21,030 bases of DNA, taken from contig CAXHJY010001382.1 of assembly GCA_964016885.1 (NCBI GenBank), positions 1 to 21,030 of the forward strand. Direction: 5' to 3'. The translations under genes were made by a program, and so were the position numbers. The stretch's first letter is position 1, and each line of letters opens with the position of its first letter. The notes beneath the pieces are model-generated. The model was not told where the DNA came from and did no database searches. It saw only the letters and a list, made by a program, of their open reading frames with translations. Below are positions 1 to 21,030 of the stretch, in pieces. Source of the DNA: Eledone cirrhosa. Taxonomy: Eukaryota.

Positions 1-97
1 AAGAGAGAAGAGAGAGAGAGAGAAAAGAGAGGAATACAGAGAAAGAGAGAGAGAGGAGAGGCACAGAAAGAAGAAAGATATAGAGCGAAAAGCAAGA
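1..97. repeat. (GA)n-like purine-rich microsatellite
   Basis: Imperfect AG/AAG runs seen directly. Confidence 0.9.
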
Positions 98-104
98 TTA
101 TATG

Positions 105-107
<3 letters not shown>

Positions 108-137
<30 letters not shown>

Positions 138-276
138 ATATCTGCGTAGGTGTGTGTGAATGTGTGTGAGTGCGCGTGCAGATGTGTGTGATTGTGTAAG
201 TGTGTATGTGTAGGTGTGTGTGTGTAAGTGTAGGTGTGTGTGTGTGTGTGTGTGTGGTGTAGGTGTGTGTGTGTAT
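108..276. repeat. Imperfect (TG)n microsatellite
   Basis: TG dinucleotide runs with interruptions. Confidence 0.9.
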
Positions 277-521
277 GTCCAAACAATTATATGTATATTT
301 GATGATCCTTTATCAAATTCAATTATGCGTTTTCCCCGTGTATCGCCGTGTCAGGGCAAGGGGGGTTATGTTTACACGAGTGTATATTTGTGTATATATA
401 TATATATATATATATGTGTATATTTGTGTATATATATATATATATATATGTATATTTGTGTATGTATGCGTATGTATGTGTACTTGTGAAAACGAGTGTG
501 AGCCTCTACGTTTGTCTCTAA

Positions 522-1548
522 ATGTATGTATGTAAGTATGTATATATGTCTGTATATATGTATGTAAGTATGTATATATCTATATGTATGTATATATGTA
601 TGTAGGTATGTACACATGTCTGTATATATGTATGTAAGTATGTATATATCTATATGTCTGTATATATGTATGTAAGTATGTACACATGTCTGTATATATG
701 TAAGTATGTATATATCTATATATCTGTATATATGTATGTAAGTATGTATATATCTATATATGTATGTAAGTATGTATATATCTATGTATGTATGTATGTA
801 TGTACACATGTCTGTATATATGTATGTAAGTATGTACATATGTCTGTATATATGTATGTAAGTGTGTATATATCTATGTATGTATGTAAGTATGTACATA
901 TGTATGTATATATGTATGTATGTAAGTATGTACATATGTATGTATATATGTATGTAAGTGTGTATATATATATGTATGTATGTAAGTATGTATATATGTC
1001 TGTATATATGCATGTAAGTGTGTATATATCTATGTATGTATGTAAGTATGTACATATGTCTGTATATATGTATGTAAGTGTGTATATATCTATGTATGTA
1101 TGTAAGTATGTACATATGTATGTATATATGTATGTATGTATGTAAGTATGTACATATGTCTGCATATATGTATGTAAGTGTGTATATATCTATGTATGTA
1201 TGTAAGTATGTACATATGTCTGTATATATGTATGTAAGTGTGTATATATCTATGTATGTATGTAAGTATGTACATATGTATGTATATATGTATGTATGTA
1301 TGTAAGTATGTACATATGTCTGCATATATGTATGTAAGTGTGTATATATCTATGTATGTATGTATGTAAGTATGTACACATGTCTGTATATATGTATGTG
1401 AGTATGTATATATCTCTATATATATCTATGTATGTATGTAAGTATGTATATATGTCTGTATATATGTATGTAAGTGTGTATATATCTATGTATGTATGTA
1501 TGTATGTAAGTATGTACATATGTCTGTATATATGCATGTATGTATGTA
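522..1548. repeat. TATG-derived minisatellite with 60-bp and ~160-bp higher-order periods
   Basis: Recurring TATGTATGTAAGTATGTACATATGTCTGTATATA and TGTATGTAAGTGTGTATATATC modules; 1141/1201/1261 start identically; 1021-1180 recurs at 1181-1340. Confidence 0.9.
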
Positions 1549-1696
1549 GTCTCATATTAATGTGTATCAAGAATTAATGAACTACAATACTTTCTCTATT
1601 TCCATGAACTGAGATAAATTTCTCCACAAACAACGATAGAAAATACTTATCTACACACACGTATGTATACATATATATATATATATATATATATAA

Positions 1697-1797
1697 CAAA
1701 AGAGTCAGGACCCCGCCGGCTGAGCTCCGGCAGTTTCGACAGCTAGATCCGAACTCTGGTGCGTTATGGTTCACCTGGTCCATTACCACTCTTTCTT

Positions 1798-1800
<3 letters not shown>
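1697..1800 (-). repeat. Short interspersed repeat, family X copy 1
   Basis: Reverse complement aligns with 5617-5753 (AACCATAACGC...ATCTAGCTGTCGAAAC..GGAGCTCAG..TCCTGAC). Flanked by (TA)n on both sides. Strand is arbitrary. Confidence 0.8.
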
Positions 1801-1853
<53 letters not shown>

Positions 1854-2055
1854 TTATACTTGGGGAAGGTCATATTTGTGTAATATTGCCAGCATTAATA
1901 ACAGAACATACTCACTGTTTGGTTGGTTTTCGCTTCCCGTTTCTGTGTCTTTTATATCGGTAATCTAACTTACTCGGTCCTCAATGTTGCCATTGAGTGA
2001 CCGACGGTCAAAAATAATACAGATACAATATAGACACAAACACATATATATAGTT

Positions 2056-2098
2056 TATCATAAAACTTTCGTTGCAATCTGCAACATCGTCAGTGGTG
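2056..2098 (-). ncRNA. Degenerate minimal type I hammerhead motif (PLE-like)
   Basis: Minus strand CTGACGA-T-GTTGCA-gat-TGCAAC-GAAA-GTTTTA: intact core and perfect 6-bp helix II; helices I and III weak. Confidence 0.6.
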
Positions 2099-2945
2099 TT
2101 ATCGTTTCCTCCTGTTGTATTATATGTCTACGCCATTTTTATTCAGTCTGTCTATATATTTATTTATTTATTTGCTTGTTTGTTTATTTTATTTTGTCTT
2201 CTTTGCGCATGCGTTTACGTGTGTGTATAGTGTTTTGTTTGCTGTGTGATGGGTGACTAGTGTATATATATATTTCTTGATTTTTTTAGTTGATTCTATT
2301 GACTGATGAATAGCTTATGTTAACTTTAACCATTCTGTCGAGAGCTTTATTCGATTTGTGATATTTTGCATTCTTGCAATATTATACACAACTGAATTCA
2401 TTCGCCTAAAATAAGTGTTGCCTCCCTTGCTGAACTCCACGTGGGGTCAGTAATAGTCACACTTTGGATTAGCAATTAAGCAAAATCCTGTTGATAAAGT
2501 GGCTTCCTTGTTCAATCATCTTACCAGAAGCCTGACATTTTTTTATGTAAGCGGACAGTACTTGATTTAGGAATCGCAGAAACCCAAATACTGGATTTTA
2601 CCAACCTTCCAGGGGTCCGGGTAAATTTTCAATCACATATAATTTTTATTGTTTGACCCGAATTACTTGGTCGTTTATTTGGCTGTGCGGATGTTTTGTT
2701 TAACCATCATCTCAGTGTGTTTGGCCTTTAACGTATGTTGTAGCTCTGATTCATCTGAATCATCGAGCGCTTGCCACACATCTCGGAAGTTGTTTTTCGT
2801 TAATTCCTGAGCCGAAATACGATTCTCGCTAATTTATATTTATATATATATTTATATATATGCAAAAGGTAAACAGGAATAATAAAACAGGCGACACAGC
2901 ATAGAAGAAATATATTAGTTTAACGCTTGAAATACCAGGAAGAGA

Positions 2946-2985
2946 GACATTTGCGTTTCGGACACTAGTCTTTCATCAGATGATA
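2946..2985 (-). ncRNA. Degenerate minimal hammerhead motif (PLE-like)
   Basis: Minus strand CTGATGA-aa-GAC-tagt-GTC-c-GAAAC-gcaaat-GTC; no helix I complementarity remains. Confidence 0.5.
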
Positions 2986-3284
2986 GGATTAGAAATAGAA
3001 TATAGATAGAAAGAAAAAAAGTGATAAGAGGAAGGAGTGGGGAAAAATGAGGGAGAAAAAGGGCGAGAAAAAGCACGGACATATTCAGTCAATCATTTTG
3101 GAGATTCGCTGGTCAATGGGTATCTTCCGCGTTAAAGAGGTTTAGGAAAACATATGAGGGGTGGACATGTGTGTGTGTGTGTGTGTGTGCTTGCAGGTGT
3201 GTGCATGTGTGCACGTGAAGGTGTGTTCGCATACATATATAAAATACATCTTTGTGTGTATAGTCATATAAAAGTATGTATGTT

Positions 3285-3330
<46 letters not shown>

Positions 3331-3342
3331 TAAACAAACCAC

Positions 3343-3519
3343 TATCCTGAGGGCTTCCAAAGTAACGGTCGCATTTTTAAAAGGGTACCTCAATGTCTAT
3401 TTATAAAACTGGTATATATTGTATTTTGTCTGATGAAGGCATACCATAATTTAACATGGTATCCTTGAAATATATATAATGAAATAAATATGGTTTTATA
3501 AATATAGTTTCCATTTGTT
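3343..3519 (+). mobile_element. ~175-bp HHR-bearing element, family H1 copy A (PLE pLTR/retrozyme-like)
   Basis: Aligns end to end with the reverse complement of 8348-8524 (TATCC...AGGGTA...TATTTATAAAAC...CTGATGA...TTTCCATTTGTT); (TA)n on both sides. Confidence 0.7.
3398..3504 (+). ncRNA. Type I hammerhead ribozyme
   Basis: CTGATGA 3430-3436; helix II ATACCAT/ATGGTAT plus AGG/CTT; GAAA 3467-3470; palindromic ATATATAT helix III; AUA site at 3478; helix I TATTTTGT/ATGAAATA, extended by TATTTATAAAACT/GGTTTTATAAATA. Confidence 0.8.
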
Positions 3520-3525
3520 AATATC

Positions 3526-3583
<58 letters not shown>

Positions 3584-3619
3584 TGTGTATATATACAGTA
3601 TATATATATATATATATAT

Positions 3620-3774
3620 GTTTATCTCGGGTTCAATCAGGGGTAACCACAGTAAGTAAGGTACTCAATACATAGCAGAGTATAAATATTTAATATAGAA
3701 ATGGCTTCTACAGGACTAGAACTGTTCTATTCGGGAGAAATCATTAGGAAGCCGACTGTCCTGTAGAATCCATT

Positions 3775-3783
<9 letters not shown>
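3620..3783 (-). mobile_element. HHR-bearing element, family H2 copy A (core mutated)
   Basis: Homologous to 13931-14081 in opposite orientation. Minus strand GGCTTC-CTAATGA-tttctcccgaat-AGAA-CAG-ttctagtc-CTG-TA-GAAGCC (3753-3703); 26-bp inverted repeat 3691-3716/3758-3783; (TA)n flanks. Confidence 0.75.
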
Positions 3784-3834
<51 letters not shown>

Positions 3835-3990
3835 TTGTTTGTGTGATTATGTGTATGTATTTGTGCGGGTTTGCGCGTATGAGTTTGTGCGTCTTTGCGC
3901 ATGTATTTGTGTATGTCAGCGTGTGTTTGTGAGCGCATACACGTAATCAAATGCCAATAGAAGCTGGTAACCATTAGAGAGTATCATTAT

Positions 3991-4178
3991 CGGTGGATTG
4001 GCAGTATCGGTAGAGGGTTGGACGCCATGCTTTCCAGCATAGTTACGTCCCTTTACGATCTGAGTTCAAATCCCGCCGAGGTAAACTTTGCCTTTCATCC
4101 TTACGGGGTCGATAAAATAAAGTACCAGTAATGCACTGGGATAATTGCTGGCCTTGTGCCTAAAGTAGAAACAATTAT
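3991..4178 (+). mobile_element. tRNA-derived SINE, short subtype
   Basis: A-box-like TGGCAGTATCGG, B-box GAGTTCAAATCC, core TTTGCCTTTCATCCTTACGGGGTCGATAAAATAAAGTACCAG shared by six copies in the window. Confidence 0.85.
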
Positions 4179-4195
4179 CATACCCACGTCAAAAT

Positions 4196-4410
4196 AATGA
4201 TTTCTAGTAGAGGCACAAGGCCAACAATTTTGGGGAGGGGAAAGTCGATTAAATCGACCCCAGTGCATTACTGGTGCTTTATTTTATCGACCCCGTAAGG
4301 ATGAAAGGCAAAGTTAACCTTGGCGAGATTTGAACTCAGACATGAAGAGCCATAACTCTATGCTTCAAAGCATGGTGTCTGACTCTCTAACGATACTGCC
4401 AATCCACGCC
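4196..4410 (-). mobile_element. tRNA-derived SINE, long subtype, with target-site duplication
   Basis: Reverse complement of the same family; direct repeat ATACCCACGTCAAAATAAT at 4180-4198 and 4415-4433. Confidence 0.9.
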
Positions 4411-4542
4411 CTAAATACCCACGTCAAAATAATAATTACAGAAACACACAGGTAAAGAGGGAGAGAGAGAGAGACACGAAATCCTGGAAGAAAGTTAGGT
4501 AGAGGAAAAGAGGGCGGGGCAAGAGAAAAAGACAAAAGAAAT

Positions 4543-4803
4543 TGAGTTAAAATAAAAATATAGGGACAGGTGGTAAAGGCTTGTGTCGGCATCTCCCAAT
4601 TCCTGCCAATGCTGTTGTGTGTTGTTGCACGTCTCAAAGAATCAGAAACAGTCCGTTAGTAATTTCCTGCTGCCGTATCAGAGGAAGTTTCGTTACAGCT
4701 GCATTCTTTGAAAGATGTTGACATTAGATAACTGAAAGAGATTATTTTTCTATTTGCATTTATTTAATAAATCATTGAATATGGTTTCACAAAATGGATT
4801 AAC
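4543..4803 (+). repeat. 261-bp inverted duplication, arm 1
   Basis: Reverse complement of 7214-7474; no mismatch found by eye. Confidence 0.92.
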
Positions 4804-4994
4804 TCGAAATGCAAGGAATACACTAGCTCCCATATTTATGCATTACACTTCATCACTATATATTACATATATATATAGTTTGTGAAGGTGAGTGGTCCAC
4901 GTTCGATTTGTGGTGTTTGCTATATGTTTGTAGACTGATTAGAACAATAACAATCTTGTTTAGGTATATTTATATATATATATATATATATATA

Positions 4995-5053
4995 GGAAAA
5001 AGTATGACCCCGACGGCAGAGCTCAAGCCGTTTCGACGGCTATTTCTGGACTG
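4995..5053 (-). repeat. Family X copy 2 (partial)
   Basis: GACCCCGACGGCAGAGCTCAAGCCGTTTCGACGGCTA aligns with GACCCCGCCGGCTGAGCTCCGGCAGTTTCGACAGCTA near 1709; (TA)n flanks. Confidence 0.7.
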
Positions 5054-5584
5054 TATATGTATATATATATATATATATATATACATATACATACAATAGG
5101 TAGAAAGGATAACACACTAGAGGAAGAGAGTGTGTGTTATCAATATACAGGGAAAACCACTAGTGTATGGAATCTATAAACTAATTTACAGGGACTAACG
5201 CGAGTCTATGACTCCATTAATTTATTTTGATATATATATATATATATAAGAAAGTAATGTCTTTTAGATTGTCCCACTCGTGTAAAATCATAAGAAAAGA
5301 AATTGAAAGTGTAACTGGAGTATTTTAAGAATATTTATTTACTTTATCAATTTTCACAATTCTTATAATTTTCAAAAATAAACACAAACCCCTCCATCTC
5401 TATTTTACTGCCAGCACCAACAATTTTGAAAGAGATGTGAACATGAAAGGACCTGTTATTTTTATCTAAAGTTAACGTTAAGACCCTCTTCCTGCTATAT
5501 CAAGCGTTAACCTAATACCTCTTCCATATACTGTACCGATTGTGTTGTTATTTCTGTTTACGTTTTACATACAGACACACACAC

Positions 5585-5616
<32 letters not shown>

Positions 5617-5618
<2 letters not shown>

Positions 5619-5753
5619 ACGAAGAGGGTGTGGTAAGATACCATGTCAACCATAACGCTCTAGAGTACTCGATACTTAGGGTATTAGAGTGGGTAATAGA
5701 ATCTAGCTGTCGAAACGGCTGGAGCTCAGACGCCGGAATCCTGACATTTTCCC
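5617..5753 (+). repeat. Family X copy 3, with ~30-nt insertion
   Basis: Aligns with the reverse complement of 1697-1800; (TA)n flanks. Confidence 0.8.
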
Positions 5754-5780
5754 TATATATGTATATATATATCTATCTAT

Positions 5781-6050
5781 CTAAGGCGGGTAAAATTCCC
5801 GAGATCCATGGACGAGTCCTCTCCAGCGGTCTCTGTCCCTCATTATCGCTGCCATGTCCTGCGTCTCCAACAGACCAGTGTCTGTCCTTAGGGCATCAAC
5901 ATACGTTAACCTTGGTCTTCCCCTTCTAGTGTGTCCATGTAGGGGCTCCCAAAGGAGCACTGAGTGCAATGTCAACTCTGGATGTCGGTGAGCATGTCCA
6001 GTTAACCTCAGTCTCCTCTGTGTCACTTTTGAGCTGACTTTTGAAATCAT
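5781..6050 (-). mobile_element. 5'-truncated RTE-clade LINE, 3' end of ORF
   Basis: Translation RRLRLTGHAHRH...LLWEPLHG...RGRPRLTYVDALRTDT...MRDRDRWRGLV matches the typical RTE-clade C-terminal motifs (RL..GH, RGRP, DR..WR); the stop runs straight into a (TAGA)n/(TA)n tail. Confidence 0.85.
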
Positions 6051-6741
6051 TATATATATATAATGATTCAGCATCCCTGTCTGCTGCCCCGTTCTATGAA
6101 AGGTGTGGCGTTCTTGTAACATTGTGACTCTGCTACACTGATTCATTTACTAGCTTACGTAAACTGGAGTTTAAATCATTCGGTTAACACAAACAATGCA
6201 ATATTCCTTAATGATGTCGAGGACATGTTCAACGCCAGTTTTGGAACATGTCAGCTTCGACATATTGTTCTAGTCTTGGAACAAAAAATAACTCTTCCCT
6301 ATGAGCAATCGATCTGCTAAAACTAGAAACCAACTGTCCATCAATTTACATCCTACTGTATTGAATACTCAACTATATTTGATAATGTAGTCCTCCATTT
6401 AGTCGTTTTATGATCAACAGCTGGGTGAATGTCCTGGCGTGCCAATCTCTAAGTTGGACGTAGGTCTACCTGGGCACGTAATCCGTTGTCTTAGTTCCGA
6501 GGTCAGGATAAATGGATAACTCAAAGTACGAGACCAAATCGGTGATTTTGTGGAAATATTTAAACTTCGGGGGAAATACAAAAAGAAACATGAAGAGAAA
6601 GAGACTGTGCAACAAATAATATTTTGCCGTCTGTGGACATGTTGGTCTAAAGTCCCACGAAATAGCCACACATCGCTGATAAAGTTCCTTAATTCTGCTA
6701 GCACGTTACATTTGATTACAAGGGTCTTGTGACAGAATAAA

Positions 6742-6775
<34 letters not shown>

Positions 6776-6776
6776 A

Positions 6777-6924
6777 CCGTATTTTCCGTCTTCGAGGACG
6801 CACCTTAATTTTGACAAACAAAAATTTGAAAAAAAATAATAAACAACTTTCGGCCTCTAGTACGCATGGTAGATTTTTGAGACTTATTTTAGGAAAAAGA
6901 GTAGCGTCTTCGACGCCGGGAAAT

Positions 6925-6928
<4 letters not shown>
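6777..6928. mobile_element. MITE of the Tc1/mariner superfamily (Tc2/pogo-like CCGTA termini)
   Basis: 25-bp TIRs CCGTATTTTCCGTCTTCGAGGACGC (6777-6801) and GCGTCTTCGACGCCGGGAAATAAGG (6904-6928), 20/25 match; TA on the right flank, set in (TA)n. Confidence 0.75.
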
Positions 6929-6967
<39 letters not shown>

Positions 6968-6977
6968 AGAGATATAG

Positions 6978-7014
<37 letters not shown>

Positions 7015-7117
7015 ATATATGTATAAAGATTTAGATTAATATACGAATATACGTTGATTTCGATCTCGTTGCTTACAACATGCTGAATGGAAATGCTGAA
7101 TGGAAAGTGGTTCTACG

Positions 7118-7168
<51 letters not shown>

Positions 7169-7213
7169 GAGATATAAAGAGATAGAGAGAGAGGGGGGCG
7201 TGTGGGCGCATTT

Positions 7214-7474
7214 GTTAATCCATTTTGTGAAACCATATTCAATGATTTATTAAATAAATGCAAATAGAAAAATAATCTCTTTCAGTTATCTAATGTCAAC
7301 ATCTTTCAAAGAATGCAGCTGTAACGAAACTTCCTCTGATACGGCAGCAGGAAATTACTAACGGACTGTTTCTGATTCTTTGAGACGTGCAACAACACAC
7401 AACAGCATTGGCAGGAATTGGGAGATGCCGACACAAGCCTTTACCACCTGTCCCTATATTTTTATTTTAACTCA
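7214..7474 (-). repeat. 261-bp inverted duplication, arm 2
   Basis: Reverse complement of 4543-4803. Confidence 0.92.
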
Positions 7475-7511
7475 CTTTGTTGTTCTCCCCACCACTCTCT
7501 CTCTCTCTCTC

Positions 7512-7568
<57 letters not shown>

Positions 7569-7856
7569 TCTGTATATATATGCAGAGGTTATATTTAATT
7601 TAAACATTTTTATAACTGATATAATATATATATTGGCTTCTTGCTCACATTAATTTCTCTATTTTCATTTATATATATATATATATATATATAATAACTT
7701 GTAATAATTCTTTACACACATCTCACTGTGTAACACATTTCTCTTTGTGTAATATATTTGCATTCGAGCTCAGAAGGAAATTCTCTATTCTTCTTTGAGC
7801 TAATACTATTATTATTATTACAGTGAACTGCGGAATACTCTTAATTCCGATCTTTG

Positions 7857-7888
<32 letters not shown>

Positions 7889-7912
7889 GAGAACAAAAGG
7901 TGGTTAAAAGAG

Positions 7913-8000
7913 TTCCATGTATTTTATTATGCGCATTTCAAAAACAAATATCATCATGCAATAATATTTGTGTTTTCATCAGATAAAACAGGAAGACATG
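7913..8000 (-). ncRNA. Type I hammerhead ribozyme (left palindrome arm)
   Basis: Exact mirror of 8103-8190; TCATCAG at 7976-7982; predicted cleavage after 7928. Confidence 0.85.
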
Positions 8001-8102
8001 ATATGAAGGTTAAAAAACACTTGTGGATAGTGCAGTTTTAAATCAACATATTTATGTTGATTTAAAACTGCACTATCCACAAGTGTTTTTTAACCTTCAT
8101 AT

Positions 8103-8190
8103 CATGTCTTCCTGTTTTATCTGATGAAAACACAAATATTATTGCATGATGATATTTGTTTTTGAAATGCGCATAATAAAATACATGGAA
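8103..8190 (+). ncRNA. Type I hammerhead ribozyme (right palindrome arm)
   Basis: TGTTTTAT-CTGATGA(8121-8127)-16-position helix II with one mismatch (8128-8163)-GAAA-TGCGCA-TA-ATAAAATA; helix III is the palindrome ATGCGCAT; AUA site at 8175. Confidence 0.85.
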
Positions 8191-8306
8191 CTCTTTTAAC
8201 CATCTTTTGTTCTTATATATTATGTATACTCCAGTCCTACAAATTGTAGAGTGCTTCTTATCCGATATCTGCATTGCTTTATTGTACTACAATAAAACTC
8301 ACCTCC

Positions 8307-8347
<41 letters not shown>

Positions 8348-8351
<4 letters not shown>

Positions 8352-8519
8352 AAATGGAAAGTATATTTATAAAGCCATATTTATTTTATTATCATATTTC
8401 AAGTGCCACCAAGGCAAATTATGGTGCGCTTTCATCAGATAAAATACAATACAGATTTGTTTTATAAATAAATAGTGACATACCCTGAAAAAAGACAACC
8501 TTAACGGTTGGAGCTTCCT

Positions 8520-8524
<5 letters not shown>
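8348..8524 (-). mobile_element. HHR-bearing element, family H1 copy B
   Basis: Diverged homologue of 3343-3519, bounded by (TA)n. Confidence 0.7.
8364..8470 (-). ncRNA. Type I hammerhead ribozyme
   Basis: Minus strand TATTTTAT-CTGATGA-AAGCGCACCA..TGGTGGCACTT-GAAA-TATGA-TA-ATAAAATA; 8-bp Watson-Crick helix I plus distal TATTTATAAA/TTTATAAATA; predicted site 8390. Confidence 0.8.
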
Positions 8525-8556
<32 letters not shown>

Positions 8557-8576
8557 TTCACAAAAAGCTGCAATTC

Positions 8577-8581
<5 letters not shown>

Positions 8582-8668
<87 letters not shown>
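8582..8668. repeat. Compound (CT)n-(AT)n microsatellite
   Basis: Pure CT run followed by AT run. Confidence 0.95.
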
Positions 8669-8901
8669 CACTTTCTTCCTCTCTTTCATTATCTTTCTCT
8701 CCCCAACTTCCTACCTTTGTGTGCGTGTCTGTGTGTACGTGTGTCTGTGTGTATGTGTGTGATATTATGCATTTTTCCTTATTTTGACATGGGTATATTA
8801 CTCTCTAATAATTACATACCTCTCTCTCTATACACACACATACACACATTTATATATATATATATAAGTTAAAACAAAGAATGCAGCTGTATCGATATAT
8901 T

Positions 8902-9098
<197 letters not shown>

Positions 9099-9886
9099 AA
9101 ACAACAGAAAACAAAAACAATAACTAAGAGTGCAGTACAAAGTATTAGTATTAGGTTCATACATATGTATAGGTATGTGCCGGTGTGCATATGTATGTTT
9201 ATATGTATGTGTGTGTTTATGTGTGAGTGTATGCCTATGTGTGTGTGTGTATATGTGTGTGTTTATGTGAGAGCGTAGGTATATGTGTGTGTGTGTGTGT
9301 GTATATGTGTGTGTTTATGTGTGAGCGTATGTATGTGTGTGTGTAAGCCAATGAATTAAATATGCTGAAATTTGTAATTGGAATGTCTTTATTGTTTTAT
9401 TTCTATCACATTTGCAAATGGTGGAGCATGGTTTAATTTTTAATTACTTGTGGAGTATTTCCTGGGAATAATTCTTCGTTTTGACGTATTATAATGTTCT
9501 TTGTGATGTCCGTCAGTTTAGATCTCTCTCTCTCTCTTGACCTCTTCCTTCTCTCTCTCCCTCTCGTTCGTGCTCCTCCTCCTCTCTCTCTTGAGCCCTC
9601 CCTTCTCTCTCTCCTCCTCGTTCATTCTCCTCCTCTATCTCTCCCCGACTCCTCACTTTTCTGCACAAACGTACGTACCCATATTTGTATTTATAGGTGC
9701 GAAAATAACAATGAAATGTATTCACAGTTGTTTACTCTTTCCCAGCGAAGCTTGTAAATTAAATATAATATAGTTATAGATTTGACCAAAAAACCTCGTT
9801 TGAATGCTTGCAACAATATAAGCTCCAGTAAATGCATTTCAAAACCTGGTGATTGGGTTTAGTTTGGGACATTTCAAAGTTGTGAA

Positions 9887-10040
9887 GGCGCATGTCTTAG
9901 TGGTTGGAGCATTGGGCTTGCAATCGAAAGGTTGTGAGTTCAATTCTCGGACCGGGTCATGTGTTGTTTCCTTGAGCAAGACACTTTATTTCACGTTGCT
10001 CCAGTTTACTCAGCTGTAGAAATGAGATGATAGCACTGGG
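9887..10040 (+). mobile_element. Second tRNA-derived SINE family (CORE-SINE-like)
   Basis: A-box-like TGTCTTAGTGG 9893-9903, B-box GAGTTCAATTC 9936-9946, then CCTTGAGCAAGACACTTTATTTCAC...CTCAGCTGTAGAAATGAG resembling the CORE domain. Confidence 0.75.
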
Positions 10041-10318
10041 GTCCCTATCATCAAATTACCTAAGACACCTCCAACGAGATATAACTTGGGTGAAGCCAGC
10101 TGAACCTGCATAGGTGTGAGCTGTCACACACATTTAAAAGTGTCTCCCACTCCAAAAATAGGTTTAGTCAGTCTGACAGATTTCCACATCGTTTATATCA
10201 ACTCAGTTTGACTCAAAAGGAGTTATCGAGTTAAGAACAGCCTGATTGAAAAGCGAACTTATTAAGCAAAAATTTTACTTACTGCCCTGTGTTTTTATTA
10301 TAAGATATCAACTAAGAA

Positions 10319-10533
10319 CGGTGGATTGGCAGTATCGGGAGAGGGTCGGACGCCATGCTTTGCAGCATAGAGTTACGACCCTTTATGATCTGAGTTCAAA
10401 TCTCACCGAGGTTAACTTTGCCTTTCATCCTTATGAGGTCGATAAAATAAAGGACCAATCATGCACTGGGGTCGATTTAATCGACTTTCCCCATCTCCAG
10501 ATTTTCCGACCTTGTGCCTATTTAAGAAAATAA
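10319..10533 (+). mobile_element. tRNA-derived SINE, long subtype, with target-site duplication
   Basis: Same family as 4196-4410; TATAAG(A/G)TATCAACTA at 10299-10314 and 10534-10549. Confidence 0.88.
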
Positions 10534-10767
10534 TATAAGGTATCAACTAGATTTTATATAATTATATAATACCCTTCATATCGCCTGTTTCCACTCAGGT
10601 TTCCGAACCGTAAACAACTGATATGCATTACTTTATTCTATTTTATTTATACCTTAGAACGACTTGAATGTTTGATTTTATAACAACTCTGTATTTATAG
10701 CGAAAATATATACTGTATATGTCTCTTTGGTCTGATCTAACGATCAACTTCTTTCCTTTCCGTGTGT

Positions 10768-11408
10768 ATTATATATATGTATATAGGGGCGGTGAATTGG
10801 CAGTATCGGTAGAGGGTCGGACGCCATACTTTCTAGCATAGTTACGTCCTTTTACGGTCTGAGTTAAAATCTCGTCGAGATTAACTTTGCCTTTCATCCT
10901 TACGGGGTCGATAAAATAAAGTACCAGCAATGTACTGGGTATTTGCTGGCCTTGTGCCAATAGTAGAAACAATTATATATATGTATATATAAGGGCGGCG
11001 AATTGGCAGTATCGGTAGAGGGTTGGACGCCATACTTTCTAGCATAGTTACGTCCTTTTACTCTCTGAGTTAAAATCTCGTCGAGATTAACTTTGCCTTT
11101 CATCCTTACGGGGTCGATAAAATAAAGTACCAGTAATGTACTGGGTAATTGCTGGCCTTGTGCCAATAGTAGAAACAATTATATATATGTATATATAAGG
11201 GCGGCGAATTGGCAGTATCGGTAGAGGGTTGGACGCCATACTTTCTAGCATAGTTACGTCCTTTTACGGTCTGAGTTAAAATCTCGTCGAGATTAACTTT
11301 GCCTTTCATCCTTACGGGGTCGATAAAATAAAGTACCATAATAATGTACTGGGTAATTGCTGGCCTTGTGCCAAAAGTAGAAACAATTATACATATATGT
11401 ATATATAT
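10768..11408 (+). mobile_element. Three head-to-tail SINE copies (short subtype), 206-bp period
   Basis: Units start at ~10787, 10993 and 11199; near-identical, joined by ATTATATATATGTATATA linkers. Confidence 0.92.
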
Positions 11409-11629
11409 ATACAACGACAACGACGTTTATGGTGACAATGGAGACTAAGTCAGCCATCTTGCCTGAGAAACGCTGTGGCTAATTTCGCATAACATAATAT
11501 TGATGTGTTTTTCTTGTTTCTGTTGTTGTTGTCTTTTGTTTCTCCCAACCTGTCAAGTCTTAACATTCATTAAATATAGCTCTAGAAAACGAAATACTTA
11601 ATGCAATGCTGGACTTTTGTTTTATTACA

Positions 11630-13430
11630 ATGGTTGTTATTGATGCTGTTGTCGTCGTAGTGGTGGTCGTCGTTGTTGTTGTCGTTGTTGCTATTGTTAT
11701 TGTTGTAGTTGTTGCTGTTGTTGTGGTTGTTGTTATTGTTTCTATTATTGTTGACGTTGCTGTTGTAGTCTTTGTTGTTGTTGTTGTTGTTGTTGCGGTT
11801 GTCGTTGTTGTTGTTGTTAATGTTGTTATTGCTGCTACTGGTGATGATTTTGTTGTTGTTGTTGCTGTTGTCGTTGTTGTTGTAGTTGTTGCTATTGTTG
11901 TAGTTGTTGCTGTTGTTGTGGTTGTTGTTATTGTTTCTATTATTGTTGACGTTGCTGTTGTAGTCTTTGTTGTTGTTGTTGTTGTTGCTGTTGTCGTTGT
12001 TGTTGTTAATGTTGTTATTGCTGCTACTGGTGATGATTTTGTTGTTGTTGCTGTTGTCGTTGTTGTTGTAGTTGTTGCTATTGTTGTAGTTGTTGCTGTT
12101 GTTGTGGTTGTTGTTATTGTTTCTATTATTGTTGACGTTGCTGTTGTAGTCTTTGTTGTTGTTGTTGTTGTTGTTGTTGCTGTTGTCGTTGTTGTTGTTA
12201 ATGTTGTTATTGCTGCTACTGGTGATGATTTTGTTGTTGTTGTTGCTGTTGTTGTTGTAGTTGTGGCTATTGTTGTAGTTGTTGCTGTTGTTGTGGTTGT
12301 TGTTATTGTTTCTATTATTGTTGACGTTGCTGTTGTAGTCTTTGTTGTTGTTGTTGTTGCTGTTGTCGTTGTTGTTGTTAATGTTGTTATTGTTGCTACT
12401 GGTGATGATTTTGTTGTTGTTGTTGCTGTTGTCGTTGTTGTTGTAGTTGTTGCTATTGTTGTAGTTGTTGCTGTTGTTGTGGTTGTTGTTATTGTTTCTA
12501 TTATTGTTGACGTTGCTGTTGTAGTCTTTGTTGTTGTTGTTGTTGTTGTTGTCGTTGTTGTTGTTAATGTTGTTATTGCTGCTACTGGTGATGATTTTGT
12601 TGTTGTTGCTGTTGTCGTTGTTGTTGTAGTTGTGGCTATTGTTGTAGTTGTTGCTGTTGTTGTGGTTGTTGTTATTGTTTCTATTATTGTTGACGTTGCT
12701 GTTGTAGTCTTTGTTGTTGTTGTTGCTGTTGTCGTTGTTGTTGTTAATGTTGTTATTGCTGCTACTGGTGATGATTTTGTTGTTGTTGCTGTTGTCGTTG
12801 TTGTTGTAGTTGTTGCTATTGTTGTAGTTGTTGCTGTTGTTGTGGTTGTTGTTATTGTTTCTATTATTGTTGACGTTGCTGTTGTTGCTGTTGTTGTCTT
12901 TGTTGTTGTTAATGTTGTTATTGCTGCTACTGGTGATGCTTTTGTTGTTGTTGACGTTTTTGCTTTTGTTGTCCTTGTTGTTGTTATTGATGTTGTTGTT
13001 GCTATTGTTGTTGTTGTTGCTGCTGCTGTTGTTGCTGCTAGCGATGCTTTTGTTGTTGTCGTCGTTGTTGCTGCTGCTGCTGTTGTTACTGCTGTTGCTG
13101 TTGTTGCTGTTGCTGTTGTTGTTGTTGTGGTTTCTGTTGTTGTTGTTGCTTTTGTTGTTGCTGTGGTTGCTGTTGCTGTTGTTGTGGTTGTAGCTGTTGT
13201 TGTGGTTGTGGTTTCTGTTGCCGTTGTTGCTGTTGCTTTTGTTGTTGTTGCTGTTGTTGCTGTTGTTGTTGCTGTTGTTGTGGTTGTAGCTGTTGTATGT
13301 TGCTGTTGCTGCTGCTGTTGCTGTTTCTGCTAATAATGCCACTGTTGCTGTTGTTGTTGTTGCTGCCGTTGCTGCTGCTGCTGTTGTTGTTGTTGTTGTT
13401 GCTGCTGGTAATGTTTCTGTTGTTGTTGTC
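11630..13430. repeat. (GTT)n-derived higher-order satellite
   Basis: Marker ACTGGTGATG at 11837, 12026, 12218, 12398, 12584, 12764 and 12929 (spacing 165-192 bp), decaying into cryptic GTT/GCT. Confidence 0.92.
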
Positions 13431-13858
13431 ATTGCTAGTGTTCTTGTTTTACATTTTAATCATTTAATAATATTATCCATTTATTTTTCAAACATAAACG
13501 GAAATAACGTTGTTTTCATTATCACCTGCACATCAATTTCAGAGAAGAACAATAACTGTTGTTGCTGCTGTTGGTGTTGTTGTCGTTGCTCTTGTTGTTG
13601 GTGGTGTTGTTGTTGTCGTTGCTCTTGTTGTTGGTGTTGTTGTTGTTGTCGTTATTATTTTTCAGCAAAGTAATACAAGGACACATGGAGACATATGTGT
13701 AGCACACACGTACCCATACATAGATACATGGGTACACACACATACTGGAGAGAGAGAGAGAGAGAGGGGAGTGAGATAGAGAAAGATACACACGTATATA
13801 TATATATATATATATATACATAAATCTCTCTACATATATATAATATATACACATACAG

Positions 13859-13892
<34 letters not shown>

Positions 13893-13930
13893 GTGTGTGT
13901 GTGTATGTGTGTGTGTATGTATATATATAT

Positions 13931-14081
13931 TTAATGTAGAAAGGCTTCTACAGGACTGATGATTTCTCCTGAATGAAACAGTTCTAGTCTTGTAGAAGCC
14001 TTTTTACATCAAATATTTATACTCTGCTCTGTATTGAACACCTTACTTACTGTGGTTATCCCCGATTGTACCCGAGATAAA
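13931..14081 (+). mobile_element. HHR-bearing element, family H2 copy B
   Basis: CTGATGA 13956-13962, GAAA 13975-13978, helix III ACAG/TTGT, GUA site 13994, then GAAGCC; about 11 nt holding the 5' strand of helix I are missing relative to copy A; inverted repeat 13934-13957/13986-14009; (TA)n flanks. Confidence 0.78.
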
Positions 14082-14172
<91 letters not shown>

Positions 14173-14422
14173 ATATGTATGCACGCATCTCATTTTCACG
14201 GGGTTCTTACATCACTTTTAACATAATTCTCTCTCAATCTGTCTCCCGTCTCGCTTTTTATCTCTCTCGCTATCCTTTTCTACCATTACCATCTTTTTTC
14301 TATCTCTCTATCTCTCTAACTCCATCTTATAGCATTTCTCTGGTACTCTGGTTCTATATTCAAACATTAAGTCAAGTTTATATAAAATGAGTATAGCTCC
14401 CTATATACACACACAATATGGT

Positions 14423-14650
14423 TTACCACTTTCGCATTTAAACCAGCCATATCCGTCCAGAGTTCCCTCACATCTTTCTGTTTAAATTAGCTATAACTGG
14501 CCACTCATACTGATGTTAAGGTATTGTTCTCAAAATAAATAATATCAAAATATCATAGATTCGATACAATGTGAGATAATTATGTGAGGTAAGCCTTTAC
14601 AGTGAAAATATAATAGTAACTATAGAGTAATGTGAATGCTAAAGGGTTAG
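14423..14650. mobile_element. Decayed piggyBac-like MITE
   Basis: Termini TTACCACTTTCGCATTTA and TGAATGCTAAAGGGTTAG are 13/18 inverted matches, consistent with degraded TTAA-CCC...GGG-TTAA ends. Confidence 0.55.
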
Positions 14651-15007
14651 AGTATACTCTAGAATGTCTTTTCACGCCTAATATTATTAAACTCTTATGG
14701 TGCAAAAAGACTGAATTTATTGTATTTCGATCTAAGGAAACAATGCTAGCATTAGTTTATCTACTGTTGATACAATATCACAGTCACAACTCTCAGGAGA
14801 AAGAGCTACATGAATTATCGTGTTTACAACGAGTAGTATACACAACGAGCTGCCTTGTCTAGGAATCGAACACCCGAAACATTAGGCTACGCGTTCACAC
14901 AAACAACCCTCATACACACACAGACTGTATGGATGTATATGTGTATAAATTTATTAATGTTTGTGTGTATGTGAGAGAGAAAGATGTGTGTGTGTCTGTG
15001 TGTCTGT

Positions 15008-15058
<51 letters not shown>

Positions 15059-15241
15059 TGCGTGTGTCCATAGAAATTCGAATAAACTAGCGTATTTATC
15101 TCAATATACAAACGTGAACTATATAGGTATTTACGAGTGTGTATAATATGAATGCCTATATATGAGATCCTGACGCTTTATCTATTCTGCGTTATCTGAG
15201 TGTTCGCGGATTTATATATATATATATATATATATACATAC

Positions 15242-15283
<42 letters not shown>

Positions 15284-15819
15284 ATCCCAATTTGTGCAAA
15301 TTCATTTTGTCTTTGGAAGTATAGTGTGTTTATATACGTTTATGATGTGTGATAGCGTGTGTTGTATATATGTCTGTACGTTTTTATGATTGTGTTTAAG
15401 TCTCTGAATATGTGCAATGTGTGCGTAATCTTTATTTTTTTCTGAAATGCTGTCGTAAATTGAAAATTAATGCGACAACTTGACTACGTTTCGTACATCA
15501 ATAACATAGCTCTGCCTCAAGCGCTAAACTTATTAGATTTGTCACGAACTGTCATCTATAATTATCATAAAAATTGACTTGCGCTCAGAGTGAGTGTTTA
15601 CCAGAGTGACTAATAATATTTCTCAGTTAACATTTCGCATCAACGCAACAATGTAAAAACGCTTCAGCGTGGCAGAGGTAGATAAAGCCAATATTTAGAA
15701 TAGATATATTCATATATATATATATACACACACACATATATATGCATATAAACATATGTAAACATACACATATACATATACACACAAATACATACACACA
15801 TATATATATATGTGTATAT

Positions 15820-15900
15820 ATATATATACAATATATATACAATATATATACATACTATATATATATACATACTATATATATATACAATATATATATATAT

Positions 15901-15936
<36 letters not shown>

Positions 15937-16298
15937 ATATATATATATACAATATATATATATATATATATATATACAATATATATATATATATATATAC
16001 AATATATATATATATATATATATACAATATATATATATATATATATACAATATATATATATATATATACAATATATATATATATATATATACAATATATA
16101 TATATATATATACAATATATATATATATATATATATATACAATATATATATATATATATATACAATATATATATATATATATATATACAATATATATATA
16201 TATATATATACAATATATATATATATATATATACAATATATATATATATATATACAATATATATATATATATATACAATATATATATATATATATACA

Positions 16299-16329
<31 letters not shown>

Positions 16330-16335
16330 ATATAT

Positions 16336-16371
<36 letters not shown>

Positions 16372-16662
16372 ATATATATATATATATATATACAATATAT
16401 ATATATATATATACAATATATATATATATATATATACAATATATATATATATATACACAATATATATATATATATACACAATATATATATATATATATAC
16501 AATATATATATATATATATACAATATATATATATATATACACAATATATATATATATATATACAATATATATATATATATATACAATATATATATATATA
16601 TACAATATATATATATATATACAATATATATATATATATATACAATATATATATATATATAT

Positions 16663-16698
<36 letters not shown>

Positions 16699-17041
16699 AT
16701 ATATATATATATATACAATATATATATATATATATACAATATATATATATATATATATATATACAATATATATATATATATATACAATATATATATATAT
16801 ATACAATATATATATATATATACAATATATATATATATATATACAATATATATATATATATATACAATATATATATATATATATACAATATATATATATA
16901 TATATACAATATATATATATATATATATACAATATATATATATATATATACAATATATATATATATATACAATATATATATACAATATATATATATATAT
17001 ACAATATATATATATATATACAATATATATATATATACAAT

Positions 17042-17072
<31 letters not shown>

Positions 17073-17311
17073 CAATATATATATATATATATACAATATA
17101 TATATATATATATACAATATATATATATATACAATATATATATATATATACAATATATATATATATATACAATATATATATATATATACAATATATATAT
17201 ATATACAATATATATATATACAATATATATATATATACAATATATATATATATACAATATATATATATATACAATATATATATATATACAATATATATAT
17301 ATATATATACA

Positions 17312-17342
<31 letters not shown>

Positions 17343-17588
17343 ATATATATATATATATATACAATATATATATATACATACAATATATATATATACAATA
17401 TATATATATATATATACAATATATATATATATATATACAATATATATATATATATACAATATATATATATATATACAATATATATATATATACAATATAT
17501 ATATATATATATATACAATATATATATATACACAATATATATATATATATATATACAATATATATATATACCCAATATATATATATAC

Positions 17589-17640
<52 letters not shown>

Positions 17641-17676
17641 ATATATATATATACACAATATATATATATATACACA

Positions 17677-17707
<31 letters not shown>

Positions 17708-18287
17708 ATATATATATATATATATACACAATATATATATATATATACACAATATATATATATATATATACAACATATATATATATATACAACATATATA
17801 TATATATATATACAACATATATATATATATATACAACATATATATATATATAGAATATATATATATATACAATATATATATATATATATATATACAATAT
17901 ATATATATATATATATACAATATATATATATATACAATATATATATATATATACAATATATATATATATATACAATATATATATATATACAATATATATA
18001 TATATACAATATATATATATATATATACAATATATATATACAATATATATATATATATATATACACAATATATATATATATACAATATATATATACAATA
18101 TATATATACACAATATATATATATATACAAATAATATATATATATACAATATATATATATATACAATATATATATACAAACAATATATATATATACAATA
18201 TATATATATATACAATATATATATATACAAACAATATATATATATATACAATATATATATATATACAAATAATATATATATATACAA

Positions 18288-18320
<33 letters not shown>
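15820..18320. repeat. [(TA)n-CAA]m compound satellite
   Basis: About 2.5 kb of TA runs punctuated by CAA and variants. Confidence 0.95.
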
Positions 18321-18321
<1 letters not shown>

Positions 18322-18389
18322 CGAATGAAACAATTATAGTCTGTAGAAATCTGAATAAAATGAAGATACACACACAGACACACAAACAC

Positions 18390-20149
<1,760 letters not shown>

Positions 20150-20741
20150 GGTGGCTGCCAACTCGTTTTCGAGTACGGCCACTACTTTATATCCATGTAG
20201 GAGAACCCCTACCGATGCGCCAAACAAGTGTGACTTTTTAGTCCAGCCAGCGACTTGAAAACTCTGGTACAAACACTACACCTGTGACAATTATTGACAC
20301 ATAGTGCTGGGCCCATGGCACCATGTGACGACAAGTGCAGAGAGATCTCCAGATATAAAGCAATGCCTGTGCCGTGAAGCTTTTATAGTGAGCAAAGGCA
20401 CTGCACAAAGCCAGTCCCACTCTCTTAACCAAGATGATATTTACCAAAAAGAAGAACGAGTCAACATCATTGGATACCATCAGGGTTGCAGGTGTTATAT
20501 CAGAGTTTTCCTTCTCCTAGAATTCTGCCTTGACAAAGGCTAACGGGTCATCTCTCCCGGTGATTTTGGATGGCCATTGACTCTTAAGAGCTCCTTTGCC
20601 GTTTGACAGGTTTTGTTTTTAGTCCTGCAGGATGCCCAAAGTCACCCTCCTCACCATGAAACCTTGGAGTCGCCAACGACCCGACCATGAGACAGGTTGT
20701 ACTGGGATACATGTTGCCAGTAGCACCAACTGGTGACCTGA
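20150..20741 (-). mobile_element. Probable internally deleted (bipartite) non-autonomous RTE-BovB-type element
   Basis: Minus strand: motif CTAGGAGAAGGAAAACTCTGA (~20521-20501) that I recall from RTE 5' UTRs; C2H2 finger [23 protein letters not shown] (20280-20209); terminal stem-loop GTGGCCG-T-ACTCG-AAAA-CGAGT-TGG-CAGCCAC; then (AT)n. Confidence 0.65.
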
Positions 20742-20809
20742 CATATATATACATACATACATACATGCATATATATACATATATACATTAATGTATATAT
20801 ATATATATA

Positions 20810-21030
20810 GGGGGGGGGGGGTAAAATTCCAGAGATCCATGGACGAGTTCTCTCCAGCGGTCTCTGTCCCTCATTATCGCTGCCATGTCCTGCGTCTCCA
20901 ACAGACCAGTATCTGTCCTTAGGGCATCAACATACGTTAACCTTGGTCTTCCTCTTCCATTGTGTCCATGTAGGGGCTCCCACAGGAGCACTGAGTGCAA
21001 TGTCAACTCTGGATGTCGGTAAGCATGTCC
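20810..21030 (-). mobile_element. RTE-clade LINE 3' end, second copy (runs off window)
   Basis: About 8 substitutions in ~210 bp relative to 5789-5999; ends in a C run followed by (TA)n. Confidence 0.88.

Follow-up and report, generated by a model that had tools for sequence, protein, structure and literature searches.

Which kind of element left the hammerhead-like motifs of this window (the whole stretch of 21,030 nucleotides analysed here), and has ribozyme structure been under selection in it? Three type I hammerhead motifs, at 3430(+), 8438(-) and 8121(+), belong to the copies A, B and C of Table 1, and a further one is present at 7982(-), in a mirror copy that was absent from the preliminary description of this DNA. 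With the core defined as in PMC3088659, all four copies carry C3 U4 G5 A6 N7 G8 A9, G12 A13 A14, A15.1-U16.1 and H17. Three helices surround the core, helix I being open-ended, and the pairs 1.1-2.1 and 10.1-11.1 are formed; for copy A this is not the predicted minimum fold. A structure descriptor found four matches in the window and none in 300 random 14-kb sequences, while the core pattern was met five times for 0.17 expected by chance. Together with the cores present in all copies, these counts bear out the hammerhead motifs first noticed: they are really there. They are members of a many-copy repeat family with a conserved catalytic core. No hammerhead family appears among the Rfam matches listed (the best 150 of 168, and 43 of 43 for the copy A region), which are all sub-threshold and mostly miRNA hairpins that coincide with microsatellites or with the C palindrome. 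Scans with the core pattern gave no match in metagenomes (two scans), in prokaryote genomes and in a second scan of viral contigs.

Table 1. Position of the hammerhead-bearing copies, their parts and their flanks in the window
Feature	Position	Strand	Remarks
Copy A	3343..3526	+	short repeat element flanked by (TA)n tracts, with a type I hammerhead
A, helix I arm, 5' strand	3398..3429	+	distal helix 3398-3409 (12 bp), internal loop, middle helix 3415-3420 (6 bp), bulged G3421, helix I 3422-3429
A, core CUGAUGA	3430..3436	+	G5 = 3432, N7 = 3434
A, helix II	3437..3466	+	A10.1 (3437)-U11.1 (3466), 3 bp, C·C mismatch, 7 bp, 8-nt loop
A, GAAA, 2-bp helix III with self-complementary loop, AUA site	3467..3478	+	predicted cleavage after 3478
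A, helix I arm, 3' strand	3479..3504	+	
Copy B	8348..8524	-	same family as A, 77% identical; core 8438-8432, helix II 8431-8401, GAAA 8400-8397, A17 8390, loop III 3 nt
Copy C	8053..8228	+	different family, same core type; core 8121-8127, helix II 8128-8163, GAAA 8164-8167, GCGC loop III, A17 8175
Inverted mirror of C	7875..8050	-	head-to-head with C, 98.3% alike over 176 bp (BLAST alignment); core 7982-7976, A17 7928
Extension on one arm only of the C pair	8229..8309	+	candidate Penelope-type tail
(TA)n tract between C and B	8310..8347		
Similar (TA)n tracts	3289-3328, 3527-3618 (interrupted), 7857-7882, 8522-8551		

Copies A (3343-3521, +) and B (8347-8524, -) are identical at 138 of 179 positions, more so in the hammerhead domain (90/108) than in the 5' flank (34/55; Fisher p=0.003). 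As the preliminary description stated, they are clearly diverged and both keep CTGATGA, GAAA and the AUA site, with a helix I of 8 bp in which two G·U pairs of A are A-U in B. The distal helix beyond an internal loop, also reported then, exists in both copies (12 bp in A, 10 bp in B, one pair lost); a bulged G and a middle helix of 6-7 bp, which separate it from helix I, had gone unmentioned. Helix II, said to be different and paired in each copy, is indeed so: one G·U/A-U change, one terminal pair lost, and two double-sided changes (A-U/G-C and U-A/C-G) that depend on one G of B being read as a bulge. The positions first given for G5, 3478 and 8390, are the cleavage nucleotides A17, G5 being at 3432 and 8436. 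Copy C shares with A and B the 3' strand of helix I and the AUA junction, as had been claimed; its helix II is different and longer, but to call it unrelated was an overstatement since in all three copies 3 bp are followed by a mismatch with C at 10.4 and then by a long stem.

In public sequencing data, the family of copy A is represented, at a likeness of at least 80%, by 4,028 contig pieces of run X1 and by 28,028 reads of run X21; among the runs listed as containing it, none is of RNA. Its pattern of variation rests on 40 listed variants (6 more are unlisted), to which the following counts refer. None of the 12 fixed core positions is variable, against 8 of the 21 unpaired positions (p=0.03), and N7 (3434), with T>A in 24 contigs, is the only core position with a variant. 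The helix I arm varies at 3 of its 52 positions against the same 8/21 (p=0.0014), and its three common variants all retain their pair. At the opposite, helix II matches the loops in variability (8/20, p=1.0) and 7 of its 10 variants break the pair of copy A. The pair 10.2-11.2 is compatible in the forms G·U, A-U and G-C. The common change of loop III, 3474 A>G, keeps self-complementarity via G·U (by eye). Selection on the hammerhead core in the source elements, proposed earlier, is supported as far as this natural variation can tell, because the fixed core shows no listed variant, N7 is free and the common helix I variants keep pairing. The covariation of the helices that was expected along with it is not established by these variants: double-sided changes of helix I are none, and the low variation is not specific to helices since conservation extends to the unpaired 3' end, 3505-3519 (one listed variant). 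Besides, swaps from A-U to G·U are expected from random transitions about half the time; as 56% of random transitions leave an AU-rich pair intact, three pairs kept out of three correspond to p ~0.17.

The pair A10.1-U11.1, described at the outset as replacing the usual G-C, is present in A, B and C. We rejected the alternative register of helix II, with an unpaired A after A9, which is worse by 4.4 (A) and 5.5 (B) kcal/mol and offers no pairing in C (by eye). From the sequences compared, the pair is real, and is neither new nor fixed. In 13 contigs of the copy A family a C occupies position 11.1. Among 56 published hammerheads of Penelope-like elements (PLEs), counted by eye on Fig. S3 of PMC4209133, the pair 10.1-11.1 is G-C in 43, G·U in 8, A-U in 3 and U-A in 2, and 54 of the 56 have an extra nucleotide between A9 and 10.1. 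The novelty of an "AU-rich" hammerhead variant was thus overstated: the family does not define a new ribozyme class. One may also imagine a lineage-specific burst of a hammerhead retroelement, where the usual inserted nucleotide would have been recruited into an A-U replacing G10.1-C11.1, and compensation would come from a new tertiary contact in which the fixed C-mismatch of helix II meets the bulge in the 25-bp helix I arm, giving an efficient AU-rich hammerhead still yielding circular RNA; we hold this scenario for improbable.

Among the closest known systems are metazoan PLE hammerheads, in the variant whose helix III is small and palindromic (Cervera & De la Pena 2014, PMC4209133). They are likewise of type I with a CUGANGA/GAAA core, a large helix II, a palindromic 15.2-16.2 and a helix III of 2 bp, and the nearest rows of that study (Fig. 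S3) are Drosophila willistoni, which has A10.1-U11.1, U15.2-A16.2 and the AUA site as here, and Marsupenaeus japonicus, with A10.1-U11.1, an A17 site and, as here, no inserted nucleotide; Latimeria family 2 shares A10.1-U11.1. By contrast, helix I of A and B has 8 bp with extensions of 6-7 and 10-12 bp whereas the published ones have 2-6 bp, the mismatch at the fourth pair of helix II is fixed here, the inserted nucleotide is missing and no PLE ORF is seen in the window. The Poseidon PLE of Anolis (PAc; Frangieh et al. 2024, PMC11167929) is alike by its pLTR hammerhead, its AT-rich targets and its optional tail, but its ORF starts at stem II, whereas the frames opened here by the ATG inside the core close within ~12-22 codons (by eye).

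The type I hammerhead motifs are placed towards the 3' end of short repeats that exist in many copies and are seated in (TA)n. We regard these repeats as likely pseudo-LTR ends of PLEs, or of non-autonomous elements derived from PLEs; their RNA would cleave itself after AUA, probably in dimeric form. The insertion into (TA)n, the fall of depth towards 5', the head-to-head pair and the optional tail point to PLE ends or solo retrozymes. In run X1 positions 3489-3495 have a summed depth of 3.9 million and positions 3349-3355 one of 15, a drop to which divergence beyond the 80% filter possibly contributes. This gradient and the loose ends, indicating 5' truncation, the inverted partner in the C pair, the candidate tail and the (TA)n targets match traits described for PLEs, namely inverted 5'-truncated partners, optional tails and a (TA)n bias (PMC8557442); as for PLE hammerheads, their published traits include a palindromic 15.2-16.2, a large helix II and an occurrence in head-to-head pairs (PMC4209133). 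The copies depart from the PLE consensus, i.e. an extra nucleotide between 9 and 10.1 and G10.1-C11.1, which has published exceptions. Since no reverse transcriptase or GIY-YIG gene adjoins any copy in the ORF list of the window (by eye), it is the structure that carries the link to PLEs. Pfam gave nothing significant in the six frames of 6063-6743 or on 5781-6050, and ten short motifs of the window are absent from the supplement of Craig 2021. We abandoned the idea that the 5' end of copy A is the terminus of a GIY-YIG ORF (YPEGF, compared with YPLGLN of Naiad proteins), as YPEGF is retained neither in B nor in the variants of the family.

In such PLE ends, the RNA of the source element would have folded the hammerhead. 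As a helix III of 2 bp is presumably too weak alone (its closure in the monomer costs ~3-4 kcal/mol), two copies would pair via their self-complementary loops III, a pairing already described for metazoan PLE and repeat hammerheads. The self-duplex of the helix III segment is worth -3.2 kcal/mol for A and -10.5 for C. In the ensemble of monomer folds the helix I pairs of A reach a probability of ~1%, a slipped fold being better there by 7 kcal/mol; the corresponding values are 0.04-0.46 for B and 0.54-0.83 for C. Loop III is self-complementary in A and C and not in B, probably through a private loss of 1 nt that has probably crippled this copy. Copying of the RNA into AT-rich targets would be the work of the reverse transcriptase/GIY-YIG protein of a PLE, which would begin near the TA-rich 3' segment of the element itself and often stop early. 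Selection would have acted in the source elements, the copies of the window being mostly passive. The one PLE that has been reconstituted in vitro is that of Anolis: hammerhead cleavage needed the protein, and was dispensable for insertion (PMC11167929). Also speaking against this explanation are the lack of an inserted nucleotide at 9/10.1, a helix I far longer than published, the often pair-breaking variants of helix II and the rarity of helix I of copy A in the monomer ensemble.

Alternatively, the A/B family could be strictly a non-LTR retrozyme, with a unit of 180-400 nt, source arrays in tandem and circular RNA, the copies of the window being solo monomers. The chemistry would be the same, the unit being its own element and not the end of a coding PLE. 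Animal non-LTR retrozymes are short AT-rich non-coding units that contain a type I hammerhead whose helix III is weak and palindromic (Cervera & de la Pena 2020, PMC7229834); a non-G-C base of helix II is known among them (U·U in axolotl Amex2), and solo monomers occur (Li, Clavereau & Pollet 2026 preprint), are even common, and retrozymes derive from PLE pLTRs (bioRxiv 10.64898/2026.07.22.740005). That A and B start at the same 5' motif fits such a unit, as do the long helix I and the missing inserted nucleotide, closer to canonical metazoan type I hammerheads, and the 13,137 X21 reads that run past 3519, whose common continuation (agreement 0.82) includes a short CTCCAAAA motif, found also 5' of an X7 copy. 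However, no tandem copies lie within the window; the joint from 3' end to 5' start is absent among the read joints listed, which diverged 5' parts would escape; and the head-to-head C pair with its one-sided extension is the insertion pattern of PLEs. We thus consider a strict retrozyme as possible, if rather unlikely.

The motifs might also be relics, their helices being kept by the youth of the copies or as a protein-binding or priming site, without selection for cleavage. The lack of double-sided changes in helix I, the weak p-value for its kept pairs, a 3' end as conserved as helix I and the dispensability of cleavage for PLE insertion in vitro go in this direction; on the other hand core variation is confined to N7, and subfamilies only 62% alike in their 5' flank retain the whole core, as does the family of C, which makes relics improbable. 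Chance pairing in AU-rich DNA, or an artefact of assembly, is practically inconceivable: AU-rich helices certainly form easily, the fold z-scores are modest (-2.9, -1.6, -0.8) and the pattern found one match in a viral contig, dismissed as AT-rich sequence without helix II pairing, but the absence of descriptor matches in the random sequences and the presence of the copy A family in independent runs and two other organisms refute it.

Our literature search found no hammerhead study for this type of genome, to which the likely PLE ends described here add a large hammerhead-bearing repeat family. Its natural variants constitute a ready mutational scan, for the tolerance of the pair 10.1-11.1 to bases other than G-C and for selection on cleavage in PLE hammerheads.

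The window is eukaryotic DNA rich in microsatellites, with short repeats densely packed between (TA)n tracts. A structure descriptor matches it at four complete type I hammerhead motifs (table), and 300 random dinucleotide-matched sequences of 14 kb yield no hit; the core pattern alone matches five times, for 0.17 expected. The hammerhead model is absent among the matches listed by the Rfam search. The motifs are real, members of a large family and of a known kind of ribozyme.

Coordinates of hammerhead motifs and of other repeats in the window
Feature	Position	Strand	Basis
Complete type I hammerhead motif, copy A	core 3430	+	structure descriptor
Complete type I hammerhead motif, copy B	core 8438	-	structure descriptor
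Complete type I hammerhead motif, copy C	core 8121	+	structure descriptor
Complete type I hammerhead motif, mirror of C	core 7982	-	structure descriptor
5' start region of copy A	3343-3388	+	
5' start region of copy B	8479-8524	-	
Further hammerhead family, first copy	13934-14000	+	
Further hammerhead family, second copy	3620-3783	-	
Short element in (TA)n	1695-1802	-	
Short element in (TA)n	4995-5059	-	
Short element in (TA)n	5617-5755	+	
Hammerhead core with extra base	2956-2979	-	
Stretch related to the preceding	5486-5565		
SINE-like repeats, head-to-head pair	3977-4404		
SINE-like repeats	10318-10520		
SINE-like repeats	10786-11390		
Reading frame	5781-6050	-	
Reading frame	20818-21030	-	
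Repeat of about 150 bp, inverted pair	4561-4710	-	
Repeat of about 150 bp, inverted pair	7310-7470	+	
Long GTT-based minisatellite array	11560-13450		
TA-based repeats, about 4.3 kb	15850-20150		

Copies A and B, which form one repeat family, are clearly diverged, as the preliminary description had it (138/179 identical overall), with an identity of 90/108 in the ribozyme domain versus 34/55 in the 5' flank (p=0.003). Its 8-bp helix I is found in both, two pairs being G·U in A and A-U in B, and so is the distal helix (10-12 bp): helix I continues through a bulged G and a middle helix of 6-7 bp to an internal loop and this distal helix, of which B lacks one pair. In helix II, described as different yet paired, a single pair switches between G·U and A-U, and two others change on both strands if a G of B is read as bulged; B has lost the loop-closing pair. 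In A, B and C alike A10.1-U11.1 does open helix II, the register with an unpaired A being worse by 4.4 (A) and 5.5 kcal/mol (B). Helix II of C, a copy from a different family with the same core type, is less unrelated to the others than claimed, since the three share 3 bp, a mismatch with C at 10.4 and then a long stem. What sets these hammerheads apart is the length of the helix I arm and the fixed mismatch in helix II, each of which may have a role. Positions 3478 and 8390, proposed for a G5A control, are both A17, the cleavage nucleotide; G5 lies at 3432 and 8436.

The segment 3335-3524 was compared, with an 80% identity filter, with four of 23 public sequencing runs: X1 and X21 (organism A), X5 and X7 (two other organisms). 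Matches were 4,028 contig pieces in X1, 28,028 raw reads in X21, 4 pieces in X5 and 9 in X7; these counts are not copy numbers, X21 comes from a reduced-representation library, and the window's own sample may be X1. Of the 46 variants, 40 were listed, unphased and drawn from reads that the filter enriches for conserved ones. Among those within 3398-3504 that reach a frequency of at least 1% in X1, variable positions are 0/12 in the fixed core, 0/2 in helix III, 3/52 in the helix I arm, 8/20 in helix II and 8/21 in unpaired positions (versus unpaired: core p=0.03, helix I arm p=0.0014, helix II p=1.0). N7, which is free in hammerheads, is the sole core position that varies among them. Selection on the ribozyme in the source elements, as first proposed, is thus supported for the core but not by covariation, helix II being as variable as unpaired positions.

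Pairing survives in all three common variants of the helix I arm, an outcome that a random transition gives 56% of the time, and the unpaired 3' end is conserved to the same degree as helix I. In helix II, 7 of the 10 listed variants disrupt the pair of A, two of them being halves of the double changes of B, and in loose-end consensus lines (where aligned reads or contigs run on) a G faces 3462C; a C-G pair is nevertheless disrupted by 3444A and 3459A. At 3428, 3438 and 3481, G accounts for most of X1 depth or for roughly half of it, so that the G·U pairs of A are states shared across the family and not private decay. A10.1-U11.1 is the common state of the family but not a fixed one, since 13 contigs have C at 11.1 and one loose-end line (40 contigs, agreement 0.65) has G at 10.1. 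The X21 loose-end consensus before 3457 (1,044 reads, agreement 0.52) carries U3 and A8 together, a weak and unphased signal; a U3 + A8 core covariation has been described for Schistosoma PLE (Penelope-like retroelement) hammerheads.

To say that these motifs define an AU-rich variant overstates their novelty beside published PLE hammerheads. The PLE consensus of Cervera & De la Pena 2014 (PMC4209133, in the portions consulted) pairs G10.1 with C11.1 and places an extra base behind A9. In Fig. S3 of that paper, tallied by hand from PDF text where the GAAA column is detached, 10.1-11.1 is G-C in 43/56, G·U in 8, A-U in 3 and U-A in 2, with A17 in 6/56 and AUA in 2/56. The D. willistoni PLE hammerhead of that paper combines, like copy A, the A-U pair, AUA and a palindromic loop. 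Sections of Perreault 2011 (PMC3088659) admit any 10.1-11.1 pair and report U·U, which Cervera 2020 (PMC7229834, in part) gives for axolotl. Our literature search retrieved no paper on the A/B family, and on cephalopod hammerheads nothing except giant squid Rfam matches (235 in the passages seen of the genome paper), though subscription papers, Repbase/Dfam and Lunse 2017 could include such reports; the portion seen of the O. vulgaris repeat paper does not mention ribozymes.

Closing helix III in the monomer costs 3-4 kcal/mol, and helix I pair probability in the monomer ensemble is about 1% in A, 0.04-0.46 in B and 0.54-0.83 in C. Two copies would instead pair as a dimer through the self-complementary helix III segment: self-pairing from 15.1 to 16.1 gives -3.2 (A) and -10.5 kcal/mol (C), versus none in B (+0.2). 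A and C share this layout with hammerheads of metazoan repeats and PLEs, for which such a dimer design has been described (parts of PMC4209133 and PMC3088659). The 3-nt loop of B is probably a private loss, as a B-like piece in X7 aligns across loop III without a gap. For an Anolis PLE, the excerpt seen of Frangieh 2024 (PMC11167929) reports hammerhead cleavage that required protein and was dispensable for insertion.

Other elements surround these copies. The further hammerhead family (copies 82% alike) has a 13-bp helix I, a GUC site, U10.1·U11.1 and a fold z of -6.2, the core of its second copy being decayed. The three related short elements carry GAAA and a long near-palindromic helix III, with the GUC site intact in one and no intact CUGANGA; they are possibly decayed or split-core hammerheads. 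The core with the PLE-typical extra base has a short helix II and no helix I pairing. A and B open with the same 5' motif. Its partner in both predicted folds (z 0.6 and -2.0) is a second motif lying some 40 nt downstream, and this may be a structured 5' boundary. The SINE-like repeats, which include a three-unit tandem of about 210 bp, gave no tRNA with ARAGORN and presumably resemble octopus ones. The reading frame present in two copies has no Pfam match; we take it to resemble the C-terminus of an RTE-type LINE protein.

About 40 nt from each hammerhead motif the 3' end merges into (TA)n; read depth drops steeply towards the 5' end of the family, and many reads run on beyond the TA-rich segment into common sequence. 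C and its mirror (98.3% identical) meet head-to-head, and just one of the two arms carries an extension. All these are insertion traits given for PLEs (PMC8557442, as far as consulted). Since the window showed neither an RT nor a GIY-YIG gene, PLE membership is what we infer as likely for these repeats; the main rival is a solo retrozyme, a short non-coding repeat unit with a hammerhead. Retrozymes are themselves PLE-derived according to the part seen of a preprint (Li 2026, bioRxiv 10.64898/2026.07.22.740005); the two readings overlap, so that the confidences placed in them do not total one. Organism A yields 4,028 pieces versus 4 and 9 elsewhere, and A-like and B-like forms both occur in X7, suggesting that the subfamilies are old and that the family expanded in one lineage.

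What the first reader, a model, noticed from the sequence alone, without database searches (positions are those of the whole stretch)
7880..8223. 344-bp palindrome with an intact hammerhead in each arm, pointing outward
Seen: 171-bp arms, a TT spacer and two mismatches. Each arm holds a complete HHR with 8-bp helix I, a long helix II and the self-complementary helix III ATGCGCAT, the form known to favour dimeric HHR cleavage. Inference: read-through from either side makes the antisense arm first, locking the ribozyme in a ~170-bp dsRNA (potential ADAR or Dicer substrate); only transcripts starting near the centre would cleave. The structure fits a recent fold-back or inverted-pLTR insertion.
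Basis: partly seen in the sequence, partly recalled or inferred. Interest (0 to 1): 0.8.

Follow-up and report, generated by a model that had tools for sequence, protein, structure and literature searches.

The report
Head-to-head Penelope retroelement hammerhead palindrome
This mirror-image stretch is one copy of a very abundant short repeat carrying a hammerhead self-cutting-RNA motif, likely made when a Penelope-type jumping-gene enzyme copied the same RNA onto both sides of a DNA break; back-to-back copies of this kind are already known, but the junctions here offer a test of how they form.

Summary
In detail: 171-bp arms (169 of 171 complementary), a TT centre, and a complete type I hammerhead in each arm pointing outward. 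It is not unique. Public runs show a very high-copy family with recurring head-to-head junctions, in runs of two other organism labels too. The insertion is probably 7880-8309: the left arm stops at the family's short end, the right arm carries an 86-bp tail, and both ends abut (TA)n. Inverted pLTR, one-sided tail, (TA)n target and hammerhead are published Penelope-like-element (PLE) features. Read-through does lock the ribozyme in computed folds, and one run shows editing-like A>G/T>C changes, but hyper-editing and siRNA from Penelope repeats are already reported. The two ribozymes lie on opposite strands and cannot dimerise in cis, so they are probably passengers. The new part is the junction anatomy: arms stop at a fixed site (8052), centres form a 4/2/0-nt ATAT overlap series, and 8 of 10 countable joints add a C. 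That fits two cDNAs run off a capped RNA, and makes an open question testable. No RT partner was found, this exact locus was not bridged, and cleavage is untested.

The parts
7857..7882 (.). (TA)n tract at the left outer end, the likely target site
   Evidence: sequence
7880..8051 (-). Left arm: inverted copy from the fixed start (+1 at 8051) to the family's short end, with no tail; two private changes at 7889 and 7900
7920..7990 (-). Type I hammerhead of the left arm (core 7982-7928)
8049..8054 (.). Head-to-head junction with a TT centre; the family also shows -4, -2, TA and +A centres
8052..8223 (+). Right arm: direct copy starting at the fixed site (family letter A at 8052, inferred transcription start)
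   Evidence: depth step at 8050-8061; joints; loose ends
8113..8183 (+). Type I hammerhead of the right arm: helix I 8113-8120/8176-8183, core 8121-8127 and 8164-8167, helix II 8128-8163, palindromic helix III 8167-8174, predicted cut after 8175
8224..8309 (+). One-sided tail of about 86 bp between the short end (8223-8228) and the long end (about 8309), with two small hairpins and an AC-rich end
   Evidence: (family depth to 8300; the tool skipped 8300-8330)
8311..8348 (.). (TA)n tract at the right outer end
8349..8521 (-). Neighbouring insertion of a second hammerhead family (core 8438-8390); not part of the palindrome

Best explanation
The palindrome plus its one-sided tail (7880 to about 8309) is one copy of a high-copy, non-coding, hammerhead-bearing repeat sitting in a (TA)n tract, likely a Penelope-like-element insertion made when both strands of the cut target were primed and two cDNAs were copied from the same kind of RNA and joined head to head. 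Shown: the geometry, the family, the two different outer ends, the fixed inner end and the junction series. Inferred steps: (1) a capped transcript starts at A8052, a TC-A initiator-like site inside a longer pLTR; (2) a PLE RT/GIY-YIG protein starts reverse transcription inside that RNA, downstream of the hammerhead, at one of two sites (about 8223-8228 or about 8309); (3) each cDNA runs to the RNA 5' end and sometimes copies the cap as an extra C; (4) the self-complementary ATAT ends, or other microhomology, join the two cDNAs. Once inserted, read-through RNA is predicted to fold into a 171-bp hairpin that disables both ribozymes and is likely edited by ADAR. The ribozymes are passengers here, selected in the source RNA. 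Confidence in the PLE identity alone is about 0.88; the number given is for the whole mechanism.
For: Family: 4514 contigs laid in X1, 400 in X4, 33 in X5, 26 in X6; 4955 and 5587 raw DNA reads in X21 and X22, from another study. Short end followed by (TA)n: loose TA behind 8228 in 53 X1 contigs, 52 X2 contigs, 269 X21 reads and 220 X22 reads; the left arm ends in this form and the right arm runs on. Fixed inner end: 15 of 15 joints shown (45 hidden) and 15 of 15 (34 hidden) have one side at 8041-8053 and the other anywhere from 8107 to 8280. Six joints recur in X1 and X2 (same sample) at similar depth (43-98), and one is shared by X1 and X4. Centres: -4 (19 contigs in X1, 1 in X5), -2 (6 in X1, 1 in X6), TA (25 in X1, 1 each in X4 and X6) equal 4-, 2- and 0-nt overlaps of ATAT. 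An upstream continuation exists in a minority of copies (loose ends before 8053 in X21/X22 and behind 8051 in X1/X2 match at 16 and 17 of 21 letters, compared by eye) and would put G next, yet 8 of 10 countable joints from 8051 add C (p 2e-5 to 4e-4). Structure is kept: 6 of 6 DNA variants in paired positions keep a pair and none falls in the core (rows, p 0.03); 9 of 10 among the rows shown, the tenth matching a partner change at 8128/8163. Literature: inverted copy, one-sided tail and (TA)n bias (PMC8557442); head-to-head is the commonest form (PMC3846280); Poseidon protein cuts and extends both strands and starts internally at two sites that define the tail (PMC11167929); the Penelope transcript starts inside the pLTR (PMC2377424); cap copying in L1 (PMC2912911, one passage).
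Against: No PLE RT or endonuclease ORF was tied to this family: no genome is held, no frame in or next to the element looks like one (read by eye), and the arm motifs are absent from the Craig 2021 supplement (line breaks could hide a hit). The tail (about 86 bp) is longer than the published 30-40 bp, and the long end could not be read in the runs (8300-8330 skipped). The arms agree at all 12 family-variable sites (chance at most 0.21, 0.003 if unlinked), which a single-template fold-back explains equally well. The C count rests on 24 of 39 rows of two truncated tables after I dropped 2 joints explained by family variants; CA, CAT and CAA fillers could be re-copied terminal letters rather than the cap. 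T, not A, is the majority letter at 8052 in X1 (about 40,000 of 54,794 summed depth), which the overlap series does not explain. No capped RNA start was observed.
Confidence: 0.55

Rival explanations
1. Same PLE family, but the palindrome comes from one template by self-priming or fold-back, as Arkhipova et al. 2013 proposed (self-priming on an antisense template); the second arm is a copy of the first.
For: The arms agree at all 12 family-variable sites. The model is published for head-to-head palindromic junctions (PMC3846280). The AT-rich short end could be a preferred resolution site.
Against: Perfect centres with 4- and 2-nt overlaps leave no loop. The left arm ends exactly at the family's standard short end. 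Many joints have one full arm and one truncated arm with filler letters.
Confidence: 0.2
2. This locus is a second-generation copy: a read-through hairpin RNA from an older palindromic master was reverse-transcribed from the tail through both arms.
For: T is the majority letter at 8052 in X1, so this centre may be shared by many loci. Both arm mismatches are A>G on the plus strand, as editing of such an RNA would leave. Earlier notes report edit fossils in this genome (not tested here).
Against: There are only 2 changes in 171 bp, one with a disfavoured 5' G, and none in the right arm. The left end is the standard short end in (TA)n rather than a random truncation.
Confidence: 0.12
3. The palindrome at this locus is a fold-back chimera or an assembly artefact.
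For: No contig or read bridges this locus from unique flank to unique flank; I laid only 7990-8330, and the best holders X1-X3 may be the source sample.
Against: Head-to-head centres occur in X1, X2, X4, X5 and X6. Raw reads of X21 and X22 cover the left-arm part at depth about 23 and 19. The arms differ at two sites and end at two family-typical ends.
Confidence: 0.04
4. A sub-unit-length insertion of a tandem, circular-RNA retrozyme.
For: Type I hammerhead with a palindromic helix III and low GC, as in animal retrozymes (PMC7229834). Two-armed retrozyme arrays are noted elsewhere in this genome.
Against: There is no tandem unit here, no tail-to-start joint among the rows shown, and a fixed inner end is not expected from a circular template.
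Confidence: 0.03
5. A palindromic DNA transposon (MITE or foldback) inserted at TA.
For: Near-perfect palindrome in TA context; palindromic Harbinger repeats exist in frog (PMC5625713).
Against: The outer ends are asymmetric, the arms are variably truncated at the centre, and single-arm copies dominate (X21 depth about 53 left of the centre vs 665 right of it).
Confidence: 0.03
6. A host-selected switch in which the transcription start decides between cleavage and dsRNA.
For: The folding logic holds in silico.
Against: The arms are 99% alike (young), the form recurs across the family, no neighbouring gene was identified, and monomer cleavage is predicted to be weak.
Confidence: 0.03

Closest known systems
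Inverted pLTR structures of EN+ Penelope-like elements (Craig et al. 2021, PMC8557442, passages and supplement search; Arkhipova et al. 2013, PMC3846280, passages)
   Same: Inverted copy adjacent at the 5' end, head-to-head junction, tail on one end only, (TA)n target, hammerhead in the pLTR.
   Different: No ORF between the repeats: the whole insertion is two pLTR-sized arms. The tail is about 86 bp rather than 30-40. The inner end is fixed rather than randomly truncated in at least one arm of every joint shown.
PLE hammerheads (Cervera and de la Pena 2014, PMC4209133, parts 1-2 of 4 read)
   Same: Type I core, long helix II, small palindromic helix III, predicted dimer. The paper already reports pairs 100-700 bp apart on opposite strands and low activity in vitro.
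   Different: Helix I is 8 bp and helix II 15 bp, longer than its minimal motifs; A10.1-U11.1 in this copy, with G-C as a family variant.
Poseidon_Ac of Anolis (Frangieh et al. 2024, PMC11167929, passages and second part of main text)
   Same: Two internal RT start sites downstream of the hammerhead define the tail; AT-rich target; AC-rich end; both strands extended in vitro.
   Different: Autonomous element with an ORF starting in helix II. In the parts I read, the paper does not derive head-to-head palindromes or run-off to the RNA 5' end.
dsRNA from Penelope repeats: siRNAs from inverted copies in Drosophila (PMC3681739, passages); hyper-edited Penelope in lizard and palindromic Harbinger in frog (PMC5625713, passages)
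   Same: An inverted repeat yields dsRNA that is edited or diced.
   Different: The evidence here is family-level, from one run whose kind is not on record; no small-RNA data.
Animal non-LTR retrozymes (PMC7229834, passages; bioRxiv 10.64898/2026.07.22.740005, part 1 of 5)
   Same: Non-coding, type I hammerhead, PLE-related.
   Different: No tandem monomers or evidence of circles; the ends are not defined by the cleavage site.

Membership tests
Type I hammerhead ribozyme | Core CUGANGA, GAAA and NUH with helices I-III in order | tested here: met
   1 of 20,000 shuffles
Type I hammerhead ribozyme | Variation keeps the helices and spares the core | tested here: met
   6 of 6 (rows) and 9 of 10 (shown rows) keep pairing; p about 0.03. 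Phasing of 8128/8163 was not seen, and one RAD group changes loop III (8169).
Type I hammerhead ribozyme | Match to an Rfam hammerhead model | tested here: not met
   none among the hits listed
Type I hammerhead ribozyme | Self-cleavage | not testable with these tools
   folding only: monomer helix III about 0, dimer favoured
Penelope-like element (EN+) | ORF with PLE-clade RT and GIY-YIG endonuclease | tested here: inconclusive
   none in or next to the element (read by eye); no genome held; a minority upstream continuation is seen but could not be followed
Penelope-like element (EN+) | Inverted copy adjacent at the 5' end (head-to-head) | tested here: met
   joints
Penelope-like element (EN+) | Optional tail at one end | tested here: met
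   short end 8223-8228 vs long end about 8309; about 86 bp, longer than the published 30-40 bp; the exact long end was not read in runs
Penelope-like element (EN+) | Hammerhead just upstream of the 3' end, and (TA)n target | tested here: met
   cut site about 50 nt from the short end; TA tracts at both ends
Non-LTR retrozyme | Two or more head-to-tail units, each with a hammerhead | tested here: not met
   no such joint among the rows shown (79 joint rows hidden)
Non-LTR retrozyme | Circular monomer RNA | not testable with these tools
   no raw RNA run listed
MITE / foldback DNA transposon | Symmetric fixed termini; moves as a whole unit | tested here: not met
   asymmetric ends, variable inner truncation, single arms dominate

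The most novel reading that the evidence does not exclude
These palindromes are paired 'strong-stop' products of a Penelope-type enzyme. Both strands of a TA break prime internally on a capped pLTR transcript, each cDNA runs off the cap (leaving an extra C), and the self-complementary ATAT ends anneal so that each cDNA templates the other's second strand. This would explain the long-unexplained head-to-head PLE structure without antisense self-priming, and would make the family a standing source of perfect hairpins whose ribozymes are silenced and edited by ADAR.
Probability: 0.33. Interest if true: 0.65.

Novelty: new member of a known kind. Interest (0 to 1): 0.4.

Why it matters
As a locus it is ordinary: one of many copies of a known PLE arrangement. 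Its use is as a natural data set. The papers read call the origin of PLE inverted repeats undefined or propose self-priming on an antisense RNA. A short family with many junctions, a fixed inner end and two outer ends lets the two-cDNA and fold-back models be told apart by counting in one assembly. It is also a plausible source of the long perfect dsRNA that is unusually abundant in octopus.

Tried and rejected
Rfam: no hammerhead family among the listed hits, only sub-threshold miRNA-type matches to the hairpin and microsatellites. Own genome: none held, so no copy count, no empty site and no partner search. Metagenome scan for the hammerhead pattern: 0 matches. No RNA holder listed; this is no evidence on expression. 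Earlier findings near this place or like this sequence: none. Five A>G/T>C sites (8125, 8128, 8132, 8135, 8163), four of them enriched in X4 over WGS, are present in RAD DNA reads and were dropped as editing candidates. The whole-table A>G+T>C share of X4 is not significantly above DNA runs (26 of 52 vs 11 of 33, p 0.18; vs 28 of 77, p 0.15; 17 of 28 vs 7 of 19, p 0.14). The descriptor matched lazily and missed two hammerheads; it was replaced by full enumeration. The evaluation of a hand-drawn dimer failed (crossing pairs), so only the computed MFE dimer is used. The repeat finder on the whole window was swamped by microsatellites. Arm motifs were not found in the Craig 2021 supplement. Eight paper searches that ran before the last and one search listed no paper on this family or on cap-run-off palindromes in PLEs. 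I saw only titles and abstract starts for most hits, the library lacks most subscription papers, and Repbase/Dfam were not available. Supplements of the other papers were not opened, and those of the bioRxiv preprint are closed.

Full report
Observation. The palindrome is as described: arms 7880-8050 and 8053-8223, 169 of 171 positions complementary, TT centre, mismatches 7889G/8214T and 7900G/8203T. Each arm holds a type I hammerhead pointing outward, with an 8-bp helix I, a 15-bp helix II, an intact core and a self-complementary helix III. A full-enumeration descriptor hit 1 of 20,000 shuffles of 8052-8309, and 4 real sites in 1500-11500 against a mean of 0.003. Rfam lists no hammerhead family. 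The window is AT-rich, microsatellite-dense animal DNA. Its SINE resembles octopus SINEs (recalled, not tested), and earlier notes call the genome octopus-type.

It is a family, not a singleton. No genome is held, so I used public runs. On 7990-8305, 4514 contigs of X1, 400 of X4, 33 of X5 and 26 of X6 were laid. On 7990-8330, 4405 contigs of X2 and 4955 and 5587 raw DNA reads of X21 and X22 were laid. Summed depth in X1 is 0.6-2.3 million over most of the arm, against about 45-100 for single junctions. The tool warns that this is no copy number; I read it only as 'very many'. Depth continues past the palindrome to at least 8300.

Ends. Loose (TA)n follows 8228 in 53 X1 contigs, 52 X2 contigs, 269 X21 reads and 220 X22 reads: a standard short end about 50 nt past the predicted cut. 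The left arm ends in this form in the TA tract 7857-7882. The right arm runs about 86 bp further to the TA tract 8311-8348; the tool skipped 8300-8330, so the long end is read from the window alone. At the centre, raw-read depth steps from about 53 to 489 in X21. All 15 joints shown (45 hidden) and all 15 (34 hidden) have one side at 8041-8053 and the other between 8107 and 8280. Six recur in X1 and X2 (same sample) and one in X1 and X4. Centre forms lacking 4 or 2 letters, or with TA, occur in X1 (19, 6 and 25 contigs) and singly in X4, X5 or X6. They equal 4-, 2- and 0-nt overlaps of a self-complementary ATAT end. T is still the majority letter at 8052, which I cannot explain.

The inner end. 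Loose ends before 8053 (271 and 376 reads in X21 and X22) and behind 8051 (15 and 17 contigs in X1 and X2) are the same upstream sequence (16 and 17 of 21 letters, by eye). So 8052 is a preferred stop inside a longer element, at an A in a TC-A context. That continuation would put G after 8051. Of 12 distinct joints from 8051 with filler letters (from 24 of 39 rows shown), I dropped 2 explained by family variants. Of the other 10, 8 begin with C, 1 with G and 1 with A (p 2e-5 at 17% C, 4e-4 at 25%). A copied cap would give C, as for full-length L1 (PMC2912911, one passage). Re-copying of the terminal letters is an alternative, and the joints may not be independent.

Selection on the ribozyme. 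In one search, 6 of 6 DNA variants at paired positions keep a pair and none hits the core. In the shown rows (40 of 97), 9 of 10 do, and the exception at 8163 has a partner change at 8128; 56% of transitions would keep a pair, p about 0.03. This speaks for selection in source RNAs, not at this locus. Some A>G variants could also be old edits.

What the RNA would do. The full hairpin is -271 kcal/mol. Helices I and II have probability 0.0 for starts at 7960 or further left. Helix I reaches 0.5-0.7 for starts from 7995 with ends up to 8210, and falls to 0.02 or less once the RNA reaches 8230; monomer helix III is about 0 throughout. Two copies fold into a double hammerhead at -39.3 against -27.2 kcal/mol. 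The two ribozymes of the palindrome are on opposite strands, so that dimer needs two RNAs. Published PLE hammerheads cut poorly alone (PMC4209133), and the Poseidon one needs protein and is dispensable for insertion in vitro (PMC11167929).

Editing. X4 (kind not on record; 88 million letters, so likely RNA by inference; a different sample of the same study and species label) has 5 sites at 5% or more that are under 0.1% in X1. All 5 are A>G or T>C (8092, 8139, 8174, 8177, 8183), none with a 5' G (32 of 35 rows tabulated, and the 3 left out are not private to X4). Site 8174 is 519 of 3704 in X4 (21 contigs) against 3 of 2708 and 3 of 3171 reads in X21 and X22; site 8177 is 640 of 3293 against 8 of 2711 and 0 of 3172. 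A loose end in 4 X4 contigs differs from 8154-8183 by 7 T>C and one common A>G, the pattern of a hyper-edited antisense strand. Three of the four private changes inside the ribozyme break a pair or the core, unlike the DNA variants. Against: five other sites proved to be DNA variants, the overall spectrum is not significantly enriched (p 0.14-0.18), three of the five sites are hidden in the RAD table, and nothing ties the signal to this locus.

Comparison. An adjacent inverted copy, a one-sided tail and (TA)n bias are standard PLE features (PMC8557442), and octopus PLE families with (TA)n preference are listed in its supplement. Head-to-head palindromic junctions are the commonest form and were attributed to self-priming, left open (PMC3846280). 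Opposite-strand hammerhead pairs 100-700 bp apart were reported in 2014. siRNAs from inverted Penelope copies (PMC3681739) and hyper-edited Penelope (PMC5625713) are known. The Poseidon protein extends both strands from two internal start sites that define the tail, and Penelope transcripts start inside the pLTR from an internal promoter (PMC2377424). The element works like a PLE pLTR insertion; membership lacks the RT/endonuclease link. It fails the retrozyme tandem test and the MITE test.

Verdict. A real, young, ordinary member of a known kind. I put PLE origin at about 0.88 and the two-cDNA run-off mechanism at 0.55, against fold-back (0.2), a re-copied master (0.12) and artefact (0.04). 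The full cap-plus-annealing version I put at 0.33. Earlier notes in this genome reached a similar two-arm model for tandem families; they are leads, not support. In the searches named under Tried and rejected I found no paper on run-off to a fixed start with an extra C in PLE palindromes. Interest 0.4.

Noticed in passing
window 3329-3530 (+) and 8349-8521 (-): Two copies of a second hammerhead family (cores 3430 and 8438, about 80% alike), each ending about 45 nt past the cut site in (TA)n; the second sits tail to tail with the palindrome's tail.
   Followed up: partly
window 13922-14021 (+) and 3681-3793: A hammerhead core (13956-13983) inside a long near-perfect hairpin, with a degenerate relative at about 3690-3780 (88% alike over 128 bp); a third family.
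   Followed up: partly
window 4559-4803 and 7214-7458: A 245-bp inverted pair, 100% identical, 2.4 kb apart; possibly the outer arms of a young composite insertion.
   Followed up: no
window 1704-1748, 4995-5050, 5701-5745; 2864-2979 and 5486-5566: Short repeats with GAAAC motifs ending at TA runs, and a degenerate hammerhead at 2979 (-); they may be the rearranged Naiad-type motifs of earlier notes.
   Followed up: no
window 10768-11407; 3991-4412; 10313-10520: A SINE-like repeat in a 206-bp tandem of 3.1 copies at 96%, and as an inverted pair at 3991-4182/4211-4418.
   Followed up: no
window 5785-5999 and 20816-21030: Two 96%-identical fragments whose translation resembles the C-terminus of a LINE/RTE reverse transcriptase (recalled).
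   Followed up: no
   Followed up: partly
window 11633-13429 and 15700-20149: A 186-bp higher-order (GTT)n array and a 4.4-kb TA-rich array.
   Followed up: no
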